Assembly: GCA_050952645.1 (NCBI GenBank)
Contig: JBMNLI010000012.1
Coordinates: 160,001 to 224,000, forward strand
Direction of reading: 5' to 3'
DNA length: 64,000 bases
Origin: Bdellovibrionota bacterium
GTDB taxonomy: Bacteria; Bdellovibrionota_C; UBA2361; CAKMMH01
Part shown: one piece after another, positions 1-64,000 of the stretch
How positions within the stretch are numbered: position 1 is the stretch's first letter
Layout: each line of letters opens with the position of its first letter
The notes under the pieces: generated by a model
Told to the model about the DNA's origin: nothing
Seen by the model: only the letters and a program-made list of their open reading frames with translations
Database searches by the model: none
Translations under genes and position numbers: made by a program

Positions 1-498
1 GTCGATTTTAGTCTTGCTAGAGGTCTAGATTATTACACGGGAAGCATTTTTGAGGTAAAACTAGAAGACCGCTTAGAGTATGGAGCTTTAGGAGCAGGGG
101 GTTCGTATGAAAATCTTTGTGGTGATTTTATAAATAAAAGCCTGCCTGGTATGGGGGCTTCTATCGGAATTACTAGAATAGTTTCTCTTATTATCGATGA
201 GGGTTTAGTAAGCTTAAAAAAATCTTTAGCAAATATTTTAATTGCAGTTTATGATGAAGCACAAAGAAAAAAGTGTAATAAAATCGCTAATAAGCTTAGA
301 AAGCTTGGATATAATACTGAGGTTTTTTATAAATCGATAAAAATAGGAAAGCAAATAGAGTATGCGGATAAATTAGGCATTCCATTTATTTTGTTTTTAG
401 ACCCTAATGATAATAAGACGATTTCAATTAAAAATTTAAAAACAAAGGAGCAAAAAGTTTTAGATAACCTAGAAAGTTTGAGGGAGATATGCAAGTAG
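1..498 (+). CDS. hisS: Histidyl-tRNA synthetase, 3' part (gene starts before the window)
   Basis: Frame 1 from base 1 reads VDFSLARGLDYYTGSIFE...GAGGSYENL...GASIGITR, matching the HisRS RGLDYY and motif-3 region. It is followed by the anticodon-binding domain (KQIEYADKLGIPF). Confidence 0.93.
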   Translation, partial: VDFSLARGLDYYTGSIFEVKLEDRLEYGALGAGGSYENLCGDFINKSLPGMGASIGITRIVSLIIDEGLVSLKKSLANILIAVYDEAQRKKCNKIANKLRKLGYNTEVFYKSIKIGKQIEYADKLGIPFILFLDPNDNKTISIKNLKTKEQKVLDNLESLREICK

Positions 499-2027
499 AA
501 ATCGGGAAGCAAGTAAAAACAGAAAAGTTAGAAAAGGTAGAAAAATTAAATTTAAGCAAATTAAAAAAAATTCACTTTGTGGGAATCGGTGGTTCTGCAA
601 TTAGTGCAGTAGCAAGGTTGCTTTTTAAAAATAATATAAAAATAACTGGCTCAGATGCTTCAAAAAATGCTATGACTGAATCGCTTTCAGAGTTAGGAAT
701 AAAGATATTTGATAGCCAAGTAAAAGAAAATTTAAGATATGAAGATGAGCTTCCAGACCTAGTGTTAATATCCCCTGCACTAATATTTTTAGATCCTAAT
801 AATGAAGAAATTTTATATGCAAAAGAAAAAAATATCCGAGTTTTAACTTGGCAAGAATTTTTAGGTGATTACTTAGATGCCTTAGATAAGTTTGGGCTTA
901 TAACTTGCGGAAGTGAGGGCAAGGGGACTACTTGTAGCTTTTTAAAGTGGATATTAAAGGGAACTAAGTATGACCCTTTAACGATATTAGGAGCAAATTT
1001 AAAGGATATAAATGAGATAGGGAAAAAATCAAACGTATATGAGGGAAGTAGCAATACGTATATTCTTGAAGGGGATGAGTTTAATAAAAATTTTCATAAT
1101 TACCATCCCCATATCGTGATGATGGTAAATTTTCAATATGAGCATCCAGAGTTTTATAAAAATTTTGATGAATATAAAAAATCTTTTTATGAATTTTTTT
1201 GTGGCATGAAAGGAGATGATAAAACTCTTATATTTAGAGCTACAGAAAATATGGTAAAGTTAGTAAAAGAATATGATTTAGAAAAAACTCATAAAATTAT
1301 TTGGTATAAAAACAGTGATGACGATGTAGAAAATAATGTAGAAAATAATATAGAAGTAAATTGTGATTATATTATAAGCAATGTTTCTAAAAATGGTGAA
1401 AAAGGAATAAAATTTATGTTAGAAACTCCTAAGGGAAGTTGCATGTTTAATATAAATGCTTTTCCTTATTATTTAGCGAATAATAGCACGGCTGCTATAA
1501 TTTGTGCTATGGAGTTAGGTCTTTCACTCGAGGAGATTTGGACTAATATTCAAAGATTTAATGGTATTGAAAGGCGTTTCGATGTGTATAAATTCGGGAA
1601 AAATGGGACTATCATTACTGATTATGGGCACTCGCCGAGTTCTATAAGACAAGTAGTAAAAGAGGCAAGAGAGTTTTTCCCAAATAAAAAATTACATCTA
1701 GTTTTCCAGCCTCATCTTTTTTCTAGAACTTATAATTTTTTTGATGAGTTGATAAGTGAACTTTCTAAGGCGGATAAGGTAAGTCTAGTAGATGTATATC
1801 CTGCAAGAGAAAGAAAAGAAGATTGGGAAGATAAGATACACTCGAAAATGCTAGTAGATAAATTAAATGAAAATAATATCGATGCTGAATATATAGGAGA
1901 GGCAAATAAGGTTCACGAAGCGCTCTTAGGAAAGGTAAACGATGGCGAGACTACGCTCTTTATGGGAGCTGGGGACATGGATAAGTCTTATAAAAAATTG
2001 TTCGCTAAGTTAGAAGCAGAAAATTAA
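489..2027 (+). CDS. murC: Mur ligase, MurC-like (UDP-N-acetylmuramate--L-alanine ligase), divergent
   Basis: HFVGIGGSAIS Rossmann motif, GSD, GSEGKGTT P-loop, EGDE, RRF, DYGHSP, FQPHLFSRT and MGAGD all follow the MurC layout. Confidence 0.8.
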   Translation: MQVEIGKQVKTEKLEKVEKLNLSKLKKIHFVGIGGSAISAVARLLFKNNIKITGSDASKNAMTESLSELGIKIFDSQVKENLRYEDELPDLVLISPALIFLDPNNEEILYAKEKNIRVLTWQEFLGDYLDALDKFGLITCGSEGKGTTCSFLKWILKGTKYDPLTILGANLKDINEIGKKSNVYEGSSNTYILEGDEFNKNFHNYHPHIVMMVNFQYEHPEFYKNFDEYKKSFYEFFCGMKGDDKTLIFRATENMVKLVKEYDLEKTHKIIWYKNSDDDVENNVENNIEVNCDYIISNVSKNGEKGIKFMLETPKGSCMFNINAFPYYLANNSTAAIICAMELGLSLEEIWTNIQRFNGIERRFDVYKFGKNGTIITDYGHSPSSIRQVVKEAREFFPNKKLHLVFQPHLFSRTYNFFDELISELSKADKVSLVDVYPARERKEDWEDKIHSKMLVDKLNENNIDAEYIGEANKVHEALLGKVNDGETTLFMGAGDMDKSYKKLFAKLEAEN

Positions 2028-2063
2028 AATTTAAATTAAAATTTAAATAAGGAAAAAAATATT

Positions 2064-2609
2064 ATGAAAAAAATTTACGCAACGACGATTTTAGCGGTTA
2101 GATATAATAAAAAATTAGTTTTTATTGGAGATGGACAAGTAACGCAAGGCGCTGTGGTGCTAAAGCATCACGCTAAGAAAGTGCGTAAAATAGAAGGATA
2201 TGATGTTTTAGGTGGCTTTGCTGGTTCTGCTGCCGATGCGTTTACTCTTTTTGAAATGTTTGAAAAAAAATTAAAAGAGTTTAGCGGAAATTTAACTAAA
2301 GCGTCAGTGGCGCTCGCAAAAGATTGGAGAGCAGATAAGTATTTAAGAGTTCTTGAAGCAAGCTTACTAGTTGGAGATAAAAAAGATTTATACTTGATCT
2401 CGGGTGATGGAAATATAGTAGCACCAGATAGCGATAATATAATGGCGATAGGTAGTGGCGGAGATTATGCACTAAGTGCAGCTAAGGGGATAATTTCTAC
2501 AAAACCTAAATTAAGCGCTAAGGATATTGCGACTAAGGCTATGAAGATAGCCTCCGAGATATGCATTTATACGAACGATAATTTTACGCTTGAAGAAATA
2601 GATTGTTAA
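2064..2609 (+). CDS. hslV: ATP-dependent protease peptidase subunit HslV
   Basis: TTILAV N-terminal Thr, GDGQVT, GFAGSAADA, AIGSGG and ICIYTN motifs; lies directly upstream of hslU. Confidence 0.97.
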   Translation: MKKIYATTILAVRYNKKLVFIGDGQVTQGAVVLKHHAKKVRKIEGYDVLGGFAGSAADAFTLFEMFEKKLKEFSGNLTKASVALAKDWRADKYLRVLEASLLVGDKKDLYLISGDGNIVAPDSDNIMAIGSGGDYALSAAKGIISTKPKLSAKDIATKAMKIASEICIYTNDNFTLEEIDC

Positions 2610-2749
2610 ATTAAATATTTTTTTAAAATAGTTATACTTTAAAGGGAATTTAGATTTTTATGACTAATGATAAGACTAGTAGCAAGATAAGCAGTAAGAC
2701 TAACAGCAAGACTAACAATAAAATTAAGGTAAAGGCTATAAATAATATT

Positions 2750-4189
2750 ATGGCTAATAGTGAGCTTACTCCAAAAGAGATAGTAAAAGAGTTAGATAAA
2801 TACATTATTGCACAAAAAGAAGCAAAAAAAGCGGTAGCCATAGCACTTAGAAATAGATGGAGACGAATGCAGCTAGACGATGAGCTAAAGGAAGAGATAA
2901 CACCTAAAAATATTATAATGATCGGAGCAACAGGAGTTGGAAAGACTGAAATCTCTAGACGTTTAGCAAGACTAGTTAAGGCTCCGTTTATAAAAGTTGA
3001 GGCTTCTAAGTTTACGGAGGTTGGGTATGTAGGAAGAGATGTCGAGTCGATAATTCGTGAGCTTATGGATTGTTCGTATAATTTAGTTAAAAACGAAGAG
3101 ATAGAAAAAGTAAGGAAAAAAGCTGAAAAAATAGTAGATGAAAAAATACTCGATGCTTTAATGGAAAAATATAAGGAAAAATATAAGGAAAAGTATAAGG
3201 AAAAGTATAGTGAAAAATATAAAAAATCGTTTGAAGTAATCGTTGATGAAAAAAATAATAAAAATAATTTTGGCAGAGAAAAATTTAGTAAAGAGGATAT
3301 CGAAAAATTTAATAAAAAAAGAGATGAGTTAAGGAAAAAGCTTAAAAGTGGAAAACTAGAAGATGAGGAAATAGAGTATAGAGTAACTAAACAAATTCAA
3401 ACTCAAATGCAAATAATGGGTCCTATGGGCATCGGGGAAATCGAAGGGCAAATAAAGGATATATTTTCTAGCATGCTTCCTAAACAAAGAGAAAAAAAGA
3501 TAACTCTAGTTAAAGATGCAAGAAAAATTTTGCTTTCGGAAATTTCTGAAGATATGTTAAATAATGAAAAAATAGTATCTGAAGCTTTAAGGCGTTCTGA
3601 GCAAACTGGAATAGTTTTTATAGATGAGATAGATAAGATAGCACAAGTAGGGGAAATAAAAGGCTCTGATGTATCAAAAGAAGGAGTGCAAAGAGATTTA
3701 CTTCCTTTAGTTGAAGGATGCACGGTAGGCACTAAGTATGGAAGCGTTAAAACGGATCATATCTTATTTATAACCTCTGGGGCGTTTCACACCTGCAAGC
3801 CATCAGATTTAATGCCAGAGTTTCAAGGGCGTTTTCCTATTAGAGTAGAACTAGAAGATTTAACTGCTGAGCATTTAGAAAAGATTTTAAAAGAACCAAA
3901 ACATGCGATAACTAAGCAATATATAGCACTTCTAGCCACTGAAGGGGTAGACCTTAAATTTACTAACGATGGTATAAAAGAGATCGCAAAATACACCGCA
4001 TTAGTTAACCAAAAAACTGAAAATATAGGTGCAAGAAGACTTCACACTCTTTTAGAAAAAATCTTAGAAGACATTTCATTTAATGCTAATGAAATGAAAA
4101 ACAAGAAAGTTGTAATAGATGCAAAATTTGTAAAAAAACAATTAAGTGAGATCGTAAAAGATGAAGATTTAAGTAGGTATATATTATAA
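2750..4189 (+). CDS. hslU: ATP-dependent protease ATPase subunit HslU
   Basis: LTPKEIVKELDKYII, GATGVGKTE, FIDEIDKI, GVQRDLLP and ENIGARRL motifs. Start placed at ATG 2750 because the ORF-track extension from 2660 is a 12-bp repeat. Confidence 0.97.
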   Translation: MANSELTPKEIVKELDKYIIAQKEAKKAVAIALRNRWRRMQLDDELKEEITPKNIIMIGATGVGKTEISRRLARLVKAPFIKVEASKFTEVGYVGRDVESIIRELMDCSYNLVKNEEIEKVRKKAEKIVDEKILDALMEKYKEKYKEKYKEKYSEKYKKSFEVIVDEKNNKNNFGREKFSKEDIEKFNKKRDELRKKLKSGKLEDEEIEYRVTKQIQTQMQIMGPMGIGEIEGQIKDIFSSMLPKQREKKITLVKDARKILLSEISEDMLNNEKIVSEALRRSEQTGIVFIDEIDKIAQVGEIKGSDVSKEGVQRDLLPLVEGCTVGTKYGSVKTDHILFITSGAFHTCKPSDLMPEFQGRFPIRVELEDLTAEHLEKILKEPKHAITKQYIALLATEGVDLKFTNDGIKEIAKYTALVNQKTENIGARRLHTLLEKILEDISFNANEMKNKKVVIDAKFVKKQLSEIVKDEDLSRYIL

Positions 4190-4236
4190 ATATATATATA
4201 TATAAATATTTACTTAAATGTTTTTAGTAGATAATG

Positions 4237-4316
4237 GTTTTTTGTATTTTAAAGAGGGTTTAAGTTAATTCTCCTAAAAAAAAGATTTTTTAAACCTGTT
4301 TAAAATACACGAGAAC
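4237..4316. repeat. Diverged short copy of the long-hairpin repeat family
   Basis: GTTTTTTGTATTTTAAAGAGGGTTTAAG...TTTAAACCTGTTTAAAATACACGAGAAC is an inverted repeat. Its 5' half resembles 60189-60230. Confidence 0.5.
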
Positions 4317-4357
4317 AAAAAATAATTTAGAAAAAAATTTTTAGATTAGGAAACTAT

Positions 4358-6013
4358 ATGGCACTATTTTTTAAAAATAAAATTAGCTATACGGCGCTAG
4401 TTTTTTTATTTATATGTATAGGTTTTATCGTTAGGTTGATATACTTAGGCGAGGTTCCTGGAAATGGTGCTCTAAACTACGATGAAGCTTATGGCGGTTA
4501 TGAGGCTTGGTCTATGCTTCATTATGGGCACGACTCGAGAGGGTATAAAAATTTTCCTGTATATTTAAAAACTTGGGGATCTGGCATGAGTTTGCTTCCT
4601 AATCTTTCTATGATGCCTTTTATAAAATTTTTAGACTTAACGCCACTTGCTATCAGGCTTCCGCAAGCTATTTTAGGTTGCATTTCTCTTGTCGTATTCT
4701 TTTTATTAGTTTTAAAAATAAAAGGACTCTTTGAGGGGTTAGTCGCCCTGTTTTTACTTAGCATTTGTCCTTGGCATATAATGATGTCTAGATGGGGGCT
4801 AGATTGTAATTTTTTCCCTGGGTTTTTGCTTATTAGCATATATTTACTAGTAAAATCAAAAGAGAATAAAAATTATTTTTATTTATCTATGATATTTTTT
4901 GGCTTAACGCTTTATACTTACGCCGCTCCTTGGACTATAATGCCATTTTTAGTTATGCATCTTTTATATTTTGTAGTTCTAAAAGGCAATATTATAAATA
5001 TTTTTAAAAAAGAGGTATTTTTAAAATTATTATTCGGTTTTTTTATTTTGTTTATAATCTCTCTTCCTTTAATGCTGCTCGTTTTAGTAAATTTAGATTA
5101 TTTAGATGAATTTTCTTTTGGTATTTTTTCTATTCCACGTTTTAATTGTTTTCGCTATCGTGATGTAAATTTTAGTTTTAATGTAGTTTTAAGAAGAATA
5201 TTAGTTTTTTTACACATAATAATATTTAAGCAATCTGATGGTCTATTTTTTAACTCTCTAGATAATATTGGGATATACTATAGAATCACTTCCTTTTTCT
5301 TTATAATAGGTTTTTATACCGAATTTAAAAAATATTTAAAACGTAAAATTTTAGGCATTAAAAATCCACTCTCTCATATTATGCTTATATGGCTATTTTA
5401 TGCGTTTGTACTTTCATTGCTAATAGATATAAATGTAAATAGATTAAACATAGTGCATCTACCTATAATATATTTTTCTGCCGTAGGGATTTGTGTTTTT
5501 CTAAATAGTATTAGGGAAAAAAATATTAAAGAAAAAAACATTAAGAAAAGCAGAACGCAAGCTTTTAAGATAGCAAATATAGCGATTGTGTTTTTATACT
5601 TATCTTTATTTTCTAATTTTGTAAAATTTTATTTTACAGAGCATTCAGATATATTTTATCACTTCTTTTTTGGTGAAATGCCAAAAGTTTTAGAAAAAGT
5701 AAAGGATTTAACTAAGGATAATTCGCATGCGCTTATTCACACTGATACTAGCTATTTTGCTTATCCTAATATTCTTTTTTACTTAAAATTTCCAACTGAT
5801 GAATATTTAAAGACTGTAAAATTTGTAGATGTGAGGATTCCCGTTCAACCTATAATAGGTTTTTCTAATTTTAGGTTTTCCTCATCTGTGCATAGTACGT
5901 ATAAAAAAGGTGATATCTATATATTAGAAAATAGAAATAGCGAGCATAGAAATTTTATCGTACGCAATAAATTAAAGTATGATATCTTTGGCAGGTATTT
6001 ACTAGCTTATTAG
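4358..6013 (+). CDS. GT-C fold membrane glycosyltransferase (GT39/ArnT/PMT-like)
   Basis: Polytopic membrane protein with an N-terminal NYDEA loop motif, AIRLP and PWHIMMSRWG. Confidence 0.8.
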   Translation: MALFFKNKISYTALVFLFICIGFIVRLIYLGEVPGNGALNYDEAYGGYEAWSMLHYGHDSRGYKNFPVYLKTWGSGMSLLPNLSMMPFIKFLDLTPLAIRLPQAILGCISLVVFFLLVLKIKGLFEGLVALFLLSICPWHIMMSRWGLDCNFFPGFLLISIYLLVKSKENKNYFYLSMIFFGLTLYTYAAPWTIMPFLVMHLLYFVVLKGNIINIFKKEVFLKLLFGFFILFIISLPLMLLVLVNLDYLDEFSFGIFSIPRFNCFRYRDVNFSFNVVLRRILVFLHIIIFKQSDGLFFNSLDNIGIYYRITSFFFIIGFYTEFKKYLKRKILGIKNPLSHIMLIWLFYAFVLSLLIDINVNRLNIVHLPIIYFSAVGICVFLNSIREKNIKEKNIKKSRTQAFKIANIAIVFLYLSLFSNFVKFYFTEHSDIFYHFFFGEMPKVLEKVKDLTKDNSHALIHTDTSYFAYPNILFYLKFPTDEYLKTVKFVDVRIPVQPIIGFSNFRFSSSVHSTYKKGDIYILENRNSEHRNFIVRNKLKYDIFGRYLLAY

Positions 6014-7356
6014 TTTTTTTCTAAATTTTTTAAGTATTTTATTAAAAATTCTTTTTCGTTTTTGCTAGGATCTTCTATTATTAACTCTAGTAATTTGTTT
6101 TTTATTTCTCCTATTTTTTTCGATCGAGGAAGTGCTAAGACGTCCATAATATCATTTCCTGAAATGGCGAGTTTAAAAAAATCTCTATTTTTTTGTGCTT
6201 CAATCTCTGCATTGTAGCGAAGTAGAAAATTATCTAATCTTTCATTAAACTTTTTGTTATCCATAGTAGGGGGTTTGTCGGCTTTTATAAGCATAAGCCA
6301 AGAGTTAAAATTTCCTTTTAAATCTCTTATAAGGCGTCTAATCCCTGCATCTCCTGCATCGAGACTACGCATATGAAGATTAACTACCGTTAGAACCGTA
6401 TCTATAGTTTTTTTAGGAAAGCAGAGACGCTCTAAAAAAATTTTTGCTATTTTAGTGCTTACTTTTTCATGTCCGTAAAAATGGCGTTCTCCTTGCTCGT
6501 CTATAGAAACGGTGTGAGGTTTTCCCGTATCGTGAAGAAGGGCTGCAAGTCTAACCTCTAAGATAGGCGGAGTGTTGTTTACTACATTTAGGGTGTGATC
6601 AAATACGTTTTCGATGTGATATTTATTTTGTTTGCAATTTACCATTGGGGTTAGCTCGGGGAAAAGCTCGTTTAAAAAATTAAATTCCACAAGTTTTTTA
6701 AATGCGTTTTTTGGATTTTCTGAAATTAAAATATTTGATAGCTCATCTTTTATACGCTCTATGCTAACACCTTTAATACTTTCAAAGTTTTCTTTTGCGG
6801 CATCTATTAGGTTTTTTGCTGGCTCTCTATTTTGAGCGTATGAAAAACGAAACATTCTAAGTATTCTTAGTGGGTCATCTAAGAAAATTTTTTTTGCATC
6901 ACACGGGCATTCTAGCACATTATTTTTTAGAGCGTTTAGTCCGAAAAAAGGGTCTATAATCTCGTTATTTATAACATCGAAAGCGATAGCGTTTATAGAA
7001 AAATCACGCAATCTTAAATCTTCTAAAAGCGTGTTTTCTTTTCCTCTAAATTCAGTTATTTCTACTTTTTGGTTTTCTAAATATACGCTAATAGTTCCAT
7101 GGCGTTTGCCAGTATCTATAACTTTTAATGTTTTTTCTAGTATACGTGAAACCTCTTTTATGTTTAAACTAGTGCATAAATCGATATCTTTTACCTTATT
7201 TTTAAGCGCAATATCTCTTATCACTCCGCCTACAAGGTAAATTTCAGAGAAATCTTTTAATTTAACGATAATTTCTAGTAGTAATGTATGTTCTTTAACT
7301 AGTTTGGTAAGTTTTTGTTTTAGCACATTTTCTTTTAACATATTTTCTTTTAACAT
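6010..7356 (-). CDS. cca: tRNA nucleotidyltransferase (CCA-adding family) with HD domain
   Basis: YLVGGVIRD, DIDL, RDFSINAIA, DDPLRILR, ERIKDE and LLHDTGK motifs. Confidence 0.88.
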   Translation of the reverse strand: MLKENMLKENVLKQKLTKLVKEHTLLLEIIVKLKDFSEIYLVGGVIRDIALKNKVKDIDLCTSLNIKEVSRILEKTLKVIDTGKRHGTISVYLENQKVEITEFRGKENTLLEDLRLRDFSINAIAFDVINNEIIDPFFGLNALKNNVLECPCDAKKIFLDDPLRILRMFRFSYAQNREPAKNLIDAAKENFESIKGVSIERIKDELSNILISENPKNAFKKLVEFNFLNELFPELTPMVNCKQNKYHIENVFDHTLNVVNNTPPILEVRLAALLHDTGKPHTVSIDEQGERHFYGHEKVSTKIAKIFLERLCFPKKTIDTVLTVVNLHMRSLDAGDAGIRRLIRDLKGNFNSWLMLIKADKPPTMDNKKFNERLDNFLLRYNAEIEAQKNRDFFKLAISGNDIMDVLALPRSKKIGEIKNKLLELIIEDPSKNEKEFLIKYLKNLEKN

Positions 7357-7490
7357 AATGTAAGTATTATTAAAGATAAATTAAGTTTTGTAAAATTAAA
7401 TTTGATTTTATTTTAAAATATTGAGAGAATAATTTTAAAGATCGTATTTCTTAGAGGTTCTTTATTTGCAAATTAGAAAGAGAGTAGAAG

Positions 7491-8036
7491 ATGGCTAAAA
7501 AGTGTCCCCTTAAACTTAAAAAGATTTATTCTGAGGGAATGAGAGAAGGTGTTAAAGGGACTTTCAATAAGAACTATAAAAAAGCTATGCTTGAAGTTCG
7601 TGAAAAGTTTAATGAATATCAAAAAAACCAAGGACCTACGTATATAAACTCTAAAGGTTCTAAAGAAGATTTTAGTTATATTTCAAAATATTTTAAAAGA
7701 TATATAGAGGGTGCAAGAAGATATTTAATATTAGGATTAGATAAGGAAAATTTTAACTCGATACGTAATTTTCAAGAAAACGCATCGAAATCTGTAGAAG
7801 AATTTCTAAAAGCTAACCCTGAACTAATACCTTATATCAACAAGATACTTGATGAAGAACAAAGTTCTGTTATAAAGTGTATTACTGGTAAGTCTCCTAA
7901 AGATTTCGATGTTTGGGCAATCGAGACTAATAATTACCTTGGAGATTTATTGTGGCTTGAACGTAGAGAGCTTGAAAAAGATCTTAAACCTGACATTAAA
8001 AGTTTTCTAGAAAATAAAGGTAAAAGGCGGATTTAA
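7491..8036 (+). CDS. Hypothetical protein
   Basis: 181-aa ORF with genome-like codon usage and a purine-rich sequence before the ATG; no recognisable motif. Confidence 0.65.
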   Translation: MAKKCPLKLKKIYSEGMREGVKGTFNKNYKKAMLEVREKFNEYQKNQGPTYINSKGSKEDFSYISKYFKRYIEGARRYLILGLDKENFNSIRNFQENASKSVEEFLKANPELIPYINKILDEEQSSVIKCITGKSPKDFDVWAIETNNYLGDLLWLERRELEKDLKPDIKSFLENKGKRRI

Positions 8037-8085
8037 ACTCGCATTTTTTTGATTTTGAAATAATATTAGAAAACGACCTTTTGCA

Positions 8086-8136
8086 CTAGGTGGAAGGGCG
8101 GCTTTGCCTAAATTAGAGCAAAGCTCCTCCTCCTAG
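8086..8136. terminator. GC-rich hairpin between convergent genes (probable bidirectional terminator)
   Basis: CTAGG.GGA.GG...GCTTTGC-loop-GCAAAGC.CC.CC.CCTAG inverted repeat between ORF 7491 and tpiA. Confidence 0.5.
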
Positions 8137-8163
8137 CTCATGTTTTTTTTGCCTTATTTTTTC

Positions 8164-8910
8164 CTATTTTTCAGAAATTTCCATAAGCCCTACGAATTGA
8201 TCTTCTTTTAAAGCGGCTCCGCCAACTAGTGCACCCGAAACTAATGGAACTTTAATAATTTCTTCGTAATTGTCTGGTTTGACACTTCCGCCATATAAAA
8301 TAGGAGGACAAGTAAAGCTAGTTTTTTCTTCCCAATAAGTAGCTATAAAAGAATGCGTTTCTTTAATTTCCTTAGTAGTCGCTACCTTGCCAGTTCCAAT
8401 CGCCCAAACTGGTTCATAAGCGATAATAAGATTTTCATAATTTTTATTTTCTAAAAGTGAAATTAGAGCATCCATTTGAGTTTGAAGCACCTTATTAGTT
8501 TGCCCACTTTCTCTAGCATCTAATTTTTCACCGATGCAAAAAATAGTGATCAAATTTTCATCTAAAGCTTTCTTAGTTCTTTTAGCTACAAGCTCATCTG
8601 TTTCGCCAAATACATTTCTTCTTTCAGAATGCCCAGTTAGAGTAAAGTCTGCATTAATGGCTTTTAACATTTGAACTGAAACCTCACCAGTAAAAGCACC
8701 GCTATCTTCAAAGTAAACGTTTTGAGCACCTACAAGAAGACTATTTTGAACGGCTTTTTTAGTAGCTGAAACGTTTAGCATGCTAGGAGCTACTCCAACT
8801 ACTGTGTTTTTTAATGTGCTTGAAGCATTTGCGAATTTTTTAGCTAAGTTTATAGACTCTTCTTCAGTTAAATTCATTTTCCAGTTTGCGAAAAGATATC
8901 TTTTTGTCAT
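8164..8910 (-). CDS. tpiA: Triosephosphate isomerase
   Basis: ANWKMN, GAFTGEVS, GHSERR, AYEPVWAIGTG, YGGSVK and LVGGA motifs. Confidence 0.98.
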   Translation of the reverse strand: MTKRYLFANWKMNLTEEESINLAKKFANASSTLKNTVVGVAPSMLNVSATKKAVQNSLLVGAQNVYFEDSGAFTGEVSVQMLKAINADFTLTGHSERRNVFGETDELVAKRTKKALDENLITIFCIGEKLDARESGQTNKVLQTQMDALISLLENKNYENLIIAYEPVWAIGTGKVATTKEIKETHSFIATYWEEKTSFTCPPILYGGSVKPDNYEEIIKVPLVSGALVGGAALKEDQFVGLMEISEK

Positions 8911-8968
8911 AAATTAAATCCCCTTAAAAATAAATTATAAAATAAAATCTTGATATAAAACTTGATAT

Positions 8969-9010
8969 AAAAAAAGCGAGCATCTTATTTTTTTTTAAAT
9001 ACTCGCTTTT
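8969..9010 (-). terminator. Probable intrinsic terminator or attenuating hairpin after gap
   Basis: AAAAGCGAG...CTCGCTTTT stem with a U-tract on the minus strand. Confidence 0.5.
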
Positions 9011-9075
9011 AAAATGCTTAAATGATTTATAAAATTTTATTAAATATTTTTTACTAAATATTTTTTAATAAATAT

Positions 9076-10080
9076 TTAAGCGATTAGCTTACAAACATCG
9101 ATCATTCTAGCAGAGAATCCCATTTCGTTATCATACCAAGCAACAACTTTTACCATTCTCTTTTCCATTACCATGGTGCATAGAGAGTCTACCGTCGATG
9201 AATTGATGCAACCAGTAAAATCGATTGAAACTAATGGCTCTTCACAATAACCTAAAACTCCTTTAAGCTCACCATTAGCAGCCTCTTTTAATGCAGCGTT
9301 TACCTCTTCTACCGTTACGTCTTTAGCTACTTCACATACAAGGTCTACAACTGATACGTCTGGAGTAGGAACTCTCATCGCAAATCCGTCAATCTTTCCC
9401 TTTAGCTCTGGAAGAACTAATGCAACGGCTTTAGCAGCGCCAGTAGTAGTAGGAATCATAGACATAGCAGCAGCTCTAGCCCTTCTTAAATCTTTATGAG
9501 GAAGATCTAGAATCCTTTGGTCGTTAGTGTAAGCGTGAATAGTAGTCATCGTTCCACGAACGATACCAAACTTTTCAGAAAGAACTTTAGCTACTGGTGC
9601 TAAACAGTTAGTCGTGCAAGAAGCATTACTAATAATGTTGTGCTTAGAAGCGTCGTAATCTTTTTGGTTTACACCGTAAACTACCGTTAAATCTGGCTCA
9701 GTTGCTGGAGCAGAGATTATAACTTTTTTTGCACCTGCATCGATATGTTTAGATGCATCTGGTTTTTTCGTAAAAAGACCTGTGCATTCCATAACTACAT
9801 CAACATTTAAACTTTTCCAAGGAAGATTTGCAGGGTCTCTTTCAGATAAAATTTGAATTTTATTTCCATTTACTACTAGATTGTTATCTTCTGCTTTAAC
9901 CTCAGCAGCAAAAGCACCGTGAACTGAATCGTATTTTAAAAGATGTGCTAAAGTTTTCGCATCAGTTAAATCATTAATAGCAACAACTTTTACATTTTTT
10001 TCTTGACCTGTTTTGTAGATTTGACGTAATACGTTTCTTCCAATTCTACCAAATCCATTTATAGCAACATTAACGCTCAT
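9076..10080 (-). CDS. gap: Glyceraldehyde-3-phosphate dehydrogenase, type I
   Basis: INGFGRIGR, ASCTTNCL and WYDNE motifs. Confidence 0.98.
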   Translation of the reverse strand: MSVNVAINGFGRIGRNVLRQIYKTGQEKNVKVVAINDLTDAKTLAHLLKYDSVHGAFAAEVKAEDNNLVVNGNKIQILSERDPANLPWKSLNVDVVMECTGLFTKKPDASKHIDAGAKKVIISAPATEPDLTVVYGVNQKDYDASKHNIISNASCTTNCLAPVAKVLSEKFGIVRGTMTTIHAYTNDQRILDLPHKDLRRARAAAMSMIPTTTGAAKAVALVLPELKGKIDGFAMRVPTPDVSVVDLVCEVAKDVTVEEVNAALKEAANGELKGVLGYCEEPLVSIDFTGCINSSTVDSLCTMVMEKRMVKVVAWYDNEMGFSARMIDVCKLIA

Positions 10081-10800
10081 AATACATACTCCTTAAAAAC
10101 ATAAATAAAATTATCTATAAAATAAAAACAATTTTTAAAACAAAATTAAATTTTTCTAGACGTCTTATTTTAATATTTTATTTTAAAAATTTCAAATTTT
10201 GAGTTTAAAATTTAATTTTTTTAATTACTGCTTAAATTAAAACTTATTATTAATTGCAACTATTAGAAAATAATATTTAGAAAATAAAATGATATTATTT
10301 TAAAAGTTATTTATTATATAATAGGTTTCGTTCAAAAAAATTTTATAAAATTCTCAAAGAACGTTTTTCTAGGCAGTTTTTATATACTCATATTATATTC
10401 ACATTATATTCACAATGCGTAGTAGAGACAAGATAGTTTTTCTTAATTTTTTTATATAATTCTTTTTTAATATTTTTTAACATAAGTAAAAAAGATAGCT
10501 TGAGGTTTGTTTTTTTATAATATATAATTTTTTTAATTCTAAGAATTTCATTAGTCAAAGTCTTAAAATATTAAATATAAAAATAAAATATTAAAATAAT
10601 TAAAAAATAATGTTTAAAGTCTAAATTATTAGGCTTTGATACTTTAGCATTCGTTTAGTGTGCTGAAGGTGTACTGTCTTTTCGTTTAATGCCTTATTTT
10701 TTTAAGTCATTTTTTTAAGTTGTTTTTTAAGTTATTTTTTTATTTTTTACGTTAATTTTATAAATTTTTATTTACTCAAGTTTTTTTACGGAGTTTTTAT

Positions 10801-11556
10801 ATGAAGGAAGTTCCAATTCAAGAATTAACGCCAGTTGCTACGCTCGTTCAAGATGCTGTAGAAACTGCAAGCCAAGTAGTGGCAAGTGCCACAGAGCCAG
10901 GGATTTTAGAAATGATTACCAATTCTGGCACGGTCGTATTTTCAGTTTTAATGCTATTAATTTTAGCTAGCGTGATTACTTGGGCAATAATCTTTGCAAA
11001 AATAATGCAGTATAAAAAAGTAAATAAGGAGTGCAAAGAGTTTAGAGATATATTTTGGAAGAATAGAAATTTTGCAAGAATTGAAGAAGCAACGGAGCAT
11101 TTATCGAACAATCCATACGTAAAAATTTTTAGGGCAGGCTATAGAGAACTTTCTCAAATAAAAGATAGAGATTTTACTGCTAATAGTGGTTCTTATTTAG
11201 ATATATTAAGACGTATTTTAGAAAGAAGTGCAATGTCTGAGCTAAGAAAGCTTGAATTCGGAAATACATTTCTAGCTACCGTTGCTACGGCAGCTCCATT
11301 TGTTGGGCTTTTTGGAACCGTTTGGGGAATTATGGTTGCTTTCCAAGGTTTAAGTTCCGTTAAGACTACGACGCTTCAAGCCGTTGCTCCAGGAATTTCA
11401 GAAGCTTTGATTGCTACTGCTGTCGGTTTATTTGCCGCTATCCCAGCATCGATAGCGTATAACTTTTTTGCTGTAAGAGTTAAAAATTATAAGGAAGAAA
11501 CCTCAGGGTTTATATCTGAATTTTTAAGTATTGCAGCTAAACATTTTGTGCAGTAA
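10801..11556 (+). CDS. tolQ: Tol-Pal proton channel protein TolQ
   Basis: APFVGLFGTVWGIM and VAPGISEALIATAVGLFAAIPA; first gene of the tol-pal cluster. Confidence 0.93.
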   Translation: MKEVPIQELTPVATLVQDAVETASQVVASATEPGILEMITNSGTVVFSVLMLLILASVITWAIIFAKIMQYKKVNKECKEFRDIFWKNRNFARIEEATEHLSNNPYVKIFRAGYRELSQIKDRDFTANSGSYLDILRRILERSAMSELRKLEFGNTFLATVATAAPFVGLFGTVWGIMVAFQGLSSVKTTTLQAVAPGISEALIATAVGLFAAIPASIAYNFFAVRVKNYKEETSGFISEFLSIAAKHFVQ

Positions 11557-11763
11557 CGTGCAATAAATAATATGAAAAAATAATATAAGAAAGTTTATAT
11601 TAGAAAATTTATATAAAAAGTTAATTATAAAAACTAATAAAAATTAATAAACACTAAGTAAACATTAAGTAAACACTAAGTAAACAAAGAGCATGAAAAT
11701 AAAGATTAATTGTGTTTTAAGTAAGTATTATATTAGTAAAATATTATAAAAGGTGAGTGATTT

Positions 11764-12183
11764 ATGGGGTTATCAAGTAATGGTAGCGATGGACCAGTGG
11801 CAGCTATAAACGTAACGCCACTAGTAGACGTGATGTTAGTACTGCTAGTTATTTTTATGGTAACTGCTCCGATGCTTCAGCAGGGAGTAGACGTGAATTT
11901 ACCAAAGGCGACTACTGCCCCTCTTGCTGGTTCTGAAGAGCAAGTAGTAATGTCTATCGATAAGGAAAAGAGAATTTTCGTTGGTTCTAAAAATGAAATT
12001 TTATTAGATGAAATCGTAAAGAAAATGCCTGCCATTTTAGATGCTAAAAAAGATGGTGGGGAAAGAAAAGTTTATATAAAGGCTGATAAAGATTTAGATT
12101 ATGGCTTCGTTATGAAAGTTATGGGAAAGCTTCACGAAGCTGGAATAGATAAAATAGGGCTAGTTTCGGCATCCGTTGATTAG
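11764..12183 (+). CDS. tolR: TolR (ExbD family)
   Basis: INVTPLVDVMLVLLVIFMVTAP and KADK..YG motifs; cluster context. Confidence 0.92.
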   Translation: MGLSSNGSDGPVAAINVTPLVDVMLVLLVIFMVTAPMLQQGVDVNLPKATTAPLAGSEEQVVMSIDKEKRIFVGSKNEILLDEIVKKMPAILDAKKDGGERKVYIKADKDLDYGFVMKVMGKLHEAGIDKIGLVSASVD

Positions 12184-12347
12184 TGCTAATCGATTGTTGC
12201 TAGTCGATTGTTGCAATAAGATTTTTACTATAAAAATTTGATATAAATTTAGTTATAAATATAGATTTTAAGAATAAAAAATATAAAATTGATATAAAAT
12301 TGATTAGATTATTAGTAATGTAATCTCGTTTTAGGTTAAAAATAGCA

Positions 12348-13430
12348 GTGATAATAGAGGACGATAATTTACTATTTGGAATAAAGAAAGAGTTTTTTGT
12401 AGCAGGACTTATACTGTCTGTTTGTGCACATTTATCCTTATTTCTTCTCGCTGCTCTTAGAATCTCTAATGTTAAGTTAGAACACAAAATCAATGAGCCA
12501 ATGGTCGTTTATTCAGTTAGTATTGAAGGGGGAAAGAGGTTAGGAGGTATAGCTCAAGTTTCTAAAACTGGGAAAAAAGAACCGCTAGTTCCTTATAAAA
12601 ATGTTGAAAGCACAAATGCCCCTGCCCCTAAGTTAGAAGCGAGTGGAAAAGCCGAGGTTTCTATAAAAGATACTGCTAAAGAAGAAGCAGAAAAAAAAGC
12701 AAAGGCTCTAAAAGAGCAGGCAGAAAAAGAAAAGGCTGAGATTTCTTTAAGAGAAGAAAAGGCTAAGGAAGAAAAGAGATTGCAAGAAGAGAAAGCTAAA
12801 AAGGCAAAGGCCGAGGCAGAAAGACAGGCTAAAGAAAAAGCTGCTAAAGAGGAGGCAGCAAAACAAGAAGCTGCTAAAAAGGAAGCTGCTAAAAAGGAAG
12901 CAGAAAGACAGGCTAGGGAGCAAGCTAGTAAGGCTACAAAAGGCGCTTCAAATAAAAATACTTCAAATAAAAACGCTAGACCTGATGGCGTAGTAGGTGG
13001 CACGGGCACTGGAAGTGGCACGGCGAATTTAGATACTAAACTTCAAAAAGCTTTGCAAAGGTATTTAGGCGAATCGTCCGATGCTGGTGGCGTGGGATTT
13101 GGAGCTGCTAAAGTTACTGGTGGAGATGGTATGGGAGGAGGCGTAGTTAGACCTCCAGAGTTTTTTGAATATAAAGATGTGTTAGTTAAGCATATAAAAG
13201 CGAATTGGAATTGGTTTGATACGTCGAAACCATATAAGGCACAAGTGCAAATGTCTATCGACCCTAAGGGGAATATTACTAAGCATTCGATAACTACTAG
13301 TTCAGGTAATGGGCGCTTCGATCAATCGCTTTTAAGGGCTATTGAAAAATCCTCACCAGTTCCAGCTCCGCCTAGTAATGTGTATGAGTTTTTTAAGGAT
13401 GTAAGGGTGATATTTGATCCTAGGGATTAA
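12348..13430 (+). CDS. tolA: TolA-like energy transducer
   Basis: N-terminal TM with S-x3-H (SVCAH), Lys/Glu/Ala-rich helical stalk and C-terminal SSGN..FD...RAI TonB/TolA domain; lies between tolR and tolB. Confidence 0.85.
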   Translation: MIIEDDNLLFGIKKEFFVAGLILSVCAHLSLFLLAALRISNVKLEHKINEPMVVYSVSIEGGKRLGGIAQVSKTGKKEPLVPYKNVESTNAPAPKLEASGKAEVSIKDTAKEEAEKKAKALKEQAEKEKAEISLREEKAKEEKRLQEEKAKKAKAEAERQAKEKAAKEEAAKQEAAKKEAAKKEAERQAREQASKATKGASNKNTSNKNARPDGVVGGTGTGSGTANLDTKLQKALQRYLGESSDAGGVGFGAAKVTGGDGMGGGVVRPPEFFEYKDVLVKHIKANWNWFDTSKPYKAQVQMSIDPKGNITKHSITTSSGNGRFDQSLLRAIEKSSPVPAPPSNVYEFFKDVRVIFDPRD

Positions 13431-13568
13431 GGATTAACTCTATTAGATTTTCTCTATTAGATTTTAGAGATTAGTTATAATCATATGTTTATAATATTAT
13501 ATTTATAATATTATCGTGAATTATTTTTTGTGAATTATTAAGAAGTTGTTTTTAGGAATTATTAAATT

Positions 13569-14912
13569 ATGAGAAAAATATTTTCGTTTTTATTAACAAA
13601 TTTATTATCAAATATATTATTAAGTTTATTAGTAAGCTTCGTTTCTCTATGCTTTTTGCCTAGTGTTAGCTTTTCAGCTTCATCTACCACTACAGATATT
13701 ACTATACAAGGTGCTGGAAAAAGATTTCCGATAGCGGTCACCTCGATTTGTAATCAGACATCACATAATTTAGAACCAGATAAAACTATAATAAGTAATC
13801 TAGATGTAAGCGGATATTTTAATGTTTTAAATCCTGAAACTTATATCGAGTCTAAAGGAAAGTGCGACGATAGTTCTTTTGCTTATTCCGATTGGAGTAT
13901 TATAGGTGCTGAAGGGTTAGTAAAGGGAGTAGCTTTAAATGAGGGAGGACAAATCAAAGTTAAGATGTATCTTCACGATGTAGTAAGGCAAGGAGTGGTA
14001 GTCGCAAAAGAGTATAAGATAAGCTCCCCGGCACAAATAAGCACGGTTGCTAATCGCTTTTCAAATGTTATATTAGAGTATTTTACGGGAACATCGAGTT
14101 TTTTTGGCTCTCAGATAGCATTTTCGGGAAGGGTAGGAAGATTTAAAGAGCTTTTTTTAATGAATGCAAATGGGACTGATATAAGACAAGTTACTAACGA
14201 TAGGGGGCTAGTGCTTTCAACTTCTTGGTCGCCAACGGGTTCTGACTTAATTTACACGTCTTATAGGAATAGGGCTCCCGATTTATTTAGATATTCGTTA
14301 GTTAATAGAAGATTGCTACAACTTACAACTGGTAATGCGTTAGAGATAGGAGGGCAATTTTCTCCTGATGGCAATACGATTTTATACTCGAGAACTAGAG
14401 GGTCGGCTGCGGATTTAATCTTAGCCGATTTAAGCGGAAAGACTATTAGAAATGTTCTAGTAGAGGGCGGAATTATAAACGTTTCGCCGTCTTGGTCGCC
14501 AGATGGGAAAGAGATAGTTTTTTGTTCAAATAGAGGAGGAGGTCCACAAATTTACAGAATGAGTAGTAGTGGAGCGAATATAAAAAGGGTAAGCTTTGTA
14601 AGCTCTAATTATTGCACTTCTCCTGCTTGGTCGCCAGTTGGAGATAAATTAACTTTCGTATGTAGAGCTGAGGGAAGATTTCAATTGTTCGTTACTGATG
14701 TAGATGGCTCAAATGCGCAACAACTTACAACGTATGGAAATAACGAGGATCCGTCTTGGTCCCCAGACGGACGTTATATCGCCTTTGCGTCTACTTTTGG
14801 CTCGTCTAGGGTGTTTAATATTGCAGTAATAAAATCTGATGGAAGCAACTTAAGACAGCTTACTTTTAGCAGTACTGGTTATACAGACCCTGCTTGGGGA
14901 CCAGTTGAATAA
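13569..14912 (+). CDS. tolB: Tol-Pal beta-propeller protein TolB
   Basis: Signal peptide, TolB_N domain and repeated P.WSPDG (PD40) motifs. Confidence 0.93.
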   Translation: MRKIFSFLLTNLLSNILLSLLVSFVSLCFLPSVSFSASSTTTDITIQGAGKRFPIAVTSICNQTSHNLEPDKTIISNLDVSGYFNVLNPETYIESKGKCDDSSFAYSDWSIIGAEGLVKGVALNEGGQIKVKMYLHDVVRQGVVVAKEYKISSPAQISTVANRFSNVILEYFTGTSSFFGSQIAFSGRVGRFKELFLMNANGTDIRQVTNDRGLVLSTSWSPTGSDLIYTSYRNRAPDLFRYSLVNRRLLQLTTGNALEIGGQFSPDGNTILYSRTRGSAADLILADLSGKTIRNVLVEGGIINVSPSWSPDGKEIVFCSNRGGGPQIYRMSSSGANIKRVSFVSSNYCTSPAWSPVGDKLTFVCRAEGRFQLFVTDVDGSNAQQLTTYGNNEDPSWSPDGRYIAFASTFGSSRVFNIAVIKSDGSNLRQLTFSSTGYTDPAWGPVE

Positions 14913-15258
14913 TTTTTTTAAAATTATTTATTTCAAATTTTTAAAAATATTTTTTTTTAAAAATTTCGCAACTAAAATTTTTAAGGTGGATTTTTTTAAA
15001 AGTTTTAAATATCGATTTTATTTTAAAAAATAATTTCAAATAAGTTAAAATATCTACTTGTTAATTTTAGTTTTTTATATTAACTTTTTAAGTAGTAAAT
15101 TTATCATAATGTTTATCGTGATATTTGTGATAAATTTATAAAATATATATATATTTTATAAAATGCTTTTAGGATTTAAAACTGTGATTATTTTTTGATT
15201 ATTAGTTATTAAAACCAAAAAAGAGAGGTTTAATTTATTTATGATAGGAGATTATGCA

Positions 15259-15687
15259 ATGCGTAGTGTTAAAATTTTATTAGCTCTAGTTTTAATAGTA
15301 GGGCTATCAGCTTGTACTTGTAGAAAATCAAATAATATTGCAGATGCAACAGAGGGTGGACCACTTAGTGATATCCACTTTGCTTTTGATTCTTATGCAA
15401 TTGAACCAGCTGCTAAAGAAATATTAAAATCAAATGCTGAGTGGTTAACTGAAAATGATTCAGCAACCGTTACTATTGAAGGACATTGTGACGAGAGAGG
15501 AACGGCAGAATACAATATGGCTTTAAGTGCTAAAAGAGCAAATGCAGTTTATGACTATATGAAGTCATTAGGAATTGCTGCTTCTCGTATGACTACTGCT
15601 CCTTATGGAGAAGAGCTTCCTTTAGACCCAGGTCATAACGAAGCTGCTTGGTCTAAAAACCGTCGTGCACACTTTGATGTTAAATAA
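15259..15687 (+). CDS. pal: Peptidoglycan-associated lipoprotein Pal
   Basis: Lipobox LSAC; HFAFDS, IEGHCDERGTAEYN and KNRRA motifs. Start placed at ATG 15259 after a GGAG RBS. Confidence 0.96.
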   Translation: MRSVKILLALVLIVGLSACTCRKSNNIADATEGGPLSDIHFAFDSYAIEPAAKEILKSNAEWLTENDSATVTIEGHCDERGTAEYNMALSAKRANAVYDYMKSLGIAASRMTTAPYGEELPLDPGHNEAAWSKNRRAHFDVK

Positions 15688-15730
15688 TTAATGTTAATTG
15701 TTTAACATTTTAAGTATGTTCGCTAATTTT

Positions 15731-15787
15731 AAACATTCTAGTAAGGCATCTTCTAAGTTTTTTAAGACCTTGCTAGGATGTTTTTTT
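15731..15787 (+). terminator. Probable intrinsic terminator after pal
   Basis: CATTCTAGTAAGG...CCTTGCTAGGATG followed by T7. Confidence 0.55.
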
Positions 15788-15976
15788 GTATCGAATAAAA
15801 AAAATATAAACAAAAACTTAAATAAAAAATTTAAGTAAAAAATCAGCGTAGAGTTTTTTTATAATAAATTTTAAGCTAGATTTAAAATTTAATATTAAAA
15901 TTTATTGTAAAAGAATTTTACTAGAAAATTTGAAACTAGAAAAATTAAAACTAGAAAAATTCAAGAAGTCTTTAGT

Positions 15977-16726
15977 ATGAAAAAAATATTTATCCTTTTT
16001 CTTTTATCAACATTTTTATCAACGTTTTGTGCTTGTGTATCTAGTAAAACCTCGAATGAGGTTTTATCATTAAGAAGATCCGTTGAAAATTTAAGAGCTT
16101 ATCAAATGGAACAATCAGCTGAGGTATCACGCCTTTCTGAAGATTTAAAAAAAATGCGTGGCGTAGTAGAAGAGCTTCAACACTATAAAGAACAAGCCTT
16201 ATCCGCTCAAAAAGTGGCCCAAACCTCAGATTTAAATATACAGCCTGCACTAGTAGGAGATTTAGCTAGCGATAAAATAGTAAAAGGGCGTGGTTTAAAT
16301 GCAATAGTGCCTGAAAATTTATTAAAGGAAGATGAGATTTTTGCATCGAAGCAAAATATAGAGTTCGGTAGAGAGATGCTAGAGATGTTAGAAAATATTA
16401 AGGGAAATAAATTTAGAGAAGCATTAACGATTTCAAATGATTTAATTACTAGTGCTACCGAGGAGCAACAAGCTAGAGTGTTATTTTGGCGTGGGATTTG
16501 TTCTGATGCAGTAGGAAATAATAAGGATGCGATAGTTAATTACAATTCTTTATTAACTACCTTTAGCTCTCACGCTAGAGCACCCATCGCTTTATATAAT
16601 CAAGCTTTAGTCTTGTTAAGGATAAAGGATAAGGAGACTGCTAAAATGAGTTTGCAAAAGCTAATAAATGAGTATCCTAATTCTGAGTATAGTGAAAAAG
16701 CTAAGAAGAAACTAAGAGATATTTAG
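15977..16726 (+). CDS. cpoB: Tol-Pal associated TPR protein CpoB/YbgF-like (probable lipoprotein)
   Basis: Signal/lipobox, N-terminal coiled coil and C-terminal TPRs (LINEYPNSEYSEKAK); follows pal. Confidence 0.75.
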   Translation: MKKIFILFLLSTFLSTFCACVSSKTSNEVLSLRRSVENLRAYQMEQSAEVSRLSEDLKKMRGVVEELQHYKEQALSAQKVAQTSDLNIQPALVGDLASDKIVKGRGLNAIVPENLLKEDEIFASKQNIEFGREMLEMLENIKGNKFREALTISNDLITSATEEQQARVLFWRGICSDAVGNNKDAIVNYNSLLTTFSSHARAPIALYNQALVLLRIKDKETAKMSLQKLINEYPNSEYSEKAKKKLRDI

Positions 16727-16810
16727 TTTTTTTTAAAGAAACTTAAACAAAATGTAAAAAAATTAAAACTTAAAAATATTTAAGTTGTAAGTTGTAATAT
16801 AGTAATATAA

Positions 16811-17856
16811 ATGAACGGTAATTTCACGTATGAGACGCAAGATAATGATGTAGGAAAAAGACTCGATGCTATTTTATTTAAAATTGCAAATTCAAAAGAA
16901 TTTAAAATAGCATTTAATAAAGTATTAAGTGAGAGTGATTGCAAAAATATTTTTTCAAGATCTAAGTTTCAAGAGTTAATAAAAGACGGTAAAATTTTAG
17001 TAAATAATAAAGTAGCAAAAAAACCATCTTATATTTTATCTGCAAAAGATTTAATTTCTATAAAATTATCCGATATTAAGCAAAGTAGCATTGAAATTAA
17101 GCCTTGGGATTTTAAAATCGATATTATTTTTGAAGATGATGATGTGCTAATAGTAAATAAGCCCAAAGAGCTCGTAGTCCACCCAGGGGCTGGGAATAGG
17201 GATAGAACTTTATTAAATGCACTAATCGATAAATTATCATTTGATAATAAAGGTAAAATAGGAAATAATGATTATAGAGAAGGTATAGTTCATAGAATAG
17301 ACAAAGATACTACTGGGCTTTTAGTAGTAGCTAAAAAATGAACTTGCTAAAAAAAAACTTACAGAGCAATTTAAAAAACGTTTAGTAGAAAGAAAGTACG
17401 TAGCGTTAGTGCTATCGACCCCTAGGGCAGATAGAGCGGTAAATAAAAGCACTAGTGGAACTATAGATAATTTTATAGGAAGAAGCCTTACTAATCGCCT
17501 TAAAATATCGGTTTTAGACGATGGCAGAGGAAAGCGTGCTATAACTTATTGGAAGAAGCTAGAAGAGTTTAAATACGCTTGCTTGCTAGAGTTTAAACTT
17601 GAAACTGGGCGCACGCATCAAATTAGAGTTCATATGGATTATTTAAACTCCCCAGTTATAGGTGATAAGCTTTATGGTGATTTTTCTTCTCTTCCAAAAG
17701 ATTTAAAAAACTGCATCTCTTAAATTTGGGCGTCAAGCACTCCATGCTAAATCGCTTTCGTTTACGCATCCTACTACTAGAGAAACTCTTTCTTTTAGCG
17801 TAGATATTCCAGACGATATGAAAGAGTTAATAGAGATTTTTAAAAATAGGAGATAA
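16811..17856 (+). pseudogene. rluD: RluD/RluA-family 23S rRNA pseudouridine synthase, split by two +1 homopolymer frameshifts (probably sequencing errors)
   Basis: S4 domain, NKP..VVHPGAG and HRIDKDTTGLL in frame A; LETGRTHQIRVH in frame B; RQALHAKSLSFTHP in frame C. Removing one A at 17333-17338 and one at 17705-17710 gives a single ORF ending at TAA 17856. Confidence 0.85.
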
Positions 17857-17860
17857 ATAT

Positions 17861-18085
17861 ATGAACAAAAAAGAAATTGAAAAAGTAAAAGAGCTTATAG
17901 AGAAAGGAAATTACGAGTTAGGTAAGCTATATGAAGAGCATACGAAACTCGACAAGAGGGTAGAAGCCTTATCTAATAAAACTTTTTTATCGCCAAAGGA
18001 AGAAGAAGAGTATAAAAAAGCCAAAATGTTAAAATTACAAGGCAAAAAAAGAATCTTAGAAATATTAAAAGAAGCTAAAGATTAG
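17861..18085 (+). CDS. Small coiled-coil protein, DUF465/YdcH-like
   Basis: AGGAG RBS and the pattern KLYEEH..LD..V..L......P.EE......K..KL..K. Confidence 0.7.
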   Translation: MNKKEIEKVKELIEKGNYELGKLYEEHTKLDKRVEALSNKTFLSPKEEEEYKKAKMLKLQGKKRILEILKEAKD

Positions 18086-18288
18086 TTTTTTACTTTTCAT
18101 ATTTTGCTTAATTTTATTAGAAAGAGGGCAACTTGTTTTTTAGCTTAAAAGAAAATTTTTGCTTTAACTAAAGGAGTTTTCTTTGTTATTATTTAGTCCT
18201 TAATAAAGTAAAATTTTCTTTTAAGTTATCACGATAAAGCGGTTTTTTTAAAGCTACTCTTAAAACGCATTGAAAAAGCGAAAAATTT

Positions 18289-18611
18289 TTACTTTTGTGT
18301 TATTCTTCTTCTAGTGCTGATTTTTATGCGTAGCATTCATGATAGCATCTCTAGTTTTAGCTGGGTCTAATTCTAAATGTTTGCAAATCGCAGAGAATGA
18401 AAAAAGATATTTATCATCGTCTTCATAGAAAATTTGATCGCCAGTTTTATCAAACATATATTCTACAGCCTCTTTTCTTAAAATGCCCCCCTGATTTATA
18501 ATCTTCTATCGCTCTTAGAACTATTGCTCTCATTAACTCCGAAACGGGGTCATAGCTTTTCCCTATATCGTAAGCTGGGTCGTGTTGTGGTATAAATGAT
18601 TGTCTTGCCAT
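18289..18611 (-). pseudogene. Small hypothetical protein (about 100-106 aa), frameshifted and absent from the ORF track
   Basis: AGGA RBS then ATG at 18611. Removing one G from the G6 run (18486-18491) gives MARQSFIPQHDPAYDIGKSYDPVSELMRAIVLRAIEDYKSGGILRKEAVEYMFD...YLFSFSAICKHLELDPAKTRDAI. A second A-run at 18321-18325 may extend it to TAA at 18289. Confidence 0.6.
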
Positions 18612-19094
18612 ATTGTAGTTTTCCTAAAAAAATATTAGTTGTTTTATAGGATTTTTTTTTCACAAGAATTTTTTTTGAAAATAAAAAATTTAAAGATATA
18701 GAAAGCTAAAAAATATCTAAATATAAAAGGTGTTCAAGCAAACAGTCTTTTCTATTTTTATTTTAATAGATTTTTGCTAGACTTTTAATAGATTTTAGTA
18801 TCTAAAAGTAATATCTTTAAATTAAGTTATTTTTTTAGTATTTATTGTGTTTGAAATCCTATTTGTGTGAATTTCTTTAGAACCTTATTAGAGCTTTTTT
18901 TTAAGATCTAGTTTTTGTAATTTAATTTTTATCCATTTTTCTCTTTAAATATTAGAGTTATTTAGAAAGTTTTAAGTTTAAATTTTTAGATATATAACTC
19001 TACCCATCGGATAATTTGCAACCTGAAAAATCTTATTCATACATTTTTGTTATACAGAAAAATTTCTTAATGTAGCAAAAAAAGTTTACTTTTT

Positions 19095-20144
19095 TTACTT
19101 TAAAGGTGTTTTCGTATAATTTTTGATGCTATTTAAGTAGTTTTGTAGTTTTGCGACGCCACTTTTAGAGTCGTGTAAGTAGCCTTGTAAGTAATTTTTT
19201 TCAATTTCTAATAATAGCTCATTTGCCTTATTATAATAAGTATCGAAATAACTATAAGCTTCTCTTATTATTCCATATTCTTTAAGTTCTAGGGTAATGT
19301 CTTTTAGTAGCGTATCATCAACCGTTAAAGCATTAAGGTAGGTATCAAAAAGCTTCGTTTTTTTATTTAACCATAGAGATACGATAATAGAGGGTTTTTT
19401 TTCTATAAAATCTATTCCTTGTTTTTTGCCTGTTATTTCCTTACTTGCCGTAATATCTAAAATATCATCGGCTATTTGAAAGCAAACCCCGATTAGCTCT
19501 CCTAGCTTTTTAAATTCTTTATATAAATTATTGTCAAAATCATTTTCTTTTACGTTTAAAAGATACCCTCCCATGGCACACAGTGAAAAAAGAGAGCTAG
19601 TTTTATCTTTCATAATACTTAGAGAGTCGTTTAGAGTAGCAGTTTTTAAGTTTATATCTAGCTCTTTAAATTCGCCTTGTATAAGTCTTAAAGCGGCTTG
19701 CTTAATCTCTACAATAAGTTTTTTAGGCAAATCGATGGCATAATCAAAAGCAAAGGCGAGTAGATAATCGCCTGAAAGGATAGCTTTCGTGTCTCCGTAT
19801 TTTTCTTTTACAGTAGGTTTTGAGCGTCTAACGATAGAGTCGTCTATAATATCATCGTGTATCAGCGTAGCGTTATGTAAAAGCTCTACACTAGTAGCAA
19901 AGTTAGTAGTAGGCTCGTTTATCTTGCTTGAAAATAAACTTGCAACTATAAAGATTAGCAAGGGACGCACTCTCTTACCGCCTGCAAAAATTTGGTATCT
20001 AGAAATACTGTCTAAAAGAGTTTCATTTGAAAAACTTTCGTTAAAATTTTGGTATATAATATTTAACTCTTCTTTAAATTGTTCTAGTAAATTATCTTCT
20101 TTATTTTTTGATGTATTGTTTTTTGATATATTATTTTTTGACAT
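19095..20144 (-). CDS. Polyprenyl diphosphate synthase (IspB/HepT-like)
   Basis: GGKRVRP, ELLHNATLIHDDIID, GDYL, KTSSLF and FQIADDILD motifs; start approximate. Confidence 0.92.
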   Translation of the reverse strand: MSKNNISKNNTSKNKEDNLLEQFKEELNIIYQNFNESFSNETLLDSISRYQIFAGGKRVRPLLIFIVASLFSSKINEPTTNFATSVELLHNATLIHDDIIDDSIVRRSKPTVKEKYGDTKAILSGDYLLAFAFDYAIDLPKKLIVEIKQAALRLIQGEFKELDINLKTATLNDSLSIMKDKTSSLFSLCAMGGYLLNVKENDFDNNLYKEFKKLGELIGVCFQIADDILDITASKEITGKKQGIDFIEKKPSIIVSLWLNKKTKLFDTYLNALTVDDTLLKDITLELKEYGIIREAYSYFDTYYNKANELLLEIEKNYLQGYLHDSKSGVAKLQNYLNSIKNYTKTPLK

Positions 20145-20198
20145 ATAACGTATAATAAAAAGAATTGATGGAAAATACAAGCAAGGGAAAAGTTTTTT

Positions 20199-21075
20199 AT
20201 GGTATTATCAAAAATAAAGTTTTGGTTTAGAGCCGCAAGAGGCTATTCACTTCCGATGAGTGCTTTAAGTTTTTTAGTAGTGTTCGTTTGGTGCTTAAAA
20301 CTTAAAGGGAATGCTATTTATGGTCTATTTTCACTTATCGGGATAGTTTTTTCACATCTAGGCACGAATCTTTTCGATGATTTTATAGATTTTAAAAATA
20401 ATATTTCTAAGCAAGATGTTGAGAGAGTCTATTTTGAAGAAGCAAATATTTCATTAAAAACGATTTTTTTTGCGTCTTTTTTATGCTTTTCTATCGCCGT
20501 ATTTATCGGATTGTTTTTCGTTATAAAAATAGGTTTTTTAGTTTTAGTAATAAGTTTACTTACTGGAATGTTATGCCTTTTATACCCTAAATTAAACCAC
20601 TATTCGTTTGGAGAGATAGCGATTTTTTTTAATCTTTGGTCCTAATATATTTTATGGTGTAAGCTTAGTTATGGGAGTGCCATTTAGTAGAGAGTTAATG
20701 ATGATTTCAGTGCTAGTAGGTATTCTTACAGTAGTATTGCTTTTATCGCATGCTTTTATGGACTTTGATAGCGATAAAAAAAATAACAAGAAAACGCTTC
20801 TAGTTCGTTTGAAAACTAAAGAGCGAGCATTGAATTTTTTATTTTTGTTAGTTTTTATATCTTACGTGCTAATTTTTTTGTTAGTCTATTTTAAGATAAT
20901 ATCTTGCGTAGGGTTAATCGCAATTTTTACATTGCCTATGGTCTATAGGCTTTATACTTATTTAAAAGAATATATAAAAAATCCTTTGCCTAATGTGTTT
21001 TTAAGAAATTTTAAATTAGCTAGAAACTTAGTATCAAGTTTAGATGTAATTTTAGCGATAGCCATTATTTTTTAG
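20199..21075 (+). pseudogene. menA: UbiA-family prenyltransferase, MenA-like, split by one +1 frameshift (probably a sequencing error)
   Basis: NLFDDFIDF and DFDSDKKNNKKTL Asp motifs. Removing one T in the T8 run at 20623-20630 joins the two ORFs as GEIAIFLIFGP. Divergent from the polyprenyl synthase. Confidence 0.75.
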
Positions 21076-21278
21076 GCTGTTATTTTTTAAGTAGGTATTT
21101 TTTAAGTAGGTATTTTTTAAGTAAGTGTTTTAAAAATAAATATTTTTAAAGTAGAAAGAAAAAAGTAGAGAAACAAAAATAAAACAACAAATAAAACAAT
21201 AAATAAAATAATTAAGAAATAATCAAAGAGAGAATAGGAGAGAAAAAGAAAAAGAAATAAGAAAGAAAAAAGAAAAAA

Positions 21279-21355
21279 TGGCGTCCCCAATGGGATTCGA
21301 ACCCATGTTTACAGCGTGAAAGGCTGCTGTCCTAGGCCGACTAGACGATGGGGAC
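21279..21355 (-). tRNA. tRNA-Glu (TTC)
   Basis: Reverse complement GTCCCCATCGTCTAGTCGGCCTAGGACAGCAGCCTTTCACGCTGTAAACATGGGTTCGAATCCCATTGGGGACGCCA folds as a cloverleaf with anticodon TTC and an encoded CCA. Confidence 0.97.
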
Positions 21356-21413
21356 GCAAGGACTTAAACTTTTTTAAAGTTTTTTCTTTGAGCTTATCCT
21401 CAAAGACTCGTAA

Positions 21414-21442
21414 AGAATATAAAAATTTTAGAATTTAATCAA
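21414..21442 (-). promoter_or_regulatory. Sigma70-like promoter for tRNA-Glu
   Basis: TTGATT-N17-TATTCT on the minus strand. Confidence 0.45.
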
Positions 21443-21490
21443 GACTTTTATTATAATAATTATAATATTTGCTATAAAACTTTAGAGCAT

Positions 21491-22561
21491 ATGGAAAACT
21501 TAACACTATCTTACGATAAATTGTGTAAAATCACAGAAAGTAGCGGTGCAAATCTTTGTGGCGTGTCGGAAGCTAAAAGTTTGGGTAGTAAAGCTTTTAA
21601 AAAGTGGCAAGATAAAGGAGGTCAAGGTGATTTAGAATACTTAAAAAAAGATCCCGATTTTTATTTTACCCCTACTAATTTGCTAAAAGAGGCCAAGAGC
21701 GTTTTAATATTTTTATTTTTCTACGAAGATAGCTCTTATAATCTTTTAGAATGTCCTAGTGGGTTTGCACGTGTAGCTAGGTTTGCGTATGGGAAAAACT
21801 ATCATAAAGTTATTAAGAAAAATTTAGAAAGTATCGCTAAACTTATTAGTGAAGAAATAAAAAGCGATGATTTTAAGTATAGAGTTTTTGTAGATGCCGT
21901 TCCATTGCAAGAACGAAGTTTCGCAAGAAACGCTAATTTAGGTTTTATTGGCAACTCTTCGATGCTAGTAAATGAAGATTTTGGATCGTATTTTTTTATA
22001 AGTGAAATTATTACTAATATAACTATAACCGATATACCGATAAAAAAGAGGAGAGAATATTCTAATAATTGTGATAGTTGCAATAATTGTCTTAAAGCTT
22101 GCGTAAATAATGTTAAAAAGGAGGGGTTCTTTAGTGTAAATAGATGCACTTCGTATTTAACTATTGAAAAAAAGGGGGTTATTAAAAAAGAAGATTGGAA
22201 ACTTTTAGGAGATTGGATTTTTGGTTGTGATTTTTGCCAAGTAGCCTGTCCATTTAATGCTAAAGGTAAAAAAATAGCACATAGGCTTAATTTAGGAGCT
22301 AGCATTACTAAAAATGGTCTTGTAAGTATTAAGGATTTACTAACTATAAAAGATGATAAGGAGTTTTTAAAAAGGTTTGCTGGCACATCTTTTATGCGTG
22401 CTAAAAGAGAGAATATTATTAGAAATAGTCTTATAGTTCTTGCTAATCAAAAAAACATTAAGTTTCTTGATATAATTGAAAGTTTAAGCAATAATGATGA
22501 AAGTAGGGTCGTAAGATGCACTGCAAAGGAAGTTTTTGAAGAGCTCTTATTATCGTTATAA
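21491..22561 (+). CDS. queG: Epoxyqueuosine reductase
   Basis: ARFAYGKNYH, VDAVPLQER, CDSCNNCLKAC, RCTSY and FGCDFCQVACP motifs. Confidence 0.92.
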   Translation: MENLTLSYDKLCKITESSGANLCGVSEAKSLGSKAFKKWQDKGGQGDLEYLKKDPDFYFTPTNLLKEAKSVLIFLFFYEDSSYNLLECPSGFARVARFAYGKNYHKVIKKNLESIAKLISEEIKSDDFKYRVFVDAVPLQERSFARNANLGFIGNSSMLVNEDFGSYFFISEIITNITITDIPIKKRREYSNNCDSCNNCLKACVNNVKKEGFFSVNRCTSYLTIEKKGVIKKEDWKLLGDWIFGCDFCQVACPFNAKGKKIAHRLNLGASITKNGLVSIKDLLTIKDDKEFLKRFAGTSFMRAKRENIIRNSLIVLANQKNIKFLDIIESLSNNDESRVVRCTAKEVFEELLLSL

Positions 22562-22624
22562 AAGATATATTTATAAGGATATATAAAGTTTTAAGAAACA
22601 AGCTTTTAAAAATGTATTTCTTTT

Positions 22625-22740
22625 AAGTTTAGAAAAAAAAGTTTTAGAAAAAGAAGTTTTAGAAAAAGAAGTTTTAGAAAAAGAAGTTTTAGAAAAAGAA
22701 GTTTAGAAAAAGAAGTTTAGAAAAAGAAGTTTAGAAAAAG
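22625..22740 (+). repeat. Tandem repeat, 8 copies of a 14-15 bp unit AAGTTT(T)AGAAAAAG
   Basis: One degenerate unit, four 15-bp units and three 14-bp units, ending 11 bp before the next ATG. Confidence 0.9.
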
Positions 22741-22751
22741 GAATTTTGTAA

Positions 22752-23375
22752 ATGAAAAAAATATCATCAGAACTAATAAAAAACAGATTATCAATTTTTA
22801 TTTTAATTATTTTAGCGTCAAATTTTTTAATTTCTTGCACACCGAGTTTAGAAAATTCATTAAATATTAATGCTATTAGTGCGCCTAAAAAAGAAGAATC
22901 TAAAATAAAAAATGTTTACAAAAGCACGGTAAAACCAAGAGTTAGAGTGGGCATAGTAAACGATGTTAGAAATCATAAAATAGTAGGAGAAATGCACGGA
23001 CGCTCTTATACAGAGGCGCAAGATAGCACAAAGATTATTCAAATGGGAATAGAAAAATATTTTAATGATAATGATTACGACGTAGTGTTATTTAATGCCC
23101 CAACGATAGTAGGGGAGCTACACAATTGGATGGTTTACATCAATCCAAAAACTTTTACTAATAAGGTCGAAGCAAAAACGGAGGTTATTTTATCTCTTTT
23201 AGATAGAAAAGGCAGAGTAATATATCGCTCGATTTATTCTGGAAGTTATGGCGAAACTGGAATGTTTTTCTCTCAAGCAGATATAGAAAGAACGTTAACT
23301 TACGCTATGCACTACGCTTTAAGGGGCGCTAGTAATGATGCTAGAATGAGGCAGCTTATTAGGGAAAATCAATAA
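22752..23375 (+). CDS. Putative lipoprotein (YajG-like fold possible)
   Basis: Signal peptide with lipobox LISC and a V.DVR motif. Confidence 0.65.
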   Translation: MKKISSELIKNRLSIFILIILASNFLISCTPSLENSLNINAISAPKKEESKIKNVYKSTVKPRVRVGIVNDVRNHKIVGEMHGRSYTEAQDSTKIIQMGIEKYFNDNDYDVVLFNAPTIVGELHNWMVYINPKTFTNKVEAKTEVILSLLDRKGRVIYRSIYSGSYGETGMFFSQADIERTLTYAMHYALRGASNDARMRQLIRENQ

Positions 23376-23436
23376 GTGAAATCAATAAAGTGAAAATCGA
23401 TAAAGTCTTTTAGTTTTTAAGATTGCATTTTTAAAT

Positions 23437-24636
23437 ATGGTTATCTCTATAAGAAAATCAACTAAAGAAGACAGAGATATAATTATTTCGGTCATAGATA
23501 GAGCTTTTGAAAGGTCTAAGGAGGAGAGCTTTGAGTTTCGCTACCCTGTGCTTTTTAATGATAAAAGAATTACGGAATATTATATCGCTGAATATGATGG
23601 AAATGTAGCAGGAGTTCTAGGTGCTTATAGAGTAGACCTATTTATAAATAATATTAGGTTTAATGCACGTGGAATAGGTGCAGTTTCTACATTGCATAAG
23701 TATAGAAATAGAGGCGTTATGACTAGCCTTTTAAATTTTGCAATAGAAGAAATGAAAAAGGAAGATATCGATATTAGTTATCTTTGGGGAGAACGCTTTA
23801 GGTATGGAAACTTTGGCTGGGCTCAAGGCGGAGAGGCTAAGATAGTTTCTTTTAGGCAAAAGCAGATGGCGCATCTAATAGAGCCTAATGATAGTATAAA
23901 AGATGATATAAAAGATGATATAAAAGTTGCGACCTCTAAAGATGCCTCTTTAGTCTACGATTTGATTAGGGAAAAATTTTCTTATTTAGATTTTACTAAG
24001 GAAGATATAGCTAGCATGCTTAATGGAAAAAGGCTTAGTGGGCTTAGGTTAAACGACTCGTTTGTGTTTTGGACATGTAGCAAAGTAAATATCATAGAGG
24101 CATTAGGCGATGCAAAAGATATTTTAAAGCTTGCATCTTTTTGTCTTTTGGAAAATCAAAAAGAGAATCAAAAGGAGAATCAAAAAGAAAATCCTAAAGC
24201 CGAGTTTGTTGAGATTGAAGCTTCTAAAGGTTGTAAAGGTTTATTAGAGATTCTTACAGATTACGCTTCGATAGTTCAAACTACGAGTAGTGCAAATTTT
24301 AGAATTATAAACTTTGAAACTTTTCTAAAGAAATTTGCAAAGGCTATGAGTTTTAAATTGCCTAATGTTAAAGAGAGCATATCGCTTGGAAGTTTAGCTA
24401 CTAATAAAGCTTTTACGCTTTCTTGTATTGATAGGGCTTGCATTGATAATAAAGCACTTTTAGTGAAAGAGTGCAATCCTAGCAAGGCTGTGATGCTTAA
24501 TGAAAAAGATTTATCTGAGGTGTTTTTTGGAGAGCTGCCGATAGATATTTTTTTAAAGGATCTTTCTCAGAACTCTATTTTTAGAAGCATACTTCCTATA
24601 AGAGAACTGCATATAAGTAAGTTTTATCGTTTGTAG
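23437..24636 (+). CDS. GNAT N-acetyltransferase, Eis-like
   Basis: GIGAVSTLHKYRNRGVM acetyl-CoA motif and RYGNFGW; about 400 aa. Confidence 0.8.
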   Translation: MVISIRKSTKEDRDIIISVIDRAFERSKEESFEFRYPVLFNDKRITEYYIAEYDGNVAGVLGAYRVDLFINNIRFNARGIGAVSTLHKYRNRGVMTSLLNFAIEEMKKEDIDISYLWGERFRYGNFGWAQGGEAKIVSFRQKQMAHLIEPNDSIKDDIKDDIKVATSKDASLVYDLIREKFSYLDFTKEDIASMLNGKRLSGLRLNDSFVFWTCSKVNIIEALGDAKDILKLASFCLLENQKENQKENQKENPKAEFVEIEASKGCKGLLEILTDYASIVQTTSSANFRIINFETFLKKFAKAMSFKLPNVKESISLGSLATNKAFTLSCIDRACIDNKALLVKECNPSKAVMLNEKDLSEVFFGELPIDIFLKDLSQNSIFRSILPIRELHISKFYRL

Positions 24637-24645
24637 AAGTTTTGG

Positions 24646-24670
24646 GTTCTTCACGTTTTGGGTGGGGGTG
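24646..24670. repeat. Isolated end of the long-hairpin repeat family
   Basis: GTTCTTCACGTTTTGGGTGGGGG matches the family terminus. Confidence 0.5.
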
Positions 24671-24779
24671 ATTTTTATTTTTCGCATTGCGGATAAATAG
24701 TTTGTTGTGTTATCTTAAGCTAGATATAAATAAACGTGTTGCAGGTTGTAAAATAGATTTTAGAAAGGGAAAATATTTT

Positions 24780-26048
24780 ATGTCAATTTTAAGTAGTGAT
24801 TTAAGTAGCAATAAAACTAACGTTTATTCCATAGGAGAAAATGTTAGAGTAGTTCTTTATAAAATGTCTTATTTAAATTCAGTTTCTTACAGTATATGGC
24901 TTCCTGGGGGAGGCGTAGCGGATACGGAAGATAAAATAGGTGCATCTATATTTTTGCCTGAAATAACGGCAAGAGGGATTTTAGGATTTGATGCTAAAGC
25001 GCTTAGCGATGCGTTCGATGGATTAGGCGTAAGCCACGGTGAATATACTTTTCTAGATTCTTTTGTTTACCAAGGAACTTGCTTAAAGCATACGGCAAAA
25101 GATGTGCTAAGTAAAGTTTTAGATATGATCTATAAGCCTACATTTCCTAAAGAAGAGATCGAAAATATAAGGGAAGCTTGCCTCCAAGACCTGCAGGCTT
25201 TAGAAGATAACCCATCGAAACTAGTTATCGATAAGCTTAATGAAAAATACCACAATGCACCTTTTAATAGAGGAGGAAATGGCACAAGAAAGGGAATTTT
25301 AGAAACCTCATTAAAAGATATAAAGGCGCTTTATGATAAGTATTACAAAGCACGAGTGCTTATCGTGCTTACGGGAAATTTCGATGATGATATATTAAAA
25401 TATTTAGAAGATTATTATAGTGATAAAAAACTTAAATCTGAGTATGAAAAACCATCATACACTCATAGGGATAGTTTCAATTATTTTCACTTTGATTACG
25501 ATGGTGAGCAAACTCAAATAGCGATAGCTTCAAAAGCGCCTAGTGTATTATCTGAGGATTACTATGCGGCAAGATTAGCCTCCGAGCTTTTATCTGGTGG
25601 CATGTTTGGAAAACTGTTTTTAGAAGTAAGAGAAAAGCGAGGGCTAGTGTATGCCGTTAAAAATTTCTATATCTCTAATCAGTATTATGGTAAAAATGTT
25701 TTATATGCTGGCACTACTCCTAAAAATGCTAAAGAAACGTTGCGTGTAGTGTTAAATACGATAAAAACTTTAGGAGATAATTTAACTAAAGAAGAGTTTT
25801 TAAGAGCAAAGACTAATTTTAAGTCTAAAATTTTAATTCAAGGAGAGTCTTCTCTTTCACGTGCATCGAGGATTGCAGTCGATATGTGGCAATTAGGAAA
25901 GTATAGGGAGAAAGAGTATATAATAAATAAAATAGATGCCCTTACAATAGATGATATTAAAGAGTATTTAAAAAAGTATCCTTATAAGGATTATACGATT
26001 GTAAGTTTAGGAAAAGATGAGATTAGTGAAGTTGCAAAGGAGTTATAA
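24780..26048 (+). CDS. M16 family peptidase, non-catalytic subunit
   Basis: M16 layout including LFLEVREKRGLVY, but the HxxEH position reads IFLPE. Start placed at ATG 24780 after AAAGGG. Confidence 0.85.
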   Translation: MSILSSDLSSNKTNVYSIGENVRVVLYKMSYLNSVSYSIWLPGGGVADTEDKIGASIFLPEITARGILGFDAKALSDAFDGLGVSHGEYTFLDSFVYQGTCLKHTAKDVLSKVLDMIYKPTFPKEEIENIREACLQDLQALEDNPSKLVIDKLNEKYHNAPFNRGGNGTRKGILETSLKDIKALYDKYYKARVLIVLTGNFDDDILKYLEDYYSDKKLKSEYEKPSYTHRDSFNYFHFDYDGEQTQIAIASKAPSVLSEDYYAARLASELLSGGMFGKLFLEVREKRGLVYAVKNFYISNQYYGKNVLYAGTTPKNAKETLRVVLNTIKTLGDNLTKEEFLRAKTNFKSKILIQGESSLSRASRIAVDMWQLGKYREKEYIINKIDALTIDDIKEYLKKYPYKDYTIVSLGKDEISEVAKEL

Positions 26049-26053
26049 GTAAT

Positions 26054-27295
26054 ATGGTAGAGTTTACAAATCAAAAATTAAGTAGTGGTTTAGATGTAGT
26101 ATTAGAATACAATCCCGATTGTTCTTCGTGCGCCGTAGGTTATTTTGTAAAGGCTGGTTCGAGAAATGAGACGATAAAAATTGCTGGCATCTCTCATTTT
26201 CTAGAGCATATGTCATTTAAGGGAACTAGCAATAGGAGCGCAGCGGATATAAGTTTTGATATGGGAAGTTTAGGGGCAAGAGCTAATGCTTTTACATCGG
26301 AAGAGTTCACGGTTTATTATGGCGCTGTGATTCCTGAGAATCTTGTTGCTTTTTTAGATATTTTAACGGATATGCAAAAGCCTCTTTTCGATAAAAAAGA
26401 GTTCGACCTTGAAAAGCAAGTTATATTAGAAGAGATAGCTTTATATAAAGATGTGCCTGAGGTAGATTTACTAGATTTATCTTACCAAAATTTTTTTACA
26501 GACCATCCTATGGGAAACTCGGTTATAGGGACTAGTGAAACTATAAAGGGTGTGCAGGTAGAGGATATGAAAGCCTATCACGCCTCTTTATATGCGTGTA
26601 ATAATGTAGTTCTTGCAGTAGCTGGAAATTTTGATAGAAAGGCGCTAGAAGATTATATAGAAACTGCTCAAAGCAGGTTAAATCCGCCTAGTAATATAGT
26701 TCATCCTAAAAAAGCTTTTAAGCCGATTAAGAAAGAGAGAGTGTTTGTTAAAAATAATCTTACTCAAGCTCATAGTTTATTTTTAGTAAACGGTGCGTCT
26801 GTTTACGATGATGATAAGTATGAGCTTAGCGTGCTAGCAAATATTATAGGCGATAGCACTGGGTCTAAATTATACTGGGAGCTTCTTTATCAAGGAATTT
26901 GTGAAGATGTGTCGGTTTATAGCGACGAGCGGCTTGATGGTGGAGCCATTGTATTTTACGCATCATCGACTAGAGAAAACCAAGAAAAAGTAAAACAAGC
27001 TTTATTAAAGCATATAAATTCCCTAGATGATTTTACAGATGAAGAGCTAGAGAGGGCTAAAACTAAGATTATGTCTAATATCACGTTTAGCTCTGAAACT
27101 CCATTTTCTAGACTCGTTTCTCTTGGAACTCACTACCATTTCTTAAAAGAAGAGCATAATGTAAATAAGATAATCGAGCGAATAAGGAAAATTACTAAAA
27201 ATGATGTTAAAAGGGCTATATCTAAATTAGATTTAGAAAATATTGGAAGTTATAGCATGGTAGGAGATAGTCTAGAGGGCAGTATAGAGGGATAG
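26054..27295 (+). CDS. M16 family zinc peptidase, catalytic subunit
   Basis: GSRNE, HFLEHMSFKGT, NAFT and EKQVILEE motifs. Confidence 0.92.
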   Translation: MVEFTNQKLSSGLDVVLEYNPDCSSCAVGYFVKAGSRNETIKIAGISHFLEHMSFKGTSNRSAADISFDMGSLGARANAFTSEEFTVYYGAVIPENLVAFLDILTDMQKPLFDKKEFDLEKQVILEEIALYKDVPEVDLLDLSYQNFFTDHPMGNSVIGTSETIKGVQVEDMKAYHASLYACNNVVLAVAGNFDRKALEDYIETAQSRLNPPSNIVHPKKAFKPIKKERVFVKNNLTQAHSLFLVNGASVYDDDKYELSVLANIIGDSTGSKLYWELLYQGICEDVSVYSDERLDGGAIVFYASSTRENQEKVKQALLKHINSLDDFTDEELERAKTKIMSNITFSSETPFSRLVSLGTHYHFLKEEHNVNKIIERIRKITKNDVKRAISKLDLENIGSYSMVGDSLEGSIEG

Positions 27296-27769
27296 TAATT
27301 TTAAGGTTTTAACACACCTTTAAACGTGAAGAACTATTTTGGTTCTTTGACGTTTTAGGTGGGTTAGAAAAATTGTTTTTGGAGGTTAGCTTAAAAGAAA
27401 GTTGACTTTTATATAAAACTAACTATAGTTTAAAAAAAATTACAGCTATATTTAAAGTCAATTTTCTTTTAGGCTTCGTGAGTGAGTGATACTAATTTTT
27501 AAGGTTTTAACACGCCTTTAAACGTGAAGAACTATTTTGGTTCTTTGACGTTTTAGGTGGGTTAGAAAAATTGTTTTTAGAGGTTAGCTTAAAAGAAAAT
27601 TGACTTTTATATAAAACTAACTATAGTTTAAAAAAAATTACAGCTATATTTAAAGTCAATTTATTTTATGCAAATTCCTTTAAAGTTGTTAAAGTCAATT
27701 TTCTTTTAGGCTTCGTGGGTGAGTGATACTAATTTTTAAGGTTTTAACACACCTTCAACGGTAAAGAAA
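27296..27769 (+). repeat. Head-to-tail array of the long-hairpin repeat (half copy plus two full copies, 198-bp period)
   Basis: Right half 27296-27334; copy A 27342-27532; copy B 27540-27769 with an insertion of about 39 bp. Identical TATTTTG linkers separate the units. Confidence 0.9.
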
Positions 27770-27914
27770 GATTTTTTTTAAGAAAATTATAAGCAGTTTT
27801 GTTAATAATGCAGATAAATATATGTCGTAACCTTGAAATACGCTTGATAATACGATTGTGTTTTAAAGGTTTTACTAAAGGAACATCTCTTTTTGCATAG
27901 AAAGGAAACAAGAG

Positions 27915-28496
27915 ATGAGAAATGCGTTGCATATTAAGGCGATTTTCATTGTTCAACGAAGATGTTCTTCGGGGAAAGTACGAGAAGAATTTGTGTCAGT
28001 GCGAATCGTTATGGAGTATGACGGAAATTCTTCTAATGATGCTGTTATACAATTTGTTTAAAAGGTGTATCCTAAAGCAGAGCTTTGCTATGTTTCGATT
28101 CAATTTGGACTTTGTGAAGACTATATACAATTTAGCTCTAAGTTTGAACCCATTGAAATCTTTAAAAAAGATGATGTTGACGAAAGTCCTCTAGAAAAAG
28201 CGCTTGAAAGTTTCGATGAATCAATAAAATCCCAAGCTTATTATCTGGATTGTCGTAGGGTCGAGTTATGGCGTTGGCAGCGTATAGCGAAAAGCTCGTT
28301 TTTAGAACAATTTCATAATATTGTAATAATCGCATCTTCAGCTAGTCTCGGAATAGAAAATTTCTCAGAATGCGGTTCTCTACTATTCCCAAAAGAAAAA
28401 TTTGATGATTTATTGTTGCACGAATGTTTATATGACTTAAATTCTGGCTTTTCTTTAGGGCTAGCTCACCCTTACTTTTTTGGATCTCCTGACTAA
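27915..28496 (+). pseudogene. Hypothetical gene interrupted by an in-frame TAA
   Basis: AAAGGA RBS, then ATG 27915 reads MRNALHIKAIF...VIQFV*KVYPKAEL. TAA at 28059-28061 is in the same frame as ORF 28065-28496. Confidence 0.55.
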
Positions 28497-28532
28497 ACGG
28501 TAGCGCACCGATTTAAGCCTAAGTCTAACTCT

Positions 28533-28566
28533 AAAGGGGCGAACGCTTTAGCCGTTCGCCCCTTTT
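28533..28566 (+). terminator. Strong GC-rich hairpin terminator
   Basis: AAAGGGGCGAACG-CTTTAGC-CGTTCGCCCCTTT forms a perfect 13-bp stem. Confidence 0.75.
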
Positions 28567-28772
28567 AGGAGTTCTTTGTTTACTTTAGGTAGGCTTATTT
28601 TAGTTTTCTTGCGTTTAAATAAAGGCTCTAGAAGCAGTATCTTTTTGAGGTTACGACTTTTTTTTTAATCAAAATTTTTTTTTAGCCAAGATTTTGTCAT
28701 TTATTAAATAGAAAAAACATTATTATAACTCTTAACTTATCAAAATCATTATATAAATAAATTTTACCCTAC

Positions 28773-28789
28773 TTGGTATATTCTTTGCA
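28773..28789 (+). promoter_or_regulatory. Sigma54 (-24/-12) promoter of the flhB operon
   Basis: TTGGTATATTCTTTGCA has exact GG-N10-GC spacing; the same motif precedes fliK. Confidence 0.7.
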
Positions 28790-28828
28790 GAATATTCTAG
28801 TTGTATCTTAAAGTGTCAAAAAAATTTA

Positions 28829-28940
28829 GTTCTTTCACGTTTTAAGTGGGTTAGGAAAATAGTTTCTTTTTTAGGGGCTTTGTGGAGAGGTTGGACTAAT
28901 TTTAAAACTAACTTAAAACCCACCTTAAAACGTAAAGAAC
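28829..28940 (+). repeat. Full short copy of the long-hairpin repeat in the flhB leader
   Basis: GTTCTTTCACGTTTTAAGTGGGTT...AACCCACCTTAAAACGTAAAGAAC, with the internal GGCTTTGTG...ACTAATTTT motif. Confidence 0.8.
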
Positions 28941-29020
28941 AAAAAAAATTTTGTTTCTGTATTTTACTTTTGTTTTATTTTGCTTTTATTTAAAGGTATT
29001 TAAAGGGATTTATATAGACT

Positions 29021-30106
29021 ATGGCAGAAGGATCAGCACCTGAGGAAAGAACCGAAGACCCTACAGCGAAAAGAATGGAACAGCTTAGAAAAGATGGCGC
29101 TATCCATGTAAGCACAGAGCTAGCGCAAGTGCTATCTCTAATCGCTGGATTTATAGCTCTAAAATCTATTTGTAAAAGTCTATTTAAAGATCTTCAATTT
29201 GTTTTAACTACATCATTTAAAAAAATAGCAGATACTACACAAATTACTTATAACCAAGTCTATGAGGGCGCTCTTGGGGTTCTTTACTTAATAGGCCCAA
29301 AAATATTTTTACTACTTATAATAGTTTCTACCGTGTTTGCACTAACAATCTTAACTCAAACGAATTGGAATATAAAAGAAAAGAAAATCGATTTTAAATT
29401 TTCAAACTTAAATCCTATAAACGGTATAAAAAGAGTTTTCTCGGTAAATGGCGTGGTAAATACTTTAAAAGCCATCTTAAAGTTAGCTTTAATAATACCT
29501 ATTGCATACTACGGGCTTAAAAGCTTTGCTCCACAAATGATAATGCTTATGCATCACCAAATAAACGATATATTCGTATTTATCGGAAAGGCAGTATCAT
29601 CGCTTTTTTGGAAAATAATTTCAATACTAATAGCTTTAGCGATTTTCGACTATTTTTGGGGCAAACATAGATGGCTAAAATCTAACAGAATGACTAAAGA
29701 TGAGGTAAAAGATGAAAGAAAGGCTATAGAAGGTGATGAAAAAACTAAAATGCAAATTAGACAAAAAGGATTTCAAAGAATAAGGCAACAAATAGCAAAG
29801 AGCGTGCCTCTAGCAGATGTAGTAATTACAAACCCTACGCACTTTGCAGTAGCTTTAAAATACGACCCAGATGTGGCATCAGCCCCAGTAGTCGTAGCTA
29901 AAGGTGCAGACTATATAGCAGAAAAAATAAAGGAAATAGCTAGAGAGCATAACGTGCCAGTCATCGAAAGAAAACCTCTCGCTCGTGCATTATATGCAGC
30001 AGTAGAAGTCGGGGAGCAAATTCCTTACGAACTATATAAAGCAGTTTCTTACGTATTTAAATATGTTTATTCACTAAAAAATCCAAAGTATAGGAGGACA
30101 GTATAG
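29021..30106 (+). CDS. flhB: Flagellar export protein FlhB
   Basis: ERTEDPT.KR, MTKDEVKDE.K..EGD and the autocleavage motif NPTH. Confidence 0.96.
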   Translation: MAEGSAPEERTEDPTAKRMEQLRKDGAIHVSTELAQVLSLIAGFIALKSICKSLFKDLQFVLTTSFKKIADTTQITYNQVYEGALGVLYLIGPKIFLLLIIVSTVFALTILTQTNWNIKEKKIDFKFSNLNPINGIKRVFSVNGVVNTLKAILKLALIIPIAYYGLKSFAPQMIMLMHHQINDIFVFIGKAVSSLFWKIISILIALAIFDYFWGKHRWLKSNRMTKDEVKDERKAIEGDEKTKMQIRQKGFQRIRQQIAKSVPLADVVITNPTHFAVALKYDPDVASAPVVVAKGADYIAEKIKEIAREHNVPVIERKPLARALYAAVEVGEQIPYELYKAVSYVFKYVYSLKNPKYRRTV

Positions 30107-30159
30107 ACGCTACTACTAAAAGAAAAACATTCGATATACAGTTTCTAAAACATTTAACG

Positions 30160-32190
30160 ATGCCATTAACGTTAGTAGGTATATTATTTGTTTTAATTTT
30201 ACCTATGCCAACAGCGCTACTAGACGTTTGTATAGCATTAAATATCACGATTTCATTCGTAATATTATTTGCTTCACTCTATATGAAAAGACCTTTAGAC
30301 TTTTCGAGTTTCCCTGCCGTTTTACTAATTACGACGATGCTTAGGTTGGCTATGAGCGTAGCTGCAACTAGACTTATTTTATTAAATGGTGAAAAAGGAT
30401 TATCTGCTGCAGGACACGTAATCCAAGCTTTTGGGCAGTTTGTAGTCGGTGGAAATTACGCCGTAGGTATCGTTATCTTTATCGCAATTAGCATAGTAAA
30501 CTTAAAAGTTATTACTAAAGGTTCGGGGCGTATAGCAGAGGTTTCTGCTCGTTTTACCTTAGATGCTATGCCAGGAAAGCAAATGGCCATAGACTCAGAT
30601 CTTAATACTGGTTTGATAAGCGAAGATGAAGCTAAAGAAAAAAGAAATGATTTGCAAAGAGAGTCTCAATTTTACGGAGCTATGGATGGTGCTGCTAAGT
30701 TTGTAAGCGGAGATGCAATGGCAACACTAATGTTAGTGGTAGTAAATATAGCTGGTGGCTTCTTTATAGGAGTATTTCAAAAAGGTATGCATTGGAAAGA
30801 TGCCGCTTCGCTTTATACATTATTAACTATAGGTGATGGATTAGTAAGCCAAATTCCATCTATTATAATTTCTTTAGCATCAGGTTTAATAGTCGCTAGA
30901 AACGCTTCAGGTGATGATTTAAATACCGAGGTTTTAGGACAACTAGGAAAAAGCCATAGACCTTTATTCTTAACCTCGGGAGTGTGTTTAGGGCTTGCAG
31001 TGCTTCCTGGGCTTCCGTTCCTTCCATTTATGACGCTATTTGTGATTACGGGTATTGTGGCAATTGTGAAAAGAAGAGCCGTTATAGAAGAAAAAGATAA
31101 ACTTATAAAAGTAGCAATAGAAGATAAAGAACCTGTTGGGCCAAAACCTGGAAGCACTGAAGAGGTAGTTAAGTTATTGCCACTCGATGTTTTAGAGTTA
31201 GAGGTAGGCTACGAGCTAGTCGCTATGGTTGGAAGTGGGGAGCTTGTAGAAAGAATACGCTCGCTAAGAAGACAGTTTGCATTAGATTACGGCTTTATAG
31301 TGCCATCTATCCATATTAGAGATAATGTTCGCATCGCCCCTGGGGAATATAGAGTGCTTCTAAAGGGAAATTGCATTGGAAGAGGTGAGCTTATGTCGCA
31401 CCACTTGTTAGCGATGGATCCTGGAAACGTTACGGCTCCTATCGATGGCATTAAAACTAAAGAGCCAACTTTTGGGCTTGATGCTTTGTGGATTCCTGAA
31501 AGCGAAAAAGAAAGAGCTCAATTTTCTGGATACACCGTAGTCGAACATTCAACTATTATCACTACTCATATAACTGAGCTTATTAAAAACAATATGTCTG
31601 AACTTATAGGTAGACAAGAAGTGCAATACTTAGTCGATAATTTAGCTATGAAATATCCTAAGGTTGTAGAAGAGCTAATCCCTGGGCTTTTAACCATAGG
31701 ACAAGTAGAGCAAGTTTTATCAAGATTACTTAAAGAACAAATAAGCATAAGAGATTTAAGAACTATTTTAGAAACTCTTGCAAACTACGCACCACACATA
31801 AAGAGCGTTGAGCTTCTAACTGAACAAGTAAGAAAAAAATTATCACGTTCTATCACAGAAAAGTTTTTAACGAGCGAAGGCACTTTGCCATTAGTTAGCT
31901 TAAATCCAGCTTTAGAAAAAACGCTATCGGAAACTTTGCAAGCAACGGATGAAGGGTCGTACTTAGCATTAGAACCGAGTATGGCACAAAAGGTTATATC
32001 TAAAATTTCAAGCACTTCTGAAAAATTTACGGAGCTAGGTTACAACCCAGTTTTATTGACTACTAGTCATATAAGAGTAGGGATGTCGAACTTTGTAGAA
32101 AAATTCGTCCCAGGAGTGTCTGTGATTAGTCATCAAGAGATAGCCCCTAATACTAGAGTGCAATCTCTCGGTGTAATAAATATAGAATAA
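30160..32190 (+). CDS. flhA: Flagellar export gate protein FlhA (true start may be ATA at 30103)
   Basis: FHIPEP motifs RIAEVSARFTLDAMPGKQMAID, FYGAMDGA and LTIGDGLVSQIP. Confidence 0.96.
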   Translation: MPLTLVGILFVLILPMPTALLDVCIALNITISFVILFASLYMKRPLDFSSFPAVLLITTMLRLAMSVAATRLILLNGEKGLSAAGHVIQAFGQFVVGGNYAVGIVIFIAISIVNLKVITKGSGRIAEVSARFTLDAMPGKQMAIDSDLNTGLISEDEAKEKRNDLQRESQFYGAMDGAAKFVSGDAMATLMLVVVNIAGGFFIGVFQKGMHWKDAASLYTLLTIGDGLVSQIPSIIISLASGLIVARNASGDDLNTEVLGQLGKSHRPLFLTSGVCLGLAVLPGLPFLPFMTLFVITGIVAIVKRRAVIEEKDKLIKVAIEDKEPVGPKPGSTEEVVKLLPLDVLELEVGYELVAMVGSGELVERIRSLRRQFALDYGFIVPSIHIRDNVRIAPGEYRVLLKGNCIGRGELMSHHLLAMDPGNVTAPIDGIKTKEPTFGLDALWIPESEKERAQFSGYTVVEHSTIITTHITELIKNNMSELIGRQEVQYLVDNLAMKYPKVVEELIPGLLTIGQVEQVLSRLLKEQISIRDLRTILETLANYAPHIKSVELLTEQVRKKLSRSITEKFLTSEGTLPLVSLNPALEKTLSETLQATDEGSYLALEPSMAQKVISKISSTSEKFTELGYNPVLLTTSHIRVGMSNFVEKFVPGVSVISHQEIAPNTRVQSLGVINIE

Positions 32191-32267
32191 AAATATAAAT
32201 ATCGCTTAAAATTTAAGTTTTTGAAACTAAATTTTAAAATGATGAATCAAATGTTTGAGGGTATGAA

Positions 32268-33140
32268 ATGAAAAATATGTATTATGATAATTTAACAAAT
32301 ACGCAAAATAATATTGGACTTACTAGAGTTATAAGTTTTACTAGTGGAAAAGGGGGAGTTGGGAAAAGCACTAGCCTTATAAATATCGGGGTATCTTTAG
32401 TAAATGAAGGAAGAAGAGTGCTAGTGCTCGATGCAGACCTAGGGCTAGCAAACATCGATATCTTATTAGGCTTAACTCCTAAATATACCCTAGAAGATTT
32501 ATTATTTAATGAGAAAAGCATAGAAGATATTATTTTAGAATCTCCTTGCGGGCTATCTGTAATTCCTGCAGGAAGCGGAGTTTTAAAACTATTAAATTTA
32601 TCAGTAATGCAAAAATCACTTCTAATGAGCGAGGTTGAAAGGATAGCAAAAAATTACGATTATTTGCTAATCGACACTGGGGCTGGGATAAATGATGATG
32701 TGCTTTTTTTTAACGCTGCTTCTATGGAAGTAATATGTGTGATAACTAAAGAGCCTACATCGCTTACAGATACTTATTCGTTAATAAAAGTTTTATTACA
32801 AAAAGGAGAAAAGGAATTTTCGATATTAGTAAATAATGTTTCTTCAGAGTTAGAAGCTAAGAATACGTATAAAAAATTATTTATGGCAGTAGAAAAGTTT
32901 TTAAGAGTAAGACTTAAGTATATTGGATATATTCCGAGTGATGAAAAAGCAAGCGAGGCTATTTTAAAGCAAAAAGCTTACGTAGAAATGTTTCCATCAT
33001 CGGAGATAAGCAGAAAGGTAGTATCGCTTACAAAAAATTTAGATTCTGAGTTTTTTGATTTTAGAGTAAAAGGGGGCATGCAGTTTTTCTTTGAACAATT
33101 ATTAGAACTAAATGATGTTAGGCAAAATGTAGTAGTTTAA
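32268..33140 (+). CDS. flhG: MinD-like flagellar number regulator FlhG/FleN
   Basis: SGKGGVGKS, DADLGLAN, IDTGAGI and EPTSLTD motifs; flagellar context. Confidence 0.9.
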   Translation: MKNMYYDNLTNTQNNIGLTRVISFTSGKGGVGKSTSLINIGVSLVNEGRRVLVLDADLGLANIDILLGLTPKYTLEDLLFNEKSIEDIILESPCGLSVIPAGSGVLKLLNLSVMQKSLLMSEVERIAKNYDYLLIDTGAGINDDVLFFNAASMEVICVITKEPTSLTDTYSLIKVLLQKGEKEFSILVNNVSSELEAKNTYKKLFMAVEKFLRVRLKYIGYIPSDEKASEAILKQKAYVEMFPSSEISRKVVSLTKNLDSEFFDFRVKGGMQFFFEQLLELNDVRQNVVV

Positions 33141-33152
33141 TTTTAAATTAAA

Positions 33153-33383
33153 ATGGCAAGAAATAATAAAAAGAGACAAGGACAGAAAAAAAATTTTTAT
33201 TTTGTAGATAAATATATTGCAGGACTTTCGCTTACCGCATTTATAGTGATTATCGTTGCAGGGCTTATGCATGGAGCTAGCGTTATAACGATTAGTTTAA
33301 GGGCGATAGTAGTAATATTATTTTTAGCTGTAGTTAAAGTTATGTTAGTAAAAATTTTAATGAATTATGCAGGAGATGAGTAG
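33153..33383 (+). CDS. Small two-TM membrane protein
   Basis: 76 aa with a basic N-terminus and two hydrophobic helices; its stop overlaps the fliA start. Confidence 0.65.
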   Translation: MARNNKKRQGQKKNFYFVDKYIAGLSLTAFIVIIVAGLMHGASVITISLRAIVVILFLAVVKVMLVKILMNYAGDE

Positions 33384-34132
33384 TGAATAGTAAAAATCTA
33401 AATGGTATCATGGCGTATAAGCATGTTAGTAATAATGAAAAAGATGAGATGATTCGTGCTTATCTTCCACTCGTTAAAAAAGTTGTAAATAGACTTCTAG
33501 GAAGAGTGCCAAAAGGGGTTGATGTAAAAGAAATGATCAACTCTGGAATCATCGGCTTAGTTGATGCTTTAGAAAAGTTTGACCCAGGGAAAGATACTAA
33601 TTTTGCAACTTACGCAAGGTTTAGAATTCAAGGTTCTATTTTAGATAGCTTTCGGTCTCAAGATTGGCTTCCACGCTCGCTAAGAAAAAAGACGCATGAA
33701 ATTGAAGAAGCTTATAGACAAGTAGAGGTAAAGCATGGACGCCCAGCTAGAGATGAAGAGGTTGCAAAGGTGCTTGGAATTTCTCTAGATGAGTTTAATA
33801 AACGCCTTGGGGAAATTAGCAATATAGTGATGATAAGCTTTGAAGAACTTGGCTATGGACATGGCGAAGATAGGTTTAGCAAAGATGATGTGCTAGAAAG
33901 TAAAAGCAAAGACCCTCTATTTAAGCTTTTAAGTAGTGAAAAAGTAGAGTTAGTAGCAAGGTCGCTAGATAGACTTCCTGAAAAAGAACGTTTAGTAATA
34001 AGTTTATATTTCTATGAGGAGTTAAACTTAAAAGAGATAGGGGAGATAATAGGAGTTACGGAGTCTAGGGCTTCGCAAATCCGCTCTAGAGCATTGATAA
34101 GGTTAAAAACGTATTTAAAAAATATTTCTTAA
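33383..34132 (+). CDS. fliA: RNA polymerase sigma-28 factor FliA/WhiG
   Basis: FATYARFRIQGSILD..R..DW.PRS and LYFYEELNLKEIGEIIGVTESRASQ; GTG start. Confidence 0.93.
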   Translation: MNSKNLNGIMAYKHVSNNEKDEMIRAYLPLVKKVVNRLLGRVPKGVDVKEMINSGIIGLVDALEKFDPGKDTNFATYARFRIQGSILDSFRSQDWLPRSLRKKTHEIEEAYRQVEVKHGRPARDEEVAKVLGISLDEFNKRLGEISNIVMISFEELGYGHGEDRFSKDDVLESKSKDPLFKLLSSEKVELVARSLDRLPEKERLVISLYFYEELNLKEIGEIIGVTESRASQIRSRALIRLKTYLKNIS

Positions 34133-34144
34133 TGTATCTTAAAA

Positions 34145-35386
34145 ATGGATGCTGATGCTACGAAAGAAAAAATAATATTATTAGCTGGTGATAAAAATAG
34201 CGAACTCTTTTCATACGTAAACGAAAATTTTAAAGATTATCAAATAAAAGTAGTCTCGTCTTTTGAGGATTGTTTTAGAAAGATAGATGGAGACGATACA
34301 AAAATAATAATAGTTAATAAAAATACTGAAAACTGGGAATACGAGTATTTTATTAGTAAAGTAAAACTTACCATAAACTCTCCTAATGTAATCGTAGTTT
34401 CTAATAAGGTTAATGATGCATTGTATATAAATTCTTTATATTTAAGTGGTTTTTCTAGTTATTTAATAACGACTGAAAAAGATTGGAAAAATAATTTACA
34501 TTCTATAATTAGACATTTAATACGAAATCAAAAATTAGAAGAAATAAATAGAAAGCTTACGGCTAGACTTACAGAGGCTAATATGATGTTAGGTGAAAAA
34601 AATAAAAGGCTAGATGAGTTTTGCACTACCATAGCTCACGATATAAGAGGTCCTCTAGGCTCGCTAGTTATGAAGCTAGATTATATAAAAGATAATTATG
34701 AAATTATAAGCGAAGATAGATTAAGAGCGCTATTAAACACGAGTTTAACCGTTTGCGAAAAACTAATATCGCAAGTGCAAGCTATGTATGATTTTGCAAA
34801 GCTTGGAAAAGAAGCTACTAAAATGGAATTTTTTAATTTAAATGAGCTTATCTTATCTTTAATAGAAGAAATGGATTTTTCAAGTGTTTTAAATAATAAT
34901 TTAAATAGCTCATTAGATAACAAACTAGATAATAAGTTAGATGATAAAATAAATATTAAATTAAATATTAAATTAGACAGTGGTTCAAATGTTAAATTTA
35001 CTATCGATAATTTTCCTGATATATATGGAAGCAAAGAGCTTATAAGGAGGCTATTTTTAAATCTTTTAACTAATGCGATTAAATATAATGATAAGAAAGA
35101 AAAAATTATAAATATAAGTTTTAAAGGGATAGAAACTATGCTTGCAGGAAAGTTTGCTAAGATTTATGTAGAAGATAATGGGAATGGAATTTTAAAAGAA
35201 GATTTAACAAATATTTTTAAGTTATTTAATAGAGCAGGAGAAGCTAGGAGTAAGAAAGAGGGACTAGGAATCGGTCTTGCAGTAGTAGATAGAGTTATAG
35301 AATTGCACCTAGGAAAAATTCAAATAAAATCCCAAATTGGCAAAGGCTCGCTATTTGAGTTTACGCTACCAGTAGAGAAGATGTAA
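34145..35386 (+). CDS. Cytoplasmic sensor histidine kinase with a degenerate N-terminal receiver-like domain
   Basis: H-box AHDIRGPL, N-box NLLTNAIKY, DNGNGI, GLGIGL and GSLF; no TM segments. Confidence 0.88.
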   Translation: MDADATKEKIILLAGDKNSELFSYVNENFKDYQIKVVSSFEDCFRKIDGDDTKIIIVNKNTENWEYEYFISKVKLTINSPNVIVVSNKVNDALYINSLYLSGFSSYLITTEKDWKNNLHSIIRHLIRNQKLEEINRKLTARLTEANMMLGEKNKRLDEFCTTIAHDIRGPLGSLVMKLDYIKDNYEIISEDRLRALLNTSLTVCEKLISQVQAMYDFAKLGKEATKMEFFNLNELILSLIEEMDFSSVLNNNLNSSLDNKLDNKLDDKINIKLNIKLDSGSNVKFTIDNFPDIYGSKELIRRLFLNLLTNAIKYNDKKEKIINISFKGIETMLAGKFAKIYVEDNGNGILKEDLTNIFKLFNRAGEARSKKEGLGIGLAVVDRVIELHLGKIQIKSQIGKGSLFEFTLPVEKM

Positions 35387-35422
35387 AAATATATATTTTA
35401 AGTTTATAACTCTATAAATTTT

Positions 35423-36577
35423 CTATAACTCTACGACTTTTTCCCAAGTAAAAAAATCTCCACTAGGTTTTCTTCCGAAATGCCCACCGCTAGCGGTAGC
35501 TTTATAGATAGGCTTTAATAAATTTAAGTGCTTAATTATTCCTAGCGGTGTTAAATCGAAATTATCTTTTACTTTCCTTACTATTTTATCGTGTGAAACG
35601 TTTTGAGTCCCAAAAGTATTAACCATAACCGACACAGGCTCAGCAACTCCAATGGCATAAGCTAATTGAATTTCACACGTGCTAGCAAGATTAGAAGCAA
35701 CGATGCTTTTTGCTATGTGTCTTGCCATGTAAGCCGCCGACCTATCTACCTTACTAGGGTCTTTGCCAGAGAAAGCCCCACCGCCATGGTGAGCATAACC
35801 TCCGTAAGTATCGACTATTATTTTTCTACCAGTTATTCCGCTATCGCCAACGGGACCTCCTATCACAAACCTACCAGTAGGATTTATAAAAAACTTCGTT
35901 TCATCATCGATTAAATTTTTATCTATTTTAGAAATTGTAGGAAGAATAACTTTATTTATTATAAAGTCTTTTAATTCCTCATAAGAAACGTCTTCGCTAT
36001 GCTGAGAAGACAAAACTATTGTATCTATTTTCTTTGGAATACCGTTAGCGTATTTTAAACTAACTTGAGATTTAGCATCAGGTCTAAGAAAAGTGTTTTT
36101 ATCACTTTTTCTAACTTCAGTAAGTTCATTTATAAGCTTGTGTGCTAATGAAATTCCTAGTGGCATAAGTTCAGGAGTTTCCTTGCAAGCAAATCCAAAC
36201 ATTAAGCCTTGGTCTCCAGCTCCCATTTGTTTAAAAAGTCCTTCTCCTTCAGTGACTCCTTGGCTAATATCTGGAGATTGCTTTGCTATAAATTTTGTAA
36301 TATTACAAGTATCGGCACAAAAGCCAAGCTCTTCTTTGTCATAGCCTATGTCTCTTATGCTATCTCTAATAACTTTATCGAAATTTATATTAGCGCTAGT
36401 AGTTAGCTCCCCAGCTAAAACTACCTCGTTGTTTTTAACTAGCGTTTCAATAGCCACTCGGCTCTTAGGGTCTTCTTTTAAAGTTTCATCAAGAATGGTA
36501 TCGCTTATCTTATCACACATTTTGTCTGGGTGCCCTTCTGAAACAGACTCAGAAGAAAAAATATATTCGTTATTCAT
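35423..36577 (-). CDS. metK: S-adenosylmethionine synthetase
   Basis: [17 protein letters not shown] and GGGAFSGKD motifs. Start placed at 36577 after a GGAG RBS. Confidence 0.98.
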
Positions 36578-36603
36578 AAAAAAAAACTCCATTAAACTTT
36601 AAG

Positions 36604-36841
36604 GTTCTATAACGTTTTAAAGAGATTCTTAACAAAAAAATTTATTCTAAGGCTTTAGCTTAAAAATTAATCTACTTTATTTTAGGTTAAGTTAAATAAA
36701 GATTTTTTTTGCTTATTATATTCTGTTTATTACGTTTTATTTATTTATTACGTTTATTTATATTTTTATTTATTGGCAATTTTTCTTTTAGGTTCTGCTT
36801 ATGCGTGATATACAGTTTAAATCGCCTTAAAATGTAAGAAC
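36604..36841 (+). repeat. Degenerate full-length copy of the long-hairpin repeat upstream of metK
   Basis: GTTCTATAACGTTTTAAAGAG...TTAGCTTAAAA...CAATTTTTCTTTTAGG...GTGATA...CGCCTTAAAATGTAAGAAC aligns with copy A. Confidence 0.65.
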
Positions 36842-37035
36842 TAATTTTAATATTTAGTAGTTTACTACATTAAATATTTTTAACAATAAATCGCATTTTG
36901 TTTTAAATATAACATTTTCTTTTTAAGTGTATTCTATAATAAAAGTTTATAATAAAAGTCTATAATAAAAATTATGATGAAGTCTTAAAATAAAAACACG
37001 TTCTATAATAACCTTAACTTTGCAAAAAAGTTCAC

Positions 37036-38724
37036 CTAAAATTTTTTTTGTAATTTTTTATTTATTTGAGCAGCTTTTAATCTTACCTTATCAGCATCTA
37101 TATCAAACGCATTTAATATAGTTTTTTGTCTTTTGCTTACTGCATAGCTCAGCTGATATAAATCCTTACTCCCTCTTACCATTTCAATTTTTTCAAGTTC
37201 TTTTAATGCGGCAGGAACATTCATATAGTTTGGCTTTTTTGTTAGCTTAGAAAGTTCTTCATTAAGTAGAATATAAATGCGATTGCGAATTATAAGTGCT
37301 ATAAACTCTATAAAAATTTTAGCAGATACTGCCTGAGATGAATGAACTCTCATACTTTTTGAGCCTAAAAAAGTCTTATCAATAGCAAAAAGTTTCTCAG
37401 TTGCGTCTCTACCCTTGTAAAGTATTATAGCTTCTTTAGCACTCATTTCTTCCGAACTAACAAGACAAAAATACCCACATAAATTAAGAGCCTTTTGAAT
37501 TTCATCTGCTCTCTCTTCTACTTTTCTTAACTTTCCTTGATTGTCATAACTTAAATCAAAAAATTGCTTATACGTTTGTCCAAACTTTGTATCTTTGCCA
37601 ATATGGTTTTTTAAAAATTGTTCAAACTCCTCTAATTTAATTTCTAGTTGCTCCCTCTCAAATGCTTGCTTTTCCGCACTAAAATAAACATGAAAATAAC
37701 GCTCCTTACTATCATCATCATATAATTTTGATTTCACTGTAGTGCCATATACCTTGTATAAGCGAATACTACAGTCTCTTTTAGACTCAAATGTATTCCT
37801 GTTTTCTTCTACTAATTTAGAAACTAAAGCCTTACACCCTTTTACCATCAATAAAAAAGAAAAACCACTATTATCCATATATTGAATATTATATTTACTA
37901 AAATAACCACGGTCTAAAATAAATCCTATCTTTTTATATCCATACTCTATAACCTTATCTGCCATATGAGTAAATTGAGAAACGTCTGTAATAGAACCAG
38001 GATACTCTTCGTAAAATAACGGAACTCTATTCGTTTGATCAAAGGCAATGGATAAATTAAATACTGGGAATCCTTTTTCGTCTTTCGCTTTACCAAACTC
38101 TACTAATTCAACATCACCTGCTTGACAGTTCTTATTAGTCGAATCATATGAAACGTAAACCATTTGATTGCGATCTTTTCCCTTGTTCCAATCGTCAAGA
38201 AAGTTAATTATCTGCTCTTTGCTAACAGAAGAAAGAAAACGACTTATGGTAGAATCACTATAGATGCGCATACCTTTTGTAAAGAGTGGATGAGAAAAGG
38301 CGTAGTCTGGATAATACTGACTGACATTCTCTTCATTTACAATAAAATAACTCGCTAAATCAAGTATAAGTTCACTACGTTCACCAAAATGTTTTTTTAG
38401 TAAAAAAGGCAAATTAAATTCATTTGCTACTTTTTCAATCACCAAGTGGGGACCTATACGAAGACAACAACTGCGTGAAGCGTCTGAAAATTTCTCGGGC
38501 ATAGGGGCATCTGGAAAATAATTACTATAATTGTCATTAGGGTACATAATATCATCTCTACCATCAACTAATTTTCCAATAACGCTACGCTTTGGATTAG
38601 TATACTGTTTCTCTTTATTATAAGTGCGATCGTATTCAAAAAGCACATATTTTGCTTCCCCTTTTTCTCTTATAATTATTTTATTTCTTTGCTCTGGTAA
38701 TGGAACTGTTCGATTGTAATTCAT
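37036..38724 (-). CDS. DDE transposase, IS1634-like
   Basis: YDSTN, YPGSITD, LDRGYFS and Y-x2-R-x3-E-x2-F-x3-K motifs; 562 aa; AAGGAGG RBS. Confidence 0.92.
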   Translation of the reverse strand: MNYNRTVPLPEQRNKIIIREKGEAKYVLFEYDRTYNKEKQYTNPKRSVIGKLVDGRDDIMYPNDNYSNYFPDAPMPEKFSDASRSCCLRIGPHLVIEKVANEFNLPFLLKKHFGERSELILDLASYFIVNEENVSQYYPDYAFSHPLFTKGMRIYSDSTISRFLSSVSKEQIINFLDDWNKGKDRNQMVYVSYDSTNKNCQAGDVELVEFGKAKDEKGFPVFNLSIAFDQTNRVPLFYEEYPGSITDVSQFTHMADKVIEYGYKKIGFILDRGYFSKYNIQYMDNSGFSFLLMVKGCKALVSKLVEENRNTFESKRDCSIRLYKVYGTTVKSKLYDDDSKERYFHVYFSAEKQAFEREQLEIKLEEFEQFLKNHIGKDTKFGQTYKQFFDLSYDNQGKLRKVEERADEIQKALNLCGYFCLVSSEEMSAKEAIILYKGRDATEKLFAIDKTFLGSKSMRVHSSQAVSAKIFIEFIALIIRNRIYILLNEELSKLTKKPNYMNVPAALKELEKIEMVRGSKDLYQLSYAVSKRQKTILNAFDIDADKVRLKAAQINKKLQKKF

Positions 38725-38756
38725 AAAACCTCCTTTAGGTTAACGGTTGCACTAAA

Positions 38757-38785
38757 AGTATAGCATAGTAAATACACAGATGCAA
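38757..38785 (-). promoter_or_regulatory. Sigma70 promoter of the transposase
   Basis: TTGCAT-N17-TATACT with an extended TG. Confidence 0.6.
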
Positions 38786-38905
38786 GTAAAAAAATGCATA
38801 ATTTAACGATTATTTCTTATTTATTTTAATTGATTATTTGTTTAGGTGAACTTTTTTGAAAAGTTAAGGAATAATGGCTAATATTTAATATAAAAAAACA
38901 TTTAG

Positions 38906-38933
38906 TTGACATTTTATTTTATTTTTGTAGAAT
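38906..38933 (+). promoter_or_regulatory. Sigma70 promoter of the TetR-RND operon
   Basis: TTGACA-N16-TAGAAT. Confidence 0.6.
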
Positions 38934-38971
38934 ATAAAAAGTTAGGTCAGTTGATTGAATTTTTTATTTAT

Positions 38972-39616
38972 ATGAAAAAAGAAAGCACGAAAGATAAATT
39001 GTTAAAAGCAGCAGCGCAGCTGTTCTCTCAAAGCTCGTTTAGCGATCTAACTACTCGTGAAATCGCAAGCAAGGCTAAAGTTAATCTATCTGCGATAAAA
39101 TACTATTTTTCAACTAAAGAAAATCTCTTTATTGAAACTTTAAATATGCTCTTAGTGGAAATAAGAAATGAAAATGTAGAAAACTTAAATTTTGAAGACT
39201 CTATTTCACAAAAAGAAGCTATAAATAGATTTAAAAATTTCATAAGAAATTTTACAGAGCTTATGTCGCTTCCTAGAAGCGTTCATCCGTGTAAAATGAT
39301 GTTAAGAGAGTTTTTAGCATTAAATAGGAAAAATAAAAAAATGTGCGAAACGATGGTTTCTATTATAACTGAGGAGTTTGTAAGACCTTTTGAAGAGAAA
39401 GTAGTAAAATTACTTAGTCTTGTAGCTCCAGAATTTTCTAAAAAAGAGTATGCTATGGTGTTTCAACTAATATGTGCAATGTGCACTCACTGTTTACTAT
39501 CTGGGGAATATATAAAAAGAATGTATGGCATAGACTATACAAAAAGTGAGGAATTAAATAAGTTCTCAGATTACGTCGCTAATTTTTCATTAAAAGGACT
39601 AGGAGTTACGGTTTAG
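38972..39616 (+). CDS. TetR-family transcriptional regulator (CecR/DUF1956-like C-terminus)
   Basis: TTREIASKAKVNLSAIKYYFSTKENLF HTH; heads the efflux operon; start at ATG 38972. Confidence 0.9.
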   Translation: MKKESTKDKLLKAAAQLFSQSSFSDLTTREIASKAKVNLSAIKYYFSTKENLFIETLNMLLVEIRNENVENLNFEDSISQKEAINRFKNFIRNFTELMSLPRSVHPCKMMLREFLALNRKNKKMCETMVSIITEEFVRPFEEKVVKLLSLVAPEFSKKEYAMVFQLICAMCTHCLLSGEYIKRMYGIDYTKSEELNKFSDYVANFSLKGLGVTV

Positions 39617-39725
39617 GCTTTCTTGATTTTAATATTTAAATTTAAAGTTTAAAAACTAAAAGATAAAAAGTTAATATAATAGTTTAATAAAATTTTGTAA
39701 AAAAAAATATATTAAGGAATAATTT

Positions 39726-40850
39726 ATGAAATTAAAACATTTTTTAGTAGGTATTATCGCTAGCGTTATTCTAGGCGTGGTTTTATTGGTAGTAAAAGCT
39801 AACCAAATAAATAAAGAAAATATGGCTACCAAAAACAGAGTTATCCCCCCAACGGCAGTTACGTCTTATAAAGTTAAAAAAGTAGTTTGGCCAAATACGA
39901 TAAAGGCGGTAGGTGGCATAGAGGCTACGCAAGGAACTATGCTAAGCGCTGAAGCAGATGGACGTGTAGTAGATGTTTTATTTGAATCTGGAAAGGTCGT
40001 TAAAAAAGATGAGGTGTTAGTAAAGTTAGACAGTAGCGTTGAAAGAGCAGAGCTTGCAGGCGCTAAAGCTAGGCTTGAACTTGCTAGGCTGAATTTAGAA
40101 AGACAGAAAGCATTAAGAGAAAAAAATGCAAACTCAAAATTAGATTACGATAATGCAAAGTCTAATTTCAAAAATGCCGAGGCTACCGTTAAACAATTAA
40201 GAGCAGTTATAAAAAGAAAAGTGCTAACCGCTCCATTCGATGGGATAGTAGGTATTAGACTAGTAAATTTAGGGCAAATGATAACTACGGGGACTAAAAT
40301 AGTTGCACTTCACACTCTTGATCCCCTATTTGTTAATTTTAATTTACCAGAACAAGATTTAGTAAAAATAAAAATAGGAAATAAAATAAATGTTTCAGTA
40401 GATGCTTTCCCTAACAAGGTGTTTAAAGCTACTTTAACGGCGATAGATAGTTATGTAGACAATAAAACTAGAAATATTTTAGTTCAAGGAACTCTTAGTA
40501 ATCCAGATAATATTTTAAGGTCGGGAATTTACGCTAGAGTTCAAGTCGACTTAGGAGACGATAGAAACGTGCTTGCTATTCCTGTTTCTTCCGTCAATTA
40601 TTCTCCTTATGGAAATAGCGTATTCGTTATAAGCAAGAATGAAGATGAAATGAAAGCTAGAGTAGCTACTTCTAGGTTTGTAAGATTAGGTGAAAAGGTA
40701 GGAGATTTAGTCGAGGTGATAGACGGGTTAAAGTTAGGAGATGAGATTATAAGTTCAGGAACATTTAAAGTTTTAAATAATTCAAAAGTTATCGTTGATA
40801 ACAAGATACAACCATCTTCGAGGCTTTATCCAAATCCTGAGAACTCTTAA
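39726..40850 (+). CDS. RND efflux periplasmic adaptor (MFP)
   Basis: Lipoyl halves (GRVVDV.F.SG..V.K, APFDGIVG), a helical hairpin and a beta-barrel region. Confidence 0.92.
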   Translation: MKLKHFLVGIIASVILGVVLLVVKANQINKENMATKNRVIPPTAVTSYKVKKVVWPNTIKAVGGIEATQGTMLSAEADGRVVDVLFESGKVVKKDEVLVKLDSSVERAELAGAKARLELARLNLERQKALREKNANSKLDYDNAKSNFKNAEATVKQLRAVIKRKVLTAPFDGIVGIRLVNLGQMITTGTKIVALHTLDPLFVNFNLPEQDLVKIKIGNKINVSVDAFPNKVFKATLTAIDSYVDNKTRNILVQGTLSNPDNILRSGIYARVQVDLGDDRNVLAIPVSSVNYSPYGNSVFVISKNEDEMKARVATSRFVRLGEKVGDLVEVIDGLKLGDEIISSGTFKVLNNSKVIVDNKIQPSSRLYPNPENS

Positions 40851-40940
40851 GTAAGAACTTTTAACTTTGAAACTTTTAAGTTTAATTTATGAATAGTTAA
40901 AAAGACTAAATAAAATAAAAAAATAAAAAGGTGTGTTTGA

Positions 40941-43900
40941 ATGAGATTTACAGATATATTTATTAAAAGACCAGTGCTTGCAATTTGTGTAAACTTAATA
41001 ATTTTAATTGTAGGTATTCAATCTATAAATAAATTAACGACTAGACAATACCCTCAAAGTGATTTTGCAAAAATTACGGTAAGAACCATGTATGTTGGTG
41101 CAAACGCAGATTTAGTAAGAGGTTTTATTACTACCCCATTAGAGCGTGTTATAGCGAGTGCAGATGGTATCGATTATATAGAGTCTTCAAGCACGCAAGG
41201 CTTAAGCACTATAACTGTAAATTTAAAATTAAATTACCCTGTAAATGAGGCGTTAACTCAAATCCAATCCAAGGTAAACCAAGTAAAGAGCGAGCTTCCT
41301 GCAGGTTCTGAAGAGCCTATAATCGATATGGAAAATACGAACGATAGGTTTGCATCATTATTTATAAGTTTTTACTCAGACGAGTTAGAAGCAAATGAAA
41401 TTACAGACTATCTAATAAGGGTAATACAACCAAAACTTTCCTCCGTTCCTGGGGTGCAAAAGGCTGAAATTTTAGGTGGAAGAACTTTTGCAATGCGTGT
41501 TTGGCTAAACCCAGATAAAATGGCATCGATGAATATTAGGGCAGTAGATGTTTATAGTGCATTAAGGGCTAATAACTACTTATCTGCACTAGGAAGTAGC
41601 AAAGGCAATATGGTTAAGGTCGTTTTAAATGCTAATACCGATGTGCAAGATGTTGCAGGGTTTGAAAACCTAGTGATCAAAGATACTGGTGGAACGCTTA
41701 TAAGATTAAAAGATATCGCAAAGGTAGAACTAGGCGCCGAGGATTACGATACTGATATTAGGTTTAGAGATAAATCTGCTATTTTTATAGGTATCTGGGC
41801 ACTTCCTAATGCTAATGCGTTAGATGTTGTTAGTGATATTAGAAAATTGCTTCCAGAAATAGAAAAGATTTTGCCTAGTGGTTTAAGTTTAAAGGTATGC
41901 TATGATGCTACGGATTATATTAGAAACTCCATAGCTGAGGTAAAAGGAACGCTTTATGAAACTATTATCATAGTAATGCTAGTTATCTTTTTATTTATCG
42001 GCTCCTTTCGTTCTGTGCTAGTGCCAATCGTAGTTATTCCTCTTTCTCTAATCGGAGCCTTTGGGCTGATTTTAATTTTGGGATTTTCTATAAACCTTTT
42101 AACGCTTTTAGCTATCGTGCTAGCCGTAGGGTTAGTAGTAGATGATGCCATAGTAATGCTTGAAAATATAGAGAGGCACGCCTCGGAAGGGAAAACGCCA
42201 TTTGAAGCTGCAATAATAGGTGCTAGAGAACTTATTGGTCCTATCGTTTCAATGACTATCACTTTAGCTGCAGTTTATGCTCCGATAGGTTTGCAAGGAG
42301 GTTTAACGGGGACTCTTTTTAAAGAGTTTGCTTTTACTCTTGCAGGGACGGTTCTTATTTCTGGGGTTATCGCTTTAACTCTATCTCCTATGATGGCTTC
42401 TAAGCTAATTAGCAAAAAGAAAACACCTTTAAAAGAATTAGTAGAAAAAGCATTTGAAGCAGTAAAAAATCTGTATGAAAAAATGCTTAAGGCATCTTTA
42501 AACGCTAGAGCTGGAGTCTTAGTATTCGCAGTTTTTGTAATGCTACTAATATTTCCTTTATATAAGTACTCGACTAGCGAACTTGCCCCTTCGGAGGATA
42601 ACGGAGCCGTAATGACGATTATAGAGGCTTCTGCAAACTCGACTAAAGAGCAGACCGTAGGATATATGAAGCCGATAGAAGAAATATTAACAAACGTTCC
42701 AGAAACCGATTTATTTTTTAATGTTGTGCAATTTAATACTGGGTTTTCGGTAATTACATTAAAGCCTTGGAAAGAAAGAAAAAGACATGCAGATGAGATA
42801 AGAATGAGTATATATGCGCAAGTAGCGCAAGTCCCAGGAGTAAGAACTATAGTAATGACGCCTCCTCCACTTCCTGGGGGAAGTATGTTTCCTGTAGAAT
42901 TTGTAATCACATCTACGGACGAACCGAGAATCCTTTTAGAATATGCAAATGAGCTAGTAAAAGCTGGTATGGAAAGTAAAAAGTTTATGTATATCGATAC
43001 AGATTTAAAATACGATTTGCCAGAAAGTAAACTTATACTAGACCACGAGAAAATTGGAACTATGGGGCTTAATTTAAGTGATATTGGGCAAGATGTTTCA
43101 ATCTTTTTAGGTGGTAATTACGTAAATAGATTTAATATGCAAGGAAGAAGCTATAAGGTAATTCCGCAAATAAATAGAAAAGATAGGCTAAACCCTGAGC
43201 AGATTTTAGATTTACATATAAAAAGTAATTCTGATAATTTAATAAAATTAGGAACAGTTGGAACTCTAAAGGATACAGTAGAGCCTAGAGAGCTTAAAAA
43301 ATTTAATCAGTTAAATGCGGTTAAGATAAATGGAGTGCTTCCAACTGGCGTAACTATAGATGGTGGTTTAAGAGTGCTAGAAGATAAAGCAAAGGAAATT
43401 TTACCAACAAGCTATCAAGTAGATTACGCAGGAGAGTCTAGGCAATTAAGAACCGAGGGAGACCAACTAAAAGTAACTATAGTTTTATCTTTTATTTTAA
43501 TTTACTTAGTTTTAGCTTCACAGTTTGAAAGTTTTAGAGATCCATTTATTATTTTAATGGGTTCAGTTCCTTTAGCCTTGTCTGGAGCTTTGCTATTTTC
43601 ATTTTTAGGTTTTACTACTATAAACATATATTCACAAGTAGGGTTAGTTACCTTAATAGGGTTAATTTCTAAAAATGGAATTTTAATAGTAGAGTTTGCA
43701 AATTCCTTAAGAGAAAAGGGGCTTTCTAAGCTCGATGCTATCACTCAAGCTTGCCTAATAAGATTGAGACCAGTGCTAATGACCACTGCTGCGACGATTG
43801 TAGGACATTTTCCGTTAGTTATCGCAAGAGGACCAGGGGCAGGTGCTAGAAATAGTATCGGTATTATGCTAGTAACTGGAATGTTTATAGGAACGCTGTT

Positions 43901-43982
43901 TACACTTTTTGTAGTTCCAAATATTTATATGGTAATTTCTAAAAAGAATTGGAAAAAAAGAGATATTAAAATAGATTATTAA
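40941..43982 (+). CDS. RND efflux permease (HAE1, MexW/MexI-like)
   Basis: FIKRPVLA, GLVVDDAIV.LEN, KNGILIVEFAN and RLRPVLMTT motifs. Confidence 0.95.
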   Translation: MRFTDIFIKRPVLAICVNLIILIVGIQSINKLTTRQYPQSDFAKITVRTMYVGANADLVRGFITTPLERVIASADGIDYIESSSTQGLSTITVNLKLNYPVNEALTQIQSKVNQVKSELPAGSEEPIIDMENTNDRFASLFISFYSDELEANEITDYLIRVIQPKLSSVPGVQKAEILGGRTFAMRVWLNPDKMASMNIRAVDVYSALRANNYLSALGSSKGNMVKVVLNANTDVQDVAGFENLVIKDTGGTLIRLKDIAKVELGAEDYDTDIRFRDKSAIFIGIWALPNANALDVVSDIRKLLPEIEKILPSGLSLKVCYDATDYIRNSIAEVKGTLYETIIIVMLVIFLFIGSFRSVLVPIVVIPLSLIGAFGLILILGFSINLLTLLAIVLAVGLVVDDAIVMLENIERHASEGKTPFEAAIIGARELIGPIVSMTITLAAVYAPIGLQGGLTGTLFKEFAFTLAGTVLISGVIALTLSPMMASKLISKKKTPLKELVEKAFEAVKNLYEKMLKASLNARAGVLVFAVFVMLLIFPLYKYSTSELAPSEDNGAVMTIIEASANSTKEQTVGYMKPIEEILTNVPETDLFFNVVQFNTGFSVITLKPWKERKRHADEIRMSIYAQVAQVPGVRTIVMTPPPLPGGSMFPVEFVITSTDEPRILLEYANELVKAGMESKKFMYIDTDLKYDLPESKLILDHEKIGTMGLNLSDIGQDVSIFLGGNYVNRFNMQGRSYKVIPQINRKDRLNPEQILDLHIKSNSDNLIKLGTVGTLKDTVEPRELKKFNQLNAVKINGVLPTGVTIDGGLRVLEDKAKEILPTSYQVDYAGESRQLRTEGDQLKVTIVLSFILIYLVLASQFESFRDPFIILMGSVPLALSGALLFSFLGFTTINIYSQVGLVTLIGLISKNGILIVEFANSLREKGLSKLDAITQACLIRLRPVLMTTAATIVGHFPLVIARGPGAGARNSIGIMLVTGMFIGTLFTLFVVPNIYMVISKKNWKKRDIKIDY

Positions 43983-44120
43983 AAAAATGCTAATAATACT
44001 AATTTTAATATTGTATAGTAATATTTGTGATAGTTATTAGTAGTAGTTATTTAGCAATTAAGTAGTAAATAGTAAATATGAATAGATAATATAAATAATG
44101 ATATTTTAGGGTTAATTTTT

Positions 44121-45548
44121 ATGTTAAAAAATATTAAAAAAGTTTTTATAAGTTTTATATTGCTACTTTTTAGTGCTTGTGCAGTAGGCAGGGATTATAT
44201 AAAGCCGAGTATAGAAACTCCAAGTAAGTTTGATGCAGAAAGTAGTAAAGATTTTACTAAAGAAATAGTCGATACTTCTTGGTGGAAATATTTTGAAGAT
44301 AAGACGCTATCAAAATTAGTAGAAGATGCCGTAAAAGGAAATAAAGATATAGAGCAAGCTTTATCTAGAGTCAATCAATCTAGAGCATTATTAAAAGAAG
44401 CTTATGCAAAGTTTTTACCTACTACTAGCGCGGGGTTTGTAGGCCAAGATGTAAAAAATCACGCTACAGGAACTATTAGACAAATGCCTATAAGCGATAA
44501 CGATCTATTTGCCGCTTCGGCTGATGCTAGTTGGGAAATCGATATTTTTGGGAAATTAAGAAGAAATGTCGAAATGCAAAAAGCAACGCTACATGCTACG
44601 ACTGCTAGTTTATACGATGCTACTAGAATACTAGTTGCCGATGTAGCAAACGTATATTTTTCCTTAAGAAGTTATCAAGAACAGCTTGCTATCGCTAAGA
44701 AAAATATCGAAACTCAGCAAGAAACCTTAGAGATAGTAACTGCAAAATTTTTAGCAGGTCAAGTAAGCGAGTTAGATAAGGTTAGAGCTGAAACTCAGCT
44801 TGAAGCTACTAAGTCGATTACACCACCGCTAGAAACTGCTATTCAAGTTAATATGCATCGCTTAGCAGTGCTTTGCGGAAAATATCCTAATGAGTTAGAA
44901 AAAGAGCTTTCTTTATGGGAGCCTTTAAAAATATATAATGGTCCAGTTATAATCTCAGATGCTGAAAATCTTTTAAAAACTAGACCAGATATAATGATGG
45001 CTGAAAGAAATTTAGCAGCTGCTACGGCTTTAATAGGTGTTAATAAGGCAGATTATTTTCCTCGTTTTTCAATCTCAGGTTCTTTAAGTTTAAAGACCGA
45101 TGACTTATCTAAGCTTTTTCATAACGGCATGCAAAGCTCTTTTGGTCCTAGCATTACTTGGACGCCACTCGATTTTGGGCAAATTAGAGCGAGAGTAAAA
45201 GCTAGTGAGGAAAGAGTAGGCGAGGCATTATCGAAATATGAAAGCACTATCTTGCGTGCGTTTGAAGATGTTGAAAACTCATTAACTGCTTTCTCAGCAG
45301 AAAGAAGAAGATATGCGATGCTTAAAAAAACTTTTGAACTTTCAGAGAAGGCTTATCTTTTAGCAAAAGACCAATATAAAGAGGGTGTGTTAGATTTTAT
45401 ATCCGTTTTAACTGCACAAGGCGATATGTTAAATAATGAAAATAATTTATGTAAAAGTAAAGAAAGATTAAATAGTTCTATCGTTTCCATATACAAAGCG
45501 TTAGGTGGAGGCTGGGAAGCTTGGCAATTAGTCGAGGATAAAAAATAG
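44121..45548 (+). CDS. RND efflux outer-membrane lipoprotein (NodT/OprM family)
   Basis: Lipobox FSAC, SWEIDIFG, RPDI..AE and YKALGGGW motifs. Confidence 0.93.
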   Translation: MLKNIKKVFISFILLLFSACAVGRDYIKPSIETPSKFDAESSKDFTKEIVDTSWWKYFEDKTLSKLVEDAVKGNKDIEQALSRVNQSRALLKEAYAKFLPTTSAGFVGQDVKNHATGTIRQMPISDNDLFAASADASWEIDIFGKLRRNVEMQKATLHATTASLYDATRILVADVANVYFSLRSYQEQLAIAKKNIETQQETLEIVTAKFLAGQVSELDKVRAETQLEATKSITPPLETAIQVNMHRLAVLCGKYPNELEKELSLWEPLKIYNGPVIISDAENLLKTRPDIMMAERNLAAATALIGVNKADYFPRFSISGSLSLKTDDLSKLFHNGMQSSFGPSITWTPLDFGQIRARVKASEERVGEALSKYESTILRAFEDVENSLTAFSAERRRYAMLKKTFELSEKAYLLAKDQYKEGVLDFISVLTAQGDMLNNENNLCKSKERLNSSIVSIYKALGGGWEAWQLVEDKK

Positions 45549-45575
45549 AGTATCTTTTTTCTAGAGTATTTTTTT

Positions 45576-45592
45576 TTGGTATACATTTTGCT
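45576..45592 (+). promoter_or_regulatory. Sigma54 (-24/-12) promoter of fliK
   Basis: TTGGTATACATTTTGCT has GG-N10-GC spacing and lies 40 bp before the ATG. Confidence 0.7.
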
Positions 45593-45632
45593 TTTATAAG
45601 TTAAAGGTCGTTTATAAGAGTAAAAAGCGTAT

Positions 45633-47267
45633 ATGAATATAAAATCAGAAAATATATCGAATTTTAAGCAAGTTAAGGCTGACACTTCCTCTTTTTATCT
45701 AGATAATTTAAGTAATCTAAATAAAAACAAAGAGAGTGGATGGGAAGTTTTTTCCTCTATGTTAGAAAATTTTTCTAATACTGCTACGTTTAATAAAGAA
45801 GATATCAAAAGAAATACTAATATTAACAAAAACGATTTTAGAGAAAAAGATATAGAAAATAGAAGATTAGCTAGAAAAGAAGATAATTTTAAAGATAATT
45901 TTAAAGATGATAAAAAAATAGATCGAAAAGAAAGCTTAAAAGAAATTTCTAGAGAAACTAATTTTAGAGAAACTAAAAAGAGTGATAAGAAAATTTCTAA
46001 TAAAAAATCTTCTAATGAAACTAAGCAAAAAGAAGCTACTAGCGAAGAAAGCAATAAGATAAATAAAGAGCAAGCGGAAAATAAAGAAAGTAATAAAATA
46101 AATAGCGAAAAAACTAATAATATAGAACCTAGTAAAATAAGCACTGAAGATGTAAAAGAGCTTGTGCAAAAGATAATAAATATTTTAGAAGCTACAAAGA
46201 AATTTACTAACGATGAAATACTTAAAATAAAAGATGCGCTTGAAAGTGGTAGTTTCGATTTGCAAAAATTTAATTTAAAAGATTTTTTATATAATTTAAA
46301 AGAAGCGATAGAAGGCAAGAGTTTTACTAATTTAGAGTTAAATAAATTTATTAAAGATGTAAGCAAATTAGTAAACGAGCTACAAAGTAGCGGAAAGATA
46401 GATGTAGCATTTTTAGAAAGCGTTTTGCGAGAAAGCACGAAAGAAAAAGAGCAAATAAATAGCGATATTAAAGTTCGTGAAACTTCTAAAGATAAATTAA
46501 ACATAACTTCGGTATTTGAAGAAGTGCTAAAAGATATTTTAAATTCAAATTTACAAGGCGATAATAATGAAAGACTTCAAAATTTTTCGAGTCTCTATCT
46601 AAATAATAATAATTTACCAAATAAAAATACTCAAACAGATTTACTTATAGAAAAGTTTCAAACTATAACTCGTTCGCTAAGTGGTAGTTATGAAAACTCT
46701 TCGATGCTTAATGTAGAAAAGAATTTTTTAGATACTCAAAATATGGTAAATGCTTTAAATACCGATGCGAAAAATAGTATCGATTTAACAGCAAAAAAAG
46801 ACGTGTTCTTAAAAACTTTAGATGGGAATGCTCAAGCTAAAGTTTTAGAGAGAGTAGCAGACGTTCTAAAAACTATTTCTTCGTCGAAAGATGGCTCGTC
46901 TATTTCACTCAGGTTAGACCCACCTAGTCTTGGAGAGGTGAAAGTCGATATGACTTATAAAAATGGAAATTTATTTGCAAGAATTATTGCAGACAATAAA
47001 GAGGTAGAGAACCTATTAAAAAGCAAAGCCGCAGAGCTTCAGCAAATTTTAAGAAATTCTGGTATAGATGCAAATAAGATAAATGTTTTTATAGCTTCTA
47101 AAGATAATTATGAAAATAGAGAAAGTAAAAATATGAGTGAAAGCAATATAAAAAACGATATCTTAAAAATTTTAAGTCAAAGCGATGATGAAAATAGTGA
47201 TGCTCGAAGCGATGCTTTAGAAGCACTTGAAAATAAAAATGAAAGTTTATCTAGATGGATAGCTTAA
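45633..47267 (+). CDS. fliK: Flagellar hook-length control protein FliK
   Basis: Long low-complexity N-terminus plus the C-terminal LRLDPPSLGEVKV...V..LL......L...L..SGI T3S4 domain. Confidence 0.82.
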   Translation: MNIKSENISNFKQVKADTSSFYLDNLSNLNKNKESGWEVFSSMLENFSNTATFNKEDIKRNTNINKNDFREKDIENRRLARKEDNFKDNFKDDKKIDRKESLKEISRETNFRETKKSDKKISNKKSSNETKQKEATSEESNKINKEQAENKESNKINSEKTNNIEPSKISTEDVKELVQKIINILEATKKFTNDEILKIKDALESGSFDLQKFNLKDFLYNLKEAIEGKSFTNLELNKFIKDVSKLVNELQSSGKIDVAFLESVLRESTKEKEQINSDIKVRETSKDKLNITSVFEEVLKDILNSNLQGDNNERLQNFSSLYLNNNNLPNKNTQTDLLIEKFQTITRSLSGSYENSSMLNVEKNFLDTQNMVNALNTDAKNSIDLTAKKDVFLKTLDGNAQAKVLERVADVLKTISSSKDGSSISLRLDPPSLGEVKVDMTYKNGNLFARIIADNKEVENLLKSKAAELQQILRNSGIDANKINVFIASKDNYENRESKNMSESNIKNDILKILSQSDDENSDARSDALEALENKNESLSRWIA

Positions 47268-47427
47268 AAAAGATTTTTAATAATATTTGCAAAGTAAAAG
47301 ATGAAAGAAGGGTAAATAAATTTATAATTTAGAAATTTATTAAATTGTTCCTTGTCAATTTCCTATAAAGTGTATATCTTAAAATTAAGTCCTTTTATTT
47401 TTTCAATCCAAAATTAACAAATTAAAT

Positions 47428-48780
47428 ATGAAGTTTTATAGAAGTTTTACATTTTTAATATGCTGTTTTATTTTTACAAATTCTGTAATGGCAGATGAGT
47501 TTGCAAGTTTATTAAGTGCGACTAAACAAAAGGTAGGTTTTTACTTGTATGATATCGAAAATAATAGAGTATTATCTTCTTACAAAGAAACTAGACCGTT
47601 AAGACCTGCAAGCCTTTTAAAAATTCTTACTAGCTACGGAGCTTTAAGAACTTTAGGCCCCGAGCATACTTTTACTACTAAGGTGTTCGTTGAAGGACAT
47701 AGAGGTAGCCACGTAGAGCGTTTAATAGTTAAAGGTGGAGGAGACCCTAGCTTTAGCACTGAAAGCCTTTGGAAGCTAGCTAGAGAGATTAAGAAAGCTA
47801 GGATTAGTAAAATTAACACTATCGTGCTAGATGATTCGCTATACTTAAATTTAAATGAAAGGGGCGGAGAGCGTGCTTATCAAGCAAAGGCTACGGCTCT
47901 TCCTTTAAATTATAACTCTATCGAGTTTAAAGTTTGTCCTCGTAGTTGTGGAATGCAGGCGGACGTATCTTACGATCCTTTTGAGTATGGGATAAATTTC
48001 GACGGCAAAATTATAACAGATAGTAAAAAACATTTTTACCAAGTTGATGAATTAAAAACGTCTCCTAACACTTATACGCTTTCTGGAAATATAAAATGCA
48101 TGGCGCCTTGTGATACTTTTTATAGGAGCATAGATGATCCGCTTTTATATTTTACTCAAGTTTTCTATGAATTTTTAAGTTATTTAGATATAAGTGCTTC
48201 AAAAAAATTTTTAGCGAGTGTAAAAAGCGATAATGGTAAACTATTATTTTCTCAAAGTAGTTTGCCATTAAAAGAAATATTAGTAGGGCTAAACCATTAT
48301 AGTGTAAACGTAACTGCTAACCATTTAGTTTATGCTATTGGAAAGACTGACATCGGAAAAAGTTTTAATGTAGGGCTAGGCGTGTTAAATAAAGTAGCTA
48401 GGGATTTTGGTTGCACTAGTTGCAATATAGTCGATGGCTCAGGGTTAGATCATAAAAATTTACTTAGTGCTAAAGTGCTAGGAAATATATTAAATGCTAT
48501 AGCAAAATCTCCAAGCATTAGCGCAGAGTTTGAAAGCTCACTTCCTACAATGGGTAGAAGCGGCACTTTAAAGAAAGTTAATTATCTGCCGCAATCGGTA
48601 GTCTTAAGGGCAAAAACTGGAACCATAAATGGAGTAAGAGGGCTTGCTGGGTATATCTATTCTAGGAGAGGTAAGAAATATACATTTGTTATAATGCAAG
48701 ATGGAGCAGATTATGTGAGCGCCGTTAACCTTGAAAGGAAATTAGTTAATTTAATAAATAACAGAATAAATAGAAATTAA
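47428..48780 (+). CDS. dacB: D-Ala-D-Ala carboxypeptidase/endopeptidase (PBP4, S13)
   Basis: PASLLK (SxxK), GGGDP, SVN (SxN), DGSGL and AKTGT motifs. Confidence 0.9.
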   Translation: MKFYRSFTFLICCFIFTNSVMADEFASLLSATKQKVGFYLYDIENNRVLSSYKETRPLRPASLLKILTSYGALRTLGPEHTFTTKVFVEGHRGSHVERLIVKGGGDPSFSTESLWKLAREIKKARISKINTIVLDDSLYLNLNERGGERAYQAKATALPLNYNSIEFKVCPRSCGMQADVSYDPFEYGINFDGKIITDSKKHFYQVDELKTSPNTYTLSGNIKCMAPCDTFYRSIDDPLLYFTQVFYEFLSYLDISASKKFLASVKSDNGKLLFSQSSLPLKEILVGLNHYSVNVTANHLVYAIGKTDIGKSFNVGLGVLNKVARDFGCTSCNIVDGSGLDHKNLLSAKVLGNILNAIAKSPSISAEFESSLPTMGRSGTLKKVNYLPQSVVLRAKTGTINGVRGLAGYIYSRRGKKYTFVIMQDGADYVSAVNLERKLVNLINNRINRN

Positions 48781-48809
48781 ATAAAAAGGGTAAACAGAGA
48801 GATAGACGT

Positions 48810-50936
48810 ATGAAAAATAATTTAAAAGTATTTATAAATTTTATTTTAATGTTTTTTCTTTTAGCTTCGAATGCTTTTGCTAGAAACCAAGCGTTTCTAG
48901 TTCCAAAGGCTATGCAAGGGAGAGTAAATTTTTGGGTAGATGTATTTACTAAATATGGAAGACACCACTACGTGCTTCACCATAGGGCGTATCCTCAAGT
49001 AGTTTTTAAGGTGCTAGATTTTAACGTATATGCAAATAGTTTTAGTAAGGCGAGACTTGAAAAGTATAAAGAGCAAGTAAAAAGACAAGAAGTAAATAGA
49101 ATTCTTAATATGGCAAAAGCGTTTAGTTTAGGAAGAAATCCTACTAATAGCTACGAAAAAGAAATTTGGAATAAGCTTATAAATCTTCCTGGAGGTAAGG
49201 CAAATTTTGCGAAACTTTATAAAGAGGATTTAGTAAGAGCGCAAGCAGGTATAAAAGAAGAGTATGGAGAAGCCATAAAACGCTCTGGGCGTTATATAGG
49301 GATCATGGAAAAGATTTTTGTTAATGAGTATAAGCTTCCAATAGAACTTACTAGGCTTCCATTCGTGGAGTCATCCTTTAATTATAAAGCTTATAGCAGC
49401 ATTGGAGCTGCTGGCATTTGGCAATTTATGCGCCGAACTGGTGCATCTATGGGAATGATTATAAATAATGCTGTCGATGAAAGAAAAGACCCAGTAGTGG
49501 CAACTAGAGCGGCTGCAAAGTATTTACGAGCAAATTATAACAAGCTAGGTTCTTGGGGATTAGCGATAACGGCCTACAATCACGGAGCTGCTGGAGTAGC
49601 TAGAAAGGTTAAAGAGTATGGGTCTAGCAATATTTCATATATAGTAGAGCATCCTACAAAAAGGTTATTTGGTTTTGCATCGAACAATTTTTATGCTGAA
49701 TTTTTAGCTGCTCTTGAAGTTTATGAAAATAAGGCAAAGTATTTTCCTAATATAAGACAAGAACCAGCACTCCAATTTCTTCAATATCCTTTAAAATATC
49801 CTATAAAAGTTTCTGAGGTTTCAAGAAGATTAAATGTAAGCGTAGATTTAATACAAAAGTATAATTACGCATTAACTAATAAAACTTTAGCAGGTTATTA
49901 TTTGATTCCTAAGGGCTATAAGATAAAGCTACCTAGTGAGTACGCAAATAGGATAGCGCTTTTAGATGCACCAGATAAATCTGCTAGATATGCTAAAGTG
50001 GCTCCAGCTTGGGAAACTGGGAAACGTTATTACACTGTTAAAAAAGGAGATTCACTAGGGTCTATATCTGCTCGTTTTAATGTTAGAGTATCAACTTTAA
50101 AAAGTTTAAATAATTTAAAATCTGATAAAATTTTTATAGGTCAAAATTTATGTATTAGTAGCGGACACGCTACATCTTTAGGAGATGGAAGACCTACTAG
50201 CCGTGTTAGCTATGTAGTTAAAAAGGGAGATACGTTAAGTGGTATAGCTAAAAAGTTTAAAACTTCTGTTGATAACTTAAAAAGATATAATGGTTTAAAA
50301 AATAGTGTAGTTTACGTAGGGCAAAAGCTTACCGTTTCAGTAGGTTCGCTTAGTGGTAGCTCTTCTAGTAGTTCTTCTAGCATATACGTAGTTAAAAAGG
50401 GAGATACGTTAAGTGGTATAGCTAAAAAGTTTAAAACCTCTGTAGATAACTTAAAAAGATATAATGGTTTAAAAAATAGTGTAGTTTACGTAGGGCAAAA
50501 GCTTAACGTTTCAGTAGGTTCGCTTAGTGGTGGATCTCCTAGTAGCTCTTCTAGTGGAGGAAATGTAGTTAGTGCTTCCTCTAGCGTATACGTAGTTAAG
50601 AAAGGAGATACGTTATTAAGTATCGCTTTAAAATATAAAACGAATGTTCGCTATTTAAAAAGTATAAATAATCTTAGAAGCGATGTGTTAAGTATCGGGC
50701 AGAAATTAAAAGTCCCTACTAACTTAGCTCAAAATGGAGTTAGTAATACTAATAATAACGCTTTAAGAGCGCCTGCAAATAAGCCTTTAAATAAGCCTGT
50801 AAGCTATAAAGTTAAAAAAGGCGATACTCTTTGGGGAATAGCTAAGAGGTATGGGGTATCGGTAGAGAGTATAAAAAAAGCTAATAAAATCGCATCAAGT
50901 GGTATAAAGGTAGGGCAAACGCTAATAGTTAAGTAG
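48810..50936 (+). CDS. MltD-like lytic transglycosylase with five LysM domains
   Basis: SLT motifs VESSF, AAGIWQFM, DERKDP and AYNHG; five Y.VKKGD LysM repeats. Confidence 0.9.
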   Translation: MKNNLKVFINFILMFFLLASNAFARNQAFLVPKAMQGRVNFWVDVFTKYGRHHYVLHHRAYPQVVFKVLDFNVYANSFSKARLEKYKEQVKRQEVNRILNMAKAFSLGRNPTNSYEKEIWNKLINLPGGKANFAKLYKEDLVRAQAGIKEEYGEAIKRSGRYIGIMEKIFVNEYKLPIELTRLPFVESSFNYKAYSSIGAAGIWQFMRRTGASMGMIINNAVDERKDPVVATRAAAKYLRANYNKLGSWGLAITAYNHGAAGVARKVKEYGSSNISYIVEHPTKRLFGFASNNFYAEFLAALEVYENKAKYFPNIRQEPALQFLQYPLKYPIKVSEVSRRLNVSVDLIQKYNYALTNKTLAGYYLIPKGYKIKLPSEYANRIALLDAPDKSARYAKVAPAWETGKRYYTVKKGDSLGSISARFNVRVSTLKSLNNLKSDKIFIGQNLCISSGHATSLGDGRPTSRVSYVVKKGDTLSGIAKKFKTSVDNLKRYNGLKNSVVYVGQKLTVSVGSLSGSSSSSSSSIYVVKKGDTLSGIAKKFKTSVDNLKRYNGLKNSVVYVGQKLNVSVGSLSGGSPSSSSSGGNVVSASSSVYVVKKGDTLLSIALKYKTNVRYLKSINNLRSDVLSIGQKLKVPTNLAQNGVSNTNNNALRAPANKPLNKPVSYKVKKGDTLWGIAKRYGVSVESIKKANKIASSGIKVGQTLIVK
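50214..50561 (+). repeat. Near-identical 174-bp tandem duplication encoding LysM plus Ser linker
   Basis: Units start at 50214 and 50388 and differ by only a few substitutions. Confidence 0.9.
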
Positions 50937-51055
50937 TTCTAAATAATATTTTTGATTAAGAATTAAACGTATATTAGACTTTTATTGTTTTGGCTATTTT
51001 ATCGAAATAATTATTTATCGCAATAATTAAAGTTTAATAGGAGATTCTTATCAAA

Positions 51056-51940
51056 ATGCAAAAAGCAATAGCACCAAAATGCAGGCAAGCACCTGCACCA
51101 TCACTAAAAAAAATATTAGATACCGTAATAGGAGGAGATGCTACAAGTAAGGCGATAGAAAGAGAGCGGGTTAAAACCGTTTTGAAAGTTACGGCATTAG
51201 TTAGCGAAGCACTTGAAAAAGAAAAAACGATTTATATAGAAGATTTGTTTAAAGATATTTTAAATTTTTTAACGAATGAAGATTTAGCTTATTTAAAAGA
51301 AAGCGATGATTTAATAAAAGATTTAGAAAAAAGTTTCTTAAAATTATTAACAAATGATATAAAAAATAATTTTGCGATGGACGCCTCAAAAATCGCAGGT
51401 TTTATGTTTGATAAACTTTCATTTCCTAGAGAGTTTTTTAAAGATGAGTATGTAAAAACCAATATGTTAAGTCTTGCAAGGGAGATAATCAAAAAAAGTT
51501 TAAAAGGCGAAGAGGTAGCAACTGGTGCTTTGTATGTAGTAAATTTTTTACAAAAATGCTTGTCGTATAATAAAGAAGATATTTTCCCTAAAAATTTACG
51601 ATATGAGTATAATAAGTATGGGATTAAGGCTTTAGAAACATCTTTAAAATTAGGTTGCATAGAAGAAGCACAAATAACTATTTCTTTTATGGAAGAATAT
51701 TTAGCTTTTGATAAGGCTGAACTAGAAGAGCCTTATAAGAATGAACTTTTACATAATGCATTATTAAAAGGTTATAGAGAAGCTTTAAGTTGTGAGGTTT
51801 GGAAAGGATGGGTGCCAAAATTTAATAGAAAAGAATACTTTAGAGGTTTTAAATCTTTTGGCAAGGACTATTTAGGTCTTTCAGAAAATCGAATAACAGA
51901 AGAATTAAAAGAAATAGAAAAAGAAATTTTTACTAAATAA
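51056..51940 (+). CDS. Hypothetical protein (helical, charged)
   Basis: 294-aa ORF with AGGAG upstream and no recognisable motif. Confidence 0.7.
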   Translation: MQKAIAPKCRQAPAPSLKKILDTVIGGDATSKAIERERVKTVLKVTALVSEALEKEKTIYIEDLFKDILNFLTNEDLAYLKESDDLIKDLEKSFLKLLTNDIKNNFAMDASKIAGFMFDKLSFPREFFKDEYVKTNMLSLAREIIKKSLKGEEVATGALYVVNFLQKCLSYNKEDIFPKNLRYEYNKYGIKALETSLKLGCIEEAQITISFMEEYLAFDKAELEEPYKNELLHNALLKGYREALSCEVWKGWVPKFNRKEYFRGFKSFGKDYLGLSENRITEELKEIEKEIFTK

Positions 51941-51947
51941 ACTTTTC

Positions 51948-53330
51948 CTACAAATAGCCTAGACTCTCTAAATCTTTTAACTCTTTTTTATTAAATTTTA
52001 TATCTTTGTTGTTTTTATTTTTATTTTCGCCTTTATTTTCATTTTCATTTTTATTTGATACTTTATTTTCAAAAGATGATATTTCTTTTTTTAATGTTGC
52101 TATAATTTCTTGGTATTTGCTATCATTTATTAAATTGTTTTTTTCATCTATATCATCTTTCAAATTATAAAACTCGTAAGAATTATCTTCCCTATTTAAA
52201 ATAAGTTTATTTAAACCATTTATAACGGCAATCTTATTAGCATCTTTTACGTGCCTGCTAGAGGTAAACGTTACTTCCGAAAAAAGCATCCTGTTTTTAT
52301 TTATAGCTTTCGTTAAATTAACGCCCTGTAAAGAAGCATTTGCAGTATCCGATTTTATATTTAACAATTCTAAAATAGTAGGAAGAATATCTATTTGTGA
52401 AACGCTAGCGGTAATTTCCTTAGGTTTTAAATCTTTAGCACTTATTATTAAAGGAACTCTTATAATCTCATTATATAGCGTCTTTGTGTGTCCTATCCAG
52501 CCTCTTTCTAAAAGCTCCTCGCCGTGGTCTGCAACGAATACGATTATAGTGCTACCTAGTAATTTGCTGTTTTTTAAATAATCGTATAGTCTATTTAGCG
52601 CTCTGTCTGTGTAGGTTATCTCTTCATGGTAAAGATTAACTAGTTGTTTTTTATCTTCATCATTAAATTTTAAATCTCTAAGCTTTATAATATGAAGCCC
52701 AGAGGTAACTTTTCCTTTATAATTTGGGTCTGTGTAATTTACACTTTTATGATCTTGATAGTTATAATGAGGGTCAAAATAGTGAGCAAACATAAAAAAA
52801 GGCTTACTTTTATCTCTATTACTTAATTTTTCAATCACGTTGTTCGTAACAGTATTAGCCACTATAGCTGCGTGAGGATTAGTGGGGTTTACATTTTTTA
52901 CAAAATCAAAATCCTTTAATATATTAGATTTTTTATTTAATATTGTATGAGATACAATCGCAAAATTTTGGTAATCGTGTTCTCTTAAATAACTAGGAAT
53001 AGTTTTTATTTCATTAGGCAAGCTACTGGCAAGAATTTTAACTCCATGATCTTTAGGATATAAGCCTGAAAGTATCGAACTTATACTAGGTTTAGTCCAA
53101 GAAGATGCTGCATAAGCATTTTGAAAAGTTAAGCCGTTATCTGATAATTTTTTTATAAAATTACTCTCTATTTCTATTTTATCGTTAAAAGTTGGAAGTT
53201 GCTTTGCAGCTAACGTATCGACTACTATCAGTAGCACATTAGGTTTCGATTTAGTTTGATAACTACTAACAGCATAGAAGCTAGCACTCCCTAAAAGAAC
53301 TAAAAAAAACAGCGATAAATATTTTTTCAT
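51948..53330 (-). CDS. Exported sulfatase-like hydrolase/transferase (alkaline phosphatase superfamily)
   Basis: PNVLLIVVDTL, SSWTKPS, HYFDPH, ADHGE, GH..LY and C-terminal LESLGYL motifs. Confidence 0.85.
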   Translation of the reverse strand: MKKYLSLFFLVLLGSASFYAVSSYQTKSKPNVLLIVVDTLAAKQLPTFNDKIEIESNFIKKLSDNGLTFQNAYAASSWTKPSISSILSGLYPKDHGVKILASSLPNEIKTIPSYLREHDYQNFAIVSHTILNKKSNILKDFDFVKNVNPTNPHAAIVANTVTNNVIEKLSNRDKSKPFFMFAHYFDPHYNYQDHKSVNYTDPNYKGKVTSGLHIIKLRDLKFNDEDKKQLVNLYHEEITYTDRALNRLYDYLKNSKLLGSTIIVFVADHGEELLERGWIGHTKTLYNEIIRVPLIISAKDLKPKEITASVSQIDILPTILELLNIKSDTANASLQGVNLTKAINKNRMLFSEVTFTSSRHVKDANKIAVINGLNKLILNREDNSYEFYNLKDDIDEKNNLINDSKYQEIIATLKKEISSFENKVSNKNENENKGENKNKNNKDIKFNKKELKDLESLGYL

Positions 53331-53519
53331 AAAAAGCCTTTATAACAAAAATGATTTCTTTTAATATTAAGAGAAATGTTATATCATTTTTCTATTAAAA
53401 TCAAAGGACAAACTTAAAAGGCTTTTTAAAAAAACTAATTAAAAATTCTTTATTAAAGAGTCTTTTCGTTAAAGTTATTCAAACTAAAATAAATTTTTAA
53501 ATTCAAGGGTTTTATTTTA

Positions 53520-54335
53520 ATGAGTTATTTTTTTGATAACAATAATTATCTTATAGCTAGAAATATTATAGATCTACTCTTAGTGACGTTTATCATTTAT
53601 AGAGTGCTTCTTCTTTTAAAGGGAACTAGAGCCGCAGCGATGCTTATAGGTTTATTTATAGTAGTTGCTACGTATTTTATCGCAAGCTTTTTAGAATTAA
53701 AAACTCTTTCTTGGATATTATATCAATTCTTAAGTTCGATTATTATAATCTTGATAGTAATTTTTCAAGATGAAATAAAAAGAGGCCTAACAAAAGTAGG
53801 AATAAAATCTTTTTTTAAATTGCAACGCCAAACGGACGTAGAAACGGATAAAATTATCGATGAGTTGACGCTTGCTACGATTAGGCTTTCTCAAGATAAA
53901 ACTGGTGCTCTTATCGTAATAAAGGGAGATGTGGGATTAGATGATTTTTTAGAAGATGCGACGATTCTTGATGCTGTAATAAATAGGAAATTAATTCTTG
54001 CAGTTTTCGATAAAAATTCTGCTCTTCACGATGGGGCAATGATTATTGAGGGTGGGAGAATTAAAGCCGTAGGGTGCATGCTTCCTCTTAGCTACGACCC
54101 GAATATAGACCCAATCTTAGGCACTAGGCATAGAGCGGCACTAGGTATCTCAGAAAGAAGCGATGCGATAATTATCGTAGTATCTGAAGAAACTGGGGGG
54201 ATTACGATTTGTAGAGATAGAAAACTACATAGGAATTTAGACCCTGTAATGCTTAGAGAGTTTTTGCAAAATTTTTTATCTTTACAAAATAATAATAAAA
54301 ATAATAATTCAAATAAAAGTGAGGAAATTAAGTGA
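53520..54335 (+). CDS. cdaA: Diadenylate cyclase CdaA (DacA)
   Basis: Three TM helices and the DAC motifs LHDGA, GTRHRAA and VSEETG. Confidence 0.95.
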   Translation: MSYFFDNNNYLIARNIIDLLLVTFIIYRVLLLLKGTRAAAMLIGLFIVVATYFIASFLELKTLSWILYQFLSSIIIILIVIFQDEIKRGLTKVGIKSFFKLQRQTDVETDKIIDELTLATIRLSQDKTGALIVIKGDVGLDDFLEDATILDAVINRKLILAVFDKNSALHDGAMIIEGGRIKAVGCMLPLSYDPNIDPILGTRHRAALGISERSDAIIIVVSEETGGITICRDRKLHRNLDPVMLREFLQNFLSLQNNNKNNNSNKSEEIK

Positions 54336-55225
54336 AAAATTTTGGACTTCTTATAATCTCATTTATTATCGCTATTTGTTTAATGTTTATAGTTAATGAT
54401 AGGTCTGGGACATCTAGCACAAACTTAGTAGTGCCAGTAGTTACCTCAAATTTACCTACCGATAAAATAGTCGTGTCAACCTCAAAATCTCAAGTGCAAG
54501 TAACTATAAAAGGTCCATCTTACTTATTAAATAATATTAGCAGAACTGGTGTTAATCTTAATATAAAATTTCCAGACAATGTTTCTAATGCTTATAGCAG
54601 AATGCTCTCTCCTAGCGATTTACACTTGCCAACAGGAGTGGAGGTTTTGAATATAGAACCTCATGAACTAAGCTTCACGATAGATAATTTGGTATCTAAG
54701 CGAGTTCCCGTAGTAGTGCCTAGAATAGGCTCGTTAGATAATGCTTATAGACTAGTAGAGTTTAAAGTAGAGCCTGAAGCCGTTGAACTTGTAGGTTCTG
54801 AAATAGAGTTAAGGGGGATAAAAAGAGTTCAAACTGAGTCTGTAGATTTAAGAAATATAACTAGTAGCACGGTGCAAGATGTTAAACTTAGACAAGTTGG
54901 TTCTTTTGTTAAAGCAAATAGCGAAATGGTTAAAGTTAATATCATAATAAGAGACGTGCAAGATACAAAAGAGATAAAGGGACTTAATATTGAAATTAGA
55001 AATGAGGTTAATAAACAGTTTGACGTTAATTATAAAACTGTAGATGTTATGGTTAAGGGAGCTAAAAAAGATATAAAAGTGTTAAATGCAAATAAGGTAA
55101 GGCCTTTTATAAAAATAGATGAGGAAGCTAGTAAAAATAAGCAAGCAAATTTAGAGTTTGAGCTTCCAGATGGGATTTCACTATTCAGTAGCAATCCTAA
55201 AAATGTTTCGTTAAAGGAAAAATAG
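54332..55225 (+). CDS. cdaR: CdaR/YbbR-domain regulator
   Basis: N-terminal TM and repeated V.V..GP / P..V...G YbbR-like units; lies between cdaA and glmM. Confidence 0.85.
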   Translation: MKNFGLLIISFIIAICLMFIVNDRSGTSSTNLVVPVVTSNLPTDKIVVSTSKSQVQVTIKGPSYLLNNISRTGVNLNIKFPDNVSNAYSRMLSPSDLHLPTGVEVLNIEPHELSFTIDNLVSKRVPVVVPRIGSLDNAYRLVEFKVEPEAVELVGSEIELRGIKRVQTESVDLRNITSSTVQDVKLRQVGSFVKANSEMVKVNIIIRDVQDTKEIKGLNIEIRNEVNKQFDVNYKTVDVMVKGAKKDIKVLNANKVRPFIKIDEEASKNKQANLEFELPDGISLFSSNPKNVSLKEK

Positions 55226-55317
55226 AAAACAATTAAGATAAGTTTTTTAAAAAAAACAAAAAAGAAAAAACAAAAAAACAAAGCTATATAATTTTAGTTA
55301 AATTTAAAGGAGATATT

Positions 55318-56676
55318 ATGACGGTTGTATTTTCAAAAACGGGAATTAGAGGGGAAGCTGGAAAGTATCCATTAGAGCCTATATCTTTAGTAAGATTAGG
55401 AATGATTATAGCAAAGGTATTTAGAGAAAATAATAACTCTCCCTTATCATTCGTAATAGGACGAGATACTAGAGTTTCTAGTTATATGATAACGAACGCT
55501 TTAACCTCAGGGCTATTAGCAGGGGGAGCAAATGTAGTGCTAGTAGGCGTTGAGCCTACGCCAGCTATAGTGTATTTCGGAAAGAGTTTTAGAGCGTGTG
55601 CTAGCATTGCAGTTACTGCCTCTCACAATCCGTATCAAGACAACGGGTTAAAGCTTTTTTTATCCGATGGGAATAGGATTTCAGACGATATGCAAAAGAA
55701 GATAGATGAGCTTTTACAAAGTGATGCTAAATTTGAGGTGGCAAGAGAGTTAGGAAAAATTATAAAAATAGAAGACGCAGATGGAAGGTATATTGAATAC
55801 TTAAAAAGTTTTTTTCCAAATGATTTTAATTTAAGAGATTTTAAAATTGGGTTAGATGTTGCAAATGGTGCCTGTTATAAAGTAGCTGAAAAATTATTTA
55901 CAGAACTTGGTGCTAATATAGAGATTAGAGGAAATAAACCTAATGGAAAAAATATAAATGCAGGTTTTGGGAGTGTTTACCCGGAGGTTGTAGCTAAATT
56001 AGTAGTCGATAATAGTTTAGATTTAGGAATAGCCGTTGATGGTGATGGCGATAGAGTGGTAATGGTAACTAGCGATGGAAAAATACTAGATGGCGATGCA
56101 TTATTAGCGATAATCGGTTCTACTTTAAAAGAAATGGGAAAATTAAATAGTAATATAAATACTAACGTAATAGTCGCTAATGTTATGTCTAATTTAGGTC
56201 TCGATCTTTTTTTAAAAAACCATGGAGTTGCAGTCAAGCGTTCAAACGTTGGTGAGGTGCCAGTGTTAAATGAGATGAAAAAAAATGATGCTAGTGTTGG
56301 AGGTGAACAATCTGGGCATATCATATTTAAAGATGGTGGAAACTCAGGAGATGCGCTACTAGCTTCCCTAAAGATACTAGAAATTATGAAGACGACGAAC
56401 AAATCTTTAAAAGAATTAAAAAGAGATTACAAAGGTTTCCCTCAATGCCTTAAAAATTTAAGTGTTGCTTCAAAGCCTGAGATAGAAGAAATTAAAGGGT
56501 ATGCTAAGTTAAAAGAAGATATAGAAAACGAGTTTAAGGAAGATGGCCGAATTTTAATAAGGTATTCTGAAACTGAAAATAAGATAAGAATTATGGTAGA
56601 ACATAAAGATGAGAGCGTTTGCAAAAAGGCTCTAGAAAAATTAGTAATATTTTTTGAAGAAAAAATTGGTATATAG
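55318..56676 (+). CDS. glmM: Phosphoglucosamine mutase
   Basis: TASHNPYQDNG, DGDGDR and GGEQSGH motifs; cdaA-cdaR-glmM synteny. Confidence 0.9.
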   Translation: MTVVFSKTGIRGEAGKYPLEPISLVRLGMIIAKVFRENNNSPLSFVIGRDTRVSSYMITNALTSGLLAGGANVVLVGVEPTPAIVYFGKSFRACASIAVTASHNPYQDNGLKLFLSDGNRISDDMQKKIDELLQSDAKFEVARELGKIIKIEDADGRYIEYLKSFFPNDFNLRDFKIGLDVANGACYKVAEKLFTELGANIEIRGNKPNGKNINAGFGSVYPEVVAKLVVDNSLDLGIAVDGDGDRVVMVTSDGKILDGDALLAIIGSTLKEMGKLNSNINTNVIVANVMSNLGLDLFLKNHGVAVKRSNVGEVPVLNEMKKNDASVGGEQSGHIIFKDGGNSGDALLASLKILEIMKTTNKSLKELKRDYKGFPQCLKNLSVASKPEIEEIKGYAKLKEDIENEFKEDGRILIRYSETENKIRIMVEHKDESVCKKALEKLVIFFEEKIGI

Positions 56677-56701
56677 TAGTTTTTTTTAAGTTTAAATAAA
56701 A

Positions 56702-57118
56702 ATGGATAATTTTAAAAACAAAGAATTTTTAATATCTTTAGAAGATGATTTAAAAAAATTTGCTTACGATTTTGCAAAAGTTTTAAAACCCTCAAAAATA
56801 GTTTCTTTAGTAGGAGAGCTAGGAGCTGGAAAGACTACTTTTGTTAAGTATTTAGTTAAGGCTTTAAATATCGATGCTTCCGTATCTTCTCCCTCTTATG
56901 TATTAGAAAATATTTATGAGGGGAGAGATTTTTTTGTAAGCCACTGGGATTTGTATAGATTAAGCGATTGTCCTATGGAGCTTTTAAATGAAGATTTTAA
57001 AAATGCTATAGTTCTTATCGAATGGGGAGATAAATTTAATGAAATTGAAAGCATAGTGGATATTACCATAAGCTTTGAGATTTTAGAAAATGAAAAAAGA
57101 CGGCTAAGGGTTTTTTAG
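56702..57118 (+). CDS. tsaE: tRNA t6A biosynthesis ATPase TsaE
   Basis: GELGAGKTT, VSSPSY, HWDLYRL and IEW motifs. Confidence 0.93.
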   Translation: MDNFKNKEFLISLEDDLKKFAYDFAKVLKPSKIVSLVGELGAGKTTFVKYLVKALNIDASVSSPSYVLENIYEGRDFFVSHWDLYRLSDCPMELLNEDFKNAIVLIEWGDKFNEIESIVDITISFEILENEKRRLRVF

Positions 57119-57126
57119 CCGTCTTT
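57096..57126. terminator. Bidirectional hairpin terminator overlapping the tsaE stop
   Basis: AAAGACGGCTAA-GGGTTTT-TTAGCCGTCTTT between convergent genes. Confidence 0.65.
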
Positions 57127-57191
57127 CTATAATCGATATACTATATCAATATACTATATCAATATTCTATATCAATATGTTATCAAAATCT

Positions 57192-59879
57192 TTATTTTTT
57201 TTCTAAGCAAGTAGCTCTGCTAGTTATATCTTGCGAGTTGAAAATGTCTAAATTGCTTAAGATTTTTTCTGCATCTTTGTCCATGTTATTTTTTATAACA
57301 TTATATTCGGTGTCAACATAACCACGATCGCAACCAAAGCGCTCTTTATTTAAACGGTTTTGCTCGTTGTTTAGATAAGGATTGTTTTTACAGCCTTCAT
57401 TTGCTTTCGATAATACATCTATAGCTTGCTTATGCAGTTTTTTAAATTCTTCTTTTAGTAATTTCGTATTGTAAGACACATTGTAGTTATTACAAATCGA
57501 TGATTTACATTCGATAGCATTTTCATCTAGAACTTCTTTTTCAATAGTATTTAAATAATCATCTAATGATTTTTTAAAACGTGTCATAAATACGCTTAAA
57601 TATGCATTTTCTCTTAGAATTATTTTCTTATAAGTCCTAACTAATGAGCGGTCGTAATCTTCTATTTGTAATTTTAGTGCATTTTTTATTAAACGAAGAT
57701 TAGTTAAATATTGGCATTCATATTCGTCTAATATTTTATTATTTCCCTGTTTATCTTTAGTAGATGCTGTAATAAAATTATTATTGTTTTTATCTGGCAA
57801 TTGCCAAGAATAAATAGAATCGTAATCTAATGGTAGAAAAACGATTTTTTCTAGAGGGCTTACACTATTTTCAAAAAAGAGTTCAGGTTGTCCTAAGCCT
57901 TCCTTTATTTCTTCTTTTTGACCATCTTTGCTCGTTTTAATAATTAAATTATTAACTCCTTTAGGGTAATAAATAGGAAATTCATTTTTATTATCGTAGC
58001 TAAATATAGCTATTTTGCTTTTAAATAAATCTTGCACAAACCCTTCAAACTTAGGAATTACGTTTTCGCATTTTGTAGAGTTTTTATTTGCTACTACTGT
58101 TTCGATGTCTTCATTAGTATTTCTTAAACTCCAAGAAACGCTAGAGTTTTCATTAAACACTACTTGAGTAGTTCCCTTATGGACGCCAGGCAAGAATTTA
58201 GTCATTTGCCAAGTTGGCGTTTTAGGTGCATCATCATTAGTAGAAACGGTTATCATACTTTTATAACTGCCACTATAAAGGTTTGTCTCATTGCTTCTAT
58301 TTCCTACATTGATTTCAATTGGCTTTTCAAGCTTATTTTCATAACCAAAATATGCAGTAAGAGTTTTATCTCCATTGTCGGTAATACATTCTAGCCTTGG
58401 CGTTAAGTTTTTAACTACCACTTTAGGTGTACGAGTAGGAGTAGGCGTTCTCTTTACTACTCTTTTAGAAGGCTCAGTTGATGTAGTAGGAGCTGGTGTA
58501 TCGCAACCGTTTTTTACCGATGTCTTAATTTTTATAGGGTTCCTGTATGAAATCGATCTTAAAGGGCAAGAATAAGTATACTGTTTGCCATCTATACATT
58601 CATCTGTTTTTTGAAAGTTTTCTCCGGTTTGTGGAATATAGTTCTTTAAAATCATAACGGTTCCATCTTTTTTAATGCAAGAATAGCGATCCGCACATTT
58701 AAAAGCATAACAAGTTTGCCCCTCTTTGCATTTGCTTAAATCTGCCCCGTAGCACTCAACACATTTTTTTAATGAAGGATTATATACCTGAGTTTCAGGA
58801 CATCGAGAGTCTTTCGTATCTGGTGTTTTTAGTTCTTCTTGCTTTGTAGCATCGCTAGGGATATCATTTTTGATATCGTTTTCTTTCGGGCAATTTGCTT
58901 TAGTCTTTGTTTCATCTATTATAAAATTACGAACGGTTGGTCCTTCATCTCTACAAGTAAAAGTGTGCTGAATATTGTCTTTGCAATAATCAGTTTTTCT
59001 ATTATCACGCCCAAGCGGAGAGCCGTTTTTATACTTTTGAACCGTTCCGTCTTTCTTTTCGCAAGTATATGCATCTTTACATTGATTATTTAAACACATT
59101 TGTCCTTTTTTACATTTTGATGTATCACTTTCAGTGCATTGCACGCATTGCTGTAAAAATGAAGAATACACTTGAGTCGATAGGCAAGCGTAGCATTTAG
59201 AATTTTTGCATACAGGTTTATCTTTCGGGCATCGAATACCGCTATATCCTGCATCATAGCTAGCATTACATTCGGGGTTGCAAGATAAAGTAGCTCCATT
59301 ACAGCCATATTTACATGGCTCAGCTTTTGTAGCTATTTGATTATTTTTGCAATACGCTATATTGATAAATCTATTGCCAAGAATGCAGCTAGTCGTTTTT
59401 TCAGTTCCGTACATATACGCTCCATTTTTAGTTCTAATTGCTCCTCTAGGTGTTAGTGCGCAACCATAAACATCTTTTTTAGGGTCTATTAATTTTTTTC
59501 CTTTACAAGTAAGACTAGTTACGTACAAAGTGCCTAAATCTCTATCCGTAATTTCTCTGCAAGTCGATGATTGAGACCCTGTGCATAAATAATATTTATA
59601 GTGTTTTGAATTTGTTTCAGTTGCACCAATACTTTTTATATTAGAGCCAACGTTAAAAGAATTATAATTCTGAGATAGGCAAAATAGCGCAGCTGGTGTA
59701 TTACCTTTAGGCGATAACTCATGTTTTAATAAATACCTATTATCGAGTCCGTGTCTAGAAGAAATGGTTCTCCCGATATTAAATTCTGAGAATATTTTTT
59801 CATCACTCGCTCCATAGCTAATATTAGAAAACCCTAAAAATGAAAGTGTAATTAAAACTAAATATATATATTTTTTCAT
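57192..59879 (-). CDS. Large secreted cysteine-rich repeat protein of unknown function
   Basis: Signal peptide, duplicated Cys-rich module, Pro/Thr linker, two related beta-rich domains and a helical C-terminus. Confidence 0.8.
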   Translation of the reverse strand: MKKYIYLVLITLSFLGFSNISYGASDEKIFSEFNIGRTISSRHGLDNRYLLKHELSPKGNTPAALFCLSQNYNSFNVGSNIKSIGATETNSKHYKYYLCTGSQSSTCREITDRDLGTLYVTSLTCKGKKLIDPKKDVYGCALTPRGAIRTKNGAYMYGTEKTTSCILGNRFINIAYCKNNQIATKAEPCKYGCNGATLSCNPECNASYDAGYSGIRCPKDKPVCKNSKCYACLSTQVYSSFLQQCVQCTESDTSKCKKGQMCLNNQCKDAYTCEKKDGTVQKYKNGSPLGRDNRKTDYCKDNIQHTFTCRDEGPTVRNFIIDETKTKANCPKENDIKNDIPSDATKQEELKTPDTKDSRCPETQVYNPSLKKCVECYGADLSKCKEGQTCYAFKCADRYSCIKKDGTVMILKNYIPQTGENFQKTDECIDGKQYTYSCPLRSISYRNPIKIKTSVKNGCDTPAPTTSTEPSKRVVKRTPTPTRTPKVVVKNLTPRLECITDNGDKTLTAYFGYENKLEKPIEINVGNRSNETNLYSGSYKSMITVSTNDDAPKTPTWQMTKFLPGVHKGTTQVVFNENSSVSWSLRNTNEDIETVVANKNSTKCENVIPKFEGFVQDLFKSKIAIFSYDNKNEFPIYYPKGVNNLIIKTSKDGQKEEIKEGLGQPELFFENSVSPLEKIVFLPLDYDSIYSWQLPDKNNNNFITASTKDKQGNNKILDEYECQYLTNLRLIKNALKLQIEDYDRSLVRTYKKIILRENAYLSVFMTRFKKSLDDYLNTIEKEVLDENAIECKSSICNNYNVSYNTKLLKEEFKKLHKQAIDVLSKANEGCKNNPYLNNEQNRLNKERFGCDRGYVDTEYNVIKNNMDKDAEKILSNLDIFNSQDITSRATCLEKK

Positions 59880-60188
59880 ATGAACCCATAAATTTATTAA
59901 ATTTTTTTTAATTAGTTTATTTGGTTAAAAACGTTTGCTAAAAGCCTTAATATTAAGCATCGGGAGTTTTTTTGTAGAAACTTTAGAAATAAATAAAGAA
60001 AAAATAGCTTTGTTGTATGTATAAAGCGGCGTTATATAATTTATTATATAATTTCAATAATATAATTATAGTTTAAAGAAGCTTTTAAATTAGTTCTTTA
60101 AATAATTTTCTAAAAAACCTTATTTAAAATATATTTTAACTATGTAAAATAGTCCTTGCTAGCAAAAAAAAAATGGTAGAAATTTTAA

Positions 60189-60298
60189 GTTCTTCACGTT
60201 TAAAGGAGGTTTTAAGCTAATTTAAAAAAAAAGGAAAAGTTTCTTTTAATGAAGATGAAGTTTTTGAAATTTCTTTAGAGCTTTAAACGCTAAAGAAC
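60189..60298. repeat. Copy of the long-hairpin repeat (reverse orientation) upstream of the PfkB gene
   Basis: Begins GTTCTTCACGTTTAAAGG, the exact reverse complement of the copy A right end, and ends CTTTAAACGCTAAAGAAC. Confidence 0.75.
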
Positions 60299-60332
60299 AA
60301 AAATTTAAATAAAAACAAGGAAAATAGAATAA

Positions 60333-61349
60333 ATGGTTAAAGAATGCAAAAATAATAAAAAGTACTCTTTTTGTGCTATAGGTAATGCGTTAGTAGATGT
60401 TAATGTAAATGTAAGCTTTTTTGATTTAGCAACTCTTAGGCTTAACGCTGATGCAGGTTGTTGTCCTATAGATACCGAAAAAAAAGAACAAATAGAAAAG
60501 TTTATTAAGGATAGAAATCCAACGATTTCCTCTGGAGGTTCTATAGCAAATTCGCTTTACACGCTATCGCTGTTTTCTAATGATTGTGCTTTTATAGGAA
60601 CATTAGGACGAGATGATTTTGGTAGAAGCTTTTTTGATGATTTTAAAAAGAATAATATTAAATTATTAGATAGCATTTTTAAGGATAATGTTTCTACTGG
60701 AGTTTGCTTCGTATTCGTGATGCCAAATGCTGAAAGAACTATGGCTGGCTGTTTAGGAGATAGTGCAAATATTACTTTATGCGAAGATGCAAAAGATCTT
60801 ATTAGAAACTCTAGTAATTTACTTATAGAGATGTATACCGCAACGAATGATGAAGCTTATAAATCGATGATAGAAGCTACTAAAATAGCAAAAGAAAATG
60901 GAACGAAAATTATTATGAGTTTTTCAGACAAGTCGGTTTTAGATGCTTATCCTAGTAGAGTAAAAGAGTTTGTAAAGGTAAGTGATATAGTTTTTTGTAA
61001 TGAAGCGGAAGCTAAGGCTTATTCTAATGAAAAAACGGTTCTTTCGATGATACAGTTTTTTAAAGATAAAAAAGATGATATAGAGTACGTTATAACGCTA
61101 GGTAAAAATGGAGCGGTAGCAATAAAAAAAGGAGAAGTTATTCAAACTAAAGCTTTCGTAGTAAATCCTGTCGATTTAACTGGAGCAGGGGATATGTTTT
61201 TAGCAGCATATCTAAACGGCACTATGCTTTCGTTAGAAAAAGAACTAGTTTTAAAAAAAGCTTGTTATATGTCTAGCAAAATCATTTGCCAAGTTGGTGC
61301 TAGATTTAATGGAGATATAAAAAGAGCATGGAATGAGAGCATTAAATGA
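60333..61349 (+). CDS. PfkB-family carbohydrate/adenosine kinase
   Basis: GNALVD, GGSIAN, NEAEA and DLTGAGD motifs. Confidence 0.9.
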   Translation: MVKECKNNKKYSFCAIGNALVDVNVNVSFFDLATLRLNADAGCCPIDTEKKEQIEKFIKDRNPTISSGGSIANSLYTLSLFSNDCAFIGTLGRDDFGRSFFDDFKKNNIKLLDSIFKDNVSTGVCFVFVMPNAERTMAGCLGDSANITLCEDAKDLIRNSSNLLIEMYTATNDEAYKSMIEATKIAKENGTKIIMSFSDKSVLDAYPSRVKEFVKVSDIVFCNEAEAKAYSNEKTVLSMIQFFKDKKDDIEYVITLGKNGAVAIKKGEVIQTKAFVVNPVDLTGAGDMFLAAYLNGTMLSLEKELVLKKACYMSSKIICQVGARFNGDIKRAWNESIK

Positions 61350-61744
61350 GATTATTGAGATTTAAGTAAAAAAAGGCTCTGCAATATAAAATATATAAAA
61401 TGCAAAGCCTAGTGTGTAAATTAGTTAGAAAAAGTATTTATTCGGGAGTATCAACAAAACTCTGTAAAAGTGAAAATTCTAAGTTAATAAATCTATAGTA
61501 CTTGTTAAAACATAATTTATTAGAAATACTTCTGAAATAATTCCTAATAAACAAAATAAATTTATAAATATATTTATATTAATTTAATATTTTTATGCAA
61601 ATTATAAAAATTAAAGATTTTTTCTTAAAAAAATACCTTTATATTTCCGCTTTTAGTTTTAATTTTTAACTTCTTATGGTAAAATAACGCTCATTTGATG
61701 ATTTTATCGTTTAATTATTAAAAAAATTAAAAAGGAAAAATTTT

Positions 61745-63040
61745 ATGAACGTTTGCCTAAAATCTTTCGAGAATAAAAAAATTCTAATAGTCGATGATGA
61801 AGAAAGCATTAGAAAAATTTTACAAAGCATATTTGAAGATGCAGGTTTCAAAGTTTTCTTAGCAAAAGATGGTGATGAAGCTATAAAACAAGTAGAGGAT
61901 AATAACCCAGATTTAGTATTTTTAGATATATGGATGCCAGGGAAAGATGGGCTTGAAGTTATGGAAATTTTAAAAGAAAAGAGAAAAGATCTTCCTATAA
62001 TTATGATTAGTGGACACGCTACTATCGCTACCGCCGTTAAGGCAACTCAAGAAGGAGCCTTTGATTTTATAGAAAAACCTTTAGATTTAGACTTGATATT
62101 AAACACTGTCGAAAAGGCTTTAAACTCAAAAGGAGATCTCTCTAGAAATGATGCGAAGCTAGAAAATAGAAAAATAAACAATATCGTTTTTCAAAATCAA
62201 GCGATGAAAGGTAAAAAAATCCCACAAAGAACTTTAAAAACGAGTGCAGTTTTATACGGTTTAGGTTTACATTCTGGCAAAAAAACTGGAATCATCTTAG
62301 AGCCACTTCCAGCAAACTCTGGAATCCATTTTGAAGGTATCACAGAAGAGGCTGTAATTCCAGCGCATATAGATTTTGTATCTTCGACAGGATTTGCTAC
62401 AACATTAAAATTAGGAGATAAACAAGTAGCTACCATAGAACATATGATGTCGTCTTTAAGTGCTTATAGAATTTCAAACCTTTTAATAAAATGCAATGGT
62501 GAAGTTCCCGTAATGGACGGCTCATCGATAGAATTTTGCAAACTTATAGAAAATGTAGGTATCGTAGAGCAAGAGGGAGATTGGTATGAAATAAAAATTG
62601 ATGAGACGCTTAAAATAGAAGATGGGCAGAAATCGATAACCGTAGAAAAGGCTGATATACCAAGTATAAAATATATTCTTGAATATCCAGAACCGCTAGG
62701 AAGACAAGAAGTCGAGTTTGTTATGAATGATGTAGAGGTTTATAAAAAAGAAATAGCAACCGCTAGAACGTTTGGTTTTGTAAAGGATATAAATATGCTC
62801 CAAGATAAGGGGCTTGCACAAGGTGGGCAATTTAATAATTTTGTATTATATGGTGGTGAAGGCCCTATAAATTCTGAATTACACTTTAAAGATGAGGCTG
62901 CAAGACATAAAGTTTTAGATGCTATGGGTGATTTGTATTTATTAGGACGCCCAATTTGTGGTAAAATCACGGCCGTAATGACTGGGCATTCGGATAATAT
63001 AAAATTAGTAAAATTATTAAAAGAAAAAATGGAGTGTTAA
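61745..63040 (+). CDS. lpxC: Receiver domain-LpxC fusion (UDP-3-O-acyl-GlcNAc deacetylase with N-terminal REC)
   Basis: REC domain with DD17-18, D61, S89 and K111. LpxC domain with QRTL, GLHSG, TIEH, EVPVMDGSS, ARTFGF, HKVLDAMGD and GH. Confidence 0.92.
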   Translation: MNVCLKSFENKKILIVDDEESIRKILQSIFEDAGFKVFLAKDGDEAIKQVEDNNPDLVFLDIWMPGKDGLEVMEILKEKRKDLPIIMISGHATIATAVKATQEGAFDFIEKPLDLDLILNTVEKALNSKGDLSRNDAKLENRKINNIVFQNQAMKGKKIPQRTLKTSAVLYGLGLHSGKKTGIILEPLPANSGIHFEGITEEAVIPAHIDFVSSTGFATTLKLGDKQVATIEHMMSSLSAYRISNLLIKCNGEVPVMDGSSIEFCKLIENVGIVEQEGDWYEIKIDETLKIEDGQKSITVEKADIPSIKYILEYPEPLGRQEVEFVMNDVEVYKKEIATARTFGFVKDINMLQDKGLAQGGQFNNFVLYGGEGPINSELHFKDEAARHKVLDAMGDLYLLGRPICGKITAVMTGHSDNIKLVKLLKEKMEC

Positions 63041-63110
63041 TTTTCTTTCGGGCTTCGTGTGAAGAACTATTAATTTTTAGAATTTAAAATCACCTTAAAA
63101 CGTCAAAGAA
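63041..63110 (+). repeat. Right half of the long-hairpin repeat between lpxC and mreB
   Basis: TTTTCTTTCGGGCTTCGTG...TAATTTTTAG...CACCTTAAAACGTCAAAGAA. Confidence 0.7.
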
Positions 63111-63168
63111 TTATTAAAGTTTTTTAAATTAAAAGTTTAAGTATAAAAATCAAAAGGAAGTAGTAGTA

Positions 63169-64000
63169 ATGTTTAGATTATTTTCACCTAATTTAGCTAT
63201 CGATTTAGGAACGGCTAATACGCTTTTTTACGAAAGTGGAACTGGAGTCGTTTTAAATGAACCATCAATGGTTGCGCTTTCCTATTTTGAAGGCAAACAA
63301 GAGATCGTCGCTATTGGTGCAGAGGCTAAACAGATGCTTGGTAGAACTCCCGAAGGGGTAGATGTTATAAGACCTATAAGAACTGGAGTTATAGCAGATT
63401 TTGATGTAGCAAGTAGAATGATAAAATATTTCTTAAATTCTGCTAGAAAAAAAAGAGCTTCTCTTATTAGACCATCGCATATCATTGTAGGAGTCCCTAG
63501 TGGAATTACAGAGGTTGAAAAACGTGCTATAAAAGATGCTCTCGAAGGAGAAGCAAGAGATATAAAGCTAATAGATGAGGCGATGGCGGCAGCCATTGGG
63601 TGTAATCTTCCAGTGACGGAGGCTACTGCATCTATGATAGTCGATATAGGCGGCGGGACTACAGATATTGCAGTTATAAGTCTCTCAGATATAGTCTACT
63701 CAACATCTATTAGGCAAGGGGGAGACGCTATGGACGAGGCTATAATAAATTACATCAAAAGAAAACATAGAATTTTTATAGGAGAGTCAACCGCAGAGCT
63801 TATAAAAATGACTATCGGTTCTGCGCATAAAACTTACGATAATCAACAAGTAGAGGTAAGAGGAAGAGATTTGTCAACGGGCGTCCCAGGAACAGTTGTA
63901 ATAAGTGGGATAGAGATAAGAGAGGCGATTTTTGAGGTTATCTCAAACATTATAGAAGCTATCAAGCAAGTTTTAGAAAATACTCTTCCAGAGCTTTCAG
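63169..64000 (+). CDS. mreB: Rod shape-determining actin homolog MreB (runs off the window)
   Basis: ATG 63169 reads MFRLFSPNLAIDLGTANT...NEPS...GVIADF...AAAIG...DIGGGTT; missing from the ORF track because no stop lies in the window. Confidence 0.95.
   Translation, partial: MFRLFSPNLAIDLGTANTLFYESGTGVVLNEPSMVALSYFEGKQEIVAIGAEAKQMLGRTPEGVDVIRPIRTGVIADFDVASRMIKYFLNSARKKRASLIRPSHIIVGVPSGITEVEKRAIKDALEGEARDIKLIDEAMAAAIGCNLPVTEATASMIVDIGGGTTDIAVISLSDIVYSTSIRQGGDAMDEAIINYIKRKHRIFIGESTAELIKMTIGSAHKTYDNQQVEVRGRDLSTGVPGTVVISGIEIREAIFEVISNIIEAIKQVLENTLPELS

Follow-up and report, generated by a model that had tools for sequence, protein, structure and literature searches.

MITEs with ISL3-type ends have been described before. 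According to an excerpt of the published account, Microcystis aeruginosa PCC 7806 carries a 187-nt MITE whose ends start with GGCTCTTCG and match ISL3 ends, which is accompanied by 8-nt duplications and which has been attributed to ISL3-family transposases (PMC11448079). The repeat family analysed here, from a Bdellovibrionota bacterium, resembles the element of that excerpt in being a small non-coding stem-loop, in having ends that start with GGCTCTTC(G/A) and match an ISL3-family IS of the same genome, and in its 8-nt duplications, whereas it has another host phylum and, past the first 9-10 nt, another sequence. It also differs from what the excerpt describes in falling into three size classes, of which one derives directly from the IS by deletion, in its strong co-orientation with genes, and in the presence of only one, possibly broken, copy of the IS. 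The co-transcribed ERIC and Correia/NEMIS elements of enterobacteria and neisseriae, as far as the excerpted accounts go (PMC3184786, PMC10969869), are likewise intergenic, hairpin-forming and often located 3′ of genes, with sigma70-like promoters in some subtypes, but they lack an ISL3 partner, have other ends and duplicate TA or another short target; moreover, their effects on RNA were measured, while here such effects are deduced from orientation and G·U asymmetry alone. The kind of MITE is therefore already published, and apart from its siting at 3′ ends and its co-orientation with genes, the present family is one more example of an ordinary element.

The window, by which we mean the whole 64,000-nt stretch of DNA that was analysed, corresponds to G000:C12:160001-224000, that is, to a part of contig C12 in a genome (G000) of 1.95 Mb, 17 contigs and about 31% G+C. 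A preliminary description, made from the letters of the window, had proposed a dispersed family of long-hairpin repeats that might be abundant genome-wide. When the window copies were compared with the whole genome by blastn, we obtained 140 merged repeat loci with a total of 17.7 kb, and an nhmmer profile iterated on both strands of the whole genome increased its hits from 90 to 200 and then to 231. These hits represent 165 non-overlapping loci in 136 clusters and cover 18,269 bp, about 1% of the genome. Full profile length was reached by 28 of the 165 loci, or by 35 under a laxer 3′ limit, and the latter set was used for the identity, covariation and fold counts given below. The 16-mer GGTTCTTCACGTTTTA occurred at 172 sites of the genome with at most 2 mismatches (3 in the reversed genome), and the 16-mer GGYTCTTCACGTTTTA at 123 sites with at most 1 mismatch (1 in the reversed control). 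The median identity among the long copies was 83%, with a range of 50-99%. By contrast, the loose 15-mer on which the family had been recognized, allowed 2 mismatches and taken alone, gave 7 matches against a shuffle mean of 3.3, and 8 of 100 shuffles reached 7; the significance of the family thus comes from whole-element similarity and the genome-wide census rather than from this 15-mer. Taken together, these results show that the dispersed hairpin repeats form a genuine repeat family, with the abundance that had been suspected and with copies in the window that are confirmed by the profile.

The copies are bounded by inverted repeats of about 25 nt, GG(T/C)TCTTCACGTTTTAGGTGGGTT, and full copies start with GG(T/C)TCTTCACGTTTTAGGTGGGTTAG and finish with CCCACCTTAAAACGTGAAGA(G/A)CC. 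The elements are A/T-rich, the family consensus forms a single long hairpin (-68.9 kcal/mol as RNA), and those window copies that have a strong fold reached z-scores of -4.1 to -4.8. No conserved ORF was seen in the element, in which a short ATG frame varies from copy to copy. We identified 71 paired ends, which fell into size classes of approximately 95-113, 136-170, 195-236 and 262-278 nt, together with one pair of 1860 nt and five identified pairs of 2095-2123 nt. Three main size classes make up the family, namely a short form of family A (about 95-113 nt), a long form of family A (about 195-236 nt) and family B (about 262-278 nt), and the IS ends of about 25 nt are common to all of them. 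An alignment of 14 copies showed that the short form of family A is the long form minus the inner stem-loop; a recurring internal motif, noticed already in the preliminary description, was recovered as real by a direct-repeat search.

The 8-nt flanks of the 71 end pairs were identical at 8/8 positions in 16 pairs and at 7/8 in 13 (29/71 at 7/8 or better), while none of the 71 shifted control flanks reached 6/8. The duplicated 8-mers are almost purely A/T, with an A-rich part first and a T-rich part second, so that the target looks symmetric. Two filled sites, C12:89290-89511 and C6:23218-25333, are flanked on both sides by TTTTAATT, whereas five paralogous sites (G000 positions C10:197625-197771, C10:335089-335235, C7:37213-37359, C17:123916-124063 and C17:326523-326669) carry a single TTTTAATT and no element, and what a filled site has in excess of an empty one is exactly the element and a second 8-mer. 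The empty sites belong to a multicopy host sequence of at least 148 nt, whose identity to the flanks of the filled C12 site, once these are joined, is 92.6-95.9%. With its small size and lack of a coding gene, its inverted ends, a target duplication seen at filled and empty sites, and many copies sharing the ends of an IS, the family is a MITE, in agreement with the earlier supposition of a non-autonomous mobile element.

Ends of the GGCTCTT type together with an 8-bp duplication suggested the ISL3 family, and an ISL3 transposase was therefore searched for in the genome; we take ends starting with GG(C/T)TCTT and an 8-bp duplication to be the defining features of this family in ISfinder. PF01610 gave a single match in the genome (172.9 bits, E 1.3e-50), and the transposase passed NF033550 (ISL3 family transposase) with 228.7 bits against a cut-off of 180. 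The corresponding IS of 1860 bp lies at C10:339480-341339, its ends read GGTTCTTCACGTTTTAGGTGGGTTGG and, inverted, GGCTCTTCACGTTTTGGGTGGGTTAG, and it is flanked at both sides by AAAAATTT, an 8-bp duplication; it thus combines an ISL3-type DDE transposase with GG(C/T)TCTT ends and the 8-bp duplication of the ISL3 family. One copy of it was assembled in the genome, outside the window. The preliminary description had seen no cognate transposase, which is right for the window, but elsewhere in the genome there is an IS of the ISL3 family that shares the ends and has duplicated 8 bp of its target, and the transposase searches of this 93.75%-complete genome led to this IS and to no RAYT gene. The IS1634-family IS in the window, at about 37011-38870 (NF033559, 251 bits; about 1860 bp long and present in 9 copies with an identity of 99.7% or more), has ends that read CCTTAACTTTGCAAAAAAGTTCACCTAAA and are unlike those of the repeat family, as had been pointed out before.

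Family B, of about 262-278 nt, consists of the left end, about 50 nt, followed by the last 220 nt of the ISL3 IS. Of the copies of family B, 8 are full and 5 partial; all repeat these last 220 nt at 83-93% identity, and each has the left end; one copy, at L113:123-391 (G000:C7:126422-126690), adjoins a tRNA gene. Family B is a direct deletion derivative of the ISL3 IS. Family A has only about 25 nt at each end in common with the IS; descent is shown directly by family B only, and for family A we infer it. The transposase frame is open for 423 codons, and the N-terminal 32 codons, counted from an ATG, lie in another frame that ends at a stop in an A-run. In homologues the N-terminus is continuous and begins about 45 residues ahead of the CxxC motif. 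The transposase may truly be inactivated, in which case the partner would be dead, or the frame break may come from an error of assembly. Related transposases, which occur in genomes as well as metagenomes of anaerobes, those of gut and rumen among them, were at most about 57% identical over long matches. When metagenomes were scanned with the transposase, the identity of its relatives stayed at or below about 66%, so that no independent copy of this IS came to light. Ends of the form GG[CT]TCTTCACG were present at 67 of 80 metagenome loci of related transposases, and the related loci have GGTTC on the left and GGCTC on the right, the same asymmetry as in the MITE. Overall, we consider the family, with a probability of about 0.88, to be an ISL3-derived MITE that the transposase of the genome's single ISL3-family IS likely moved in trans. 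In the proposed mechanism, the ISL3 transposase would bind the shared ends and make 8-bp staggered cuts in A/T-rich spacers.

The preliminary description had also allowed for a REP-like element or a structured RNA. The copies are palindromic, intergenic and numerous, and some stand in tandem clusters, which would suit a REP/BIME-like family with a RAYT (Y1/HUH) transposase behind its spread; however, they have 8-bp target duplications, their ends equal those of a DDE ISL3 element, and with lengths of 100-225 nt and an A/T-rich composition they are unlike the G+C-rich palindromes of 20-40 nt. Furthermore, PF01797 (Y1_Tnp) had 0 matches in this 93.75%-complete genome, while control genomes were positive. 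We rejected the REP/RAYT origin on the target duplications, the ISL3-type ends and the absence of a Y1 transposase match in the genome, and regard it as exceedingly improbable. If the repeat were unconnected with transposition and were a multicopy gene for a structured non-coding RNA, or else a cis-regulatory RNA, this would account for the strong hairpin folds (z -4 to -4.8) and for a sigma70-like TTGRCW-N16-TATAGT that is found in 26 of the 35 long copies. Sigma70-like promoters are listed for several MITEs in a review (PMC10969869). Nevertheless, the region has 7 promoter-like sites where shuffles have 5.9, which is no excess, and the orientation bias is the same in the short form, from which the promoter-like part is missing. 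No Rfam family was found at threshold, since only a tRNA passes in the window and the element itself gave sub-threshold chance hits; covariation was absent, and insertion is evident from the target duplications and the empty sites. The missing Rfam match, the lack of an excess of compensatory changes and the insertion signatures led us to reject an RNA gene as well, which we hold to be very unlikely. The family is therefore treated below as an ISL3-derived MITE.

Within the window, about nine copies had been claimed. When these were checked with the genome-derived nhmmer profile and the end 16-mer, six held, two were weak (36604-36841 and 60189-60298) and one, at 4237-4316, gave no hit; the 4237-4316 segment, counted as a copy previously, is an 80-nt A/T-rich hairpin with z -4.0. 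Every well-scoring window copy is on the + strand, at variance with the earlier view that both orientations occur in the window. The block 27296-27769 comprises a partial copy and then two nearly full copies, and forms a direct repeat with a 198-nt period and 97% identity. The first unit of this block is a partial family-A MITE with the right end only (27287..27334, + strand; nhmmer hit 27287-27332, model positions 169-215, E 1.9e-6), immediately past the stop of an M16 peptidase gene (26054-27295). It is followed by long-form family-A copy 1 with both inverted ends (27341..27533, + strand; nhmmer hit 27347-27530, E 4.7e-45), which holds the sigma70-like TTGACT-N16-TATAGT at 27402-27429 and is 97% identical to the next tandem unit by direct-repeat search. 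Long-form copy 2 (27539..27770, + strand; nhmmer hit 27545-27767, E 5.8e-56) has a degenerate right end, and its RNA fold is -57.8 kcal/mol (z -4.75). The 6-nt spacer TATTTT is identical at both junctions of the block, indicating that it expanded by tandem duplication, and in one metagenome run (X4) one contig skips 27521-27756, which equals one tandem unit. More arrays of MITE units, with up to 4 units and a period of about 196 nt, were found at C9:42968-43769, C10:104118-104518, C17:71283-71734 and C10:199814-200457, and their presence at several further loci indicates that array formation is recurrent. Tandem arrays of another kind, made of 14-15-nt A/T-rich units, lie at 22628-22754 (7 copies) and 21066-21125 (3 copies), and three direct repeats at 50192-50662, spaced by about 174-204 nt and 74-95% identical, resemble a repeated protein domain.

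A short-form family-A MITE of 114 nt lies at 28828..28941 (+ strand; nhmmer hit 28834-28938, E 5.9e-5 and 1.9e-8), 80 nt 5′ of the flhB start codon, with a fold z-score of -4.09. The spacer between the M16 peptidase gene and flhB, 27770-28830, is a variable island, with a 143-aa ORF at 28065-28496 that has no Pfam match. A partial copy made of the right half (63035..63110, + strand; nhmmer hit 63035-63106, model positions 141-213, E 9.5e-11) begins immediately past a stop codon, and a lone inverted-repeat end, GGTTCTTCACGTTTTGGGTGGGGG, at 24645..24670 (+ strand; 24645-24660 with 1 mismatch to the 16-mer GGYTCTTCACGTTTTA) lies 9 nt 3′ of the stop of a GNAT gene. The weaker copies are a degenerate one at 36604..36841 (+ strand; nhmmer hit 36612-36837, E 1.7e-3, 13 bits, model positions 5-212), which sits between metK and the IS1634-family IS and is probably old, and a very degenerate one at 60189..60298 (no strand assigned; end match E 3.4e-3, exact 15-mer), which is recognisable at its ends only and has a fold no better than shuffles (z -1.68). 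Another weak match is a degenerate remnant at 18129..18267 (- strand; nhmmer hit 18144-18267, E 4.1e-4, 15 bits), in which the inner-stem motif is present but neither end can be recognised; it was absent from the earlier list.

The 2.1-kb class of paired ends represents family-A MITEs split by a group II intron. The intron scored 106.7 bits with Rfam RF02001 and 42.1 bits with RF00029, and its reverse transcriptase passed TIGR04416 with 410 bits. It is present in 10 copies of 1894 nt, 99.7-100% identical, one at L111:482-2375 (G000:C6:23381-25274) and nine others in the same genome, and one copy is cut by an IS1634-family IS at C10:108922-110781. Nine of the ten copies lie in sequence of the MITE family, directly 3′ of the inner stem, after ...TTTTCTTTTRRGC, on either strand of the palindrome: five follow GTCAATTTTCTTTTGGGC on the MITE sense strand, three use the mirror site on the other strand, and one is in a variant MITE. 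The MITE is palindromic and therefore offers the intron site on both strands, both of which are used (5 sense, 3 mirror). The tenth copy is located past a terminator-like hairpin followed by TTTTAGC, and thus each intron site is directly 3′ of a stem. Class C group II introns insert after terminators or directly 3′ of stems, and the RmInt1 group II intron reportedly homes into ISRm2011-2. Like these introns, the one found here inserts into a mobile element or after a hairpin, directly 3′ of a stem, and its behaviour appears IIC-like; it differs from them in that its target is the inner stem of a MITE and not a terminal repeat.

We further studied the position of the copies relative to genes, using crude gene calls (1468 ORFs of at least 100 aa, 81% of the genome). 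As the preliminary description had stated for the window, copies are intergenic: on these calls, 155 of the 165 loci overlapped ORFs by at most 10 nt, 10 overlapped an ORF end partly, and none was inside an ORF. When the 136 clusters were sorted by context and compared with the expectation from spacer length, 93 were in tandem spacers (84 expected), 25 in convergent (20 expected) and 16 in divergent spacers (30 expected). In the tandem contexts, 62 of 93 sites were closer to the upstream stop codon; a distance of at most 30 nt to a stop was found for 33 tandem sites, and to a start for 6. Copies thus favour the 3′ regions of genes and not leaders, where they had been thought often to sit. Counted per cluster, 64 were oriented with their tandem genes and 9 against them (p 2e-11); the remaining clusters of the 136 were non-tandem (34), low-scoring (27) or at contig edges (2). 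The count per hit was 71 co-oriented and 10 opposed. The sign of the local GC skew predicts orientation weakly, and gene direction does so far better.

Such a pattern raises the question of what retains the copies, and on this point only does an exaptation of the hairpins compete with plain transposition, since it is compatible with the MITE origin. The sense transcript would fold at mRNA 3′ ends, where it would stabilise the mRNA, serve in its processing or help termination, and so keep the copies in place. The co-orientation with tandem genes, the placement near stop codons with depletion of divergent spacers, and the closer dependence of orientation on gene direction than on GC-skew sign all argue for it, and so do the folds: the mean RNA fold of the long copies is -59.0 kcal/mol for the sense and -43.8 kcal/mol for the antisense strand, with the sense strand more stable in 35/35. 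Mismatches in the consensus palindrome are 8 G·T and 0 A·C, and private deviations comprise 118 G·T against 64 A·C. In addition, a review reports that many MITEs lie 3′ of genes, are co-transcribed and are able to alter mRNA stability (PMC3184786). However, the copies share ancestry, so that neither the 35/35 result nor the G·T counts can be read as a set of independent events, and the G·T excess could equally come from a transcription-linked C-to-T bias on the non-template strand. Compensatory double changes were not in excess (16 cells against 14-31 in controls), and pair-breaking cells numbered 354; these counts used 35 near-full long copies, HMM match columns and the consensus fold, with partners slid by 1-3 columns as the control, and RNAalifold on a MAFFT alignment gave 8 pairs only. 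No terminator-like site was found, and the siting and orientation counts depend on crude calls of ORFs of at least 100 aa. We therefore put forward the exapted hairpins tentatively, as a doubtful rather than a favoured explanation of copy retention, and selection on the copies at the RNA level is possible at a similarly low degree of confidence.

The distribution of the ISL3-derived MITE outside this genome was narrow. A search of 30 relatives for the element DNA was negative in every case. The 3 genomes of the same family lack the end 16-mer, and 3 more from the order have it once each, which is at the level of chance. When 185,579 species were searched, each represented by one genome and with the genome studied here left aside, a 22-mer end pattern was matched exactly in none. 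For the ISL3 transposase, 3 of the 30 relatives gave weak, distant matches only. A genome of the same genus, G001, keeps the neighbourhood from the M16 peptidase gene to flhB, and in its flhB spacer the conserved upstream block is present and the element absent, with the 3′ part of this spacer misplaced by global alignment. Two different ORFs occupy the M16 peptidase-flhB spacer in G001. A DNA search with the flanks of one filled site against G001 returned only a 131-nt coding match. The comparison of empty and filled sites that had been proposed therefore gave an empty flhB spacer in this relative, readable at flhB only, and target duplications at paralogous sites within the genome itself.

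The species is present in contigs of anaerobic-digester, bioreactor, landfill and wastewater metagenomes. Contigs bridged the flhB-upstream copy in 4/4 metagenome runs from 4 studies; over the window region, contigs of these runs contained no empty site and no insertion polymorphism. The presence of this copy in all 4 runs indicates that the family is not a very recent burst. The distribution and identity data together point to one horizontal arrival of the IS in the lineage, followed by a burst that was not very recent. The IS would have arrived horizontally, considering that the nearest transposases are only about 50% identical and come from anaerobic gut, rumen and digester bacteria, and that the IS and its ends were not found in the 30 relatives. 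Selection would then have retained copies in gene 3′ regions pointing with transcription, where they would be co-transcribed as sense-strand RNA hairpins. In its fullest form, this history would comprise one ISL3 invasion, a burst of MITEs and a genome-wide, strand-specific set of 3′-UTR hairpins, in which the survivors are almost only co-oriented, the imperfections, being G·U pairs, fold only in the sense transcript, and an active group II intron of IIC-like type lands in the inner stem; we offer it as a speculative scenario, less probable than its opposite.

The repeat that the preliminary description left unplaced, which makes up about 1% of the genome, is now explained, and its missing partner is an ISL3 element beyond the window. 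For annotation, the copies should be masked as MITEs and not annotated as small RNAs, and they also explain breaks of short-read contigs. With one IS, one deletion-derived MITE class and two classes that share the ends only, the genome offers a compact natural set for the study of ISL3 trans-mobilisation. The orientation and the G·U asymmetry provide a testable case of RNA-level selection on MITEs in an uncultured anaerobic-digester bacterium, and if such selection is real, the elements would act on mRNA ends, through stability, processing or termination.

Follow-up and report, generated by a model that had tools for sequence, protein, structure and literature searches.

A receiver domain of NtrX type fused to LpxC in Bdellovibrionota: candidate two-component control of lipid A synthesis at the enzyme

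LpxC catalyzes the committed step in the synthesis of lipid A, the outer-membrane anchor, and the factors that limit it outside enterobacteria are a live question. A stretch of 64,000 nucleotides from a Bdellovibrionota genome (the window) carries a gene in which LpxC is preceded, in the same frame, by a receiver domain (REC). This locus raises the question of whether lipid A synthesis in the lineage could be controlled by two-component signaling that acts on LpxC itself, as the original prediction suggested.

The controls of LpxC collected in a 2025 review (PMC12444477) are proteolysis, MurA binding, Ght and indirect transcriptional effects of NtrYX/ChvGI; in its sections 9-10 neither phosphorylation of the enzyme nor a fusion is mentioned. 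A term search of a 2026 review (PMC13333357) gave no 'receiver', 'fusion' or 'two-component', a passage of 10.1101/2021.11.05.467447 mentions just the Desulfovibrio operon, and LpxC or PF03331 does not appear in 10 supplement files of PMC4558063. No description of a REC-LpxC fusion was found in the literature searched, subscription journals being mostly outside it, so that the fusion is apparently undescribed so far.

The fused gene and its product

The product of the gene (P0001, Table 1) is encoded, as had been read from the DNA, by a single uninterrupted frame of 431 amino acids. Pfam Response_reg matches its residues 13-122 with 115.5 bits (cut-off 30.2), and Pfam LpxC (PF03331) residues 161-425 with 265.8 bits (cut-off 27). 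These are the only two Pfam domains in the protein; AAA+ and Fis-type HTH domains are absent. TIGR00325 (lpxC) scores 224.5 bits, above its cut-off of 187.25, and NF009667 (bifunctional LpxC-FabZ) reaches 198.5 against a cut-off of 465, on the LpxC part only, no FabZ domain being present. The receiver residues are found in the expected places (D17/D18, D61 in LDIW, S89 in ISGH, K111 in EKP), and so are those of the deacetylase (E232/H233 in TIEH, H388/D392 in HKVLD, H415 in GH); the latter five are invariant across 122 aligned rows. The receiver, zinc-ligand and catalytic residues are presumed to play the roles assigned to them in their families. A linker separates the domains as predicted, its length being 38 residues between the Pfam matches rather than about 35. 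In a predicted structure, discussed below, the LpxC part matches solved LpxC proteins with Z 38.6-39.0 and rmsd 1.3-1.6 Å over 265-273 residues. The best match of the receiver fold is the Brucella NtrX REC 4d6x (118 residues, rmsd 1.1 Å); other receivers come within 1 Z unit of it, which amounts to a tie. Among the 50 solved chains listed, none matches REC and LpxC together. By features that can be checked in sequence and fold, P0001 is thus both an LpxC and a phospho-accepting receiver.

Table 1. Features of the REC-lpxC locus and the candidate kinase gene (window positions unless marked; G000, source genome; C12, its contig that carries the window)
Feature	Position	Strand	Basis
REC-LpxC fusion gene (P0001, 431 aa, uninterrupted ORF)	61745..63040	+	
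Shine-Dalgarno-like AAGGA, 8 nt ahead of first ATG	61732..61736	+	sequence
NtrX-type receiver domain, aa 13-122 (D17, D18, D61, S89, F108, K111)	61781..62110	+	
D61 (putative phospho-Asp) codon	61925-61927	+	
Linker between receiver and LpxC, aa 123-160	62111..62224	+	
Internal M154 codon, inside linker, without Shine-Dalgarno	62204-62206	+	
LpxC deacetylase domain, aa 161-425 (E232/H233, H388/D392, H415)	62225..63019	+	
Fusion-specific domain I patch codons (V169, Y171, G182, I184, L247, K249), predicted interface	62249..62491	+	
mreB, continues past window end	63169..63999	+	Pfam
NtrY-type kinase, 766 aa, 95 kb upstream, outside window	G000:C12:124811-127111		profile and Pfam

The frame could be an assembly chimera, a risk raised with the original prediction, or LpxC could be translated separately from the in-frame Met at 154. 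The junction is bridged in independent data: a contig of run X2, from a different study than the possible source run X1, spans 62015-62496 with zero differences (four of the 15 listed runs were examined; X3 and X6 are without junction coverage). Separate translation is disfavored by the Shine-Dalgarno-like AAGGA ahead of the first ATG, with nothing similar before M154, and by the aligned column, which is Met in just 23 of 122 rows. The distribution of the architecture argues in the same direction. A single match runs along nearly the whole fused protein in 102 of 124 genomes of the phylum, and six further genomes, once fetched, carry full fusions with longer linkers, which gives 108/124. Of the remaining 16, the four fetched (G029, G036, G042, G117) break at contig ends, and six, including G029, have no match at E 1e-36. 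Both Pfam domains are present in 120/120 homologues of residues 1-200 among the matches listed. Locus L002, the nearest one with a name and 83% identical, carries the label Bdellovibrionota; other labels among cluster members and matches are Deferrimicrobiaceae, Dadabacteria, Nitrospinota, Entotheonellia and Spirochaetota. Such comparison indicates that the fusion is real and widespread; the artefact reading is already largely refuted, and its probability is negligible.

In the source genome (1.95 Mb, 93.75% complete, 31% GC) P0001 is the sole LpxC match, which agrees with its being the only lpxC there. Genes lpxA, lpxB, lpxK and waaA are present, each over the cut-off, and FtsH is present as well. 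LapB (NF008757) reaches at best 26.5 bits against 363; since only E. coli passes this cut-off among the controls, a distant LapB homologue could be missed.

The predicted position of mreB 3' of the fusion gene holds, its adjacency varying among relatives. A functional link to mreB was considered and rejected, since the neighbors of REC-lpxC vary; purA is the usual upstream gene (29/38 loci). A scan for promoters and terminators gave chance level (nine found, 9.7 expected). Elsewhere in the window lie a gene for an 895-aa cysteine-rich protein (57192-59879, minus strand) with an N-terminal hydrophobic stretch, internal repeats and no Pfam match, and a cdaA (diadenylate cyclase)-ybbR-phosphoglucosamine-mutase-like-tsaE cluster (53520-57118, Pfam), so that c-di-AMP synthesis and a likely glmM are neighbors in this diderm genome. 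A DDE transposase gene is found at 37036-38724 (minus strand), with two similar-looking ORFs at G000:C11:12575-16051. FlhA-family, FliK and motAB genes (window 30160-32190 and 45633-47267; G000:C12:224258-226604) show that flagellar genes are kept in this small AT-rich genome. An apparent Ser/Thr kinase of 416 aa with a C-terminal receiver, the kinase label being given by eye, is encoded at G000:C12:103824-105074.

Origin of the receiver and decay of the NtrX output domains

The NtrX/NtrC-like signature noted in the receiver was borne out by family and tree assignments. The best REC family is NF051870 (NtrX) with 135.8 bits, below the whole-protein cut-off of 600, and the best solved REC sequences are 4d6x and 5m7n. 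In the REC tree, a branch with SH-aLRT 92 sets 32 fused and 57 NtrX-type receivers apart from 32 sigma-54 activators of the order; this is a quick tree of 125 receivers and 117 columns with many open forks, and the support of 92 is below the starred level. On this evidence the receiver of P0001 descends from NtrX, and the protein is not itself an NtrX.

Intermediates were obtained from a profile search of 1.84 billion representatives, which returned proteins of 650-736 aa in which REC is followed by a weak match to sigma-54 AAA+, in many cases an HTH, and finally LpxC. In none of 57 such long forms (15 clusters at 50% identity plus members) is any of the GAFTGA, Walker B and R-finger patterns kept; in unfused NtrX all three are kept in 43/47. 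The cluster representatives are P0125, P0127, P0129-P0135, P0137, P0138, P0141, P0142, P0144 and P0148, with members labelled Nitrospina, Nitrospinota or Deltaproteobacteria. Walker A survives in most long forms and an HTH in some, and binding of nucleotide or DNA could thus persist. A shorter arrangement, REC-HTH-LpxC, is represented by P0140 (491 aa), which has a member labelled Ca. Entotheonellia.

In the LpxC tree (93 rows) a 99% branch separates all fused forms from 34 stand-alone proteins; three rows lacking REC fall within the fused clade, and short forms group with long ones at several places. The constraint that 22 short forms be held together against 25 other rows fails the AU test (p 3e-103). 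The decayed AAA+ part together with this pairing points to fusion of NtrX with LpxC and subsequent repeated loss. Comparison of these forms suggests that a whole NtrX likely joined LpxC in a single event, and indicates that the AAA+/HTH part decayed and was then deleted repeatedly, the receiver being retained. D61 is kept in 202/203 short and 56/57 long forms, and the linker varies from 24 to 115 aa across fused forms. P0145 (D61N) and P0148 (D18N, D61S, K111Q) are dead receivers, so phosphorylation is dispensable in some lineages.

Gene order in unfused relatives bears on how the fusion could have arisen. In 35/67 loci a separate lpxC precedes an NtrX-type gene by 2-3 kb, and the gene in between encodes an NtrY-type kinase, sometimes with DUF4390 before it (identities from Pfam, applied to two genes of each kind). 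An origin by in-frame loss of the DNA separating ntrX from an lpxC 3' of it was considered and discarded, because unfused lpxC sits upstream of ntrY-ntrX; this order rather implies a rearrangement that placed lpxC behind a whole ntrX. A passage on Syntrophobacter (PMC3333781) describes lpxC directly upstream of the operon orthologous to DVU2931/DVU2934, the same order as in those 35 loci. In Desulfovibrio vulgaris, lpxC is given there as the single mapped target of the sigma-54 regulator DVU2934, which makes DVU2931/DVU2934 a two-component system dedicated to lpxC, like the proposed NtrY/REC-LpxC pair. DVU2934 controls lpxC by DNA binding, whereas here regulator and target form one protein.

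NtrY as the candidate kinase

The absence of an adjacent kinase, as originally noted, holds within the window; a strong candidate is nevertheless encoded on the same contig. This NtrY-type protein scores 565 bits (next kinase 100), has the domain order NtrY_N-HAMP-PAS-HisKA-HATPase with HEIKN, and its H, N, G1, F and G2 boxes are intact. An NtrY match is found in 116/124 genomes of the phylum and in 73/73 at least 90% complete, and in 0/30 ntrY loci does a REC gene lie within 1.5 kb; since kin are not independent, these counts show conservation and are not a statistical test. On the fused-REC profile the sigma-54 activator receivers of 40 relatives score at most 119 bits and NtrX-type receivers 140-173; no NtrX-type partner for NtrY was found in these 40 relatives or at the 30 loci examined. 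Loss of NtrY from family f22, which has a diverged fusion, was considered and rejected for genome G041, where a diverged locus of ruvB, a 176-aa gene and a kinase occurs.

Linkage is seen directly in 4/22 fused metagenome loci, many other contigs being short, where ntrY immediately precedes REC-lpxC. In two of these four it stands behind ruvB, as does ntrY of the source genome, whose protein is the best match of three full-length NtrY from such loci. The H-box EVARRIAHEIKNPLTPI is common to this protein and those NtrY, and it alone among the seven kinases of the genome has it. The C12 NtrY is, we infer from these comparisons, the cognate kinase/phosphatase of P0001.

In the source genome ruvB is followed by the orphan ntrY (G000:C12:123670-127111; L099:6671-10112). 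Passages on Bordetella (PMC13001219) describe modulation of an NtrY-family kinase by PlrP/DUF4390. Most relatives likewise resemble a three-component NtrYX system: a DUF4390-like gene lies between ruvB and ntrY in 27/27 loci of other families, whereas ruvB abuts ntrY in 3/3 loci of the family of the source genome. A profile of the 27 genes matched nothing among the ORFs of that genome (93.75% complete); a Pfam DUF4390 search gave no match, and the controls were likewise unmatched. With this gene missing, NtrY of the family may act without a periplasmic partner.

Proposed control of LpxC by the receiver

A first AlphaFold model from 79 less diverse rows had pTM 0.71. The second, from 122 diverse rows, has pLDDT 93.8 and pTM 0.87. 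A perfect LpxC with REC displaced by 15-25 Å would, by arithmetic, give pTM of at most 0.70-0.74, and the second model, being above this ceiling, is therefore confident on the position of REC, which is predicted to rest on LpxC. Only residues 131-140 of the linker appear flexible (pLDDT 57), an ordered N-terminal extension of LpxC beginning at about 143. In the fused forms V169, G182, I184, L247 and K249 are hydrophobic, Gly or Lys; the alternating polar pattern at these positions in stand-alone LpxC suggests that they point outward. At least four of the five are retained in 37/41 short forms, 15/15 long forms and 0/34 stand-alone LpxC, a patch defined post hoc on the same data in forms of one clade, so that it may reflect shared ancestry. 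The three apparently REC-less rows were set aside from this count: the patch is lost in P0221 and kept in P0176 (judged from the first 40 residues), and P0196 lies on a 925-base contig. Mean-field covariation (Neff ~120) places plausible intra-domain pairs first; K99-S377 (rank 9) and F106-Y369 (rank 12), interspersed with pairs that suggest other contacts, hint weakly that the α4-β5 face might meet insert II. Mutual information over the 122 rows gave noise, its highest values coming mainly from variable columns.

In the proposed mechanism NtrY would phosphorylate D61 of the receiver, which would be docked on LpxC, its α4-β5 face probably lying close to the sheet of domain I and to insert II, a part of LpxC that lines the acyl-chain tunnel. 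Phosphorylation would reshape this face and so change catalysis allosterically. Part of PMC11046580 describes inhibition of LpxC by LapB from a position outside the acyl tunnel, and activation by MurA in Pseudomonas is described in passages of PMC12444477 and PMC9995270; such effects of binding make allosteric control feasible. That NtrY phosphorylates D61 and the docked receiver tunes LpxC activity directly is assigned a probability of about 0.6. The earlier proposal of two-component control of LpxC itself gains support from the comparisons and the model: the phospho-site is kept, the transcription machinery of NtrX has repeatedly decayed and been deleted, and a single NtrY is kept without an NtrX partner. 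The presence of an NtrX-derived receiver on the only LpxC found suggests that a membrane sensor kinase likely switches lipid A synthesis directly at the enzyme, rather than by way of gene expression or proteolysis. Against direct control stand the dead P0145 and P0148, the apparent loss of REC in P0221 and P0176, and the range of linker lengths.

The sign of the effect can be argued by analogy in both directions. Activation of LpxC by phosphorylation is given slightly better than even odds, because the ancestor was of the sigma-54 activator type and the Desulfovibrio relative targets lpxC. Inhibition, somewhat short of even odds, is considered because alphaproteobacterial NtrYX lowers lpxC transcripts. 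Passages in PMC7240162 and PMC13001219 tie NtrYX to the envelope and to lpxC transcript levels, the Rhodobacter effect being indirect (PMC7240162).

NtrY-dependent phosphorylation could instead set the amount or place of LpxC, the receiver serving as a degradation tag or bringing LpxC to the inner membrane, where NtrY would hold it. LpxC of E. coli is under proteolysis, and membrane localisation via Ght is described for Neisseria in part of PMC12444477; the source genome has FtsH and no LapB match near the cut-off, which could call for an adaptor function of another kind, and the linker is variable. Neither a tag nor a tether needs the confident placement of REC on LpxC or a fusion-specific patch, and the fused forms have no C-terminal tail beyond the last helix; this alternative is unlikely. 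A receiver that is phosphorylated or bound by NtrY without effect on LpxC, as a structural remnant or a phosphate sink or feedback element on a constitutive enzyme, would accommodate the dead and the apparently REC-less proteins; it is rather improbable in view of the almost invariant phospho-site, the survival of REC through several independent AAA+ deletions and the lack of another NtrX-type partner in the 40 relatives searched. About as improbable is a monomer-dimer switch, in which phosphorylation would drive REC-REC dimerization and the patch would be an LpxC-LpxC interface. NtrX receivers dimerize, the α4-β5 face of the fused receivers is as conserved as in NtrX, and the patch is present also in long forms, where REC and LpxC are separated by about 260-340 residues and two chains could be brought together by an HTH. 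Yet REC already has a fixed place on LpxC in the model of a single chain, and solved LpxC proteins are generally monomers.

CheB (REC-methylesterase), PleD/WspR and RpfG are response regulators with enzyme outputs, a receiver being joined to a catalytic domain as in P0001, and relief of inhibition as in CheB would be a working analogy. Their outputs are signaling enzymes; that of P0001 is a biosynthetic enzyme, essential and placed at the committed step of its pathway. The closest known two-component systems are those of NtrY-NtrX (Brucella 4d6x/5m7n, Rhodobacter NtrYX, Bordetella PlrSR/PlrP): the receiver groups with NtrX and the candidate kinase has the NtrY domain order given above. In contrast to NtrX, whose effect on lpxC in Rhodobacter is transcriptional, P0001 has an enzyme as its output and, without AAA+ or HTH, cannot act on DNA. 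With stand-alone LpxC it shares the fold and catalytic residues. Those enzymes have protein regulators (LapB/FtsH/YejM in E. coli, MurA in P. aeruginosa, Ght in Neisseria), and LpxC activity is known to respond to bound proteins; here the regulator is covalently attached and putatively phosphorylatable.

The kinase candidate, the evolutionary series and the predicted interface make the fusion directly testable. It offers a two-protein, purifiable system for direct control of LpxC, a clean biochemical read-out of the long-debated NtrY signal and, possibly, an allosteric site that occurs naturally in an antibiotic target. If the proposed control is true, the committed step of lipopolysaccharide synthesis would be regulated by phosphorylation through a transcription factor turned allosteric switch, and the living intermediates (REC-dead AAA-HTH-LpxC, REC-HTH-LpxC and REC-LpxC) would record the transition. 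It is a little more probable than the contrary that, throughout this phylum and in parts of several others, transcriptional control of lpxC has given way to a regulator welded to its target, NtrY reading the envelope and the receiver gating the acyl-chain tunnel.
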